Positions 1 through 64,000 of a stretch of DNA of 64,000 nucleotides are shown here, in pieces. The stretch comes from Thermodesulfobacteriota bacterium (lineage in GTDB: Bacteria > Desulfobacterota_D > UBA1144 > Nemesobacterales > UBA2774). A program made the translations under genes and the position numbers. Location of the stretch: NCBI GenBank assembly GCA_965216785.1, contig OZ244197.1, positions 1,536,001 to 1,600,000 of the forward strand, read 5' to 3'. The notes under the pieces were generated by a model. The model searched no databases, was not told where the DNA came from, and was given only the letters and a program-made list of their open reading frames with translations. Position 1 is the first letter of the stretch. The number at the start of each line of letters is the position of its first letter.

Positions 1-1162
1 TGGGGCTACAAGCATGGCCTCGCTACTTGCTGATAAGGGAACGGCGGTGAGGCTCCGGTGCACAGACGATCTGGCTTGCGGGCGCGTATTAAAAGGATGC
101 CGTGATTACTTCACGGAAAAATATGAAGAGTATGCGCAAAAGGACATGATACTTGAGAAGAAGCTCGATCTAATTAGCCCGTCCTCTGAGTATACGGGGT
201 TTAAGAGGGCCCGTTTTATCGTTGAAGCGGAGTCAGAGGACCTTGAGACTAAAAAGAAAGTATTGAGTGAAGCGGAGTCCGTAAGCGTAAGTGACGCCGT
301 GTACCTTACCTGCTCGTTTGCTCTCCCCGTTTCCCGCATCGCTCAGGACTGCCGGAGGCCCGATAAGGCTGTCGGCATGAATGCGCTCGGACTGTTAAAT
401 GAGACGGAGCTCCTTGAGATTTCGGCTTCTGAGCGAACGTCAAAGGAAACGGTAGCTGAAATAGTGGGTATCGTAAGACGCCTTGGTAAGACCCCCTTGG
501 TTGTTAAGGACGGGGCCGGGTTCTATACCTCCAGGGTATGGCTCTCGTACTTGAATGAGTCCCTCCACCTTCTTAGCGAAGGAGTGCTGTTTGACGATAT
601 TGAGGAAGCTATGACCGGGTTTGGTTTTGAGGACGGACCGCTGAGCGCAATAGACGAGGCCGGGTTCACACTTGTGCGGGACGGGTTGAATATACTATTT
701 GAGCAATACGGCGAAAGGTTAAAGCCCCATCCTTATCTAGATATTATGATTGACGACGGCAGGCTGGGCGCCGCCTCTGAAAGAGGATTCTACAAATATA
801 TTAAGGATGAAAAGCGGTTTGATAAATCAATCTATAAGCTTCTTTCTATTAATGAGCGGGATATCGAGGGCGTGTCTCTTGATTATATACAGGAGAGGCT
901 TTTACTTTCAATGGTCAACGAGTCTCTAATATGTCTGGAGCAAGGGGTTCTGCCCGGAGCAAAGGAGGCGGACGTCGCCTGTGTGCTGGGGCTCGGATTC
1001 CCGCGCTACAGAGGGGGTCCCTTCAGGTATGTTGATGCGGACGGAGCCGCCGAGACGCTTAAGAAGCTTCATAATCTGAGTGTAAAATACGGCGCCCGCT
1101 ATACCCCGCCGCCTCTTCTAAAGGATATCGCGGTAGGGCCGAATAGGTTCTATGAGGACTGA
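1..1162 (+). CDS. 3-hydroxyacyl-CoA dehydrogenase module of a FadJ/FadB-like multifunctional enzyme (5' partial, catalytic motifs degenerate)
   Basis: Frame open from the window edge. VEAxxEDLxxK, LGKTPLVVKDGAGF and GLGFPxYRGGPFRYVD motifs, with a duplicated C-terminal 3HCDH domain. Confidence 0.85.
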   Translation, partial: GATSMASLLADKGTAVRLRCTDDLACGRVLKGCRDYFTEKYEEYAQKDMILEKKLDLISPSSEYTGFKRARFIVEAESEDLETKKKVLSEAESVSVSDAVYLTCSFALPVSRIAQDCRRPDKAVGMNALGLLNETELLEISASERTSKETVAEIVGIVRRLGKTPLVVKDGAGFYTSRVWLSYLNESLHLLSEGVLFDDIEEAMTGFGFEDGPLSAIDEAGFTLVRDGLNILFEQYGERLKPHPYLDIMIDDGRLGAASERGFYKYIKDEKRFDKSIYKLLSINERDIEGVSLDYIQERLLLSMVNESLICLEQGVLPGAKEADVACVLGLGFPRYRGGPFRYVDADGAAETLKKLHNLSVKYGARYTPPPLLKDIAVGPNRFYED

Positions 1163-1242
1163 TTTTGTAGTTTGGGGCATAGAGTAATGTGTATATTTGA
1201 AATGAGTAGTTATAATTTATAAAAATTTCCTCCGGGTGCAGG

Positions 1243-2121
1243 ATGACATCGAAATCTAAATCCAGAACAAACGTAGAACCAAAGAGAAAAATATCCTATA
1301 TAAAACCTTTGATTATAGCGCTTTCGCTAGTGGGACTAATACTGTCCGCCTACCTGACATACCTCCATTATACTGAAGGTCAGGCGGCTTTCTGCTCGGA
1401 AGGCTCAGCGTGTGATGAGGTAAGACAGAGCGATTTTTCCACTATCCTCGGCATACCAGTAGCCCTCTTTGGCATGCTGGGCTACGGTGTGATAATTGTC
1501 CTTAGTCTTGCTTCTATCTCTAAAAAGAGAAGGTGGCTTTTGCTTTACATCTTTTCTCTCGGCGGAGTTACGTTTTCTGCTTATCTAACCTATGTTGAGC
1601 TATTTGTCATTGAGGCGATATGCAAGTACTGCGTTATTTCGGCGTTAATAATGACAGCTATATTCTTAATTGTCCTTTTCGGAAAGCATCAGTATTATCC
1701 TAAATTCTCAGGGGTTAAAACCACCCTGCTTGGGCTGTGTGTAGTTTTGGTCGTGCTCGTAGGCGCCTTCTCGTTTCAGTACGAGCAGCTGTCACAGGCA
1801 AAGCTTCCCAGCTATGAAATAACCCCTGCCGACAGCTACACAGTTAGCCTGGCAAAATATATGGGCTCTAGGGGAGCCACAATGTACGGCTCTTTTAAAT
1901 GCCCTCACTGTAACGATCAGAAAAAGATGTTCGGAAGCGCGTTTAAGTACATAAATTATGTCGAATGTCACCCACAGGGCCCCGAGGCTAACCCTTCGCT
2001 GTGCTTTGCGAGGGGAGTGCAAAATTTCCCCACCTGGGAGATAAACGGCCAATACTATCAGGGAGCTATGTCACTTGAAAGGCTGTCCGATCTGTCCGGG
2101 TTTGAGAAGACCGGGCAGTAA
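1243..2121 (+). CDS. Vitamin K epoxide reductase (VKOR) family protein fused to a thioredoxin-like domain
   Basis: TM helices with CSEGSAC and CKYC; C-terminal CPHC and FPTWEING motifs. Confidence 0.9.
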   Translation: MTSKSKSRTNVEPKRKISYIKPLIIALSLVGLILSAYLTYLHYTEGQAAFCSEGSACDEVRQSDFSTILGIPVALFGMLGYGVIIVLSLASISKKRRWLLLYIFSLGGVTFSAYLTYVELFVIEAICKYCVISALIMTAIFLIVLFGKHQYYPKFSGVKTTLLGLCVVLVVLVGAFSFQYEQLSQAKLPSYEITPADSYTVSLAKYMGSRGATMYGSFKCPHCNDQKKMFGSAFKYINYVECHPQGPEANPSLCFARGVQNFPTWEINGQYYQGAMSLERLSDLSGFEKTGQ

Positions 2122-2333
2122 AGTGGCTGTGTCCGTCATGTAATTCATACGCTAAGCCCAATCTGCCGGATGACTGCGAGTCTCCCTTGGTATACGCTTA
2201 AAGCACAGCTTTAAACACCTTCTTTATTTCCCTTTAGATTTTATAGTTTTTGCGAAATTATGATTTACATGCTCTGCTCTATGCATTATATTATAAGTGT
2301 CGGAAAAACTTTATAATATCAAAGGTGATGGTA

Positions 2334-2627
2334 ATGACACAGCCTAATATAGATAAAGATATAGAGAGCCTTAAGGACAATGTGGCCAATCTTCGCGCTG
2401 ATCTTGCTCAAATTACTCAGACGTTGTTAGATAAGGGGAAGAGCGAGACAGAGGTTGCGAAGGATAGGCTTATCGAAGAGCTCAAGTTCGAGCTCGACGC
2501 GGCCAAGGCCAAGGGCAAAGAGACTGTTGAGAGCGTTGAGAGCCAGATTCAGGAAAAGCCTTTTCTGAGTCTCCTCATAGCGTTTATTGTAGGTCTTGTT
2601 CTTGGAAAATTGTTTGACCGCAGGTAA
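2334..2627 (+). CDS. ElaB/YqjD/DUF883 family membrane-anchored protein
   Basis: Coiled coil followed by IQEKPFLSLLIAFIVGLVLGKL C-terminal anchor. Start moved to ATG 2334, downstream of AAGGTG. Confidence 0.8.
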   Translation: MTQPNIDKDIESLKDNVANLRADLAQITQTLLDKGKSETEVAKDRLIEELKFELDAAKAKGKETVESVESQIQEKPFLSLLIAFIVGLVLGKLFDRR

Positions 2628-2632
2628 GCCAG

Positions 2633-3103
2633 ATGAATATCCTCAGGGTACTATCACTCTTATTCAAATCCGAAGCGGGTGCCGCAAAAGCGGCTATGAG
2701 CCGGTTAATTGTATTCCTTATCTTATTTATGGTCGCGCTCGTAATAGCGGTTATGGGGCTTGGCTTTTTGCTATGGTCCTCATATCTGTATTTGTCTACC
2801 GTAATGTCTCCTTTCCTCGCTGCTCTCGCTACCGGAGGGGGAGCGATACTTCTTGGTGTGATAATAGTATTGGCGGCGGCTCTTATTACCGGCAGTAGTA
2901 AAAAAAGCAAAAAGGACAGGGCCCATAAAGAGTTCTTTAGCTCAGACGATCTGGGCAGCGCTTCAGAGTTTATTAGCGAGCACCCCCTGGAGTCAGGTCT
3001 AACCGCAGCGATGCTCGGGTTTATCGCGGGCTCCTCTCCCGATACGCGCCGCACGATTACGGAGCTTTTGATCGATTATAGACAAAACCAAAGAATGAAC
3101 TGA
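2633..3103 (+). CDS. Two-TM membrane protein, YqjE/holin-like, with a DUF883-like C-terminal segment
   Basis: Two hydrophobic helices and EHPLESGLTAAMLGF; lies 5 nt after the DUF883 gene. Confidence 0.55.
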   Translation: MNILRVLSLLFKSEAGAAKAAMSRLIVFLILFMVALVIAVMGLGFLLWSSYLYLSTVMSPFLAALATGGGAILLGVIIVLAAALITGSSKKSKKDRAHKEFFSSDDLGSASEFISEHPLESGLTAAMLGFIAGSSPDTRRTITELLIDYRQNQRMN

Positions 3104-3104
3104 T

Positions 3105-3806
3105 TTACTCACCAGCTTTCTTCGTAGACTCTTTTATAAACCTTGCGAACATTGATCTTGATATTTCCGTATCTTCAAGCTCGGGGTGCCACTGCACTCC
3201 CAGTATGAAAGGGGCGTCTTGCGCTTCGATGCCCTCTACTATCCCGTCAGAGGTGAGAGCGTTTACTCTCAATCCGCCCCCGACTTTATTTACTGACTGG
3301 TGGTGGTAGCTTTTTACTAAGAAGTTTTCTCCTCTCGAGATCTCGTAAAGTATCGTGCTCTCCATAACCTCTATTTCGTGTAAGGCGCCTTTTTCGTGAG
3401 GGATTGCTTCGGGGACATATTCGTAAATATCCTGGTGCAGGGATCCTCCATAGAATACATTTAGCAGCTGCATACCGCCGCAGATGCCGAGCACGGGCTT
3501 TTGATCTTCTATCGCTTGCTCCAGAACCCTGAACTCGGTCTCGGTCCTCTCGATGCTCATGGGTCTAAGCTTTGGGTGCGGCTCTTCGTTATAAAACTTA
3601 GGGTCCATATCGCGCGAGCCCGGGAGCAGGAGGCCATCTACAGCGGCCATGGTCTCAATTATAAGCTCGTCGTTTCCGGTTACAGAGGGGACGAGTACGG
3701 GTGTGCCGCCGCCGCATATCACAGCGTGTGCGTATTTCTCTTCTATGACGAAATGCCCGTCTTTTAGGTCTGTAGTAATTGCGATAACAGGCTTGTTTTC
3801 TGGCAT
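3105..3806 (-). CDS. Gamma-glutamyl-gamma-aminobutyrate hydrolase family (peptidase C26, PuuD-like)
   Basis: DGLLLPGSRD, GICGGMQ, SYHHQSV and GVQWHPE motifs. Confidence 0.9.
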   Translation of the reverse strand: MPENKPVIAITTDLKDGHFVIEEKYAHAVICGGGTPVLVPSVTGNDELIIETMAAVDGLLLPGSRDMDPKFYNEEPHPKLRPMSIERTETEFRVLEQAIEDQKPVLGICGGMQLLNVFYGGSLHQDIYEYVPEAIPHEKGALHEIEVMESTILYEISRGENFLVKSYHHQSVNKVGGGLRVNALTSDGIVEGIEAQDAPFILGVQWHPELEDTEISRSMFARFIKESTKKAGE

Positions 3807-4039
3807 GGGACTTTCTTTTAAACAGTGTCGTTAGAGCTAAAGATAAGTGCCGGGTAAAAGAAATGCAAGCCCGCTGTGATTTTTACAGTATATGATTGTC
3901 GTTTATAATCTACTTCCGGAAAGCCCGGACAAAACGGATCGGAATTCATTACATACGGCAGCTTGAGAGCGTTTTGTGATAACGCTATTTATAGCCTTGT
4001 CTATAGAGCTAATACCACATGTCGGAGATTTAAGACCGG

Positions 4040-5932
4040 ATGAACGATTTAGATGAATATAGCCGCCAGCTCTTAAGGGACTTAAGGGCGCTTGAGACAA
4101 TGATTGATTCCGGAATGATCGAATCCGGAGTGAAGCGGATAGGGGCTGAGCAGGAGCTCTACATTGTCGACCGCACCCTGAGACCCAAAGCTCTGGTTGA
4201 AGAAGTTCTTAAGAGACTCGATGATCCTCACTTTACGATTGAGATCGCCAAATTCAATATTGAAATAAATCTAGACCCTCTTTTGTTTAAAGGGGACTGC
4301 CTCACGGGTCTCAAACGACAGACTGAGAATCTGATATCCAAATTAAACAGTGTGCTAAGTGCCATGGGGCTCGATACCGTGATGGCGGGCATACTGCCCA
4401 CGATAAGAAAATCTGATCTTGAGGCTGAAAACCTTACCGCCGGCGAGCGTTACATGGAGCTGTGCAGGAATCTGAATACAGAGCGTCGGTCACCGTTTGA
4501 GTTCAGGATCAGGGGTACGGACGAGCTTATAGAGAGTCACGACACGCCCATGTTTGAGAGCTGTAATACAAGTTTTCAGGTACATCTTCAAGTAAGTCCC
4601 GATGAGGCTGTCGGTCTCTACAATCTGGCTCAGGCCATCTCGGCGCCCGTGCTGGCTTGCGCTGTCAACTCACCCATACTTCTTGGAAAACGGCTCTGGA
4701 ACGAGACCAGGATCGCGCTCTTTCAGCAGGCCGTAGACACCCGCGTAAGCTCTCACACGATGAGACAGAAAAGCGCCAGAGTCACTTTTGGAAAGGGGTG
4801 GGTCAGGGACTCGGTGCTTGAGATTTACCATGACAATATCGCCAGGTTCAGCGTCATCCTGGGACCGGAAATAAATGAGGATTCGCTTTCAGTGCTGGAG
4901 AGCGGCAATGTCCCGAAGCTCAGCGCGTTACAGCTTTTCAACACTACGGTGTGGAGGTGGAACAGGATTTGTTTCGGGACTACGGACGCTAAACCACACC
5001 TTAGGATAGAAAACCGCATACTTCCCTCAGGCCCTACTGTCAGGGACGAGATAGCGAACGCAGCTTTTTGGCTCGGACTCATGAACGGGATGCCGGAAGT
5101 GTATCCGGATGTTACAAGAATTATGGATTTTGACGACGCTAAGGATAATTTTGTCAGAGCAGCCAGAATCGGTCTTGACAGCAAGCTAAAATGGATGAAA
5201 GGCGCAGTATTTTCAGCGGATGAGATTATTCTGAACGAACTGTTGCCAATATCTAAATTGGGGCTAAGCAATGCTGGTATAATAGACGAAGATGCCGATC
5301 GTTATCTGGGTATCATTGAGGAGCGTGTACGTAGCGGGAAAACAGGAGCCAAGTGGATACTTGGTTCTTTCTCGGCTCTGCGTAAAGAGGTGAAAGACCC
5401 TGAAGCGCTGCTGGCAGTCACGGCGGGAATGATGAAGAGGCAGAAAAAGGGAGATCCTGTTCATATGTGGGAAAAAGCTAGGCTTGAAGAAGGCGGGAGC
5501 TGGTTTGAGAGGTGCGAGTATGTCGAGCAGGTAATGACGACTGATCTGTTTGTTGTACGTGAGGACGATCTAATAGACCTTGCTGCCGGTATTATGAGCT
5601 GGAAACACATTAGACACGTACCGGTAGAAAACAATGAAGGCAGATTCAGAGGTCTCCTTACTTCAGGAGCCGTGCTCAGTTTTTATGGGTCAAAGCTCGG
5701 TGAAGACCCCGGGCCAGTCCGGGTGAAGGATATTATGATTAGGGAGCCCCTGATTGTCTCGCCTGAGACGAAAACACTCGATGCGGTAAAACTAATGTTT
5801 GAGCACAAAGTAGGCTGCCTGCCGGTGCTCAAGGGCGGCCGGCTGGTGGGTATAGTCACAGAGCACGACTTTATGAACCTATCAGCGTTTCTTCTAAAGC
5901 ATCATGTAGACCATAACTCTGACACGGATTGA
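4040..5932 (+). CDS. Glutamate-cysteine ligase family 2 (GCS2)-like ligase with a C-terminal CBS pair
   Basis: IGAEQE, EINL, SFQVHLQV and HLRIENR motifs; CBS motifs IRHVPV and VGCLPV...LVGIVTEHD. Confidence 0.85.
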   Translation: MNDLDEYSRQLLRDLRALETMIDSGMIESGVKRIGAEQELYIVDRTLRPKALVEEVLKRLDDPHFTIEIAKFNIEINLDPLLFKGDCLTGLKRQTENLISKLNSVLSAMGLDTVMAGILPTIRKSDLEAENLTAGERYMELCRNLNTERRSPFEFRIRGTDELIESHDTPMFESCNTSFQVHLQVSPDEAVGLYNLAQAISAPVLACAVNSPILLGKRLWNETRIALFQQAVDTRVSSHTMRQKSARVTFGKGWVRDSVLEIYHDNIARFSVILGPEINEDSLSVLESGNVPKLSALQLFNTTVWRWNRICFGTTDAKPHLRIENRILPSGPTVRDEIANAAFWLGLMNGMPEVYPDVTRIMDFDDAKDNFVRAARIGLDSKLKWMKGAVFSADEIILNELLPISKLGLSNAGIIDEDADRYLGIIEERVRSGKTGAKWILGSFSALRKEVKDPEALLAVTAGMMKRQKKGDPVHMWEKARLEEGGSWFERCEYVEQVMTTDLFVVREDDLIDLAAGIMSWKHIRHVPVENNEGRFRGLLTSGAVLSFYGSKLGEDPGPVRVKDIMIREPLIVSPETKTLDAVKLMFEHKVGCLPVLKGGRLVGIVTEHDFMNLSAFLLKHHVDHNSDTD

Positions 5933-5941
5933 AAGAGCGAA

Positions 5942-7141
5942 TTGAGCGAAGTTAATCTGAAAAAGCGAATAATCGGAAGATACGGGGGAGAGACGCAGGG
6001 TCCTACAATAGTTTGTATCGGAGGCCTTCATGGTAATGAGCCAGCGGGCGTGCGAGCGCTCGAATATGTGCTTGACCGGCTCGAAAAAACAGGCGCGCCG
6101 TTCAAAGGGCAATTGATAGGAATAGCGGGTAATCTGAGTGCTCTGGAAAAGGGCGTCCGGTATATCGACCAAGACCTCAACAGAATATGGCGGCCCGCGG
6201 ATGTGGACAAGCTCTTGTCGGGCGGAAACAACTTACCTGTGGAAGATGCTGAAGAGGCTGAGAGAAAAGAGTTAATCGATGTTTTTTATGAGTACTGCTC
6301 TAATAAGGAGTCCCCTATTTATTTCCTTGATTTACACACGACTTCCTCGGACGGGAGCCCGTTTATAACCATTGCGGACACGCTTAGAAACAGGGCTTTT
6401 GCCCTGAATTTTCCGGTCCCTATAATTTTGGGTATTGAAGAGCGTCTCGACAGCACACTTCTTAACTACATAAACGAACATGGATATATTGCTATAGGTT
6501 TTGAAGCGGGCCGTCACGACGAGCCTTCTTCGGTACACCACTGCGCGGCAGCGATATGGATAACCCTTGTCAACGCCGGATGTCTTGACGTGAGAGACGT
6601 TTATGAGCTTGACGAAAGCCTCTCCAGATTAAAGAGCGCCGCAAGCGACTTGGGCGGGTTCTATGAAGTACGTTACCGTCACGGAATTGAGAACGACACA
6701 GATTTTAGGATGGAGCCTGGATTTAAAAATTTTGAAAAAATCCGCAGAGGCGATCTGCTGGCCAAAAGCGGCGCGAGGGAGATTAAGTCCAATGAGAACG
6801 GAAGGATCTTCATGCCTCTGTATCAGAAGCAAGGGGATGACGGTTTTTTCATATTAAAGAGAATCAACCCGCTCTGGCTAAGGTTGTCATCTTATCTCAG
6901 AAGACTCCATGCAGGAGCGGTGCTTCCACTACTGCCGGGAGTACAAGGCGAGGATGGGAAATACGAAACGCTCGTGATTAATAATAAAATAGCCAGATGG
7001 TATGTGATTGAGTTTCTGCACCTCCTGGGTTACAGGAGAAAGACCCGTGAGAGCGGGAATCTGATAGTAAGAAAAAGGGCTTATGATATAAAAAGCCCCC
7101 GGGATTACAGACTCTCGAACAAGACTCTTAATATAAAATAG
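5942..7141 (+). CDS. Succinylglutamate desuccinylase/aspartoacylase family (M14-like) hydrolase
   Basis: GGLHGNE, DLNR, DLHT and FEAG motifs; TTG start 9 nt after the GCS2 gene. Confidence 0.85.
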   Translation: MSEVNLKKRIIGRYGGETQGPTIVCIGGLHGNEPAGVRALEYVLDRLEKTGAPFKGQLIGIAGNLSALEKGVRYIDQDLNRIWRPADVDKLLSGGNNLPVEDAEEAERKELIDVFYEYCSNKESPIYFLDLHTTSSDGSPFITIADTLRNRAFALNFPVPIILGIEERLDSTLLNYINEHGYIAIGFEAGRHDEPSSVHHCAAAIWITLVNAGCLDVRDVYELDESLSRLKSAASDLGGFYEVRYRHGIENDTDFRMEPGFKNFEKIRRGDLLAKSGAREIKSNENGRIFMPLYQKQGDDGFFILKRINPLWLRLSSYLRRLHAGAVLPLLPGVQGEDGKYETLVINNKIARWYVIEFLHLLGYRRKTRESGNLIVRKRAYDIKSPRDYRLSNKTLNIK

Positions 7142-7227
7142 CCCGTCCTGTATCGACTAAATCCGCAATAAAAAGTTTTAAGAAAAAAATCTCTGTGAGA
7201 AAATCATTTATGCATTATTCTTAAGCT

Positions 7228-7752
7228 ATGGGAAGCAAAGAATCATATATATATAAAGGGCTTTACTTTATTCTAGTGTCATTACTTTTGGCCGCGGCTT
7301 TTTATTTCGTGTTCGGGGTTATATTCCGGTACGGGCACCCTTTCTTTAATTACTCTATTTTCCCTGTGTTTTTGGCTTCCTACATAGTGTTAACAGTAAT
7401 TGTTTACCTGATATCGTTTAAAGACAATTTTAAGGATGAGACCCAAAAAAGCACAGGTAGAACAAGAGCCACAGTACTAGTTATGGTGGCGGCGCTTGTG
7501 CTTTCTGCGCTATTCCCCGCGACCGCTCTTTTTGGCCTTTACCCTGTGACTATGGCTATGTTTCATCTGCTGATACTATTTTACGCTGGCATAGCTGTGG
7601 CCGCGCTCAGCCTCTCCGGAGTTATCACTCTATGGAGAAACGGCGCAGTGTTCTCGGCGCTCAATAAAAGCGTATTCACCTTCTCCGTTGTGATATCGCT
7701 TGGTATCTCGTACATGACTTTATACCTTTTCAGACTTTTACCTCTCTCTTAA
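7228..7752 (+). CDS. Hypothetical integral membrane protein (about 5 TM)
   Basis: Long hydrophobic stretches; no recognised motif. Confidence 0.6.
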   Translation: MGSKESYIYKGLYFILVSLLLAAAFYFVFGVIFRYGHPFFNYSIFPVFLASYIVLTVIVYLISFKDNFKDETQKSTGRTRATVLVMVAALVLSALFPATALFGLYPVTMAMFHLLILFYAGIAVAALSLSGVITLWRNGAVFSALNKSVFTFSVVISLGISYMTLYLFRLLPLS

Positions 7753-7791
7753 TCAGGTAGTTTATAATTAATAATTCGGGGAGGTTTAAAT

Positions 7792-8130
7792 ATGAATTCC
7801 AGATTCAAGCTTTATATCATAGCACTTTTATTAATTCTGCCGCTCTCGGCATGCTCTCTTTTTAACCCCTTTGTCGGTAAGTGGAAGTCGGGCATTATGG
7901 AGCTTGATTTTAAAGCCGACAAAACCTTTAAGCTTGTTATTGGTAGCACTATCTCGATCAACCTTGAAGGCGACTACAGTTATGATGAAGAGACTCTAAC
8001 GTTGAGTATCGAGGGAGATACGGATGTTACTTTCTCCTACACCTTTAAGGACGGAAACAAAGAGCTCGTGCTCGTGCCGAAGAGCGATTTTGAATACATA
8101 AAGACTAAAATCGAGCTTAAAAAACAATAG
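7792..8130 (+). CDS. Small beta-rich lipoprotein (lipocalin-like)
   Basis: GGAGG RBS, lipobox LSAC, FVGKW and GDYSY motifs. Confidence 0.65.
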   Translation: MNSRFKLYIIALLLILPLSACSLFNPFVGKWKSGIMELDFKADKTFKLVIGSTISINLEGDYSYDEETLTLSIEGDTDVTFSYTFKDGNKELVLVPKSDFEYIKTKIELKKQ

Positions 8131-8164
8131 TTTGCTTACACATTTTTCCCTTTAATATAATCAA

Positions 8165-10198
8165 ATGATACAGCTATCCGGTATATCTTTATCTTTTGGC
8201 TCAAGAGAGATATTTAAGAGCCTGAATTGGAACATCAAACAGGGTAAGAGAATCGGTCTCTTCGGCCCAAACGGCGTTGGTAAGACTACGCTCCTAAACA
8301 TGATAGCGGGCAGGTTTGCGCCTGATGAGGGCAAGCTTTCAATCCCGCCATCACACGTGATCGGCTATCTCCCTCAGGAGGCTCAGGAGATAGCTACAGA
8401 CAAAACCGTTGTGTCTGAAGCCCTGAGCGCGTTTAAGGACATAAAGGAGCTTGAGCGTGAAGAGGAAAAGCTCACGAAAGAGCTTGAATCGAGTAGGGAT
8501 GAAAGCTCCCCTGAGTACAAAAAAATACTTCTGAGACTGGACTCCGTGCACGAAGAGCTCCGCTCCAGGGACTCGCACACGGTACGTTTCCAGGCTGAGA
8601 AGATGCTCACGGGGCTTGGCTTTGAAGCGGGAGAGTTGGAAAAAGAGCTCGGTACTTTCTCGGGCGGATGGAGGATGAGAGTGGCGCTTGCAAAGCTCCT
8701 TCTTAGAAAGCCAAACGTCCTCTTGCTCGATGAGCCGACGAACCATCTGGATATTGAAAGCATCGACTGGCTCGAAGGTTATTTGCAGAGGCTTGAAGGA
8801 AGCGTGGTGCTGGTGTCTCACGACCGCTATTTTCTGGATAGAATGGTGAACACTATAGCGGAGCTCGAGGGCGGGCAGATTACAGAGTACGCGGGGAATT
8901 ACTCTACATACCTCACTGAAAAGAGCTCCAGGCTTGAAATACAAAAAGCGGCTTATGATAATCAGCAGAGAATGATAAAAGATACGGAGCGGTTTATCGA
9001 GAGGTTCCGCTACAAGAACACGAAGGCAAAACAGGTGCAGAGCAGGGTTAAAATGCTCGAGAAGCTAGAGAGGCTCCCCGAGCCCGCAAGCGAGGGCGCT
9101 CAGGTTCATATTAAATTCCCGGAGCCAGAGCGATCGGGCAAAGTGGTGCTGGAACTATCTGAATTCACAAAAATCTACCCCGGTGTAGGCGGGGTGGAAA
9201 ATGAGGTGTTTTCAGACGCGGGACCGCTTAGTATTTCGAGAGGTGACAAGATTGCTCTAATCGGCAAAAACGGCGCGGGCAAGAGTACGCTGTCACGGAT
9301 ACTTGTGGGCGAAGAGTCGTTTTCCGGGGATAGAAAAATGGGGCATAAAGTCGAACTGACTTTCTTTGCACAGCACCAGGCCGAGACGCTCGACCCTAAA
9401 AACAATATCCTAGAGGAGCTCGAGTCTGAGAGCAGGGGAAGGAGCGAAACCGAAATCCGCTCGCTCCTGGGAGCTTTCCTGTTCTCGGGAGAAGAGGTTT
9501 ACAAAAAAGTCGGGGTGCTTTCCGGAGGGGAAAAGAGTAGGGTGGCTCTGGCAAAGACGCTTTTATATCCTAAGAACTTCATGATCCTGGACGAGCCTAC
9601 GAACCACCTGGACATACAGTCAAGAAATGTTCTCGTAGACGCGTTAAGGCAGTACGGCGGCACCTTTGTTATTGTAAGCCACGACCGGCATTTCCTTGAC
9701 CGTGTGGCAAATAAGATCTGGTACGCGGAAGATAAGAAAATCGTCACCTACCCCGGTACTTATTCCGAATTCCGTTATCACCAGGACCTAAGGGAGGGCG
9801 GGGGCGAAGCTGCTGACTCAACCCGGACCGAAGCTATATCCGGCACTAAAAATATTGGTCGTAAAAACCCCGAAGAAACAAAGCGTGAGTCTGCTCAAAG
9901 ACGCAACCGCCTGTACAGAGAGTTAAAGGAGCACGGGCTCGAGGGAATGGACAACTGGAGCGAGCTTACGCACGCTCAGCTAAAAGACGCGCTTTCGGAG
10001 CTCGAAGTGAAAATCCACGGGTTTGAAGAAGACAGGGATAAACTGGAGCAGTTTCTGGCAGACCCCGAGAGCTTTAAAGACAAGGAGCGGTCCGAAGAAG
10101 CCGCTCAAGATTTTAGCAGGCTAAACGAACATCTTAAAAAGCTATACGAAACCTGGGATTCGGTATCATCTCATTTAGACAGTATCTCCGTAGAATAA
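8165..10198 (+). CDS. ABC-F family ATP-binding protein
   Basis: Two ABC domains (GPNGVGKTT/FSGGW/LDEPTNHLD and GKNGAGKST/LSGGE/LDEPTNHLD), no TM segments, C-terminal coiled coil. Confidence 0.95.
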   Translation: MIQLSGISLSFGSREIFKSLNWNIKQGKRIGLFGPNGVGKTTLLNMIAGRFAPDEGKLSIPPSHVIGYLPQEAQEIATDKTVVSEALSAFKDIKELEREEEKLTKELESSRDESSPEYKKILLRLDSVHEELRSRDSHTVRFQAEKMLTGLGFEAGELEKELGTFSGGWRMRVALAKLLLRKPNVLLLDEPTNHLDIESIDWLEGYLQRLEGSVVLVSHDRYFLDRMVNTIAELEGGQITEYAGNYSTYLTEKSSRLEIQKAAYDNQQRMIKDTERFIERFRYKNTKAKQVQSRVKMLEKLERLPEPASEGAQVHIKFPEPERSGKVVLELSEFTKIYPGVGGVENEVFSDAGPLSISRGDKIALIGKNGAGKSTLSRILVGEESFSGDRKMGHKVELTFFAQHQAETLDPKNNILEELESESRGRSETEIRSLLGAFLFSGEEVYKKVGVLSGGEKSRVALAKTLLYPKNFMILDEPTNHLDIQSRNVLVDALRQYGGTFVIVSHDRHFLDRVANKIWYAEDKKIVTYPGTYSEFRYHQDLREGGGEAADSTRTEAISGTKNIGRKNPEETKRESAQRRNRLYRELKEHGLEGMDNWSELTHAQLKDALSELEVKIHGFEEDRDKLEQFLADPESFKDKERSEEAAQDFSRLNEHLKKLYETWDSVSSHLDSISVE

Positions 10199-10301
10199 AC
10201 CGCTTACTTCTCATATTATTCTATCTTAAGCTCCACCTAACTTTAGGCATGTATTATGGGATGAGTTTAGCCGTCTTTTGATTCACAGAACATGTCGGGG
10301 A

Positions 10302-11159
10302 TCAAGACCTGCCGTATGCCATATTCTCGAGCCTTCTGATGCGCTCTTCCATGGGCGGATGTGTGCTGAATAGCTTCCCTATTCCGCCGTGAAGAGGGCT
10401 CGCAATGAGCATATGAGATGTGCTGTCGGCGACCTGCTCGCTTACCTGAAGCGGAACCCTGCCGGAGGCGGCTCCGAGTTTTCGGAGCGCGTTTGCCAAA
10501 GAGATGGGGTTGCCGCATATCTCGGCCCCGCCTTTGTCGGCTCCGTATTCCCTGGTTCTAGAGATCGCGAGCCTTATAATAGTGGCCGCAATCGGCGCCA
10601 GTATGGCCATTGCTATGAGAGCAAAGGGGTTTGCGCCCCTGTCCCTTCCGCCGCCCCCTCCGAAGATGGCCGCAAACTGCGCCATGTAGGCAAGATACGT
10701 TATGGCCGTCGCAAGAGTGGCCGCGATCGAGCCGATCAATATGTCTCTGTTCTTAATGTGGGCAAGCTCGTGAGCAAGAACGCCCTTGAGCTCGTCACGG
10801 GTGAGCAGTCTCATAATCCCCTGTGTAACAGCAACCGCGGAGTGGTTATAGTTTCTCCCTGTAGCGAAAGCATTTGGCTGGTCCTGAGGGGTGATATACA
10901 CCTTTGGCATTGGGAGTCCCGCGTTTTGTGCGAGCTCCTGTACGTCTCCGTAAAGCTCCGGGGCGTCCTCGTACTTTACCTCTTTACCTTTGTAGAGGGA
11001 AAGCACTATCTTGTCGCTCCACCAGTAACTGGCAAAGTTCATGACGAGCGCGATGATAAGTGCTATCGTCGCTCCGCCCTGGCCCCCGAAATATGCGCCG
11101 ATCGCGAGCAGAATGCCCGACATCCCGGCAAGTAGTATTACGCTCTTAAGAGTATTCAT
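10302..11159 (-). CDS. htpX: Zinc metalloprotease HtpX
   Basis: PNAFATG, HELAH, SRTREYGAD and LFSTHPP motifs. Start taken at the ATG after GAGGTG. Confidence 0.95.
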   Translation of the reverse strand: MNTLKSVILLAGMSGILLAIGAYFGGQGGATIALIIALVMNFASYWWSDKIVLSLYKGKEVKYEDAPELYGDVQELAQNAGLPMPKVYITPQDQPNAFATGRNYNHSAVAVTQGIMRLLTRDELKGVLAHELAHIKNRDILIGSIAATLATAITYLAYMAQFAAIFGGGGGRDRGANPFALIAMAILAPIAATIIRLAISRTREYGADKGGAEICGNPISLANALRKLGAASGRVPLQVSEQVADSTSHMLIASPLHGGIGKLFSTHPPMEERIRRLENMAYGRS

Positions 11160-11291
11160 AACGAGTTTCACCTCTATAAATGGATATCACTAAAAACCCT
11201 TTATTTAAAATATATTATCAAGATAATGCCTAAGCCCCAAAATTCAAGTATCATTTCATGCCTATAAAATCGGTTTTGACGGGAATTTTAA

Positions 11292-11606
11292 ATGATTGGA
11301 CAAATAATATGGCCGTTGCTAAGCGGGTTTACTAATGCGTTTTTGCTCACGAGAGTGGTACAGTACTTTCTTAAGTTTACAAAGCTGCCGGGTAAAACTA
11401 GAGCTTATATTACATTTTTTCTTATCTCTTCAATTGACCTTATAGGCCTGGTAATATACTTCGGCGATATCAGAAACGGCCTTTCGGCATTGCTCTTTTT
11501 TTATATGCCTTTTCTAGTTATGTGGCTTATGAAAGACTTATTGGAGGCTTCTAGATTAGAAAGGGAGAAGGCAGAGGAAGAAAAACAACCAGGACGAGCG
11601 GAATAA
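11292..11606 (+). CDS. Hypothetical membrane protein (3 TM)
   Basis: Hydrophobic ORF, closely spaced with the next ORF. Confidence 0.55.
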   Translation: MIGQIIWPLLSGFTNAFLLTRVVQYFLKFTKLPGKTRAYITFFLISSIDLIGLVIYFGDIRNGLSALLFFYMPFLVMWLMKDLLEASRLEREKAEEEKQPGRAE

Positions 11607-11608
11607 CT

Positions 11609-11896
11609 ATGGACATAACAGACAGAAAGAATAATAAGATCGATATAGTGCTAACTCTCTACGGCGATATACTGTATGACCTGAGCCAAAAAATCGGCCG
11701 TAAGGACATAGACTACGACGCCGTAAAAAGAGCTGCGCATGAGGTGCTTGACGAATCTCTCACAGATATGGACCTTTCCTCAATACTTAAGCTCGAGGGC
11801 AGCTTAAACGGAAAATTCCCGGGTGTGCAGAGCCGCTTAAAGAAACTCCTTAAAGTCCAGGTAAAGAAGCGTATCCTTAACGGGCAGGCTGAATAA
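11609..11896 (+). CDS. Hypothetical protein
   Basis: 95-aa ORF starting 2 nt after the previous gene. Confidence 0.55.
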   Translation: MDITDRKNNKIDIVLTLYGDILYDLSQKIGRKDIDYDAVKRAAHEVLDESLTDMDLSSILKLEGSLNGKFPGVQSRLKKLLKVQVKKRILNGQAE

Positions 11897-11949
11897 TTCT
11901 TCTAAGCAGTCACAATTTTTTCATATTTAAAACGGTTTAGACATACTCT

Positions 11950-11978
11950 TTGACATCTTTTTTATTCTTTACTAGAAT
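11950..11978 (+). promoter_or_regulatory. Sigma70-type promoter for purC
   Basis: TTGACA-17 nt-TAGAAT. Confidence 0.75.
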
Positions 11979-12044
11979 CTTCATCTGAGGTTCCAAATCT
12001 TATATCAAGGGAGAGGGTATATTACGTCACAGGAAGGAGTTTTA

Positions 12045-12914
12045 ATGCAGACGGAGTTTCTGGGAGTAGGCGCGCCTAAAAGGGGAAAAGTGCGCGATAT
12101 ATACGATTTGGGGGATGAGCTCCTCATAGTAGTATCGGACCGTATATCGGCGTTTGACGTAATTTTGCCGCAGGGAATTCCCGGAAAGGGAGCGGTGCTG
12201 AATCAGATCTCAAAATACTGGTTCAACAACACGGCCGATATAATACCGAATCACCTCATATCAACAGAGGTTTGCGATTTCCCGCACGAGTTCCACGCTT
12301 ACGCAGATGTTCTCGAGGGAAGGAGTATGCTCGTGCAGAAGACAAAGCCGCTTCCGGTCGAATGTGTCGTCAGGGGATACATTACAGGCTCTGGCTGGAA
12401 GGAATACCAAAAGAGCGAATCCGTTTGCGGTATAGCGCTTCCGTCAGGACTCGTGGAATCGGACAAGCTGAAAGACCCTATATTCACACCTTCCACTAAG
12501 GCCGAAGAGGGCGAGCACGACGAGAATATAACCTTTGAGCAGACGGTAGAGCTGATAGGGCAGGAGCTTTCTGAAAAAGTAAGGGACGTAAGCATAGCGC
12601 TCTATTCCAAGGCAAGAGACATAGCGGACAAGAAAGGGATAATAATCGCCGACACAAAGTTTGAGTTCGGTCTTGATGACGACGGACAGTTGATCCTGAT
12701 TGACGAGGCGCTGACGCCCGATTCATCAAGGTTCTGGCCAAAGGACGACTACGAGCCCGGAAGGGGACAGAAGAGCTTTGACAAACAGTTCGTAAGGGAC
12801 TATCTGAGCTCGATTGGGTGGGACAAAAACCCTCCTGCCCCGGACCTCCCGGAAGATGTGATACTAAAGTCATCAGAAAAGTATCATGAAGCCCTGGACA
12901 GACTTATTAAGTGA
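12045..12914 (+). CDS. purC: SAICAR synthetase
   Basis: [31 protein letters not shown] and DKQFVRD motifs. Confidence 0.97.
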
Positions 12915-13076
12915 AGCGGGTTTGTTAACTGAGTCAGGCTTAAATTTGAGTATACTGATCGCCGGTGTTAATCTCGGTTATGACTTTTAGATAGGAATGA
13001 GATGATGCGCCGAATCTATGCGGGTTATTCCACTCGTTTGTATTCGTATCGATACTAATTTGTGTGGTCATTCAAA

Positions 13077-13895
13077 ATGGAATCTGTAAGCATACTGGGA
13101 TGTGGCTGGCTTGGGCTTCCTCTGGCAGAGAGCCTGCTTGAGAGGGGCTATAGGGTGAAGGGGTCCACTAGAAATTTTGCTCATCTGAGTAATCTTAAAC
13201 CAAAAGGAATAGAGCCTTATTATATATCGCTTAACCCGTACGTGATCGGCAGGAACATTAGTGAATTTCTTTCCTCAGAGGTGCTGATACTCAACTTCCC
13301 GCCCGAGAGAAGAGAGGATATAGAATCCTATCACGTTACCCAAATCGAGCACCTTATATACGAGCTTAAGTATAGTCCTGTGAGTAAGATAGTGTTCATA
13401 AGCTCAACATCGGTCTATCCGAATCTTAACCGCGAAGTAGTTGAGAAAGATAGTGTTTCACCCGAAAAACCCTCTGGGAGAGCACTCCTTTCCGTAGAGC
13501 GGTTACTTCTGGGTAGCGGCGATTTCGAGACTACTGTAATAAGATTCGGGGGGCTCATAGGGTATGACCGAAAGCCAGGGAGGTTTCTATCCGGAAGGAA
13601 GGGGCTAACGGGCGGAGACTCCCCCGTGAATCTCATACACCGTGACGATTGTATCGGGGTTATCGAAACCATAATGGATAAAGGTGTTTGGGGAGAGAAT
13701 TTTAACGCTTGCGCCGATATGCATCCCAAAAGAAAAGACTACTACTCTGAGCAGGCGAGGATCGGGGGTTTTGATCCCCCGGAGTTCAAAGAGGATGAAG
13801 CAAGCGATCATAAAATCGTAAGCTCCGCGAAGCTAAAGAGCCATACAGGTTATGAATTTAAGTATCCCGACCCTTCGAAAATAGAAGAAACTTAG
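13077..13895 (+). CDS. Atypical SDR / NAD-dependent epimerase (YeeZ-like)
   Basis: ILGCGWLG, FISSTSVY and VNLIHRDD motifs. Confidence 0.85.
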   Translation: MESVSILGCGWLGLPLAESLLERGYRVKGSTRNFAHLSNLKPKGIEPYYISLNPYVIGRNISEFLSSEVLILNFPPERREDIESYHVTQIEHLIYELKYSPVSKIVFISSTSVYPNLNREVVEKDSVSPEKPSGRALLSVERLLLGSGDFETTVIRFGGLIGYDRKPGRFLSGRKGLTGGDSPVNLIHRDDCIGVIETIMDKGVWGENFNACADMHPKRKDYYSEQARIGGFDPPEFKEDEASDHKIVSSAKLKSHTGYEFKYPDPSKIEET

Positions 13896-14157
13896 TACGT
13901 CCTCGGTGCTATAGATCCTATATATAGCTTGGTTTTATTGCTTGTTCTGTTATAATTAACTGTATTGAATAGTTATATCACCATTGGGGTATCAAAAATA
14001 AACCAAATCAGCCTAGAGGAAACCTCTTCCAGGTTTATCAACTTTTTGTGTAAACAGACCATATGACATCAATATATAGCATATATATTGAAGCTGAGAT
14101 AAGAGCGCTGAACGAGGGCTGCAGTTCAAAATCCACAGGAGGATATAGCATACGCAT

Positions 14158-15129
14158 ATGCAAGAATCCGTAAGTTACCAAAACGGTGTTAAGAGAGAGC
14201 TTGAGTTTGAGGATAACGCGATAATAAAAGAGCTCTACGGTCAGCAAAACACAAACCTGAAGGAAGTAGAGAACCTATACGGTGTGAAGATCCATTCAAG
14301 AGGCGGTAAGCTCAGCTTCGAGGGGGAAGACCCTGAGGTACAGTCGGCTCACAAGCTCCTAAAGGAGATTTACGGGCTAATTGAAAAGGGTTATACCCTT
14401 AACCCCGGAGACCTGGAGCTTGCCTCGCGAATAGTGGAAGAAAACAAGATTAAGCTTGAGGATATATTTCTGGATACCATATGCGTATCTACGAGAAAGA
14501 GGATAATTGCTCCCAAGAGTCTAACTCAGAAGCTCTATATAGAGTCGATACGAAAACACGATATAGTGTTTGGAGTCGGCCCGGCGGGAACGGGAAAGAC
14601 CTATCTTGCAATGGCTATGGCGGTGTCGGCATTCGTAAATAAAGAAGTGAACCGAATAATACTGACAAGGCCGGCAGTTGAAGCCGGAGAGAAGCTCGGA
14701 TTCCTACCCGGCGACCTCACACAGAAAGTAGACCCGTACTTAAGGCCGCTATTGGACGCGCTTTTCGACATGCTGGACTACGACAAAGCCACTAGGCTTC
14801 TTGAGAAAGGAGCGATAGAGGTTGCCCCGCTCGCGTTTATGAGGGGAAGGACCTTAAACGACGCGTTTGTGGTGCTGGACGAGGCACAGAACACGACTTC
14901 GATGCAGATGAAAATGTTTCTTACAAGGCTCGGTTTCAGTTCAAAAGCTGTTATTACAGGCGATACCACCCAGGTGGACCTTGCTTCTGATGAGAAATCG
15001 GGGCTACTTGAAGCAGAGAGATTGATCAAGCAAATAAATGGTATTTCCTTCGTTTATTTTTCCAAACACGATGTAGTCAGACACCCACTTGTGAGAAAAA
15101 TAATTGAAGCTTATGAAAATATCTCGTAA
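14158..15129 (+). CDS. phoH: PhoH-like ATPase (YbeZ type)
   Basis: GPAGTGKTYLA, RPAVEAGEKLGFLPG, FMRGRT, DEAQN and DVVRHPLV motifs. Confidence 0.95.
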   Translation: MQESVSYQNGVKRELEFEDNAIIKELYGQQNTNLKEVENLYGVKIHSRGGKLSFEGEDPEVQSAHKLLKEIYGLIEKGYTLNPGDLELASRIVEENKIKLEDIFLDTICVSTRKRIIAPKSLTQKLYIESIRKHDIVFGVGPAGTGKTYLAMAMAVSAFVNKEVNRIILTRPAVEAGEKLGFLPGDLTQKVDPYLRPLLDALFDMLDYDKATRLLEKGAIEVAPLAFMRGRTLNDAFVVLDEAQNTTSMQMKMFLTRLGFSSKAVITGDTTQVDLASDEKSGLLEAERLIKQINGISFVYFSKHDVVRHPLVRKIIEAYENIS

Positions 15130-15181
15130 GCTTTGTGTTATAATTTTACTGTGAATTTTTTCTACTAATCCGGAGGCGTTA

Positions 15182-15634
15182 ATGTACAGATTGTTTATCA
15201 TACCGGCATTGCTCGTTAGCATGTTTTTATATTCTGGGTGCACGCATGAATGGAAGGATCCGGAAACTTCTCTTGCGGCGATGAATATCAGCATTGCCGA
15301 TCTTTTGACAAACCGCGATATTTATGACAGCGCAGGTGTAAGGGTAATAGGCAGAGCGTGGTACGTTACACGAGGCAATATTGTTGAAAACGATGACGGA
15401 AGCCAAGATATTTATACTATGTTTGTAATCGCGGACAGGAAAGGGACTGGTATAGACGTTTATGTGCCCGGGGAGGCACCGGTAAACGAAGGTGATTTTC
15501 TTCGTGTAGTCGGTATATATAGAAAGCAGTTTCAGCCAGAAGGCGACTATTTTTCAAACAGGATTGACGCAGTCAGACTTGAGTCATGGCAGCCCGGAAC
15601 CAATTATTGGATAAGAGAATTCGAATTTGATTGA
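15182..15634 (+). CDS. Putative OB-fold lipoprotein
   Basis: GGAGG RBS, lipobox-like YSGC, OB-like VRVIG...EGDFLRVVGIY pattern. Confidence 0.55.
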   Translation: MYRLFIIPALLVSMFLYSGCTHEWKDPETSLAAMNISIADLLTNRDIYDSAGVRVIGRAWYVTRGNIVENDDGSQDIYTMFVIADRKGTGIDVYVPGEAPVNEGDFLRVVGIYRKQFQPEGDYFSNRIDAVRLESWQPGTNYWIREFEFD

Positions 15635-15665
15635 TTCCGCCCTTCGTAATTACTTTAGAGTTATC

Positions 15666-18204
<2,539 letters not shown>

Positions 18205-18205
<1 letters not shown>

Positions 18206-19791
18206 TAACATTTAACCTGTGTAACTGAGATTATGTCGGGCAGCTGTCTTATCTTTTCTATGACTTCTTCAGATACCGGGGAATCTACGTTGGTAAAAAC
18301 CATTGCCCTTCCGCCTATTGCTTCCCGGCCCAAATGCATGCGCCCGATATTCACACCGTTTTCTCCGAGTACCGAGCACATAGCGCCAATAAACCCTGGT
18401 TTATCGTTGTTTTCGCTCACAAGGAGGTAGCCGCTGGGTACAACGTCTATGGATACGTCGTTAACCCTTACGAACCTTGGCTCTTCTTTGCCGAAAATCG
18501 TACCCGAGACGTTGCTTTCGCCTTCTTCGGTTCTTACTTTAATTGTAATCAAGCTTGTATAGTCTTTTGTTTGGGAGGACTTTGATTCTATTACCTTTAT
18601 CCCCTTATCCTCCGCTATAACTGGGGCGTTTACAAAGCTCACCGGGGTGTCCATCATAGGAGTGAGGAAGCCTTTGAGCGCCGCAACGGTAATGGGGTTG
18701 GTATCAAATTCCGAAACCTCTCCATCGTACTCTATGTGGATCTCTTTCACGCCGCCTTTACATAGCTGACCCTGCAGGCTGCCGAGAAGCTCGGCCAAAT
18801 TTAAATAGGGTTTCATTACTTTAATCACGTCAAGGCTTACGGAAGGCATGTTAACGGCGTTATTTACTACGTCGTTTACAAGAAAGTCCGCTACCTGCTC
18901 TGCGATCGCGAGCCCTACTTTTGTCTGCGCCTCTTCAGTAGAAGCTCCGAGATGAGGGGTAAAAACCACATTCTCTTCAAGCGTAAGTAAAGGGTTTCCT
19001 TCCTCCGGGGGCTCGTTTACATAAACGTCAAATGCCGCTCCTGCAAGCTTGCCTTCGCTCACGGCCTCTGTTATATCCTGTTCGTTTGCGACTCCGCCCC
19101 TTGCGCAGTTGATGAGTATTAATCCTGGTTTTGTCTTTTCGAATGTGTCTTTATTTATAAGGTCTTTGGTGTCTGGGGTTAGGGGGGTGTGAATTGTTAT
19201 GAAATCCGCTCTCTCAAGTAGCTCGTCCAAGCTTACAAGCTCGACCCCTAGTTTTTCGGCGGCTTCTTTCGTAAGATACGGATCATAGGCTATGACATTC
19301 ATCTTAAGCCCGATCGCCCTGTCGGCAACGAGCTTTCCTATGTTTCCAAGCCCGATGCAGCCAAGTGTCTTGCCATATATCTCAACCCCTTTGAATTTGC
19401 TCCTCTCCCATTTGCCCGACATAAGCGACGCGTGGGCCTGGGGGATTCTCCTGGCAATCGACAGCATGAGCGTGATTGCGTGCTCGGCGGTCGTGATCGC
19501 GTTTGCCTCGGGGGTGTTCATGACGACGATGCCTCTTTTTGTAGCTGCTTGGACATCTACGTTGTCTACACCTATTCCGGCGCGTCCAATGGCTTTAAGC
19601 TTTTTTGCCGCATCAATTACGTCGGAGGTTACTTTTGTCGCGCTTCTTACTATGAGAGCGTCGTAGTCGCCGACTATATCGAGCAGCTCCTCTTTTGGCA
19701 TACCTTTTTTTACGTCTATCTCCAGCCCGCCCGCAGATTCGAGAATGCTCAAACCTTCCTTAGCCAGACCGTCCGTTATTAATACTTTCAA
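18205..19791 (-). CDS. serA: D-3-phosphoglycerate dehydrogenase (long form with ASB and ACT domains)
   Basis: RAGIGVDNVD, GLGNIG, NCARGG and PHLGAST motifs; TTG start after GGAGG. Confidence 0.96.
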
Positions 19792-19861
19792 TTTTGCCTC
19801 CAAAAATACTTTTACAATTTTTGTATCAGAATTGTTCAGGGGATGATCTCAACGGCATAAC

Positions 19862-19890
19862 AATATATGCGAGCTATGAAATGTTGTCAA
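19862..19890 (-). promoter_or_regulatory. Sigma70-type promoter for serA-hisZ-purA
   Basis: Minus strand TTGACA-17 nt-TATATT. Confidence 0.65.
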
Positions 19891-20068
19891 TCCGGCGGGG
19901 GTTCTATAAAAGACAGCAAAGCTTAAGAGCGCTAAATCCAGCGTCGTAATTATGTGTTAAACCCGGCCTTTCTGAGTAGCTGCGGGATAGTTCCCACAGC
20001 CTGTGAGACGAAAAGAACTGCTTAAAAATTGTGAAGCGCTAAGTGTTAAGTTAATATTTGGGGCACTC

Positions 20069-20836
20069 ATGGACGAAGCGAAGATGACTTTTATTGATCA
20101 CCTCAGTGAGCTCAGGAGGCGTATACTCTGGAGCTTGCTCGCCGTGGCAATCCTATTTGTGCCGGCCTATTATTTCTCAGCGGAAATTTTTGATTTCCTC
20201 ATGAAGCCTCTTATAGAGAATCTTCCCGAGGGGAGCTCTCTTATTTTCACGCGGCCTGCCGAGGGATTTACGACCTATCTGAAGGTGTCCTTTTTCGCCG
20301 CGCTAATAGTAGCTGTGCCATTCATTCTGTACCAGGCGTGGAGGTTCATAGCGCCTGCTCTTTATAGGCAGGAAAAGCAGATCGTTGTGCCCTTTATTTT
20401 GTTCGGATCACTCTTCTTTGCGGCAGGCGCCGCTTTTTGCTACTACGTCGCTTCACCGCCTGCGTTTAAGTTTCTCTTAAACGAATATTCCTCTGATTAC
20501 GTAAAAGCCTTTCCCACAATCAGAGAGGGGCTGTCGTTTTTCATGGCGTTAATTTTCGGATTCGGCCTGGTGTTCGAGTTCCCGCTTATTATCTTCGTAC
20601 TGGCTAGAGTCGGCATCGTTACGAGCTCCTGGCTCAGGCAGAAAAGAAAGTACGCTCTTCTCGTAAGCGCTGTTGTAGCCGCAATCCTTACGCCTACGAC
20701 GGACGCGGTGTCGATGATGCTGATGTTCGTTCCCATACTGGTATTCTATGAGCTTGGAATTTTGGTTGCGTGGCTCTTCGGCAAGAAAAAAGTAGAGGCT
20801 CCTGAAGAAGCGGACGCTGACACTCCGTTCCCGTAA
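20069..20836 (+). CDS. tatC: Twin-arginine translocase subunit TatC
   Basis: MTFIDHLSELRRR, YQAWRFIAPALY, FGLVFEFP and AAILTP motifs. Confidence 0.95.
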   Translation: MDEAKMTFIDHLSELRRRILWSLLAVAILFVPAYYFSAEIFDFLMKPLIENLPEGSSLIFTRPAEGFTTYLKVSFFAALIVAVPFILYQAWRFIAPALYRQEKQIVVPFILFGSLFFAAGAAFCYYVASPPAFKFLLNEYSSDYVKAFPTIREGLSFFMALIFGFGLVFEFPLIIFVLARVGIVTSSWLRQKRKYALLVSAVVAAILTPTTDAVSMMLMFVPILVFYELGILVAWLFGKKKVEAPEEADADTPFP

Positions 20837-20837
20837 G

Positions 20838-20870
20838 TTGACAATTTTACTTATTGAAAATAAAGTTTCA
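20838..20870 (+). promoter_or_regulatory. Putative promoter with an overlapping TGAAA-N6-TTTCA palindrome upstream of the acyl-CoA ligase
   Basis: TTGACA-17 nt-TAAAGT; inverted repeat at 20855-20870. Confidence 0.45.
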
Positions 20871-20938
20871 TGGTGATAAAACCAGGCTATGCCGCGCATT
20901 GCGGCGAGTCTTAAATTTAATTTCGAGAGGTACATGTC

Positions 20939-22660
20939 ATGCCCCCCAAAACCGCCAAGAGTAAAAAGCCCAAGGACCTAAGACACCCAATTACCTACAA
21001 GAGAGAGAGCGGGAAATTTGACGTCGAATGGTACAAAGGACTTGATAAGACCAACTGGGTGCTGCCAAAGGTGCTGAAAGAGCAGGCCAAGAAGCTAGGA
21101 AAAAAACCGTTCCTTCAGTTCGGCTCAAAGAAGCCTCTTAGTTTTTATCAGACGAATCAATTAGCTAACAAAATAGCAAACGGACTCATCGAACTCGGTA
21201 TAGAGAAAGGCGATAAGGTGGCCGTATATATGCCAAATTCCGATGATTACGTGATCACGTGGTTCGGCATACTAAAGCGGGGCGCTGTTATGGTGCCGAT
21301 TAATACGGCTTATGTGATGGACTTCCTTGAATACATCATTGATAGCTCCGATGCAAAGGTGCTATTCATTGCCGAGGAATACCTCGATCGTATGCCCCCT
21401 ATTGCCAAGAAGCTCAAGAAGCTCGAGCGCGTTATCGTGTGGACAAGGGACGGGGGAGAGAAATTCAACAAGCACGGCTATAACTTTAAGAAAATGATTT
21501 CTTACTCGAAATTTATAAACTCTCAGAAGAGTGCCGAGCCCGATGTCGAAGTAACCTTCATGGATTTTGCGAGACTCATGTATACCTCGGGCACGACGGG
21601 CCGCTCCAAGGGCGTTGTGCGACCGTGCGCCGCCGATTACTCAAGCGCCCGCAATTACGCAGAGATCATGGACGTCGGCCCTAAGGATGTATGCTTCACG
21701 TGCCTTCCCCTCTTTCATTCTAACGCGATGGTCATGACTGTGTACCCGGCCCTGATAAAAGGAGCCAAAGCGGTTGTCGAAGAAAAATACAGCGCCAGCA
21801 GGTTCTGGAAATGGATGGTTGATTACGGGGTTACGAAATTCAATATAGTCGGTACGGTCTCGTACTTTATGTGGAACACCCCTCCCGTGCCAGAGGAGAA
21901 GCAGCACAATGTGAAGCTCGTGCTGGGCTCCCCAGCTCCCCATGACATTATCGAGGACTTTATGAAGCGCTTTAATATAAAGTTTATGGAAGGCTACGGC
22001 CTCACCGAGATAGGCCAGTGCACATGGATGCGCCCGGGCGAGCCTTTCAGAGTGGGCTCTTGCGGTAAGGAGGCTCCTGGGTATGAAATTAAGATCGGAG
22101 ACCCCGAGACGGATGAAGAAGTTCCAAGGGGTAGTATCGGGGAGATTATCGTGCGTCCAAGGACCCCTAACCTGATGCTTCACCAGTACTACAAGATGCC
22201 GGAGAAGACAGTGGAGGACTTCAGGAACTTCTGGTTCCACACTGGGGATGCGGGGAGGATGGATAAACAGGGCTATATCTATTTTGTAGACAGAGTTAAG
22301 GATTACATCCGTAGACGCGGCGAGAACATAAGCTCTTTTGAAGTTGAGAAGATCGTAGGCTCCTACCCCGATGTCGAGGAGTCTGGAGCGATAGGCGTGA
22401 AATCCGAAGGTGGCCGTTACGCCGAGGACGAGCTTATGATCGTAGTCGTTCCTAAAAAAGGTAAGACCATCGACCCGGTAAAGCTTATGCAATTTTTAGA
22501 GAAAAGGATGCCGAGGTTCATGATCCCGAGGTTTATTAGGTTCGATAAGTCTCTTCCAAAGACAGGTACACAGAGGGTCCAGAAAAACAAGCTACGCGAA
22601 AAAGGTATAACCAAAGACACCTGGGACGCCCAAAAAGCCGGCTATAAATTTAAGAAGTAG
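20939..22660 (+). CDS. AMP-dependent acyl-CoA ligase (CaiC-like)
   Basis: YTSGTTGRSKG, EGYGLTE, WFHTGD and RRRGENISSFEVE motifs. Confidence 0.9.
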   Translation: MPPKTAKSKKPKDLRHPITYKRESGKFDVEWYKGLDKTNWVLPKVLKEQAKKLGKKPFLQFGSKKPLSFYQTNQLANKIANGLIELGIEKGDKVAVYMPNSDDYVITWFGILKRGAVMVPINTAYVMDFLEYIIDSSDAKVLFIAEEYLDRMPPIAKKLKKLERVIVWTRDGGEKFNKHGYNFKKMISYSKFINSQKSAEPDVEVTFMDFARLMYTSGTTGRSKGVVRPCAADYSSARNYAEIMDVGPKDVCFTCLPLFHSNAMVMTVYPALIKGAKAVVEEKYSASRFWKWMVDYGVTKFNIVGTVSYFMWNTPPVPEEKQHNVKLVLGSPAPHDIIEDFMKRFNIKFMEGYGLTEIGQCTWMRPGEPFRVGSCGKEAPGYEIKIGDPETDEEVPRGSIGEIIVRPRTPNLMLHQYYKMPEKTVEDFRNFWFHTGDAGRMDKQGYIYFVDRVKDYIRRRGENISSFEVEKIVGSYPDVEESGAIGVKSEGGRYAEDELMIVVVPKKGKTIDPVKLMQFLEKRMPRFMIPRFIRFDKSLPKTGTQRVQKNKLREKGITKDTWDAQKAGYKFKK

Positions 22661-22672
22661 GCACCTTCTATT

Positions 22673-22743
22673 CCCTCCTTTCTCAAAGGAGGGTTAGGTA
22701 GGATTAGTTGTCTTTGTAGTTATCCTGAGCTTGTTTCAGGATC
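22673..22743. repeat. Two adjacent REP-like palindromes
   Basis: CCCTCCTTT-CTC-AAAGGAGGG (22673-22693) and ATCCTGA-GCTTGTT-TCAGGAT (22722-22742). Confidence 0.7.
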
Positions 22744-22886
22744 CCATCTTTTTTATCCGCTATAGCGAGCATTGTGCATATCCGGACGTTGCCATTCGCG
22801 TAGTTCGGAAGGGTGGAGTAGCCCCCCTGCTTTATTTCTCAATTTTAGGTAGAATGGTATTTAACACTTTCAGTAAGGAGGGTCAG

Positions 22887-23555
22887 ATGAGAACTGTATC
22901 AGTATTACTTTTAGTAATATCAATAATATTTATGTCGGCGGGCATCGCAGCTGCAGGGGAAGCTCTCAATGTGGCTGACTTTAAAAAGCTCTACGACAGC
23001 CTGCTTTCAGGAAAGACCCTGGTGAATGAAACCCAGGAGGGCAACACTGTCGTGAAAAAGGAGAGGCACTACGGCGCCGCAGTAAACACCGGTGACGGCG
23101 ATTTCGATATACCCGTTAAGAAAGTCATTACCTATACGGTGAACGACGATGTTACGGCTACCATAACAGTAGACATACTAGATAGGGTAAACGACATTGG
23201 CGGCGTGGCCATAATTCAGGAGGAGATAACGGGCATGAGCGTTCTTGAAGCGGGCGAAGAGAAACCCGAGGCCGCCACCGGAGTAGAATTCGGCGGCGTG
23301 TACAGGGTAGGTACGAACGACAAGGGCGGTTTTGACGTTCATAACTTCGCGCTTTCGCCTTCTCTGCTTCTGGACGGAGATTCGGTGAAGCTCTCGGGCT
23401 CGATGATTTCTTTCTCTTGCTACTCACAGACGGATAAATCCGTATGCGAGCTCAATGTACGCGACTTTAACCTTGGTGACTACGAGCCTTATCAAGGCTT
23501 TAAAGTAGGCGAGCCAATAGGCGGGGATTATACGGAAGTGTTTGTAAGTAAGTAG
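22887..23555 (+). CDS. Secreted hypothetical protein
   Basis: AAGGAGG RBS, signal peptide, beta-rich body. Confidence 0.65.
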   Translation: MRTVSVLLLVISIIFMSAGIAAAGEALNVADFKKLYDSLLSGKTLVNETQEGNTVVKKERHYGAAVNTGDGDFDIPVKKVITYTVNDDVTATITVDILDRVNDIGGVAIIQEEITGMSVLEAGEEKPEAATGVEFGGVYRVGTNDKGGFDVHNFALSPSLLLDGDSVKLSGSMISFSCYSQTDKSVCELNVRDFNLGDYEPYQGFKVGEPIGGDYTEVFVSK

Positions 23556-23595
23556 CTTGATGTTAAAGAAAATATCTGCCGGAGGATATACAAAT

Positions 23596-23982
23596 ATGAA
23601 AAATATTATCTATGTGTTCACAATATTGGCGTTTGTAATAATACCTATGAGTTATGTAACAGCCGACCCGGTGGTTGATCCTTCGACTATCAGGAACCAG
23701 GACAAGTACTATAGGGACAACGCCGAGTGTAAAGCCCTTGCTAAGGAAAATAAAGGCGGAGTAGGTAACGTCGCAAAAGACACTGCAATCGGAGCGGGTG
23801 TCGGGGCGGGAACGGGCGCTCTGCTCGGGGCGATCGGCGGCGGAGTAGGTAAGGGGCTGGGCATAGGAGCCGTAGTCGGCGGAGTTGCGGGCGGCGGTAT
23901 GAGCGTATACAAAAACCACAAGAGCTATGATGAGATTTACAAGAACTGTATGCGCGGAAGAGGCTACAGGGTGCTCAACTAA
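23596..23982 (+). CDS. Glycine zipper domain protein
   Basis: GAGVGAGTGALLGAIGG repeats and C-terminal CMRGRGYRVLN. Confidence 0.85.
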   Translation: MKNIIYVFTILAFVIIPMSYVTADPVVDPSTIRNQDKYYRDNAECKALAKENKGGVGNVAKDTAIGAGVGAGTGALLGAIGGGVGKGLGIGAVVGGVAGGGMSVYKNHKSYDEIYKNCMRGRGYRVLN

Positions 23983-24002
23983 AACAGCCCTTTTGATATA
24001 TG

Positions 24003-24833
24003 TCAGTAACTGAAGTGCTTTATCTTTTCACCCTTTTCACCGATCTCGGTCATCGCATCGATGCCGATTTGGAGATGTATGTCAGACCAGTCCTTCGTGA
24101 CCTTAAGGTCTGACTCCTCGGTCTTGACTCCCTCGGGTGTTATGGGGACGTCAGAAACCAGCAGAAGCGCTCCTCGGGGTATATGGTTGTGGTGGCCTAC
24201 GATAAATAATGTGGCCGTCTCCATATCGATAGCCATAACAGTAAGTGATTTAAGGTACTCCATGAAACCTTCATCGTGCTCCCAGACTCTTCTGTTAGTT
24301 GTATATATAACTCCTGTCCTGTACTCATATCCAAGATCAACTATCTTTTCGGATACGAATTTATGAAGCTTAAATGAGGGCAGGGCCGGTACTTCCTTGG
24401 GGAAATAGTCACTACTCGTTCCTTCTCCTCTTATAGCTGCAATAGGAAGTATGAAGTGTCCGATTTCACTTGATTTTTTAAGTCCCCCACATTTGCCTAA
24501 GAAAAGCACTCCTTTAGGCTCGGCGGCTATAAGGAGGTCCATTATCGTAGCTGCGTTTGGGGAGCCCATCCCGAAATTAATTATGGAGAGCCCCTTGGAG
24601 TTTGTAGCAACCTGCATGGGTTTATCTTCCCCGTAAATCCCGCAGCCGAACATTTCTGCAAACCTCTGGACATAAAATTGGAAATTGGTGAGCAGTATGT
24701 AGTCGCCGAATTTATCAAGCGGCATACCTGTATAGCGCGGGAGCCAATTTCTAGCGAGTTCAGTCTTTTCCGTTATCGACATTCCGGGGTTTGATATGGA
24801 TTCTCTGAATTCATTCATAGTATTCTCAGACAA
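24003..24833 (-). CDS. amn: AMP nucleosidase (short form)
   Basis: NWLPRYTG, NFGMGSPNAAT, AIRGEGTS and IDMETAT motifs. Confidence 0.88.
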   Translation of the reverse strand: MSENTMNEFRESISNPGMSITEKTELARNWLPRYTGMPLDKFGDYILLTNFQFYVQRFAEMFGCGIYGEDKPMQVATNSKGLSIINFGMGSPNAATIMDLLIAAEPKGVLFLGKCGGLKKSSEIGHFILPIAAIRGEGTSSDYFPKEVPALPSFKLHKFVSEKIVDLGYEYRTGVIYTTNRRVWEHDEGFMEYLKSLTVMAIDMETATLFIVGHHNHIPRGALLLVSDVPITPEGVKTEESDLKVTKDWSDIHLQIGIDAMTEIGEKGEKIKHFSY

Positions 24834-24921
24834 ACTGAAGTATCTGTCAGACTAAATATAAATTTAGCCCTTAGGCTGCGTTATTTCAATCGGAATTCAT
24901 GAAGTGTCCGGTATAGTTCGG

Positions 24922-25647
24922 TTAGCGGCCAACCCTGTTCTCGAGCACCAATATAATAAGAAAGCCGATAAAGAACATTGTTGTGGCAAAAGCATTGTCG
25001 CGGCCTTGGTGGGCCTCGACAAGGAGCTCCTCGGTCACGAGGTAAAGAAGCGCCGCTGTAGCGAAAGCAATTACAATTTCGAGACTGTGTCCGGTTAAGC
25101 CGTCAAGGAAAAAACCTCCGAGTGAGGCGCCAATAAGTACCAGCGTTGCGAGCATGACCGTAACCCCGATTACCGTGCTCTTGCTCTTTCCCCCTTTTGT
25201 GAGTGAAGAGACTACTGAAATCGTAAGAAACAATAGCTCTATGGTTAACGCAATCGTTATCACGATGCCTTCTTTAACGCCCACATCAAAGCTCACTCCC
25301 ATCAAGAGCCCGTCAATAAACACGTCCACGCCCGAGGCTACAACCAGTCCGCCTGAGCCGCGGGAATGTTCACTTGACTCCTTTTGCTCGAATTTGTCCG
25401 TAACGAATCTGACCAGTAGCATGAGCCCGACTCCCAGAAAAAAACCTATAAGAAGTGAGGCGAGATGAATGTTCCGAGTAAGCTCGGGAAGAAGCTCCAC
25501 GCCTACGGCTGCAAACACAACCCCTGCCGCGAAGTGCTGAACGGATATTCTGGTCTTTTCCCCGGGGGATCTGTAGGCGGCAATGGTGCCTCCTATGATC
25601 GTAGCAATTATGGGTATGAGGGTATACGTCAGTATGGTCGAGAGCAT
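24922..25647 (-). CDS. ZIP family metal transporter
   Basis: QHFAAGVV, VELLPE, DVFIDG and LLYLVTEELLVEAH motifs. Confidence 0.85.
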   Translation of the reverse strand: MLSTILTYTLIPIIATIIGGTIAAYRSPGEKTRISVQHFAAGVVFAAVGVELLPELTRNIHLASLLIGFFLGVGLMLLVRFVTDKFEQKESSEHSRGSGGLVVASGVDVFIDGLLMGVSFDVGVKEGIVITIALTIELLFLTISVVSSLTKGGKSKSTVIGVTVMLATLVLIGASLGGFFLDGLTGHSLEIVIAFATAALLYLVTEELLVEAHQGRDNAFATTMFFIGFLIILVLENRVGR

Positions 25648-25813
25648 TTTTTCGGGTCTCTTTGGTCTAAATAAAACTTAACCGGTAAGTTCCTACGTAT
25701 CTAATTTAGTCCAAATGTACACTAAATAGGAGGCGGGACTAATGAGAGCTCTCTTGATTTCCGGGCGCAACTTTATTATATGTATATTGATAGACGGTTA
25801 ATAGCCGAGGGGT

Positions 25814-27238
25814 ATGAAAATGAATAAATATTATATGTTTGTCTTTATAGCTACAATATTGCTGATAGGGTGTAGCAAAGAGGTATACACCGACCCTGAT
25901 CTTGGGGGACTGTACAACAGAGCCGCTTCGCGCTCACATATAGAGGGAAACCCTGTTATCGTTATACCGGGGATACTGGGCTCTAAGCTGAGGGACGGTG
26001 AGTCGGGCCAGCTTGTGTGGGGGGCCTTTGAAAAAGGGGTTACCAATCCCGAGACTCCCGAAGGCGCAAGGCTAATAGCTATCCCGATGAAAGAAGGGGC
26101 GCCGCTGAGTGAGCTTACAGACAGCGTGCACTCTGACGGTGCGCTCGATATTGTTAAAGTAAGCCTGTTTGGGCTCCCGATCGAGCTAAACGCATATGTG
26201 AATATATTAAGCACTTTAGGGGCGGGCGGATATCTGGACGAGCAGATCGCCGCAAATGATCTGAACCAAATTGATTACGGGGACGACCACTTCACATGCT
26301 TTCAGTTCGATTATGACTGGAGGCTCGATAACGTAGAGAACGCAAAGAGGCTCGGGGAATTTATAAAGGAGAAAAAGGCTTATATTCTTGAGGAATATAA
26401 AAAACGCGGTATAGAACGAGATGACGTGAAATTCGACATAGTCGCGCACTCCATGGGCGGGCTGCTTACAAGGTATTTTCTGCGCTACGGCCAAGAAGAC
26501 CTGCCCCCGGACGGCTCACTGCCCGAGCTTACGTGGGCCGGGGCCGAATACGTAGAGAAGGTGATAATCATCGGTACCCCTAACGCCGGAGCTATTGGCT
26601 CTATAGAAACTCTGGTAGAGGGGCGCGATATCGGGCCGTTTCTTCCCAAGTACGAACCCGCGATCATAGGGACATTCCCCTCACTCTATCAGCAGCTGCC
26701 GAGAACAAGACACAATGCCGTACGAGACGAAAACGGTGTTAGCGTAAACCTGGCTGACCCAGAGACCTGGGAGCTTTATGAGTGGAGTCTCCTGGACCCA
26801 GAGCAGGACAGGGTGCTACAGTGGCTCTTGCCCGATGTACCCGAAGCTTCACAAAGGCGCGCGATAGCTCTTGATCATCTCACAAAATCCCTTGAGCGAG
26901 GAATACAGTTCCAGGAGGCTCTGGATGTGCCGGCAAAGCCGCCCTCGGGGTTAATTCTATACCTCATTGCGGGGGACGCAATTCCGACGGGGGCGGGGAT
27001 TACTGTATCCGAAACCGGTGAGATTGAGGTTACAAACTACACCCCTGGTGACGGCACGGTTACGCGCGCAAGCGCCCTTATGGACGAGAGAGTAGGCGGA
27101 CAATGGAATTTGCACCTGGTGTCCCCAGTTAAATGGTCAAACGTGATGTTCCTCTTCACGGACCACCTGGGGCTCACAAAAGATCCGGCGTTCAGCGATA
27201 ACGTGCTTTATCTACTTCTCGAGCACCCGATGAATTAA
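25814..27238 (+). CDS. Lipoprotein alpha/beta hydrolase (LCAT/lipase-like)
   Basis: Lipobox LIGC, IPGILGS, YDWR, AHSMGG nucleophile elbow, GDGTV and DH. Confidence 0.8.
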   Translation: MKMNKYYMFVFIATILLIGCSKEVYTDPDLGGLYNRAASRSHIEGNPVIVIPGILGSKLRDGESGQLVWGAFEKGVTNPETPEGARLIAIPMKEGAPLSELTDSVHSDGALDIVKVSLFGLPIELNAYVNILSTLGAGGYLDEQIAANDLNQIDYGDDHFTCFQFDYDWRLDNVENAKRLGEFIKEKKAYILEEYKKRGIERDDVKFDIVAHSMGGLLTRYFLRYGQEDLPPDGSLPELTWAGAEYVEKVIIIGTPNAGAIGSIETLVEGRDIGPFLPKYEPAIIGTFPSLYQQLPRTRHNAVRDENGVSVNLADPETWELYEWSLLDPEQDRVLQWLLPDVPEASQRRAIALDHLTKSLERGIQFQEALDVPAKPPSGLILYLIAGDAIPTGAGITVSETGEIEVTNYTPGDGTVTRASALMDERVGGQWNLHLVSPVKWSNVMFLFTDHLGLTKDPAFSDNVLYLLLEHPMN

Positions 27239-27346
27239 CTCTACGGGAATAATTTTCAATTGATTCCCTAGTTGATAGTCAGGAACTGTCCTGTAGATTT
27301 ATACTGCTGTTTTAAATCCGTATGATTTCAGGAACCGGAGAGAATT

Positions 27347-28321
27347 TTGCCCAAAAACCGCTCACTGAGAGAAATATTAAAAAATTCTAAAAAGGCGCTT
27401 CTTATAGGCATAGGAGGGGGCGGGGATATTGTGGGAACGATACCCACAGGGGATCTGCTGGGTATGTTCGGAGTTGAGTGTGTTTACGGGGGTATATCGT
27501 GGGAGCGCTCAGTATTTGACCCTGTGCCGGGGCCGAGGACTTTTGAAGAGACAAAAAACGTTAAGAAATTGAACGATGTCGTTTGGTTCGCAAACCCAAA
27601 AACCACTACAAACACAGGGGTTAGTTACGCAGAGAGCGGGTTCTCACGTGTTTTGGGCGAGGAGACGCTTTTAATAGGGATTCACAGCGGGCCGGAGGCT
27701 GTGGCACAGGGCATTGTGGATGCCTGCCGTAAGCTCGATGCCGACTTGGTCATAGGGGTTGACGTGGGCGGAGACGTGCTGGCGCAGGGCGACGAGCCGG
27801 GGCTTATGAGCCCTCTTGCCGATTCGCTAATGACTGCGGCCCTTTACATCGTAAACCGTGATATCCAGACTGTTATGGGACTATTTGGTTTTGGAAGCGA
27901 CGGAGAGCTAACACATAGCGAGCTTGAACGCTCGATGAAAGTGCTTGCCAAGGAAGGGGGCATACTCGGGAGCTGGGGCATCACGCAAGACGCTCTTAAA
28001 AGGCTTGAAGAGATGATCTCTAGCGTGCCTACTGAAGCGAGCCGCATGCCCGTCTTATACGCAAAGGGCGAGTTTACGGATACTACGATAAGAAGCGGCA
28101 GGCGCAACATATCGCTTTCAATGTCTTCTACCGTTACTTTTTACTTCTCGACAGAGGTAGTTTATGAAAAATTGTCCAGGCTTTCTCCTTGCGTTTGCGG
28201 TTGTAAGAGCCTTGAGGAAGCAAACGACGCTCTTCATGCAATCGGTGTTCATACCGAGCTTGATATTGAGCGGGAGAGGTTAAAAGACGATGAGGGCCAA
28301 AGTAGTACCTCCCCTAGATAG
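27347..28321 (+). CDS. DUF1152 family protein
   Basis: GIGGGGDI, DVGGDVLAQGDEPGLMSPLAD, GSDGEL and PTEAS motifs. Confidence 0.8.
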   Translation: MPKNRSLREILKNSKKALLIGIGGGGDIVGTIPTGDLLGMFGVECVYGGISWERSVFDPVPGPRTFEETKNVKKLNDVVWFANPKTTTNTGVSYAESGFSRVLGEETLLIGIHSGPEAVAQGIVDACRKLDADLVIGVDVGGDVLAQGDEPGLMSPLADSLMTAALYIVNRDIQTVMGLFGFGSDGELTHSELERSMKVLAKEGGILGSWGITQDALKRLEEMISSVPTEASRMPVLYAKGEFTDTTIRSGRRNISLSMSSTVTFYFSTEVVYEKLSRLSPCVCGCKSLEEANDALHAIGVHTELDIERERLKDDEGQSSTSPR

Positions 28322-28524
28322 ATTCTGCTATTTGTGCTTTAAAGCTTTGAGCGCATAGCTTGGCTCGCTTATTTCTACGCAGAATTAGCCAAGAACACTG
28401 CGGTGCAAAACTATAATGCAATTTAGTCTCTTGGTGGATTACGCCTAAGTTTGACACTCCCGATATATCGTGTTAAATACTTACGATTTTTTAAATTTCT
28501 ACCCTGAGGTAAAACACCCTTAAA

Positions 28525-29802
28525 ATGAGTGTGGAAGAAGTAAGTCATTATTCGGTAGAGCAGTTTTTTATCGCATTTGCACTGATACTCATAGTCTCGA
28601 AATTGTTCGGTGAGGCGGCAGAGCGCATCAAGCAGCCCTCAGTGTTGGGAGAGCTTGTCGCGGGCATAATACTTGGCGGAAGCGTGCTTGCCGTGGTTCC
28701 TTCGGTCTCCGGTATGTCAGGGTACGAATTATTTCACATATTGGCCGAGGTAGGGGTAGCCATACTCCTGTTTGAAATAGGTCTCGAGACCGATCTGAAA
28801 GACCTGATAAGGGTCGGATTTACTTCAACGATTGTTGCGATTGTGGGCGTAGTGGTGCCTTTTGCGCTTGGTTTCGGAAGCATTTTAGCTTTTGAAAAAT
28901 TTGGTCTGCTGCATGGTATAGACCCCTCTCTACACATACTTATCGCGATTACGGCAGGCGCCACGCTTACGGCTACGAGCGTCGGTATTACCGCGAGGGT
29001 GCTCTCTGACATGAACCGGCTTCAGAGCGGGGAAGCTAAGATAATTCTGGGAGCCGCTGTTATTGACGACATACTGGGTCTTATCATATTGGGTGTCGTG
29101 AGCGGTCTTATCGAGTCCTCAAAATCAGGCAATGGTGAGATGGCGATTTCAGCAGCGGGCGTTGGGTTTATAATACTTAAGGCGTTTGGATTTTTGGTTG
29201 TAGCTATAATTATCGGGAATCTTACTTCCAAGAGGCTTTTCGATCTTATAGACAAGATGCGCGTACGTGGAGTGCTGCTATTATTTGCGCTTGCTTTTGC
29301 ATTAATATTTTCCTACCTGGCGGCGCTTGTGGGCTTAGCCCCGATTGTTGGAGCATTCGCTGCGGGTCTTGTGCTTGCAAACACCAATCAGTTTAAGCCT
29401 ATAGAGGAGCGGCTCAAGCCTGTTTCAGACGTATTTACACCAATATTTTTCGTTATGGTAGGCGCTGCTGTAGATATTAGGGTCTTTAACCCTTTCGTAA
29501 GCGAGAATATTCCGATATTATTAATTGCTCTAATACTTTTCATTGTTGCTGTAGTGGGTAAATTTGTTAGCGGTTGGGTCGTGTTTCAGAAAGGAATTAA
29601 TAAGACAGCGATCGGTTTTGGAATGATTCCAAGGGGTGAGGTCGGGCTTATTTTCGCTCAGGTCGGACTTACTTACGGCGTATTTACCTCAGAGCTTTTT
29701 TCCGCTGTGACGGTAATGGTTATGCTGACCACTTTTATTGCGCCGCCGCTTCTTAAGATGGCGTTTTCGGGGAGCGATGAGGGTGCTCAAGAGTCAGCCT
29801 AG
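28525..29802 (+). CDS. CPA2 family cation:proton antiporter (NapA-like)
   Basis: QPSVLGEL, LFEIGLE, ATSVGIT, AAVIDD, PIFFV and MIPRGEVG motifs. Confidence 0.92.
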   Translation: MSVEEVSHYSVEQFFIAFALILIVSKLFGEAAERIKQPSVLGELVAGIILGGSVLAVVPSVSGMSGYELFHILAEVGVAILLFEIGLETDLKDLIRVGFTSTIVAIVGVVVPFALGFGSILAFEKFGLLHGIDPSLHILIAITAGATLTATSVGITARVLSDMNRLQSGEAKIILGAAVIDDILGLIILGVVSGLIESSKSGNGEMAISAAGVGFIILKAFGFLVVAIIIGNLTSKRLFDLIDKMRVRGVLLLFALAFALIFSYLAALVGLAPIVGAFAAGLVLANTNQFKPIEERLKPVSDVFTPIFFVMVGAAVDIRVFNPFVSENIPILLIALILFIVAVVGKFVSGWVVFQKGINKTAIGFGMIPRGEVGLIFAQVGLTYGVFTSELFSAVTVMVMLTTFIAPPLLKMAFSGSDEGAQESA

Positions 29803-29822
29803 AGATTTAACAGGAGATATTT

Positions 29823-30344
29823 ATGATGCTAAATAAAAGAAATTTTTCAATTACGCTTTGTGCACTGGGGCTATTCGCCGTATCAGCGACGAGCTCGTTT
29901 GCAGCGGATGATTTACTGAGCGTAAACAAAACCGTATTTATACAGATCGTACTGTTCCTCATAGCTATTTATATTTTGAATAAACTTGTGTTTAAACCCT
30001 TCTTAAATCTTATGGACCGTAGAGACAAACTCACCCGCGGAGCTATAGAAGAGGCAAAGGAGCTTGAAGAGAAAGTCGCTCACATAATAGAAGAATACGA
30101 CGCCAAGCTTGCCGAGGCCCGCTCGCTTGCTGTAGAAGAGCGAAACAAGATCGTGCAGGAAGGGCAGAGCGCCGCAGATGACATTTTGAGTAAGGCCAGG
30201 GAAGAAACATCAGAACTCTTGCACGAGGCCAAACATAAGCTTGAGGCAGAAACTGAGGAGATTAAGAATAAGGTTAAAACGGATGTGGATGATATAGCTC
30301 AGGATATCGCCTCAAGAGTACTGGGTAAGGAGATCGCGTCATGA
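29823..30344 (+). CDS. ATP synthase F0 subunit b'
   Basis: IQIVLFL...LNKLVFKP followed by a coiled coil; first gene of the atp cluster. Confidence 0.88.
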   Translation: MMLNKRNFSITLCALGLFAVSATSSFAADDLLSVNKTVFIQIVLFLIAIYILNKLVFKPFLNLMDRRDKLTRGAIEEAKELEEKVAHIIEEYDAKLAEARSLAVEERNKIVQEGQSAADDILSKAREETSELLHEAKHKLEAETEEIKNKVKTDVDDIAQDIASRVLGKEIAS

Positions 30345-30895
30345 CAGAGTTTGAAATACTTAACCTATTAATAGCAGGAGCCTCTGAAGGCGGAGGGTTT
30401 GATTGGGGTTTTGTGACTGAGCACACAGTAAACCTGTTAATTCTACTTGCTGTGATCGTTTATTTTGCTAAAAACCCGGTGAAGGATTTTCTGGTCGCAA
30501 GAAGGGCAAACATAAGCAGCGAGATAGATGAAGCCCAAAAAACCATAAAGGAAGCCAAAGAAAGATACGAAGAATATGCCCAGAAACTGGAGGGAATTGA
30601 GGGGGAGATCGCGAGTCTTAAAGATACTCTTGTGAAGCAGGGGGAGACGGAAAGGGACGAGATTGTAAAACAAGCGAGTCAAACCTCGGACATATTGAGC
30701 AAAGAGGCTAGAGACACTATAGAGCTTGAGGCGGAGAGGGCGAAGCAAGAGATTCAGTCAGAGGTTGTCGCGCTTGCTATCGGTATTGCGGAGAAATTAA
30801 TAAAGGAAAATCTGGGCGAATCTGAAAAAGAGAAATTGCTCTCAGAGTTCACTAAAAATGTAGAGGAAGAAAAATGGCATCAATCGCAACATTAA
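30341..30895 (+). CDS. atpF: ATP synthase F0 subunit b
   Basis: VNLLILLAVIVYFAKNPVKDFL followed by a coiled coil; ATGA overlap. Confidence 0.88.
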   Translation: MTEFEILNLLIAGASEGGGFDWGFVTEHTVNLLILLAVIVYFAKNPVKDFLVARRANISSEIDEAQKTIKEAKERYEEYAQKLEGIEGEIASLKDTLVKQGETERDEIVKQASQTSDILSKEARDTIELEAERAKQEIQSEVVALAIGIAEKLIKENLGESEKEKLLSEFTKNVEEEKWHQSQH

Positions 30896-31416
30896 GAGAT
30901 TTAACGGAAGCGCTGATCGAGAGCTCTAAAGAACTCTCAAAGCTCGATAAGGTAACGGCCGATATGGCTGATTTCTTTGAGCTTTCAAAATCATCCGATG
31001 AGCTAAGAAATATACTCTGGAGCACTACGTTTGAGCTTAATGAGAGAAAGTCTATAACTGCGGATATAAGCGCTAAAAGGGGATATGACGGTCTTACAGC
31101 TAACTTTTTGAATCTGGTAATAGAGCTTGATAAGTTTAAGTCGCTGATAAAATCTGAGCAGACGACAATGGGGAAATTGCTTAAGGCCTCTGGAAGGATA
31201 AGGGCCCAGGTTACGACAGCGAGTGAGCCTACAGAGGATGAAATCAGTCGGATTAAGAGTGCGCTGACCAAAGCGGTGGGGCAGGACGTCGAGATAACGA
31301 CTAAGGTGGATCCGGAGATTTTGGGGGGAGTAATCACAAAGGTAGAAGATAAGGTATATGATGGTAGTATTAAGACCCAGCTCGAGAGGATTCGAGGGGT
31401 GCTCACACAATCATAA
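30874..31416 (+). CDS. atpH: ATP synthase delta subunit
   Basis: VDPEILGG...VYDGSIKTQL motif. Confidence 0.92.
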   Translation: MASIATLRDLTEALIESSKELSKLDKVTADMADFFELSKSSDELRNILWSTTFELNERKSITADISAKRGYDGLTANFLNLVIELDKFKSLIKSEQTTMGKLLKASGRIRAQVTTASEPTEDEISRIKSALTKAVGQDVEITTKVDPEILGGVITKVEDKVYDGSIKTQLERIRGVLTQS

Positions 31417-31480
31417 AGGAGTTTATTGCGAAACGAATAAAAGACGAATTGAGTCATAAACGCTACAAGGAGCAGATAAT

Positions 31481-32998
31481 ATGCAGGAAATGAAGATAGA
31501 AGAAATAGGGGAAATATTAAAAAATAGGATAAAGGGTTACGAAACCAAGATAGAGACTTCTGAGGTTGGAACCGTAATTTCAGTCGGTGACGGAATTGCC
31601 CGTGCCTACGGACTCGACCAGGCAATGGCAGGGGAGCTTGTAGAGTTCTCAAGCGGCATCATGGGGCTCGTGCTCAACCTTGAAGAAGACAACGTCGGTA
31701 TCGCGCTCTTCGGTGAAGACAAAGAGGTGCAGGAAGGCGACCTGATCAAGAGAACGGGGAACGTTGCCGATGTGCCTGTCGGTGAGGCTATGAAGGGCAG
31801 AGTGGTAAACGCTCTCGGGCAGCCGATAGACGGTAAGGGTGAGATAGCCTCTGATGATGTAAGACAGATTGAAGTTAAGGCTCCGGGTGTTATTTACCGC
31901 CAGTCGGTTAACGAGCCTCTTCAGACCGGTATTAAATCGATCGACGCTATGATCCCGATCGGTAGGGGGCAGAGGGAGCTTATATTGGGCGACCGTCAGA
32001 TTGGTAAAACCGCAATCGCCGTTGACACGATAATAAATCAAAAAGAAGAAGATGTTTACTGCATATACGTAGCTGTGGGACAAAAGCAGTCCACTGTGGC
32101 TCAGGTTGTTGATAAGCTAAGAGAGCACGGCGCTCTTGAGTATACAACTGTTGTTGCCGCTACAGCGAGCGACCCGGCTCCGTTTCAGTTCATCGCTCCA
32201 TACGCTGGGTGCGCTCTAGGCGAGCATTTCCGCGATAATGGAAAACACGCACTTGTAATTTATGACGATTTAACAAAACACGCTTGGGCTTATCGTCAGC
32301 TCTCACTGCTCCTTAGACGTCCTCCAGGACGTGAGGCATACCCGGGAGACGTTTTTTACCTGCACTCGAGACTTCTCGAAAGGGCCGCTAAGATGAGAGA
32401 CGAAGACGGCGGCGGATCGCTCACAGCGCTCCCGATTATTGAAACACAGGCGGGCGACGTTTCAGCGTATATTCCCACGAACGTTATTTCGATCACGGAC
32501 GGGCAGATTTATCTGGAGAGCGATCTTTTCTACTCAGGTATCAGGCCCGCGATTAACGTAGGCCTTTCGGTATCGAGGGTAGGTGGCTCGGCCCAGGTGA
32601 AGGCTATGAAAAAAGTGGCCGGTACCCTGAGGCTCGACCTTGCTCAGTACAGAGAAGTTGAGGCGTTCTCGCAGTTCGCCTCTGATTTGGATAAGGCCAC
32701 ACAGGCGCAGCTCGCACGAGGAAGCAGACTCGTGGAAGCGCTTAAACAAGGTCAGTATCAGCCCATCGCGGTGGAGAAGCAGATTCTCATCATCTATGCC
32801 GTAACCAATGGTTACGTTGACGACTATCCTGTAGAGGCGGTTGATAAATACGAGAAAGAGCTTTATTCATTCTTCGAGTCGAAATACCAAAATATACTTG
32901 ATGAGATAAAGACTAAGAAAGAGATTACCGATGAGCTTAAGGACAGCGTCGTAAACGCTCTTGACGAGCTTAAGAGTCAGTTGGGTGATCTTAAATAA
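31481..32998 (+). CDS. atpA: ATP synthase alpha subunit
   Basis: GDRQIGKT and [25 protein letters not shown] motifs. Confidence 0.99.
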
Positions 32999-33042
32999 AA
33001 ACTTGGAGTTAAGATAACTTTAGGAAACTACTGGAATAACAT

Positions 33043-35359
<2,317 letters not shown>

Positions 35360-35460
35360 TAGCGGAGGGTACGCTTGGCACGCTTATTAATTGAGGACGC
35401 GCGTATATAAAATTACGAAACCGGCTTCTCTTTGATATAGAGAAATAGGAGATATAAATT

Positions 35461-35721
35461 TTGGCTAACGAAATTCATCTGAAAGTGGTAACACCCATCA
35501 AGCTTGAGGTTGACGAGCAGGTAGATGAGGTTATAGCTCCGGGAGAGGTCGGCGAGTTCGGCGTGCTCCCCGGACACGAGCCCTTTGTTACTACACTTCA
35601 AAGCGGAGAGCTTAAGTACAGAAAAGGCGGGGTCGAGCGGAAATTGACCCTAGAGGGTGGCCTTGCCGATGTTAGGGAAGATAATGTGAATATTCTTGCC
35701 GACAGGGTCGTAGAGGACTAA
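35461..35721 (+). CDS. atpC: ATP synthase epsilon subunit (short form, N-terminal domain only)
   Basis: VVTP, GEFGVLPGH and ILAD motifs; AGGAG RBS with a TTG start. Confidence 0.92.
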   Translation: MANEIHLKVVTPIKLEVDEQVDEVIAPGEVGEFGVLPGHEPFVTTLQSGELKYRKGGVERKLTLEGGLADVREDNVNILADRVVED

Positions 35722-35744
35722 AAGGTCTTTGAGTTTTGCAGTAT

Positions 35745-36929
35745 CTACCTATGCAATGGCCTTCTTCGCATAGCGATCCATCCGACCATTCCCGTTATTG
35801 CTGCCATCACGATAAGGCTCCATTGTGATAGGGTAGGTATGGATCTTACGACGGGCTCAGCACAATTTATCTCATCCACAATTGATTCGAAGTTTATCCA
35901 CGAGTAAGTGAAACCTAGTATATTTATACTGTCGTTTCCCGTGAGCTGCGGAATTTGCCCTTTCACTGCTTCGCATTCAGAAACTGCAGGGATAATCAAA
36001 GCAAATATTAAAGTGTCGAAGCCCTCTTCACCGTTCATTAATCCCGTTAGAGAAGTCTGTCTTTCAATCCTTACAGTGTCATCACCAGTGTTTAAACGCA
36101 CACTGAAACTCGCGGGATTCTGCGCAATTAACTCACCACCTCTCAACGTGACCATATCGTTGCCACTACCTGAATGTACTGGATGATTGTTAGTACTTGT
36201 GACCGAAGCGTCTTCGATGATTACGGTATCATTGTCGCCCGCCGTGAAGATACCGTCGTTAGGATCACCTACAAGGGTTGCTCCTATAACAGTTACCCGG
36301 TCGTTTCCTGAGCCGGTACGTATCGCGTTCTGTCCGGATGATATTATCACTGCAGGCTGGAGACCGAATAGACCTACATTTACTATGTCATCATCTTCTT
36401 CAGTATTTATGCCGTTTGAACCGCTGTTTATACTACCTCCATTCACTGTTACCTCATCCATTCCGTCTCCGGTACGTATTCCGTGATTATTGCCGATTAT
36501 GTTCGTTCCGTTTGCAGTAACTCGGTCATTACCACCCTCAGTATGAATGGTATCGTTATTACCTTGTACTAAGCCTCCATTGACTGTTACAGTATCGTTG
36601 CCGTCATCGGTCTCGATTGCGTTCTGAGAGCCTATAACCACATCCTGAGCTGTGTTACCGTTGTTAACGACTACGGTGTCATTCCCGTCCTCTGTTTTTA
36701 TCGCGTCGCCTGGAGCATTAATACCTGCACCTGCTTGGACTGTAATATCATCATTATTATTGCCGGTGTTCACAGCGGTCGTCTCAGGGTTTGGCGGGTC
36801 TGTATCACAGACTATGATTTCACCCCCAGAAGGGTTGTTGCCGATGAAATCGCAGTCAGCAAGTGAATATTCGATAGATATGAAAAAGATACTAAGTAGG
36901 ATGATACCTATATTAAAATATCTAGACAT
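35745..36929 (-). CDS. Secreted repeat protein (RTX-like GNDxVxV repeats) with IPTL-CTERM sorting signal
   Basis: Signal peptide; about 11 IxTxxGNDxVxV repeats; IPTLSQW, TM helix and RRR tail. Confidence 0.85.
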   Translation of the reverse strand: MSRYFNIGIILLSIFFISIEYSLADCDFIGNNPSGGEIIVCDTDPPNPETTAVNTGNNNDDITVQAGAGINAPGDAIKTEDGNDTVVVNNGNTAQDVVIGSQNAIETDDGNDTVTVNGGLVQGNNDTIHTEGGNDRVTANGTNIIGNNHGIRTGDGMDEVTVNGGSINSGSNGINTEEDDDIVNVGLFGLQPAVIISSGQNAIRTGSGNDRVTVIGATLVGDPNDGIFTAGDNDTVIIEDASVTSTNNHPVHSGSGNDMVTLRGGELIAQNPASFSVRLNTGDDTVRIERQTSLTGLMNGEEGFDTLIFALIIPAVSECEAVKGQIPQLTGNDSINILGFTYSWINFESIVDEINCAEPVVRSIPTLSQWSLIVMAAITGMVGWIAMRRRPLHR

Positions 36930-37040
36930 ACCGTTTTCCTCTCTTGTAAAACTCTCCTCAGAACTACAATCACGATACTATCATAGTTTTTTCAGCAGAA
37001 CAATTGGAGTTTGTTTATTGTAAAATGCTAAATTCTAGAA

Positions 37041-38363
37041 TCAGACAGGAACAGTCCTTCTTCGAATTGCAAACAGTCCGATAATTCCGAGCAGTCCTGT
37101 TGTAGCGATAAGCCCCCATTCGGAAAGTGTCGGTATATTCCTTGCCGTCATTGGGTCGAGACATGTGGCTACGAATACTTGTAAAATCTCTTGAGGGTTT
37201 CCGCCGTTTATGTTTGCCCGGGAGTCGAAAGCAACGCGCGTACCGTCTGCATTTAATACTGGGTGAAAGCTATCTCCATCCGAAACGTCCGTTACTTGAG
37301 TAAATTCGCCGTTTCCGGTATCGAAAAGCCATATCTCTCTTTCTCCGGTGGAATTATTGCCGTTAAAGTTAGCATCAGACTGAAATGTTATGACTGTGCC
37401 GTCTGCGTTTATTGAAGGGTCCTGGCTAATCCCGGGTATTACTGTAATCTGAGTAATAGTATTGGCATTTACATCATACAGGAACACTTTCGTAAACCCG
37501 TCGTTAAATTTTCCTACGAGGTTGTCGTTGGACTCAAAAGTAATGAAATTGCCGTCCGCGCTTATCCAAGCGTCTCCACTACCGCTCCCTGTTGAGGAAG
37601 TTATCTGTGTTATTATTCCGGTTGAAATATTCGCTAAATATATCTGTGGAATACCGTTCGGGTTTCCACCATTTATGTTAGCAGTTGATTGAAAGGCGAC
37701 TAAGTTCCCGTCAGCGCTTATTGAAGGATTGATACTATCTCCTGACGGCTCGTTTGTGATTTGAATAAATGTGAGCGTATTGGTATCGAACACAAATATT
37801 TCATCATTACCTCCTATATTTATGCCGTTTATGTCTGCTTCGGACTCAAAGGCCACACGATTTCCGGGCGCACTTATAAATGGGTCATTACTCGGCTCGT
37901 CCGGGTCGTCAGTTACCTGAGTAAATGTATCTGTAGTAGTATCAAAAATGTATATTTGTCTTCTGTTATTAGGGTTGCCTCCGTTAATATCCGATTCACT
38001 TTCAAATGCAACGCGTGTACCGTCACCGTTAATTGACGGGAAGAAGCTGGGCTCATTCGGATCATCCGTTATTTGGGTAAGAACCTTTGTTAAAGTATCG
38101 AAAATGTATACCTGTCTAATTAGATTTGGATTATTATCATTGATGTCTAGACTCGATTCAAAAGCGACATATCTGCCGTCAGCGTTTATAGATGGGTCCT
38201 CACTTGTGGCTTCAAATCCATCAGTAATCTGGAGTATACCTCGCTGCGGACAAACAAGCTCTTGTGCTAGTGATTCTGAAATTGAATAAGTCAGAAGAGT
38301 TAGCAGGGATAACAGGATAATAAGGGAATAAGCCTTAAGGCACAGATGATTAATAATTATCAT
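37041..38363 (-). CDS. TolB/PD40-like seven-bladed beta-propeller with IPTL-CTERM sorting signal
   Basis: Seven PSINADGxxVAFxS repeats; IPTLSEWG, TM helix and RRR tail. Confidence 0.87.
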   Translation of the reverse strand: MIIINHLCLKAYSLIILLSLLTLLTYSISESLAQELVCPQRGILQITDGFEATSEDPSINADGRYVAFESSLDINDNNPNLIRQVYIFDTLTKVLTQITDDPNEPSFFPSINGDGTRVAFESESDINGGNPNNRRQIYIFDTTTDTFTQVTDDPDEPSNDPFISAPGNRVAFESEADINGINIGGNDEIFVFDTNTLTFIQITNEPSGDSINPSISADGNLVAFQSTANINGGNPNGIPQIYLANISTGIITQITSSTGSGSGDAWISADGNFITFESNDNLVGKFNDGFTKVFLYDVNANTITQITVIPGISQDPSINADGTVITFQSDANFNGNNSTGEREIWLFDTGNGEFTQVTDVSDGDSFHPVLNADGTRVAFDSRANINGGNPQEILQVFVATCLDPMTARNIPTLSEWGLIATTGLLGIIGLFAIRRRTVPV

Positions 38364-38551
38364 TAATGATATCCTCCCTAAAGAATTGAATTTACTTTAC
38401 CACAACTTATCTGAAAATAACAATAACAATTATCAAAATTATTAGACTCTTCGGCTCCAATTTAATAAATATGTGTTAGATCCCTTCCGCTTTACTTATA
38501 CTGTATATAGAGGCATAATTATCTGTCTAAATTCGATAGCGGGAGAATAAT

Positions 38552-39349
38552 ATGGCTCTAACCGAATCAGCTCCGGGACCTCTTATACTAAGACGTGATG
38601 AAGACGGTGTAGCTAATCTCACTATAAACAGACCCAAAGCGTATAACTCACTAACTATTGAGTGCATGGAAGCTTTTATAGATGAATTGGAGGACATCGC
38701 CTCCGATATATCTATCAGTGTTGTAGTTATATCGGGAGCTGGGAAGGGGTTTTGCGCAGGTCATGATATGAGGACGCTCAGGGCCAATCCTGAAAGATCT
38801 TTTTATGAAAAGACGTTTGCCACTTCTTCAAGATTGATGATGACGATTATTAATCTTCCCAAGCCCGTAATTGCTAAAGTACACGGTGTGGCCACGGCTG
38901 CGGGATGCCAGCTTGTTGCATCCTGTGATTTGGCTATCGCGGACGAGCACGCCAGGTTTGCCACTCCCGGAGTGAACATAGGGCTATTTTGCTCAACTCC
39001 AATGGTCTCTCTCTCCAGAAATGTAGCTAGAAAACAGGCTATGGAGATGCTCTTAACAGGCGATTTTATTTCAGCGCAGAGGGCTTATGAAATCGGTCTT
39101 ATTAACCACGTTGTCCCGTTTGAAGAGCTTGATAGCTCTGTAAACGAGCTCGCCCATAAAATTGCGAGCAAATCTCCCCTGACTCTTAAAATAGGTAAGA
39201 AAGCCTTTTACGAGCAGCTGGATAAGGATATGAAAGGCGCCTATGAATACTGCAGCCGGGTAATGGTGGAGAACATGATGGCCCGGGACGCGGAAGAGGG
39301 GATAGACGCTTTTCTCGAAAAGCGCGATCCGGTATGGAAGGGCGAGTAG
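38552..39349 (+). CDS. Enoyl-CoA hydratase/isomerase family (ECHDC3-like)
   Basis: FCAGHD, ATAAGCQLVASCD and TPGVNIGLFCSTP motifs. Confidence 0.92.
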   Translation: MALTESAPGPLILRRDEDGVANLTINRPKAYNSLTIECMEAFIDELEDIASDISISVVVISGAGKGFCAGHDMRTLRANPERSFYEKTFATSSRLMMTIINLPKPVIAKVHGVATAAGCQLVASCDLAIADEHARFATPGVNIGLFCSTPMVSLSRNVARKQAMEMLLTGDFISAQRAYEIGLINHVVPFEELDSSVNELAHKIASKSPLTLKIGKKAFYEQLDKDMKGAYEYCSRVMVENMMARDAEEGIDAFLEKRDPVWKGE

Positions 39350-39485
39350 CTCGGTAATACTTGTTCTTTGGCTTACCCGCTTTTTCTTAATACGTTCTTA
39401 ACAATTCATAGCTATAATTTCCAATACACATTACTTCGGTAATCTTTGCCGTAAATCAGCCTATATATATGTATAGGAGATCAAA

Positions 39486-39857
39486 ATGAAAAGAGATTCT
39501 TCCATAAACGGGATAGGGTTCTTGTCGCAAACAGTTTTTTTAATAGCGATTTTTTGTCTTATGACCACATCAACATTCGGGTATCAGACGAATGTTCATA
39601 AGAGTGATGGAGTATCCGGAAACGTTGTTGAGAATACAGATTCATTTATATTAATAGCGGGCGGCGGTCTAAGCCACGGTATGACTAAACTGGAGGCTTA
39701 CGAGGTAAAAGGCATGCCGCATAAGACGAATAGGCTCCCTGGTGAAGACGGCAAAGAAATGTGGGTTTATCAGTGTGAGAATGACGACGGTTATAATGAG
39801 GATTGTCTTTATTTATATTTCGAAGGTGATAAGCTTGTGAAAATCGAGAGACCTTAG
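39486..39857 (+). CDS. Secreted protein with an SmpA/BamE-like domain
   Basis: Signal peptide; GMTKxE...G.P...WVY...LYF pattern. Confidence 0.6.
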   Translation: MKRDSSINGIGFLSQTVFLIAIFCLMTTSTFGYQTNVHKSDGVSGNVVENTDSFILIAGGGLSHGMTKLEAYEVKGMPHKTNRLPGEDGKEMWVYQCENDDGYNEDCLYLYFEGDKLVKIERP

Positions 39858-39868
39858 AGCTGGGGGAT

Positions 39869-40939
39869 ATGAAAAAATATTATTTATTGGTATTTGTTAT
39901 TTTATCAATTTGTCTGACAAGTGTAGTTAACGCTCAGAGTGATAAATTATCTTTGCCATTTCTGATGGGCAGTAACCAGATATTGGTGCTCGGAGAAGAG
40001 TACGGGCAGGAAGAGTCAGCTGAGTTTGTACTTAAGACTGTTAGCGAGTATGTAAACAGCGGCGGTTGTCTGAAGGTCGGCCTTGAGATCTCATCTGACC
40101 AGCAGGAGCTTGTCGAAAGCGCTATGAAGGGCGAAGCTCAGATATCTGAAATTGAGCTCAGGGAAGAGCTGGATACGACTTCTTACAGACAGATGCTAGG
40201 GGGCTTTAGTAATGTGATTCAAGGCGGGGGCTGTCTTAGTGTGCACGCGCTCGATACGCCTTCCACCGTGCCTATTACCGGGGACGCATGGATGGAAAAA
40301 GAGGTGGTTCGTATAGTAGGAGACTCACCGGTTCTTATATTGACGAGTAATATCCGGGCTGTAAAGGATTACGATTCGGGTGAGGGTGATAGAGCAAAAC
40401 TTCTGACGCAGAGACTTCGCGCGAGGACTTACAGAGTGGCTTCTGTTCTACAGCACTGGAAACCGGGTGAATGCGCAACGAGAAATGTCGAGCTAATAAA
40501 TACGGTAGAAGAAAAGTCCGGGATTTATGTTAGAGAGTCAATAGGTGAGATCGGAGCCAAAATGCCTGAGAAGGTAAGCATGGTGACGGACGGTGTGCTG
40601 GTCTGGAGTTGTAAAAGAGTCGAGGTTGTAAAGGAGACAGAGGTCCTTCCGAATAACGTTATCGAGGAAAAGTACGCTCTTGAGGTAGTAGACACAGAGC
40701 TTGTGGAAAGAGATGAAGAGCAACTAAAGAAAATAAGAGGCGGAATCAAGCATAATTACCCTATCTTGGGAATGACGAAAAAAGAGGCTGTAGAGGCTCT
40801 CGGTGACCCTGATGAGGTAAAGAAGTCAGGGATTAGTGAAGAGTGGACCTATGAGTGTAGTGATGATGACGGTTTTGACTATGAATGTTTTGTACTCAGG
40901 TTCAAGCAGGGTATCCTGGCTGATTTTAAAGAGCAGTAG
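39869..40939 (+). CDS. Secreted protein with a ChaN/EreA-like N-terminal domain and an SmpA/BamE-like C-terminal domain
   Basis: Signal peptide; LVLGEEYG and VGLEI motifs; C-terminal GMTKKE...LGDP...WTY. Confidence 0.55.
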   Translation: MKKYYLLVFVILSICLTSVVNAQSDKLSLPFLMGSNQILVLGEEYGQEESAEFVLKTVSEYVNSGGCLKVGLEISSDQQELVESAMKGEAQISEIELREELDTTSYRQMLGGFSNVIQGGGCLSVHALDTPSTVPITGDAWMEKEVVRIVGDSPVLILTSNIRAVKDYDSGEGDRAKLLTQRLRARTYRVASVLQHWKPGECATRNVELINTVEEKSGIYVRESIGEIGAKMPEKVSMVTDGVLVWSCKRVEVVKETEVLPNNVIEEKYALEVVDTELVERDEEQLKKIRGGIKHNYPILGMTKKEAVEALGDPDEVKKSGISEEWTYECSDDDGFDYECFVLRFKQGILADFKEQ

Positions 40940-41052
40940 TTCTTAGAATCCTACCTGTAAATCCGTTATAGATTTATACTGATACTACAAATTCGGTATA
41001 CCCTTAATGTAGAACTAGGTTAGAGATGTGGTTATAGGCAAAAACCAAGAGC

Positions 41053-41796
41053 CTAGCTTTTCTCTTTTTCCCCGTCATCCGAGGCAGTCTCTTCGGGCGC
41101 TTTAGCTTCTTCAGGGGTTTCTTGCGCTGCTTCAGCTTCTTCAGCCTTGGTTTCTTCAGGCGCGTCCTCTTCGGCAGCTTCAGCAGGAGCTTCCTCTGCT
41201 GCTGGAGCTTCTTCCGCTTGCTCGGCCTGAGCCTGTTCCGGAGCCTCGTTTGTGTCCTGGGTTTCAGGTTCTTGAGTTGTCTGCTCGGCGGTTTCTTCCG
41301 GGGCTTGAGTCTCTGATTGCTCTACCTGAGACTCTTCTATCTGAGGTTCTTGAGCCTCCTGCTCGGCAGCCTTGGCTTCTTCAACCTCTGCAGCCGCGGC
41401 AACTTTAGCCTCCGCCTCTTTGGCTTTTAACTCAGCGTTTTGATAATCGAGCCTTGAGCGCTCTTTGATTCGGCTTGCTTTCTTGGAGAGTCCTCTTAGG
41501 TAATAGAGTTTGGCACGCCTTACTTTTCCGAGCCTCTTTACCTCTATTTTATCTATTAGCGGAGAATGAAGAGCGAATATCCTCTCTACCCCGACACCGT
41601 ATGAGACCTTTCTCACGATGAATGTCTCTCTCGCGCCTCCGCCTTTTATGGCTATCACGACGCCTTCGAAAATCTGGATTCTTTCCCTGTCGCCCTCTTT
41701 AATCTTGTAATGGACGGCCACCGTATCTCCAGAGCGGAAATCGGGCAGGTCTTCTCTCATGTAGGATTTCTCTAATTCCTGTATAACGCTCATCAT
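41053..41796 (-). CDS. rplS: 50S ribosomal protein L19 with a long acidic C-terminal extension
   Basis: [14 protein letters not shown] and [12 protein letters not shown] motifs. Confidence 0.96.
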
Positions 41797-41829
41797 TGTT
41801 CTCCTGAATTTCTTCCTATTTTTCTAAAT

Positions 41830-43131
41830 TTATACTACAGATGAAAATAATCTATCCAATATAATTGCCGCCGCGCTTCTGACCGATAAGTGATTGTAGT
41901 CAGTATATCCAGAAACGGGTTTTAGCGTATAATCGGCCTCTTCCATAATCTCTTTCGCAAGGCCCCAGCCCGTACCGAAAAGAAGTAAATAAGGATCGTC
42001 TCCCCGCTCTAGTATCAGCTCTCTAAGCTCCTCGTACCCTATCATGTCATCCCCAAAGCGAGCGTCCGTTACGATGATTTTAGGCTTCTTACCGTGAGCT
42101 TTTTCTATCTCCTCTACCACATCTTTAATCGAGTCTTTTACACAAACCAGGCTAAGTGCCCTTGTTCTCGATTCATTAAACGATGTTCCCGGCCCATTTG
42201 ACCAATGCTTGAGCACGCGCTCTATTAACTGCTGCTGCTCAGGGTTTGGCTGTACGAGAAAAAAGTTCTTTATCCCGTAAGTAGCGCAGGACCTGGCAAT
42301 ATCATGAACGTCTAGATTCGTAAACGCTGTGGTTATAATTTTAAACCGATTATTGTATACTGGATAATGGACTAATGCAATATGTAAATTAAATGGACTA
42401 TCGCTTTTCTTTTTAAGCTCTTTAACGGCCTCCAGCTCTTTTTTCGTCAGCTCCGCCCTGTCCAAAAGCCCGGGTCTTCTCCGATACGTCCTCTCTATGC
42501 TTTCTTGCCTCCTCCAGGCCTCTATTTCGCTATGGTTACCAGAGAGCAGCACATCCGGCACGTTTTTACCTTTGTAGCTCTCGGGTCTTGTGTACTGGGG
42601 GTATTCAAGAAGAGAGTACTTAAAAGATTCATTCTCTGGGGACAGCTCGTTCCCGAGCACTCCAGGCACAAACCTGGATACGCAGTCTACAATCACGCAC
42701 GCCGCGTATTCTCCTCCCGTAAGCACGAAATCGCCAAGCGAAATCTCCCGGTCTACATAGAGCTCCTTTACTCTCTCGTCTATCCCCTCGTATCTGCCGC
42801 ATATTACAATAATCTGCTCGTACGAGGCCAATTCCCTCGCGGTTCTGTCGTTAAATCTTTCCCCCGCGGGCGTGGTGAGAACAACCAGGGATTTAGCGCC
42901 GGGTTTCCTTACGGCTTCAATAGCCGCTCCGACAGGCTCTGGCTTCATGAGCATTCCGCCCCCGCCCCCGTAAGGGGTGTCGTCAACCGAGCGGTGCTTA
43001 TCGGTTGTCCAGTTCCTTAAATCGTGAGTCTCGATGTCGATTATGTTTTTATCCCGGGCTTTTTTGATATTGCCCACCGCCAGGGGGGAATCAAAAAACT
43101 CAGGAAATATTGTAATTATGTCGTATTTCAT
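41830..43131 (-). CDS. trmD: tRNA (guanine-37-N1)-methyltransferase fused to a second SPOUT methyltransferase domain (DUF2168-like)
   Basis: DDTPYGGG, CGRYEGIDER, LTGGE and YTRP, then ALVHYPV...DVHDIAR...FGTGWGL...YNHLSVR. Confidence 0.93.
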   Translation of the reverse strand: MKYDIITIFPEFFDSPLAVGNIKKARDKNIIDIETHDLRNWTTDKHRSVDDTPYGGGGGMLMKPEPVGAAIEAVRKPGAKSLVVLTTPAGERFNDRTARELASYEQIIVICGRYEGIDERVKELYVDREISLGDFVLTGGEYAACVIVDCVSRFVPGVLGNELSPENESFKYSLLEYPQYTRPESYKGKNVPDVLLSGNHSEIEAWRRQESIERTYRRRPGLLDRAELTKKELEAVKELKKKSDSPFNLHIALVHYPVYNNRFKIITTAFTNLDVHDIARSCATYGIKNFFLVQPNPEQQQLIERVLKHWSNGPGTSFNESRTRALSLVCVKDSIKDVVEEIEKAHGKKPKIIVTDARFGDDMIGYEELRELILERGDDPYLLLFGTGWGLAKEIMEEADYTLKPVSGYTDYNHLSVRSAAAIILDRLFSSVV

Positions 43132-43171
43132 AGCAGATAATCTGTAGCGGGGATATTTTGCTTAGCTCATA

Positions 43172-43681
43172 TTAATCAAGCATTCCTTTTGTGGGAGCAA
43201 TAACGATTTTCCCCTCTTCGAGGTTTACTTCTTTTACGATAGGATCAGCCATAGGTACGAGTAACTCTTTACCTTCGTTTTTAATTATCAGGATACTTTG
43301 AATCGTCCGTTCCATGATGTCTTCGACACTGCCCAGGTAAGTACCGTCTTCTGTGAAAGCTTTGAGTCCGATTAACTCCAAGAAATAAAATTCATCCTCT
43401 TCTAACTCCCCGAGCTCTGATTCTTCGATGAAAACCTCTTGGCCGCTCAGGCTCTGGGCTTTTTCTACTGAATCCACGCCGCGTAGTTTTAAGATTGCCG
43501 TGTTTTTATGGAACGTCATGCTTAGGATTGTATATTCATCGGCGGCAGAAGAGGTGTTATTATCTATAAAGATTTTAGTAATCTTGTCAAAGCTATGGAG
43601 CGAGCGGCTGTGCGGCAGCAGCTTTAGCTCTCCCGCAAGCCCGTGTGTCTTTGTAATTTTACCGAAAGAAATTAGCCCCAT
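43172..43681 (-). CDS. rimM: 16S rRNA processing protein RimM
   Basis: GKITKTHGLAGEL and EFYFLELIGL motifs; operon position. Confidence 0.92.
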   Translation of the reverse strand: MGLISFGKITKTHGLAGELKLLPHSRSLHSFDKITKIFIDNNTSSAADEYTILSMTFHKNTAILKLRGVDSVEKAQSLSGQEVFIEESELGELEEDEFYFLELIGLKAFTEDGTYLGSVEDIMERTIQSILIIKNEGKELLVPMADPIVKEVNLEEGKIVIAPTKGMLD

Positions 43682-43703
43682 ATCTTGAAAAGGGGGATAT
43701 AGG

Positions 43704-43943
43704 TTATTCCAGTATCTCGAGAACGGCCCGTTTTCTCATCTTGGCTGCTGACGCGCTAAGGATAGTCCTGATTGCTTTGGCTGTCTTTCCCTGTTTCCCT
43801 ATAATTTTACCCAGATCATCAGGAGCCACCTTAAGCTCAAGCACCGCCGTCTGCTCTCCAGCAACCTCGCGAACCTCTACCTGGTCGGGATTGTCAACCA
43901 GGGATTTCGCAATGAATGTAACAAGCTCTGTAATCTGATCCAT
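43704..43943 (-). CDS. khpA: KH-domain RNA-binding protein KhpA
   Basis: [17 protein letters not shown]; lies between rpsP and rimM. Confidence 0.92.
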
Positions 43944-44010
43944 ATCTGATACCTCCCCTGTGTGGTCTGACTAGTCTTCTTATCCCATATTTTAGTATCT
44001 GTATATGTCT

Positions 44011-44244
44011 TCAGTTCAAGCTTGAGATCAACTTCTCGACCCTGACCGATGGCTGCGCACCTTTATCGATCCAGTCCTGCACTCGATCTTTTTTAACTTC
44101 CAGAACATGAGGTTTCTTTCTTGGATCGTAAAAACCCAGAATCTCTAGAAATTTCCCGTCTCTTGGTGAGCGTGAATCCGCCGCCACTATCCTGTAAAAC
44201 GGCCTCTTTTTAGAACCGCTTCTTGTAAGTCTTATCTTTACCAA
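44011..44244 (-). CDS. rpsP: 30S ribosomal protein S16
   Basis: VKIRL, PFYRIV, SPRDG and GAQPS motifs. Confidence 0.97.
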
Positions 44245-44296
44245 ATTATTCGTACCTCCTAGTACAATTACCAGTATAATCTAAAATCAAGTAAAA

Positions 44297-45631
44297 TCAT
44301 ATCCCTTTCATCATTCTTTTGGCCATTTTCCCCATTTTCCCCATGTTTTTCATCATGCCCCTCATCTGCATATAATTCTTGATCATGCGGTTAATATCTT
44401 CCACTCTCGTGCCGCTGCCCTTGGCGATTCGTTTGCGCCTGCTGCCGTTAAGAATAGTGTGGTTTAGTCTTTCCTTGGGCGTCATGGAATTTATTATTGC
44501 GATAGTCTTCTTAATCTCTTTCTCTGCGGTCTCAAGCGCCTTGGGGTCTTTGGCGACATCTTTCATGCCGGGTATCATCTGCGTCATGCTGTCAAGAGGT
44601 CCCAATTTGCCCATTGCGAGCATTGCATCGCGGAAGTCAGAGAGATTGAACTCCTTTTTGAGGAGTTTTTTGGACATTTTCTCCGCTTCCTTCTCATCAA
44701 ACGCTGCCTGTGCTTTTTCGATGAAAGAAAGCACATCGCCCATCCCTAATATTCTGGAAGCAATCCTGTCGGGATGGAATACCTCAAGGGCCTCAAGCTT
44801 TTCGCCCGTTCCGAAAAACTTTATGGGTTTTCCCGTCACTGCTTTAATGGAGAGAGCAGCTCCGCCCCTTGCGTCACCGTCCATCTTTGTAAGCACAACG
44901 CCGTCTATGTCCATAGCCTCGTTAAAGCTAGTGGATACGTTTACGGCGTCCTGACCGGTCATGGCGTCTGCTACAAGCAGCACCTGGTGGGGGCTTACTT
45001 CTGATTTAATTGTCTTAAGCTCGTCCATCAGCTCATCGTCAATGTGGAGACGACCCGCGGTATCGAAAATGACGATGTCGTGCGCGCTCGTGCGCGCAAT
45101 CTCCATTGCGTCTTTACAAATCTGTGCCGGCATCACTCCCGGCTGTGTATCGTATACGTCAACACCGATCTGCGATGCTAGCACCTTTAGCTGGTCTATA
45201 GCGGCCGGCCTGTAGATGTCTGCGGGTACTAAGTAGGGGTTTCTCTTGTGAGTGTCTTTAAGGTATTTAGCGAGTTTTGACGCGGTTGTGGTTTTACCTG
45301 AGCCCTGGAGCCCTATAAGCATAATTCCCACAGGCGGGGAGGATTTAAGATCGAGCTCAGAGCTTTCGGAGCCAAGTACGTTTATAAGCTCTTCGTGTAC
45401 GATTTTCACAAATTGCTGCCCAGGTGACAGGCTTTGCATCACCTCTTGGCCGAGTGCGCGGTTTTTTACCGACTCTACGAAATCTCTTACTACTTTAAAG
45501 TTTACGTCAGCTTCAAGCAAGCTCAGGCGGACTTCTCTCAGCGCTTCCTGTATATTCTTTTCACTCAGCTTGCCGTAGCCCCGTACGCGCTTTAAAGTAG
45601 TGTTTAGTTTTTCAGATATTCCTTCAAACAT
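44297..45631 (-). CDS. ffh: Signal recognition particle protein
   Basis: GLQGSGKTT, DTAGR, TKMDGDARGG and SRRKRIAKGSG motifs. Confidence 0.98.
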   Translation of the reverse strand: MFEGISEKLNTTLKRVRGYGKLSEKNIQEALREVRLSLLEADVNFKVVRDFVESVKNRALGQEVMQSLSPGQQFVKIVHEELINVLGSESSELDLKSSPPVGIMLIGLQGSGKTTTASKLAKYLKDTHKRNPYLVPADIYRPAAIDQLKVLASQIGVDVYDTQPGVMPAQICKDAMEIARTSAHDIVIFDTAGRLHIDDELMDELKTIKSEVSPHQVLLVADAMTGQDAVNVSTSFNEAMDIDGVVLTKMDGDARGGAALSIKAVTGKPIKFFGTGEKLEALEVFHPDRIASRILGMGDVLSFIEKAQAAFDEKEAEKMSKKLLKKEFNLSDFRDAMLAMGKLGPLDSMTQMIPGMKDVAKDPKALETAEKEIKKTIAIINSMTPKERLNHTILNGSRRKRIAKGSGTRVEDINRMIKNYMQMRGMMKNMGKMGKMAKRMMKGI

Positions 45632-45840
45632 AGTATTGTGTAATGAGGCTTAAATACACCTCTCCCATCAATTGAAAAACCTAAATAAATATCATAGCTT
45701 GGCGTGGTTGTCAACTATTTTAGAACCGCACAAAGCCCGGTTTTATTAGCTAACACTCGTCTTTACAGCCAAGTTGTGATGCAGTCCCGGTAAGACAGGA
45801 GCGTATTGCCCGGGTCATAGTTACTTGATGTTATCAGATA

Positions 45841-47109
45841 CTAAGGTGAAAAGAACAATTCTATGATTTTATATATAATCCCGTCTGATATACCTGCTAT
45901 ATATATTTCACCCTGCTCATCCAAACCGAAAGAGGCGATTATAAAGGTCTCTTCGTCAGAAAACCGGAATATTTCCTCGTTACCGGTGGCAGTACCGCCA
46001 TCAATACTTAATGCCCATATGCGGCCAGAAGCGAAATCTCCATAAATGTATTTTCCCTGTAGCTGCTCAATTTCTGCGCCCCGGTAGATAAAGCCGCCTG
46101 TAACGGACCTGCCCTGACCGCGTCCGTATTCCCATATAGGCTGCTCAAGTCCCGTCATATCACAATCTGTTGGCGGGTCAAAGCATAGCGTGCCTTCCAT
46201 GATCGGCCACCCGTAATTTTTTCCGGGCTCTACTATATCTATTTCCTCTCTATCGCCCTGACCCACGTCTGCGGTAATGAGAAGCCCCGTTACGGGGTCA
46301 ATGCTTGCTCGCCACGGATTGCGGAGCCCGTAGGCATATATCTCTTCCCTGAATCCAGACGAGTTTCCGGCAAAGGGGTTGTCAGCGGGAATTCCGTACT
46401 CAAGTCCCTCGTCGGGGTTGTCAATGTCGATGCGCAGTATAGCGCCGAACAAGTTCGTTAGGTCCTGTGATTCATCAGATACGCTCCCGGATGGGCCGCC
46501 GTCGCCGGATGTAATGTAAAGGAGGCCGTCAGAGGGGCCGAAAAACATCTGACCGCCGTTATGGAAGGCGTTGGTCTGATCGAATTCAATTAGTACCAGC
46601 TCGCTCTCTGGATCTGCAATGTCAGGGTCTCCGTCACTTACCGAGAACCTTGAAATTACGGTTCTAAAGGGAGCGTCGGCTATATAATTCACATAAAAGT
46701 ATCCGTTATTTTCAAAGTCGGGATGAAACGCTAAACCTAGTAATCCCGCTTCGCCGCCTTCATCCTTTGAGATCCTGTCCTGTATATCCAGAAAAACGCT
46801 TTTCTCCGCTCTGGATGTAATTGTCCGGGCGGTACTTTGTGCGGGCGCTGGATCCGGGGTTATGATCTGTATAGTGCCTCCCTGCTCTACCACGAAAAGA
46901 CGGTTCGAGCCGTCGCCCGCGTTTTCAATGCCAAGAGGTCTATTGAAAGTAAGCTCCGGAAACGCGTTCTCGGCTCTAATCACAGATCCGCCTTCCCCTC
47001 TTGGGCCCTCGTGTGAATCACAAGAGACTAAAGCTAGGCATATTGTGACGAGAAAAAGCGCCAACAAACCGCTCTTTAAAGCACTATGGGATAATATCAT
47101 TCCAGTCAT
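45841..47109 (-). CDS. PQQ-dependent sugar dehydrogenase (GSDH family), probable lipoprotein
   Basis: Lipobox LVSC, GLLGLAFHPDF, HNGG, YGLRNPWR and NYGWP motifs. Confidence 0.9.
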   Translation of the reverse strand: MTGMILSHSALKSGLLALFLVTICLALVSCDSHEGPRGEGGSVIRAENAFPELTFNRPLGIENAGDGSNRLFVVEQGGTIQIITPDPAPAQSTARTITSRAEKSVFLDIQDRISKDEGGEAGLLGLAFHPDFENNGYFYVNYIADAPFRTVISRFSVSDGDPDIADPESELVLIEFDQTNAFHNGGQMFFGPSDGLLYITSGDGGPSGSVSDESQDLTNLFGAILRIDIDNPDEGLEYGIPADNPFAGNSSGFREEIYAYGLRNPWRASIDPVTGLLITADVGQGDREEIDIVEPGKNYGWPIMEGTLCFDPPTDCDMTGLEQPIWEYGRGQGRSVTGGFIYRGAEIEQLQGKYIYGDFASGRIWALSIDGGTATGNEEIFRFSDEETFIIASFGLDEQGEIYIAGISDGIIYKIIELFFSP

Positions 47110-47176
47110 AATTGATCCCCTCCTTCCCTAGGTAGTTAATACATATTATAAATGATATAAGGAGGGTTTGTGTCTC

Positions 47177-47896
47177 TTATGTTAAGGTCTCCCCCGGTTT
47201 TAGCTCCACTACCTCTAGCCCTGAAAACTCCTTGGTTAGCTCTTTAAACTCTTCCGGAGTGCCGGTTAATACCGGAAATGTGCCGTAGTGCATTGGGATT
47301 GCGTAATCAGGATTCATGAGCTTGCAGGCATAGGCTGCTTCCCTGGGTGACATGGTGAAAATATTCCCTATGGGGAGCATCACGAGCTCCGGTTCGTAAA
47401 GCTCGGCTATGAGCTTCATATCGCCGAATACGGCGGTATCTCCGGCATGATATATCTTAAAGCCGTTCTCTAGCTCTATCACGTATCCCGCGGCCTCTCC
47501 CCCGTATATAATGCTTCCGTCCTCTTCTTTAATGCCGCAGCTATGATCTGCGTGAACCATTGTAAACTTTATGCCGTCAACTTCCTGGGTGCCCCCTTTG
47601 TTCATGGGCATAATGTTTTCTACCCCTTTGGAGTTAAGCCAAACGCATGTCTCAAATATTCCCACTACTTTTGGCTGGTGCTCTTTTCCGAGAGTAACGC
47701 AGTCTCCAATGTGGTCATAGTGCGCGTGTGTTACAGCCATGATGTCTAGCTCATCGACTTTTTTTAGCTCCTCCGGGCATAGCGGGTTTCCCTGGACCCA
47801 AGGATCAATTATAAGTGTTTTCCCTCCGGGAGTGCTGAGCTTAAATGTCGCATGGCCCATGTAAGTTATCTCAATACCGTTATCAAGTTTTCGCAT
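47177..47896 (-). CDS. Metallo-beta-lactamase fold hydrolase (UPF0173)
   Basis: GHATF, THAHYDH, YHAGDT and IPMHYGTF motifs. Confidence 0.9.
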   Translation of the reverse strand: MRKLDNGIEITYMGHATFKLSTPGGKTLIIDPWVQGNPLCPEELKKVDELDIMAVTHAHYDHIGDCVTLGKEHQPKVVGIFETCVWLNSKGVENIMPMNKGGTQEVDGIKFTMVHADHSCGIKEEDGSIIYGGEAAGYVIELENGFKIYHAGDTAVFGDMKLIAELYEPELVMLPIGNIFTMSPREAAYACKLMNPDYAIPMHYGTFPVLTGTPEEFKELTKEFSGLEVVELKPGETLT

Positions 47897-48009
47897 AGTA
47901 AATACCCTCGTGTGTGTTTTAGTATGTTCTAAAATAATATTACTGTTACATAAATCGTTTCAAGCCGCGGATTAAAAGAGATCGCGATTCAATGTTAGAA
48001 TTATGTTTA

Positions 48010-48423
48010 ATGTCATATGAGTTGCTCGATCATACTGCCGATCTTTGTATCAGAGTCACAGGAGGGAGCTTCGGTGAGCTGCTTCGGAATGCATCGCTTG
48101 CAATGATGGATCAAATTACGGATAGAGACAGGGTCAATACGTCCGTATGTGAGATTATAGAGGTAACAGGCGATACGAAAGAGGAAATACTCGTTAAATT
48201 GCTCAGTGAGATTCTTTATCTGCACGAAACAAGCAGGCTCGTTTTTAAGGATATACGCTTGAAAATGTGTGACGAAACAACAGTAGCGGCGGAGCTTTCG
48301 GGAGAGAGATACGATTCTTCAAAACATGAGCTGGTAAATGACATTAAAGCTGTAACCTATCACGGTTTGAAAGTGGAGAGGGTGAATGATAGATTTACGG
48401 CTGATATTGTTTTCGACATTTAA
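48010..48423 (+). CDS. Archease
   Basis: YELLDHTAD, IKAVTYHGL and C-terminal VFDI; directly upstream of rtcB. Confidence 0.92.
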   Translation: MSYELLDHTADLCIRVTGGSFGELLRNASLAMMDQITDRDRVNTSVCEIIEVTGDTKEEILVKLLSEILYLHETSRLVFKDIRLKMCDETTVAAELSGERYDSSKHELVNDIKAVTYHGLKVERVNDRFTADIVFDI

Positions 48424-48480
48424 TGTCTCGTATTTTGCTGTAATGACAATGAGTTGCACGGCAGTAAAAGTGATGTGATC

Positions 48481-49914
48481 ATGAGAATAGAAAAGGTGCA
48501 TGACTATCTTTGGGAGATCCCTAAAACAGGCGGTATGCTGGTTCCGGGCAGGGTGTATGCGGATGAGAGAATGCTCGAGCGAATAAAGGAAGACAAGGCG
48601 CTTGAGCAGGTTGTAAACGTGGCGCACTTGCCGGGGATTCGGAAATATTCAATCGCTATGCCGGACATTCACTGGGGGTACGGATTCCCCATCGGAGGTG
48701 TGGCCGGTGTTGACGCGGAGGAAGGGGTGATTTCTCCTGGCGGGGTGGGGTATGACATAAACTGCGGCGTTAGGCTTATGACGACGAAGCTTACTGAGCA
48801 GGACGTGAGGCTAAGGCTCAGTGAGTTAGTAACTCAGCTATACAAGAAAGTACCCTCTGGCGCGGGGGAGAGCGGAGAGGTCAAGCTTTCAAAAGAGGAC
48901 TATAGGGCGATATTCAGTAAGGGATCACGGTGGGCGGTCGAGAGAGGGTGCGGGCGGGATGATGATCTTTTGAAGACGGAAGACCACGGCCATTTCCCGG
49001 GGGCGGATCCTAAAGCGGTGAGTAGGCGGGCGTTTAAACGAGGAAAAGAGCAGTTAGGCACCCTCGGATCCGGAAACCACTTTGTCGAGGTTGACGTAGT
49101 GGACAAGCTGTTTGACCCGGGTGTTGCCGAGGTGTTCGGTCTTGAGCCCGGCAGAGTCTGCGTACTGATACATTCAGGCTCAAGGGGGTTCGGGCATCAG
49201 ATATGTACTGATTATATAGATACTATGATCTCTTATATGAGAAGGGAAGGGCTTACTCTTCCGGATAAGCAGCTCGCGTGCGCGCATATACGCTCTAGCG
49301 AAGCCCAGGCTTATCTTGCGGCGTTTTCCGCGGCCGTAAATTACGCATGGACCAACAGGCAAATTATCATGCACTCGGTAAGGGAAGCGTTCTATGAAAC
49401 TTTCGGCATTACGGAGAGAGAACTTGGCTCCTCGCTCGTGTACGACGTGAGCCACAATATAGCAAAGTTTGAAGACCATAAGATTAACGGGGGTATTAAG
49501 CGAATCTGCGTTCACAGAAAAGGGGCGACGCGCGCATTTCCCAAGGGGCATAAACATATACCTGAGGTGTATAAAGAAGTGGGGCAGCCCGTGTTCATAC
49601 CGGGTGATATGGGCAGGGGATCTTACGTGCTCGTGGGCACAGAAGCCTCTATGGAAGAGACATTCGGGACATGCTGCCACGGAGCGGGTAGAATGCTATC
49701 GAGAAGAAAGGCGCTCAAAGAAGCCCGGGGCAGAAATATATTTGAGGAGCTGAGTGAAAAAGGCGTGGTCATTATGGCTAAAGGTAAGAGGACAGTGGCC
49801 GAGGAGATGCCCGAGGCCTATAAGGACGCACAAGACGTATGCGATGTAGTTCATAACGCCGGTATTGCCAGCAAAGTTGCAAAACTAAGACCCATAGGTG
49901 TGATAAAAGGATAA
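48481..49914 (+). CDS. rtcB: RNA ligase RtcB (archaeal/eukaryote-like long form)
   Basis: [39 protein letters not shown] and HGAGR motifs. Confidence 0.96.
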
Positions 49915-49919
49915 GGAAA

Positions 49920-51200
49920 ATGCTAGATTCGAAATTCATAGAGGAAAATCTCGATACTGTAGTTAATAAGATCAAAGAAAGGGGCGGAGAGTTTGACACC
50001 GAGACCTTTAAGTCTCTTGATCAGGAAAGAAAGAGAATTATTTCACAAGTGGAGAAGCTTGAGAATGAAAGGAACATCGGCTCAAAAAAAGTAGGTGAGC
50101 TAATGAGGGGGGGAAGTAAGGAAGAGGCCCGGCAGCTTCAGGCCGAGCTGAAACACAAGTCAGAGCAAATAAAAGAGCTTTCCGAGGAAAGAAAAAAGGC
50201 TGATGAAAATTTCAGGGCATTTCTCCTGACTGTGCCTAATATCCCCAACGACTCGGTGCCTGTAGGCGTGAGTGACGAGGACAACGTTGAGGTTAAAAAC
50301 TGGGGAGAGAAGCGTGAGTTTAACTTTGAGCCCAAGGACCATGTGGAGATCGGCAAGGGGCTCGATATACTCGATCTGGACAGGGCCGCCAAGATAACAG
50401 GCGCCAGGTTTGCCCTCTATAAAGGTCTCGGGGCGAGGCTTGAGAGGGCGCTTGTGAATTTTATGCTGGATCTTCATACAGGGGAGCACGGATATACTGA
50501 GGTGCTGCCCCCTTTTATGGCCAACACGGCAAGCTTTGTCGGTACCGGAAACCTGCCGAAATTTGAAGAAGATTTATTTAAAGTACAGGGGACTGATTAT
50601 TACCTGATCCCGACAGCGGAAGTGCCTGTAACAAATATTTACAGGGATGAAATACTGAGTGAAGATGACCTGCCGATAAAATACGCGGCGTATACGCCGT
50701 GTTTCAGATCCGAGGCGGGCTCTTACGGGAAAGACGTCCGCGGAATTATAAGACAGCATCAATTCAATAAGGTCGAGCTTGTTAAATTTGCCCATCCGGA
50801 CACCTCTTATGAAGAGCACGAGAGTCTTACCGAAAACGCGGCCCGTGTGCTGGAGCTCCTTGGGCTTCCCTATAGAATCGTAGTTCTCTGTACAGGGGAT
50901 ATGGGATTTTCCTCAGCCAAGACATATGACATAGAAGTGTGGGTGCCTGCTGAGAACACTTACCGTGAGATATCTTCGTGCAGTAACTTCGAGGACTTTC
51001 AGGCAAGGCGAGCTTCTATACGTTTCAGGCCTAAGGGAGGTGGAAAAGTGAGGCTTGTTCATACCCTAAACGGCTCTGGTCTGGCTGTGGGGCGCTGCGT
51101 GATCGGTATACTCGAAAACAATCAGGAAGAGGACGGGAGCGTTAGGATTCCGGATGTGCTGGTGCCTTATATGGGCGGAATTCAGAAGATTACGGTATAA
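49920..51200 (+). CDS. serS: Seryl-tRNA synthetase
   Basis: [31 protein letters not shown] and TLNGSGLA motifs. Confidence 0.98.
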
Positions 51201-51241
51201 CTGGATACCTCTTTTCGGTTAACAGCTCTGGTATTAGCTGC

Positions 51242-53158
51242 TTATTCAGTAATAGGAAGGTCTATTATAAATCTTGCCCCTTTTGACCCCGTGTTCTCGG
51301 CGTATATATCTCCCCCGTGTTCTTTTATTATGCCGAAGGACACAGAGAGCCCAAGGCCGGTGCCTTTGCCTTTTGGTTTTGAGGTGTAGAACGGGTCAAA
51401 TATTTTGGGTAATATGTCAGCTGGTATCCCGGGTCCGCTGTCTTCGAATATTAACTGCACGAAGTCTTTTCTACCGTCTTTTATCTTGCTTATTATTGTG
51501 AGATTTCTTTCATCCGAAGAGTCTTCCAACGCGTGCAGAGCGTTCATGATTAGGTTCATAAAAACCTGCTGCAGCTGATTTGGGTCTGCGACGATCTCCG
51601 GGAGATCGGGGTTTAGGTTTTGTATGACATTCACCTTATTTTTAGTAAGCTCATAACTTACCAGTCCGAGCGTGGTGTCGAGTACATCGTTTGCCTGAAT
51701 CTGCTCTTTTTCGGGGTTGTGCTTTCGCGCGAAAGAGAGGAGATTCTGAATTACTTTTCTAGCCCTTTCGGCTTCACGGTTAATTGACTCCACCGCTTTT
51801 TTCGACTCCTCGTCCAGATCGGGCTCTTCCAGCATCATTTCTGAATATCCGATTACAACTGCCAGGGGGTTATTTATTTCATGAGTGACGCCTGATATAA
51901 GCTCACCTATGGCAGCGAGCTTAGAAGATTGGTGAAGCTGCGCCTCCATGTGTTTTCTCTCGGTGATATCAAATATAATGGCCGTCAGAACGGAACGCCC
52001 GTCAATTTTACACCTGGAAAGAGAAACCTCAATCGGGAATTCCCGTCCCGATTTACTTAGTCCCTCGGATTCAAACATAAATCCTTGTTCAAAGCTATCC
52101 TTGTTCCCGTTTTTTAAAGTGTGTTTGTCCTTAACTAAATCCTTGTGTTTTTCGGGAAAGAGCATAAAAAATTCCTTGTCCCGCACTTCCTCTGTACCGT
52201 ATTCAAAAAGCCCTTCGGCGGCCGGGTTGTAAAGAATTATATTGGCTTCCTCGTCTACTGCTATTATTGCGCTCTTAGCGGTCTCGATAAATGTTCTGTA
52301 ACGCTCTTCAGACTCTTTTAGGGCAAGCTCAAGTGTTTTCCTCGAGCTTATGTCGTCGATGACCGAGACAATGCCTATATGCTCGCCTTCCTGATCTTTT
52401 ATAACCGAGGTCTTCTCGTAAATAGGAAAAGCGGTTCCGTCTTTTTTCAGTCCGAGTCTCTCACCTTCCCAGCCTACCATCAGTATGGCCTCGTAAATCT
52501 TGCCGCTTACTCCCGAGGGGTCGTCGGCAGGGTATAGAACTGCGCTTTTCTCTCCCATTAACTCTTGGGCTGAATGGCCGAACATCTTTTCGTGTGCGGT
52601 GTTGATATAGAGTATGTTCTGGTTTATGTCCGTAATCGTTACTGCCGAGTTAAGGCTATTGACCGAAGCTGACAGTACTACCGCTTGGTCACTTACCCCC
52701 TTTGTGCCTTGAGCTTCTTTCTGAATCGTCTTTTGTGAGTTCCTGCCACGGAGCTCATCTTTGAGCTGCGCATTCTCTACTGCTTTTAAGATTAAAGTGG
52801 CCAAATAGCTTTCATTAAGCGGCCTCGCGACAAAAGCGTAAACCATGTCATGGAGCGGGATTTCTTTGGCCAATACACCGTCTGCGCTTATTTCGGCCTC
52901 TTCATCCGTAACCACTATTATCTGTGTTGCGTGTGAGATCGATTTGATCTTGGTTAACAGTTTTGTGAGGGTATCGCCCGGGTCTGAGACCTCGACAACT
53001 ACAACGTTATAGAACTCTTCCGTAAGAGCGCGGGAAACTTCATCCAAGCTATGTACGCTCTTAGCTGAAATGTTCCTATTACTTAGAAACTTATCCAGAG
53101 CCGAAGAGGGCTTAAAATTCAGCCTCAGTAAAACTCTTGATTCTTTCTTGTTACTCAT
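51242..53158 (-). CDS. Cytoplasmic sensor histidine kinase: degenerate receiver, two PAS domains, HisKA and HATPase
   Basis: HEINNPL, QVFMNL..NA, DSGPGI, FDPFYT and GTGLGL motifs. Confidence 0.9.
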   Translation of the reverse strand: MSNKKESRVLLRLNFKPSSALDKFLSNRNISAKSVHSLDEVSRALTEEFYNVVVVEVSDPGDTLTKLLTKIKSISHATQIIVVTDEEAEISADGVLAKEIPLHDMVYAFVARPLNESYLATLILKAVENAQLKDELRGRNSQKTIQKEAQGTKGVSDQAVVLSASVNSLNSAVTITDINQNILYINTAHEKMFGHSAQELMGEKSAVLYPADDPSGVSGKIYEAILMVGWEGERLGLKKDGTAFPIYEKTSVIKDQEGEHIGIVSVIDDISSRKTLELALKESEERYRTFIETAKSAIIAVDEEANIILYNPAAEGLFEYGTEEVRDKEFFMLFPEKHKDLVKDKHTLKNGNKDSFEQGFMFESEGLSKSGREFPIEVSLSRCKIDGRSVLTAIIFDITERKHMEAQLHQSSKLAAIGELISGVTHEINNPLAVVIGYSEMMLEEPDLDEESKKAVESINREAERARKVIQNLLSFARKHNPEKEQIQANDVLDTTLGLVSYELTKNKVNVIQNLNPDLPEIVADPNQLQQVFMNLIMNALHALEDSSDERNLTIISKIKDGRKDFVQLIFEDSGPGIPADILPKIFDPFYTSKPKGKGTGLGLSVSFGIIKEHGGDIYAENTGSKGARFIIDLPITE

Positions 53159-53336
53159 ACATTCTCCCGATCCTAGTTAACGGACGCACAAAATTGCGCC
53201 TCATTATATGAACAGTATGAGGTAGTTACATTTATTAAATTAATATCTCGGAAAATAAAATTCCCGGGATCATCCTCTCTTTATTGTAAATCTAAAATAC
53301 TAATTGTTACAACGCGTGCGGATTAGCTGCTTTGCG

Positions 53337-53582
53337 CTAAACTTCGTCCATACGCCCGCTGTATTTTTCAAGCCTATTGGACACGTAAAGAAAAATGGGC
53401 GCCAATACGGCTGCGATTATAAAAATATAGAGAAATACAAAGCCCGTTTGTTTCTCAGCTATGCCGATATCGTGCACGATTGAGCGTATGAAAATTATAA
53501 TTACCGCAAACGCGGATATGAGGCATATTACCGCCGCGCTCATAAACAAATATGAAAAAATACTTGCGAGCTGATCTCTCAT
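53337..53582 (-). CDS. Small two-TM membrane protein
   Basis: Two hydrophobic helices; ATG at 53582. Confidence 0.5.
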   Translation of the reverse strand: MRDQLASIFSYLFMSAAVICLISAFAVIIIFIRSIVHDIGIAEKQTGFVFLYIFIIAAVLAPIFLYVSNRLEKYSGRMDEV

Positions 53583-53717
53583 ATTATTCTCTAATTTGCA
53601 CTTATTAATATTAATTATAGTGCTGTTAGTATTTGGCCGCAATCAAATATTTAGGGGGGGTAAACCTAGAAGTGAAGTAGGGGTTAAATGGAAAATTTAA
53701 TTGAAAGTCATGTAAAA

Positions 53718-54290
53718 CTAGACTTCCATGATTTCTTTTTCTTTTTTCTCGAGCATCCCGTTTATTTCTTTTATGAACTTGTCTGTTAGGTCCTGAACCT
53801 CTTTAAGGGTTGTTTTGACTTCGTCCTCGGGGATGTGCTCATCTTTTTCGGCTTTAGTAATCTTGTGGTTAACGTCTTTTCTGATTTGTCTAACCGAAAC
53901 TCTGTAGTCTTCTGCAAGCTTGCCCACAAATCTCACAAGCTCTTTTCTTCTGTCTTCGGTAAGTACGGGGATGTTGAGCCTTATGGTCTTACCGTCGTTT
54001 GAGGGGGTTATGCCGAGCTCAGATTTCTGAAGTGCTTTTTCCACCTCGCCGATCGCAGTCTGGTCCCAAGGCTGTATCAGTATAGTCCTGGCCTCAGGTA
54101 TCGATACCGTAGCCATCTGATTTATCGGAGTCATCGCGCCGTAATAATCAACCAGTATATGCTCAATCAGACCGGTGGACGCCCTGCCTGTCCTAATCTT
54201 CCCGAGCTCTGAATCAAATGAGCTTATTGATTTGTCCATCCTCTCTTCGGTTTCGAGAAGTAACACATCCAAGTCGATTTCTTCAGCCAT
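53718..54290 (-). CDS. frr: Ribosome recycling factor
   Basis: [16 protein letters not shown] and KEKEIMEV motifs. Confidence 0.97.
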
Positions 54291-55029
54291 TTTTCTTGCT
54301 CCTTACAAGTGTTCCTATCTTAGCTCCTGTAACTACCTTTTTAATATTACCGCTTTCAAACAGATTAAAAACAATTATGGGAATATTCCCCTGCATGCAG
54401 AGTGATATGGCTGTTGCGTCCATGATCTTAAGCTCTTTATTGAGGACTTCCATGTAGTTAAGCTCGGAAAACTTTACGGCGTCGTCGTGTTTCATGGGGT
54501 CTTTATCGTAAACCCCGTCCACTTTTGTGGCTTTGAGTATCAAATCGGCGCCTATCTCGAGCGCTCTCAGTGTCGCTGCTGTATCTGTTGTGAAAAAAGG
54601 ATTTCCAGTGCCGCCTGCGAAAATTACGATCCTTTCTTTTTCTAGATGGCGGATGGCTCTTCTTCTGATGTAGGGCTCGGCGATTTGCTCGATTTCAATT
54701 GCGGACTGGACGCGTGTTTGGAGATTCTTTTTCTCCAGTGAGTTCTGAAGCGCCATGGCGTTTATTACAGTTGCCAGCATACCCATATAGTCCCCGGTAG
54801 TCCGGTCTATACCTGATTCGGTGCCGGCGACTCCCCGGAAAATGTTGCCTCCGCCTATAACGAGGGCAATCTCAACACCCAGCGCATGAACATCGGCAAT
54901 TTCCTCAGATATTTTGTCGAGCACTTCAGGGCATATACCGTATCCTTGTTGTCCCTGGAGCGCTTCTCCGCTTAATTTAAGCAGTATCTTTTTGTACTTA
55001 GGCTTAGACAGAGTCTTTGGAGAATTCAT
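54283..55029 (-). CDS. pyrH: UMP kinase
   Basis: [17 protein letters not shown] and [10 protein letters not shown] motifs. Confidence 0.98.
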
Positions 55030-55041
55030 TTTTTCCTATGC

Positions 55042-55647
55042 TCAGTCCAGGGATTCCCCCAACTGATATCTTGTGAACCTTCTGATCTGGATATTCTCTC
55101 CGATCTTGGCTATCAATGCCTGAAGCAAATCGTCCATCTTTACTTTGGAATCTCTGATGTGAGTTTGGTTTAGGAGACAAACTTCCTCGTAGAATTTCTC
55201 AATCTTACCCTGGACAATCTTGTCTGCTATGTCCTCGGGCTTGCCCGATTCGATTACCTGTGCTTTCATTACTTCCTTTTCTTTCTCAAGCTCGTCCTCA
55301 GGTATGTCTTCCTGACTTATGTATCTTGGGTTTGCCGCAGCAATCTGCATTGCCACTTCTTTGGCAAATGCCTGAAACTCCTCGTTTCTGGCTACAAAAT
55401 CGGTTTCGCAGTTTACTTCTACCATAACTCCTATCTTGCCGCCGGCGTGTATATATGAAGTTATTGTGCCTTCGGGGGTCTCTCTCCCGACTTTTTTCGA
55501 AGCTTTTGCTACTCCCTTAATTTTGAGAATATCAATTGCCTTTTCGTAATCTCCCTCGACTTCTTCGAGGGCTTTTTTACAATCGATAAAGGGCGCTCCT
55601 GTTCTGTCCCTTATATCTTTTACCATCTGTGCCGTAATATCAGCCAT
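55042..55647 (-). CDS. tsf: Elongation factor Ts (short form)
   Basis: DCKKAL, EVNCETDFVA and IGENIQIRRF motifs. Confidence 0.97.
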   Translation of the reverse strand: MADITAQMVKDIRDRTGAPFIDCKKALEEVEGDYEKAIDILKIKGVAKASKKVGRETPEGTITSYIHAGGKIGVMVEVNCETDFVARNEEFQAFAKEVAMQIAAANPRYISQEDIPEDELEKEKEVMKAQVIESGKPEDIADKIVQGKIEKFYEEVCLLNQTHIRDSKVKMDDLLQALIAKIGENIQIRRFTRYQLGESLD

Positions 55648-55654
55648 TTGTTAA

Positions 55655-56324
55655 TTAATCCTCCTTAGTATCTTCCGGTTCTGTATTTGTCTCAGTGGCT
55701 TCGCTGGACGTTTCCGCGCTCTCAGAGGTTGTAGCTGCAGCCTCTTGTTCGGTCGCTGCGCTAGTCTGGGTCTCTGAAGCGGATTCCTCAGCTGCTGTCT
55801 GGTTGTCCTGGGCGCTCGTGAAAGCGGATGCGGCCTGAGCCTCACCGGGAGAGCTTTCGGATACCGCTACCGACTCAGCACCTTCTTTCTCGCCTTCTTC
55901 GCCAAAGTCCTTAAACACAAATACCTTTCTCTCTACGACTACCTGAGACTTGTCTTCTTCTTTAACTTCCACTTCTCCTGACTGGAGCTTCTCCTCGTAT
56001 ATGTGCTTGCCTTCAATACAGGCTTCAGCGATTTTTGACGTAAAGAGGGCTTCTTCGGCTATAATGCCCTGGGCCTGTTTTTTTGTTCCGACAAAAAGAA
56101 TATCTCCACCGTTGGCTACAACATCTCTTGCATAGTCATATGATCTTTTGAATAGGCCTACAGTCTGTTGAAGATCTATAATATGTATGCCGTTTCTGCT
56201 CCCGAATATGAAGTCTTTCATCTTCGGGTTCCAGTGGCTTATCTGATGTCCGAAATGAACTCCTGCCTCCAGGAGCTGCTTCATACTTATTACATCGCCT
56301 GCTTGCTCGTGTTTCCTGTGCCAT
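55655..56324 (-). pseudogene. rpsB: 30S ribosomal protein S2 with a large in-frame internal deletion and a frameshifted 5' leader (pseudogene or assembly defect)
   Basis: [10 protein letters not shown]...FVGTKKQA joined directly to LFTSKIA; RWLGG, DTN and GNDD motifs absent. The ATG at 56324, which carries the GGAGG RBS, is out of frame with the 56284 ORF. Confidence 0.8.
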
Positions 56325-56508
56325 TAAATAATGCCTCCTGTATTGTTCATAAATCTAACTTGTTTTATCTGCAATTCCTCTTGGGGTAAACAAACTTATA
56401 TAACATATTGCCGGGCTCTTATCAAGTTTTTAAGGGAATGGGTTTTGTTAAAAACTCGGATTAATGCTATGTTTTATGCTCTTACATTATAACGGGAAAG
56501 GAAGCGTT

Positions 56509-57399
56509 GTGAAAGAAAGAAAGTACTTGTTTATCGTTAACCCCAAAGCCGGGAAGGGTCAAACAAAAAAATTAGTTCCTTTGTTGGAAAGAAATGGGGC
56601 TAAGCTAGGCATAGAATGTAAGTTCGTTTACACCTCCGCAAAAGGTGACGGAGAGGCAATTGCCAGAGGTGCCCGGGCCGATGGGTTTACACACGTAGTA
56701 GGTCTTGGCGGAGACGGGACGTCCCATGAAATCGTAAACGGGCTTATGGGTGATGACATCATTTTTGGTACAATACCCTCAGGAAGCGGTAATGATTTTC
56801 CGCAGGCCGCGGGAATCCCGAATGAGCCTGAACGAGCGGTACAGACTGTTTTTAACGGAAGCGTGAGAAATGTAGACGTGGGAAAGCTCGGGGGCAGATA
56901 TTTTATTAACGGACTGGGGATTGGGCTTGATGGAGCAGTAGCCAACCGCTTTAAGAGTTTCAGAATATTGGGGGGTCAGGCGGCATATCTCATTTCCTCT
57001 GTAATCGAAGCGCTCACATTCAGAGGTTTTAACGCAGAGCTGAGCATCGGCGAATGGAGCTTTAGCGGAAAGCTCTTGCTCACAGGGGCTTCAAACGGAC
57101 ATTCGCAGGGGGGTTTTAAGCTTGCCCCGGATGCCAAGGTGGATAACGGGAAACTCGATTTTCACATTATCAGGGATATGGAGCCGTTTTCCCGTCTTGT
57201 GAAAATTCCAAAAGTTCTTAAAGGGCATTACAGAGAAATAGAGGAAATGGATATAATGAGTGATAGATTCATGGAAATCACAATCTTTGATCAAGTACCC
57301 GCGCATATGGACGGACAGTCTTTTTATCTGGTGCCTGGTACCCACCGGATCGAGGTTGTCTCCGGCGCGCTGAAAGTAATGTCACTTGGTGATACGTAA
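56509..57399 (+). CDS. Diacylglycerol kinase family lipid kinase (YegS/DgkB-like)
   Basis: VNPKAGKG, GGDGT, PSGSGNDF and HMDGQ motifs. Confidence 0.9.
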   Translation: MKERKYLFIVNPKAGKGQTKKLVPLLERNGAKLGIECKFVYTSAKGDGEAIARGARADGFTHVVGLGGDGTSHEIVNGLMGDDIIFGTIPSGSGNDFPQAAGIPNEPERAVQTVFNGSVRNVDVGKLGGRYFINGLGIGLDGAVANRFKSFRILGGQAAYLISSVIEALTFRGFNAELSIGEWSFSGKLLLTGASNGHSQGGFKLAPDAKVDNGKLDFHIIRDMEPFSRLVKIPKVLKGHYREIEEMDIMSDRFMEITIFDQVPAHMDGQSFYLVPGTHRIEVVSGALKVMSLGDT

Positions 57400-57400
57400 T

Positions 57401-57541
57401 ATGGGGACAGAGGCGAGCGCTTCACAGCGATGCCCGCAGGAATAAATTATGGGGACAGAGGCGAGCGCTTCACAGCGATGCCCGCAGGAATAAATTATGG
57501 GGACAGAGGCGAGCGCTTCACAGCGATGCCCGCAGGAATAA
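57401..57541 (+). repeat. Perfect tandem repeat with a 48-bp unit, about 3 copies
   Basis: ATGGGGACAGAGGCGAGCGCTTCACAGCGATGCCCGCAGGAATAAATT starting at 57401, 57449 and 57497 (third copy is 45 bp). Confidence 0.97.
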
Positions 57542-57557
57542 TATAAAGGAATAAAAA

Positions 57558-58274
57558 ATGCTAAGATTCATTTATGGCTGGTTTGTTTTTATATTGCTAA
57601 CGACTTTATTTGGCATCTACGGCCTGGTGCTGGCGTTAGTCGCGCCAAATGTCGTTTCGCGCTACGCCGTTAAACCGTGGGCTAGTACTTTATTGTTTTC
57701 TCTAGGTGTGAAGGTCGTTGTTAAGGGATATGAAAATATCCCGCAAGAGCCGTGCGTTTTTATGTATAACCATCAGAGTATCTTCGATGTATTCGCTTAT
57801 ATGTCCGTATTACCCATTGAGTGGAAATCTATTATGAAAAGAAAAGTTGGGAAAATGCCCTTTATCGGCTGGGTTGCCTTAATTTCCGGACATCACGTTG
57901 TATCGAGGGACGGATCGGCCACAGACGCAAACGCGGTTAGGAGAGTAGTACGGAATATTAAAAACGGCCCGTCGGTGGTCGTGGCCCCGGAGGGTACCAG
58001 GAGTCCGGACGGCAAGCTTTTGGATTTTCAGGAAGGCGGGTTCTTGATTGCAATGATGGCTAAGGTCCCGGTTGTTACAATGGTTATAGAGGGGGGGCTT
58101 GAAAGACGCTCCAAGGTCTCAAGGGCTTTTATGCCCGGGACGATGAGAATGACTATATTCCCGAAAATAGACGTCACAAAGCTGCCAAAGGGTAAGGAAG
58201 GCCGTGAAGAGCTTATAAAAATTGTTAAATCACAGATGGAAGGTGTGCTGAATAAAAAAGAAAGAGAGGAGTGA
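57558..58274 (+). CDS. 1-acyl-sn-glycerol-3-phosphate acyltransferase (PlsC-like), copy 1
   Basis: NHQSIFD and PEGTRS motifs. Confidence 0.92.
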   Translation: MLRFIYGWFVFILLTTLFGIYGLVLALVAPNVVSRYAVKPWASTLLFSLGVKVVVKGYENIPQEPCVFMYNHQSIFDVFAYMSVLPIEWKSIMKRKVGKMPFIGWVALISGHHVVSRDGSATDANAVRRVVRNIKNGPSVVVAPEGTRSPDGKLLDFQEGGFLIAMMAKVPVVTMVIEGGLERRSKVSRAFMPGTMRMTIFPKIDVTKLPKGKEGREELIKIVKSQMEGVLNKKEREE

Positions 58275-58407
58275 ACCCTGCTTTAACAAGATGTCATCCC
58301 AAGTGTATGAAGAGGCCCTTTACCTGGTGCTAAAGGGTGATAAGATAAGAGGCTTGCCCGGGCTTGAAGTAAAGTATCTTCAGAATAAATAATATCGGTA
58401 TAACTAT

Positions 58408-59130
58408 ATGTTTAATTTTGTCTACAGCTGGATTGTCATTCTAATTCTAACCGTGATCTTCGGCACATACGGTGTTGTGTTGTCGCTGATCGCTCCTAAT
58501 ATTTTAACAAAGCACGTATTTAGACCGTGGGCTAAAATGATACTTTTCGCAACAGGGGTAAAGGTGGAGGTAAGCGGGTATGAAAATATTCCAAGGGTGC
58601 CTTGTATTTTTATGTACAACCATCAGAGTGTATACGATGTGTTTTCGTATATGTCGGTGCTTCCGGTTGAGTGGAAGGCTATAATGAAAAAGGAAGTCGC
58701 CAGAATACCGTTTATCGGGTGGATTGCTTTACTTTCAGGGCATTATTTGGTTTCGAGGGATGGGTCGGCCAAAGATGCGAATGAAGTTAGAAAGATAGTT
58801 AGAAAGATTAAAAACGGACCGCCCGTGGTGCTGGCTCCTGAGGGTACCAGGAGCCCTGACGGAAAACTGCTGCCCTTTCAGGAAGGCGGGTTTCTGATAG
58901 CTATGATGGCGCAGGTTCCTGTGGTTACTATGGTGATGCAGGGCGGGCTGGAGAGGCGCTCCAAGGTCTCTAGAGCATTTGTGCCCGGAACAATGAAAGT
59001 TACTATATTCCCCCCAATTGATGTAACAAAGCTGCCAAAGGGTAAGGAAGGCCGCGAAGAGCTGATAAGAATTGTGAAGTCGCAGATGGAAGAGGTGCTG
59101 AATAAGGGTGAAAGTAAAGGCACCGTTTAA
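58408..59130 (+). CDS. 1-acyl-sn-glycerol-3-phosphate acyltransferase (PlsC-like), copy 2
   Basis: NHQSVYD and PEGTRS motifs; collinear paralog of copy 1. Confidence 0.92.
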   Translation: MFNFVYSWIVILILTVIFGTYGVVLSLIAPNILTKHVFRPWAKMILFATGVKVEVSGYENIPRVPCIFMYNHQSVYDVFSYMSVLPVEWKAIMKKEVARIPFIGWIALLSGHYLVSRDGSAKDANEVRKIVRKIKNGPPVVLAPEGTRSPDGKLLPFQEGGFLIAMMAQVPVVTMVMQGGLERRSKVSRAFVPGTMKVTIFPPIDVTKLPKGKEGREELIRIVKSQMEEVLNKGESKGTV

Positions 59131-59376
59131 TATGTCTATTCTCAGTACGATTAATAGTACGGTGGTCTGAATACAGATTGCCCACTCCCCGCTAGTGCTT
59201 ATATTTGAGTAACTTCCCTAAGTAGTCTATAATTGATTGGTTATCAGTCGGATATTGGAAGAGTGATTAACATACTGCTTGCACTAATTAAATTACGACG
59301 AGTCTTTAAGGTAAATAATTGAGTCATAATAGTTATACCCATAAGGGTCGTGAGATATGCGGAGGTTTAGTAATAT

Positions 59377-61068
59377 ATGGATAGTGGAAGGTTTGCAGAC
59401 CTTGAGCTAAAAACAATAATAACATTAACCGGAATGCCGGACCAGAAGGATTTCGTAAATCCGAGGGACCCAAAGGAAATGGCCAGGAAAGTGCGCGTAA
59501 CTTTCAGGCCGTTGCCCAGGAATTACAATAATCATATAGTAATGGGGTTTAGAGACAAGCTCAGAGACAAATTGAGCGAGCACGGAGTTGATGTTGTTCC
59601 CTGGGAGGAAGCTGCGGATGTGACGGACGGTTTTATCTCTAAGATGCTTAAGATGAGGAAGGTAAAAAGGAGCATCCATGCCGTGATTGACGTAAAAAGG
59701 GATTATTCTCTTGCGCGCAAGTTTTTTAGCGGAATTGCTGAGAAAATTTACGGCTATACCAGAAATCCCGACCGCTCGGTAATGGAAATACTGAAAGTAA
59801 GCGGTTGGGCTGATGATTTCACCGCAAGATACGTGCAGGATCCCTTCAATACCCAGATAATCACACTTATGCCTCTTGAGCCCGAGTTTGCGGATGAAGA
59901 AGTGAGCTATGACAAGAAGATCGCGATTGGGCTTAGAAACCTTATAGCAACGATGTCTGAAATAGTAATGGGCATTGCGCCCGACAGATTTTCGCTTGTT
60001 AATATGAATCTGTCGGATTCAATATTCATGAACGAAGAGCTCGACCTTTTTGTGTTAAATTCACTTATACCTAAGATTTACGCGCCAATTAAACCCCCTA
60101 TACTCGGCAGGTTTAAAAAGGGTGAGTTCGATCCGTCAAAGTCGGTATTTGCAAAACAGCTTGCGGACTTGGGTAAACAGGTAAAAGAGACCTCTCTTTT
60201 CCCTGAAGGTTCAAAGTTCAGCGACAAAATCTCAAGGCAATCGCACCGTGACGTTGTGGATAAAGTGATGGAAGGCAGAACAGGCGTGTCTTACGGTTTT
60301 ATTGCCATAGCGGAAGCGCCAAAGTACGAAGGGCAGGTTACTATAAGAAAGTCCACATGGGACAAGCTAAAGCCGGTCGAGAGTCTGGACGATGATATGG
60401 TCAGACAGAACTCAAAGGGCAGGTGGTATGTGAAGTCAAACATACGCGGAAAGGATATTTACCAGCAGGTACCGGATATTTGGATCGCCACTTCACGCTC
60501 TGGCAGTAATAAAACTAATCTTGACCCGTTGAGTGACGTTGTAAGGATAGGGCTTATAAAAGGAAAACTGTATTTAGAGACACCAAAAGATGTAGATTTG
60601 CATAGAAAGGACATAAGGCCTTCTTTTGATACATATGTAATACTGGCACAGGCAATGGCGTCGGCACTCTATACTCCAGAGCTTATTAAAGACGGGCTGC
60701 CGATACTCCATTTTCACGGATACCCTGATCCGCACTGGTTTGGAAAGAGTGAGTACTATGCGGGAGCGCGTAACCCTTCGCTTCCTTGCGGCACTGTTGA
60801 GGCAGCGCTTCTCAATTATTCAGCTATATACGAGCTCGCAAACCGAAACGGTAAGAGTATGAAGATGCTCTGTCTGGTTGAATCCGATCATGGTGTGAAC
60901 ATCATGGGTCTTGACAGAGACTATCTGGTGTCGAGGTTGAGTGATGGAGTGGACAAAGGCCATGTTATGCTGGGCGGAAAGTATCTGCCGGAGCTTAAGA
61001 AAGACGCGCTTTCATCTGAGAAGAAGCAAAAGCCCGGGAGTGTTGAGAAAAAGAGTGCTGCTAATTGA
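59377..61068 (+). CDS. Uncharacterised protein with a divergent class II aldolase/adducin-like C-terminal domain
   Basis: GGAGG RBS; SRSGSNK, RPSFD, LHFHG, PCGT and SDHG motifs in aldolase II order. Confidence 0.6.
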   Translation: MDSGRFADLELKTIITLTGMPDQKDFVNPRDPKEMARKVRVTFRPLPRNYNNHIVMGFRDKLRDKLSEHGVDVVPWEEAADVTDGFISKMLKMRKVKRSIHAVIDVKRDYSLARKFFSGIAEKIYGYTRNPDRSVMEILKVSGWADDFTARYVQDPFNTQIITLMPLEPEFADEEVSYDKKIAIGLRNLIATMSEIVMGIAPDRFSLVNMNLSDSIFMNEELDLFVLNSLIPKIYAPIKPPILGRFKKGEFDPSKSVFAKQLADLGKQVKETSLFPEGSKFSDKISRQSHRDVVDKVMEGRTGVSYGFIAIAEAPKYEGQVTIRKSTWDKLKPVESLDDDMVRQNSKGRWYVKSNIRGKDIYQQVPDIWIATSRSGSNKTNLDPLSDVVRIGLIKGKLYLETPKDVDLHRKDIRPSFDTYVILAQAMASALYTPELIKDGLPILHFHGYPDPHWFGKSEYYAGARNPSLPCGTVEAALLNYSAIYELANRNGKSMKMLCLVESDHGVNIMGLDRDYLVSRLSDGVDKGHVMLGGKYLPELKKDALSSEKKQKPGSVEKKSAAN

Positions 61069-61177
61069 AGATTTATTACAAATGAGTATTGTAAAGTTTT
61101 AATCTGCTCGGTATATTGATCCCTTGTTAAATTTGCACTAACTAGTTCAATAGCTTGTATAAAATCCGGAAAAACAT

Positions 61178-61777
61178 ATGAATGATAAACCAAAAACCGC
61201 AAAGATATATCTTGGACGACACTGTAAGGCTGACTGGAACCTGGAGCACAGGCTCATAGGCACCACAGACCGTCCGCTTTGCGATGTGGGGCTTGCGGAA
61301 ATCGAAGAGAACAAGCCTTTAATTAAGTCCCTTGGGTTCGACAGGATTGTAACAAGCCCTCTTCAAAGGGCTTACAATACGTCTAAAGCCTATGCCGAGC
61401 ACATCGGTATACCTCTCGAAATCCATGAAGACCTGAGAGAGCTTGACCACGGTGATTGGAACGGGCAGAAATATGATGATCTTCTTTCCGATCCCGAGAG
61501 TGATTTTAAGAAGTGGTTTATTGACGGTGATACATCGATCCCTATACCCAACGGCCCCGAAACCATGGACGAGGTTCAGGAGCGGATAGTAAGAACAATA
61601 AGAGAAATCGCCCTTAAATATCCGGACGAGAGGGTGCTGGTAGTCATGCACAAGCACATTCGCTCTATATTTTCCTGCTATCTTCAGGGGATACCCCTTA
61701 GTAACTTCAGGGCGAATATTAATGAGACGGTGGAGCCGATAGAGCTTGCAGAAGAAGAGCTGACCAAAGTCCTGTAA
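61178..61777 (+). CDS. Histidine phosphatase family protein
   Basis: RHC (RHG variant), SPLQRA, LRELDHGDW and VVMH motifs. Confidence 0.88.
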   Translation: MNDKPKTAKIYLGRHCKADWNLEHRLIGTTDRPLCDVGLAEIEENKPLIKSLGFDRIVTSPLQRAYNTSKAYAEHIGIPLEIHEDLRELDHGDWNGQKYDDLLSDPESDFKKWFIDGDTSIPIPNGPETMDEVQERIVRTIREIALKYPDERVLVVMHKHIRSIFSCYLQGIPLSNFRANINETVEPIELAEEELTKVL

Positions 61778-61815
61778 CTGCAGGATACTAAATACTATTT
61801 AATCAAGAATACAGC

Positions 61816-62886
61816 CTATCTTAAGGGTTTATAAGACTCAAATTTGCTGTCTTGGCCCCACCCTGTAACTGACTTGTAATTCTTCCAGTCATTTCGCTTA
61901 TTCCCTTCCCATATCCATTCTTGGCTTTTAAGTTTCCAAGTATTGTTGTTAACCATATTTTTCGAAGAAGACTTATCAAACACATATAGCCCCGAGACAT
62001 CGGGGAATTCGGAATCGAATGTATTATTCTCTATTAGATTGTTTTGACTGCCGTAAATCCCGATCAAGGTGTGTTCCCGCTCGTTGGTTTCGGGCATGGA
62101 CTTGGATATGAACGTGTTATTTTTTATTACACTGTTGTAAACCCCGTAATATAGCACTATGCCCCAGGAATTGTTTTCAATTCGATTACCATCAACTACT
62201 GTACTCTCAATATGGTTTTGGCATCCCGCGCTGTTCCACTGAATACCCCTGCCCGGGTGGCGAAGAATGTGGTTCCCGCGTATCACGTTAGCATCAAGAT
62301 TGCCGCCGCACTCAAAATTTGAAAGGTATATCCCGTGGCACTGTTTGGGATTGGGCGCTCCCCCTGTGGTGCATTTGTCCGGGCCAAGGCCGTTTCCTTC
62401 TATGACGTTTTGCTCAATCAGGTTGTAGCCTGCGTTTACGATTGTGATGCCGCTAAGATTATTACTATGAATATTGTTATCTCTTATTATATTTTTGAAC
62501 CCGTAAATCTTTACTCCGTCCCAGCCGTTACGAACCTCAAAGCCTTCGAATATTATATAATCCGCATTTATCTCGACTCTTGGGAATTCATCGGGGGAGT
62601 TTGAGAAATCGAGCACCGGTTTGTGTCCCTGATAAGGTTTTACTGTTATGGGATTTACAGGTGTACCGGATGTCCTGAAGTCAAGCTTGCGGTTATAGGT
62701 GCCGTTCTTTACAAGTATAGTCTGGCCTGGCCGGACATTGGAAACAGCCTCATGTATCGTTCTGTAATCCCCGCCTCCGTTTGGGTCTACAATGGTTGTC
62801 AGTAATGAGCCTTGCGAGGCAGCTTGCTGGGCGTACGTTGATATCGCTGATGTAAAAAATAGCATAATAATAAGGATGATCGGCAT
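61816..62886 (-). CDS. Secreted right-handed parallel beta-helix protein
   Basis: Signal peptide; TIHEAV...PGQTILVKNGTY; repeated NxIxxNxI motifs. Confidence 0.85.
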   Translation of the reverse strand: MPIILIIMLFFTSAISTYAQQAASQGSLLTTIVDPNGGGDYRTIHEAVSNVRPGQTILVKNGTYNRKLDFRTSGTPVNPITVKPYQGHKPVLDFSNSPDEFPRVEINADYIIFEGFEVRNGWDGVKIYGFKNIIRDNNIHSNNLSGITIVNAGYNLIEQNVIEGNGLGPDKCTTGGAPNPKQCHGIYLSNFECGGNLDANVIRGNHILRHPGRGIQWNSAGCQNHIESTVVDGNRIENNSWGIVLYYGVYNSVIKNNTFISKSMPETNEREHTLIGIYGSQNNLIENNTFDSEFPDVSGLYVFDKSSSKNMVNNNTWKLKSQEWIWEGNKRNDWKNYKSVTGWGQDSKFESYKPLR

Positions 62887-62984
62887 GGGTTTAAATATAA
62901 CTGCTATTTACTTTTGTGCGCTAAAGTCCTATTCCCACTACACTTTCAAAAACCAATAGGTATAATAGAACTCTCACCTAGAAC

Positions 62985-63060
62985 GGAGGGCTGGCAGAAC
63001 GGCTAATGCACCGGTCTTGAAAACCTAACTGAGCCCGAAAGTAGCGTTAAAGTCCGAATA
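62985..63060 (+). pseudogene. tRNA-Ser(TGA) fragment: intact 5' 41 nt, decayed 3' part (probable att site)
   Basis: GGAGGGC-TG-GCAGAACGGCTAATGC-A-CCGGT-CTTGAAA-ACC, after which pairing fails; no complementary acceptor strand follows. Confidence 0.85.
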
Positions 63061-63161
63061 ACTCTAGTTAATAAATCGCCTTATTTTACAGTAGTATTCT
63101 AAGTTCTAAGATTAAAATACTGTTTTGCTCTATAACGCTGTTTAACGGACAATATTATCTC

Positions 63162-63185
63162 AATCGCTACCAAAATCGCTACCAA
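63162..63185 (+). repeat. 12-bp tandem direct repeat (arm-type integrase site-like)
   Basis: AATCGCTACCAA AATCGCTACCAA. Confidence 0.75.
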
Positions 63186-63249
63186 TGAGCATTCATGGTA
63201 TCTCTCGCTTATTCTTGTTTAATTATATGTTTTTTGGTATATAAGAATA

Positions 63250-63774
63250 ATGGAACAACTATTCTGGTTAATTCTTGGTTTTGTACTAGCCATTTTATGG
63301 GAAAAATATAAAGAGTGGAAACACTTTAAACATAATTTAATGATGTTATATGAAGAGATAGGAGATGCATTATTAAGTTTAGAGAGAAAATATGATGAAT
63401 TGTCTGGAGAACTTAAAAAAGTAGTTACAGCAGCTCAAGAAGGAGGCATTTCGGAAATAGGAATGGAGAACTTGAGTGGAGAACCGGTTTTTGAATTAAT
63501 GATGCCTATGAACACCTCTGCATGGGAAACATTTCTCGCTAATGGTTATCTGGGTAAATTAGATAATCAAGATGCAGAAGTAGTAAAAGAGGCATATGAT
63601 ACTTTAAAAGGAAGTGATTTTATAAAAGGATTAGTGCCAAGCCTTATAGCAGCATCTATTAGCCCAGCATTTAGTGCTAAGACACGGAATTACATGCTAC
63701 AGACTTCTAGAGTTGCTCCTTTATATCCAGTGACTTTCGCTTTACCAAAATTAAAGAAAGCATCAGAAAACTAG
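63250..63774 (+). CDS. AT-rich hypothetical protein with an N-terminal TM helix
   Basis: 174-aa ORF, markedly more AT-rich than the flanking host genes. Confidence 0.65.
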   Translation: MEQLFWLILGFVLAILWEKYKEWKHFKHNLMMLYEEIGDALLSLERKYDELSGELKKVVTAAQEGGISEIGMENLSGEPVFELMMPMNTSAWETFLANGYLGKLDNQDAEVVKEAYDTLKGSDFIKGLVPSLIAASISPAFSAKTRNYMLQTSRVAPLYPVTFALPKLKKASEN

Positions 63775-63822
63775 AAATTTTAATCAAGAAGGATATGTTC
63801 TCATCTTTTTGGCATTTCTTAT

Positions 63823-63999
63823 CTAATTAAAATTATTCTCGAACAACTCGCCCGCTTCCGGCTCATCTCCCGGATCTCTATCTCTTGGGGGTGGAGGCGC
63901 ACTCTCCCCCGCATTTTCTGATTCTTCTGGTATCTGTTCCACCAGATGCATGAACTGGATTATGGGCTGATTCTGCTCCCGTGGGTCTCGGTAATCTGT
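63823..63999 (-). CDS. 3' end of an unknown ORF entering from the window edge
   Basis: Open frame TDYRDPREQNQPIIQFMHLVEQIPEESENAGESAPPPPRDRDPGDEPEAGELFENNFN*. Confidence 0.5.
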   Translation of the reverse strand, partial: TDYRDPREQNQPIIQFMHLVEQIPEESENAGESAPPPPRDRDPGDEPEAGELFENNFN

Positions 64000-64000
64000 C

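Follow-up and report, generated by a model that had tools for sequence, protein, structure and literature searches.

What has become of a tRNA-Ser(TGA) gene whose front half is intact and whose back half is missing? The half gene lies near the right edge of the window, the 64,000-nucleotide stretch analysed here, which corresponds to C1:1536001-1600000 of a one-contig genome of 3.12 Mb (G000). On re-reading of the letters, all coordinates given in the original prediction proved exact. The tRNA begins with G1 at 62985, its anticodon TGA is at 63018-63020, the anticodon-loop core GGT-CTTGAAA-ACC occupies 63013-63025, and identity to a tRNA stops at 63025. ARAGORN calls no tRNA in the window, the stretch shows no tRNA-like RNA fold (z +0.57), and an Rfam scan of positions 62500-64000 gave four weak matches below the gathering score, tRNA among none of them. 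The 5' half is nonetheless real, far beyond chance: its 43 letters recur without a mismatch (43/43, E 2e-17) at C1:1618857-1618899, at the start of an intact tRNA-Ser(TGA) gene.

An island bounded by a tRNA half and a whole tRNA gene

The two copies of the 43-bp repeat are 19,874 bp apart, which sets the length of the inserted DNA, and the second copy lies beyond the right edge of the window. That copy runs on into the complete tRNA-Ser(TGA) gene (C1:1618859-1618944), the RNA of which folds as a cloverleaf (-38 kcal/mol). An intact tyrosine integrase is co-directional with this gene and its stop codon is 20 bp 5' of it. GC per kb is 0.43-0.47 in the host flank but only 0.36-0.39 over the first 4 kb of inserted DNA, and averages 0.41 over the island versus 0.46 over the genome. 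It is very likely that the half tRNA is the left attachment site (attL) of a 19,874-bp tyrosine-integrase island, which probably recombined at the anticodon loop, and that the full gene at the right site (attR) is probably transcribed from the island. The original prediction had proposed such an integration boundary in the anticodon region, with, as one option, a 5' half supplied at the far end of the element, and had suggested looking downstream for an integrase and a second copy of the core. Both are present 19.9 kb on, the core as part of the intact gene.

Table 1. Coordinates of the island features and of related tRNA genes. Plain numbers refer to the window, C1 to the contig.
Feature	Position	Strand	Basis or remark
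-10 box TATAAT, original host tRNA-Ser promoter, now aimed into the island	62961..62966	+	Context match in G001
attL, the stranded 5' half of tRNA-Ser(TGA), a direct repeat of 43 bp	62983..63025	+	43/43 identity, ARAGORN, empty-site joint, cloverleaf fold of far copy
First kilobase of island interior, continuing past the window to C1:1618856	63026..64000	.	Island GC 0.41
Integrase-distal attachment arm ('ghost 3' half')	63026..63161	+	Aligned to 8 related arms with hardly a gap
Arm-type direct repeat AATCGCTACCAA x2, putative integrase arm-binding sites	63162..63185	+	
Cargo ORF nearest to attL, 174 aa, without a family match	63250..63774	+	3' of stranded host promoter
Promoter-like TTGACT-17-TATAAT (11/12)	C1:1617508-1617536		Before 64-aa ORF and integrase gene
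64-aa ORF	C1:1617547-1617741		Before integrase gene
Intact tyrosine integrase	C1:1617747-1618838	+	PF00589 E 1.7e-36
Predicted embedded promoter GTGACA-17-TATGCT	C1:1618702-1618730		Inside integrase coding sequence
Arm-type repeat counterpart CTACCAAT x2	C1:1618789-1618808		Last codons of integrase gene
tRNA-Pro(CGG), with a further displaced 5' fragment	C1:109803-109880		
tRNA-Leu(CAA), with a further displaced 5' fragment	C1:1330257-1330340		
tRNA-Arg(CCT), with a further displaced 5' fragment	C1:1806935-1807009		

The locus without the island is also found. Two runs (X5 and X6) of one study, which is not that of the source sample, each yield one contig, of 13.4 and 7.1 kb, in which the left flank continues straight into the tRNA. 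The joint skips the 19,874 bp, with no differing letter in 43+83 bases. A genome of the same genus (G001) has the same upstream genes and carries the GGTATAATAGAA promoter context directly before an intact tRNA-Ser(TGA); the genome G008 has the order phosphatase-tRNA-rsmI without an island. The precise empty site and these uninterrupted loci, a comparison that the original prediction had called for, indicate that the host promoter and the front half were left at attL while the complete gene moved to attR. On this model the island would carry a front half of tRNA-Ser(TGA), which on insertion, presumably by its own integrase, would have produced the complete gene at the far end; the host promoter would stay with the useless half, reading into the arm and the first cargo gene.

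It is scarcely credible that the half gene is a plain pseudogene, one of two halves joined at the RNA level, or an assembly artefact. We found no point in favour of any of these. Against a pseudogene or an artefact, the repeat, the integrase and the empty site are all present, and the island and its two junction repeats are tiled by contigs from the source sample; a run from a third study, at low depth, contains short integrase pieces and a junction of core plus arm. The original prediction had offered joining at the RNA level as one option, but the genome holds no free 3' half of tRNA-Ser(TGA) to be joined. A permuted or trans-spliced split tRNA gene was rejected on the same ground, together with the existence of a contiguous copy. 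An SSV1/pTN3-type split-integrase element, in which the attachment site lies within the integrase gene and insertion cuts that gene, was also rejected, since the integrase is whole and stops before the tRNA.

The site of exchange can be narrowed by comparison with islands of the opposite kind. In relatives, 3' fragments of tRNA-Ser(TGA) begin at GGTCTTGAAAACC, the mirror of the end of the 5' fragment. Because the 3' fragments start where the 5' fragments end, the two classes share the anticodon-loop core. The chemistry of lambda-type integrases is well established and, combined with this shared core, puts the predicted crossover within CTTGAAA, the 7-bp loop flanked by the GGT and ACC half-sites.

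The island arrangement recurs at this tRNA gene. A pattern scan of metagenome contigs recovered 11 with the same 5'-fragment junction, and a pattern scan of viral contigs gave 0 matches. Integrase sequence lies directly upstream on the same strand in nine of 47 distinct tRNA-Ser(TGA) loci, a non-random sample that includes our own. No junction of an excised circle occurs among the contigs, the only material searched, which in the source sample are split by the 43-bp repeat. Two junctions (L152:1475-1700 and L148:1501-1629) show the attP-like order of integrase-side arm, 5' half and distal arm, with no integrase match upstream; they are probably tandem island junctions rather than circles. Stacked 3' fragments lie downstream of tRNA-Ser(TGA) in four genomes (G019:C41, G007:C18, G004:C3 and G022:C3), in two of them (G019 and G007) together with an upstream remnant of the 5' type. 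The tRNA-Ser(TGA) gene is a two-sided insertion hotspot.

Where a related integrase gene has a tRNA at its 3' end, the two meet head-on in 35 cases, the conventional geometry in which the back half is rebuilt, and point in the same direction in 17. We call the latter 5'-type by orientation, the displaced fragment having been checked only in G000 and at some tRNA-Ser loci. From this comparison and that of the promoter boxes below, 48 of 99 loci were dropped, having no match to the motif or no complete tRNA inside 330 nt. In a quick tree of 28 full-length integrases, the orientation label changes at least three times and a single clade of 5'-types is rejected (p-AU 6e-5); a 34-row quick tree with outgroups has four changes. 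A search of genome contigs added 45 mostly distant integrases (24-50% identity), few with a tRNA at the integrase end, which were used only as tree outgroups and for L042.

The attachment arm beside the half gene

The original prediction read the sequence after the anticodon loop as the ghost of a tRNA 3' half, with vestiges at the expected spacing: GAAA at 63037-63040 and GTCCGAAT at 63052-63059. We aligned the window with eight related arms, picked for visible similarity (seven of the 11 metagenome junctions and L125). The distal arm has a fixed length, and the blocks AGCGTTAAA, TTATTTTA and TTTAACGC are conserved in the aligned arms. None of the eight has both GAAA and GTCCGAAT, and the closest sister (L150) reads CAAAAG and GTCCAAAT at these positions. 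Because the arm is of fixed length and the motifs are missing in its aligned relatives, the ghost is probably a chance resemblance within an ordinary attachment arm.

A true relic would mean that a complete tRNA-Ser gene formerly occupied the attachment site of the element and that its 3' half has since decayed. Alignment to an allele with a GAAA loop does give the matches CCGAAAG and GT.CGAAT. The best alignment of the window to 13 real 3' halves scores 15, which is reached by 73 of 2000 dinucleotide shuffles (p 0.037) and 109 of 2000 GC-matched genome windows (p 0.055), for a feature chosen after the fact; the sister arm scores 12 in the same test. However, 12 other arms score -4 to 8, where the null mean is 6-7, and the letters conserved across these nearly gap-free arms are not the tRNA-like ones. 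Moreover, compared with the real gene the motifs are shifted away from the anticodon by 4 and 5 nt, not at the expected spacing, and the variable loop of the host tRNA-Ser(TGA) is TTAC, not GAAA. We regard a relic as improbable.

The paired repeat at the end of the arm, by contrast with the ghost, behaves as the original prediction had it. It is found at both ends of the island, and a paired CTACCAA-type repeat stands in the same register in the six related arms that reach that far in full, at a fixed distance, consistent with arm-type repeats. A role for IHF in the arms was considered and is unsupported: the IHF consensus gives only matches with two mismatches, one per arm. Just beyond the repeats, an AT-rich inverted repeat (63209-63250) ends on the start codon of the 174-aa ORF and has a weak, sub-threshold match to RNA-OUT.

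Where the promoter of the rebuilt gene may lie

The gene at attR is the sole Ser-UGA gene among 49 ARAGORN calls in the genome, which is 92% complete by markers. TCA makes up 18.7% of serine codons in long open frames, and isoacceptors with GGA and CGA anticodons cannot read UCA. Since this is the only UCA reader found and TCA is in use, the rebuilt tRNA should be expressed from an island promoter in the integrated state. The search for other Ser-TGA genes had been proposed as a test for a plain pseudogene; only the attR copy was found.

The original prediction had also suggested a genetic switch, in which the tRNA stays silent as long as the island is integrated. The host promoter is indeed 19.9 kb from the complete gene and excision would restore the arrangement. 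A switch of this kind is nevertheless highly improbable, as a complete and correctly folding gene is present at attR while the island is integrated, and the cell has no other Ser-UGA gene that we could find for its TCA codons. The level of the tRNA may still differ between the integrated and excised states.

The most likely promoter is a predicted sigma70-like box within the active-site codons of the integrase, a lead to which we give slightly less than an even chance on the letters of the locus and its relatives. Its -10 box is 134 bp upstream of the tRNA and the whole overlaps the codons S-D-I...R-Y-A. The Ser-Asp-Ile codons would provide the -35 box, and the tyrosine codon plus that for Ala or Thr would provide the -10 box. 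We take this tyrosine to be the catalytic one by the HxxR/LGH/Y motif order known for the integrase family.

A score of 9/12 is in itself weak, being attained by 8.8% of random 200-nt windows. The embedded box scores 9-10/12 in nine of ten members of the lineage (related, so that the counts are not independent) versus one of 35 conventional integrases, and is found at those codons in none of nine other 5'-type loci. In all nine members compared, the codons Ser AGT, Arg AGG and Tyr TAT and the third-position T of the next codon are invariant; the background is three invariant codons of 32 in five long members (Fisher p 0.016 strictly, 0.0025 with Arg). In L027 the -35 box has decayed (8/12), and in L035, judged by eye, the tail is kept without the box.

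In seven relatives the integrase gene is reduced to a C-terminal tail before the tRNA, with unrelated DNA upstream, and the block is kept in all seven aligned, although two of the seven came from a search that required this region. Two remnants begin 7 nt before the embedded -35 box, and in L127 the only aligned piece left is a 47-nt block that holds the box. In remnants of the conventional 3' type, too, the C-terminal end of the integrase is retained, with a tail that begins at codons 220-328 in the eight loci concerned. The best promoter score over 200 nt averages 8.9 in 5'-type loci (n 19) and 8.0 in 3'-type loci (n 35; p 2e-4), a difference of little weight as ten of the 19 belong to one lineage.

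Given the same island, the tRNA could instead be transcribed by read-through from the integrase operon or from a box near the integrase stop codon, the active-site box being an accident of ancestry. This has close to an even chance as well. The promoter-like site before the 64-aa ORF (11/12) is stronger than the embedded box, and no terminator-like site lies on the integrase strand between it and the tRNA. A proximal box, TTGCCC-17-TAACCT, ends 17 nt before the tRNA, nearly the host spacing, and the embedded box is missing from other 5'-type lineages. On the other side, in the seven relatives with truncated integrase genes the integrase promoter is gone, the tRNA persists and the block is kept in every one. 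The TAAC motif near the integrase stop also occurs in conventional elements and is not specific. The motif GTAAC..TGWAAT before the tRNA was dropped as specific evidence for its promoter because conventional 3'-type elements share it.

Extending the active-site box to the lineage, we suggest tentatively, and with slightly less confidence than for the box itself, that these integrases write the promoter of an essential host tRNA into their own active-site codons, and that the wider clade flipped its geometry between front and back rebuilding at least three times, apparently with different promoter solutions. If so, the host could lose the integrase tail only by precise excision, which would explain the integrase stubs before tRNA-Ser across several genera. 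The same stretch of DNA would then encode a recombinase active site and serve as promoter for an essential host gene, giving mobile DNA a built-in protection against deletion. The literature covered, which leaves out most subscription journals and supplements, yielded no tRNA promoter inside an integrase gene. At a separate locus (L099; G045:C184), a co-directional integrase stands directly before a tRNA-Lys/tRNA-Leu pair and a TATAAT overlaps its stop codon; this element would drive two tRNAs.

Known systems, cargo and other tRNA islands

An island that rebuilds its tRNA from the 5' side is an uncommon but known arrangement, and ordinary as an island boundary. In the Islander survey, 5' fragments are counted in 159 of 3,919 islands and anticodon-centred sites in 2,083 (PMC4383910). 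As described in the main text of that survey, the class has a tyrosine integrase, a tRNA and a cognate fragment that are co-oriented and bound the island, the 5' fragment lying upstream of the full gene, and an island length of 2-200 kb. The same holds here, and the attL fragment is intergenic, outside conserved coding regions. The architecture matches the published class in every feature examined, with no difference found. The boundary had been called unusual in the original prediction; it does belong to a minority class, but one already described. The main text of the Islander paper does not contain the word 'promoter' and does not treat the transcription of rebuilt genes (PMC4383910). What the present locus adds is a clean and fully mapped case of this 4% class. 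Its two ends, intact integrase and empty site would allow direct tests, including of where a tRNA gene rebuilt from the 5' side obtains its promoter.

Three other systems share parts of this arrangement, as far as the accessible portions of the respective reports describe them. In dusA-associated integrase islands, the island takes the place of the 5' end of its target and the displaced original marks the outer boundary, as here, and putative -10/-35 boxes stand upstream after integration; their target is a protein gene rather than a tRNA, and the promoter is not placed inside the integrase coding sequence (PMC4482086). Integration of ICEKp1 at tRNA-Asn likewise rewires tRNA and integrase transcription, with promoter switching that depends on the state, but is the mirror case: the host tRNA promoter drives the integrase after 3'-end integration, whereas here island DNA would drive the tRNA (PMC13023037). 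In tRNA-dependent lysogeny, the target is an essential, non-redundant tRNA and the host depends on element DNA, as here; there integration uses a core of ~10 bp and does not restore the gene, which is complemented by a separate phage tRNA (PMC10865867). Our island restores its target at attR through the 43-bp identity and has no further tRNA gene by ARAGORN.

The cargo includes an SRA-HNH nuclease, an AEP-TOTE primase-like protein (807 aa), five IPTL-CTERM proteins, a META protein and a universal stress protein. Virion and conjugation families are absent from the island ORFs scanned (16 with Pfam, seven with PHROGs, short overlapping ORFs left out), and a prophage or ICE was rejected for this reason. 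The island might be a phage satellite (PICI-like) or a mobilizable island: it has an integrase, a small possible regulator and the primase-like gene, and no packaging gene or sign of helper dependence was found. PADLOC gave only weak or primase matches on the island. The SRA-HNH protein near attL (L001:4622-5482) is a likely modification-dependent restriction nuclease by Pfam and a weak PADLOC match. Within the island, at C1 1606806-1607264 (L001:10806-11264), a 49-bp 3' fragment of tRNA-Thr(CGT) carries ~450 bp of arm resembling the tRNA-Thr islands at C1:2.68 Mb. With this fragment and arm inside it, the cargo looks mosaic, having taken in the end of another island.

Elsewhere on the contig, three other tRNA genes (Table 1) have displaced 5' fragments upstream, at distances of 6.2, 8.2 and 18.3 kb, and tRNA-Pro(CGG) is flanked by fragments of both kinds. 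The genome thus has four 5'-fragment cases beside roughly ten 3'-fragment ones, well above the 4% of Islander.

A split integrase is found at tRNA-Leu(TAG) (C1 2010966-2011312 and 2026839-2027837). The frame of its C-terminal part runs through the tRNA gene and that of its N-terminal part, in the same phase, through the copy of the repeat at a distance of 16.7 kb, and it resembles SSV1/pTN3-type integrases. Five other loci (L172, L174, L186, L188 and L192) also have this C-terminal piece behind a tRNA-Leu or tRNA-Asp gene.

Two further observations concern the host part of the window. An ORF on the minus strand (55655-56284), which we take to be rpsB-like and to precede tsf, has an S2 region that seems short (209 aa with a long acidic tail), possibly from an internal deletion or a frameshift. 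On the plus strand, 57558-59130 holds two similar ORFs in tandem, of 238 and 240 aa, which are presumably acyltransferase-like.
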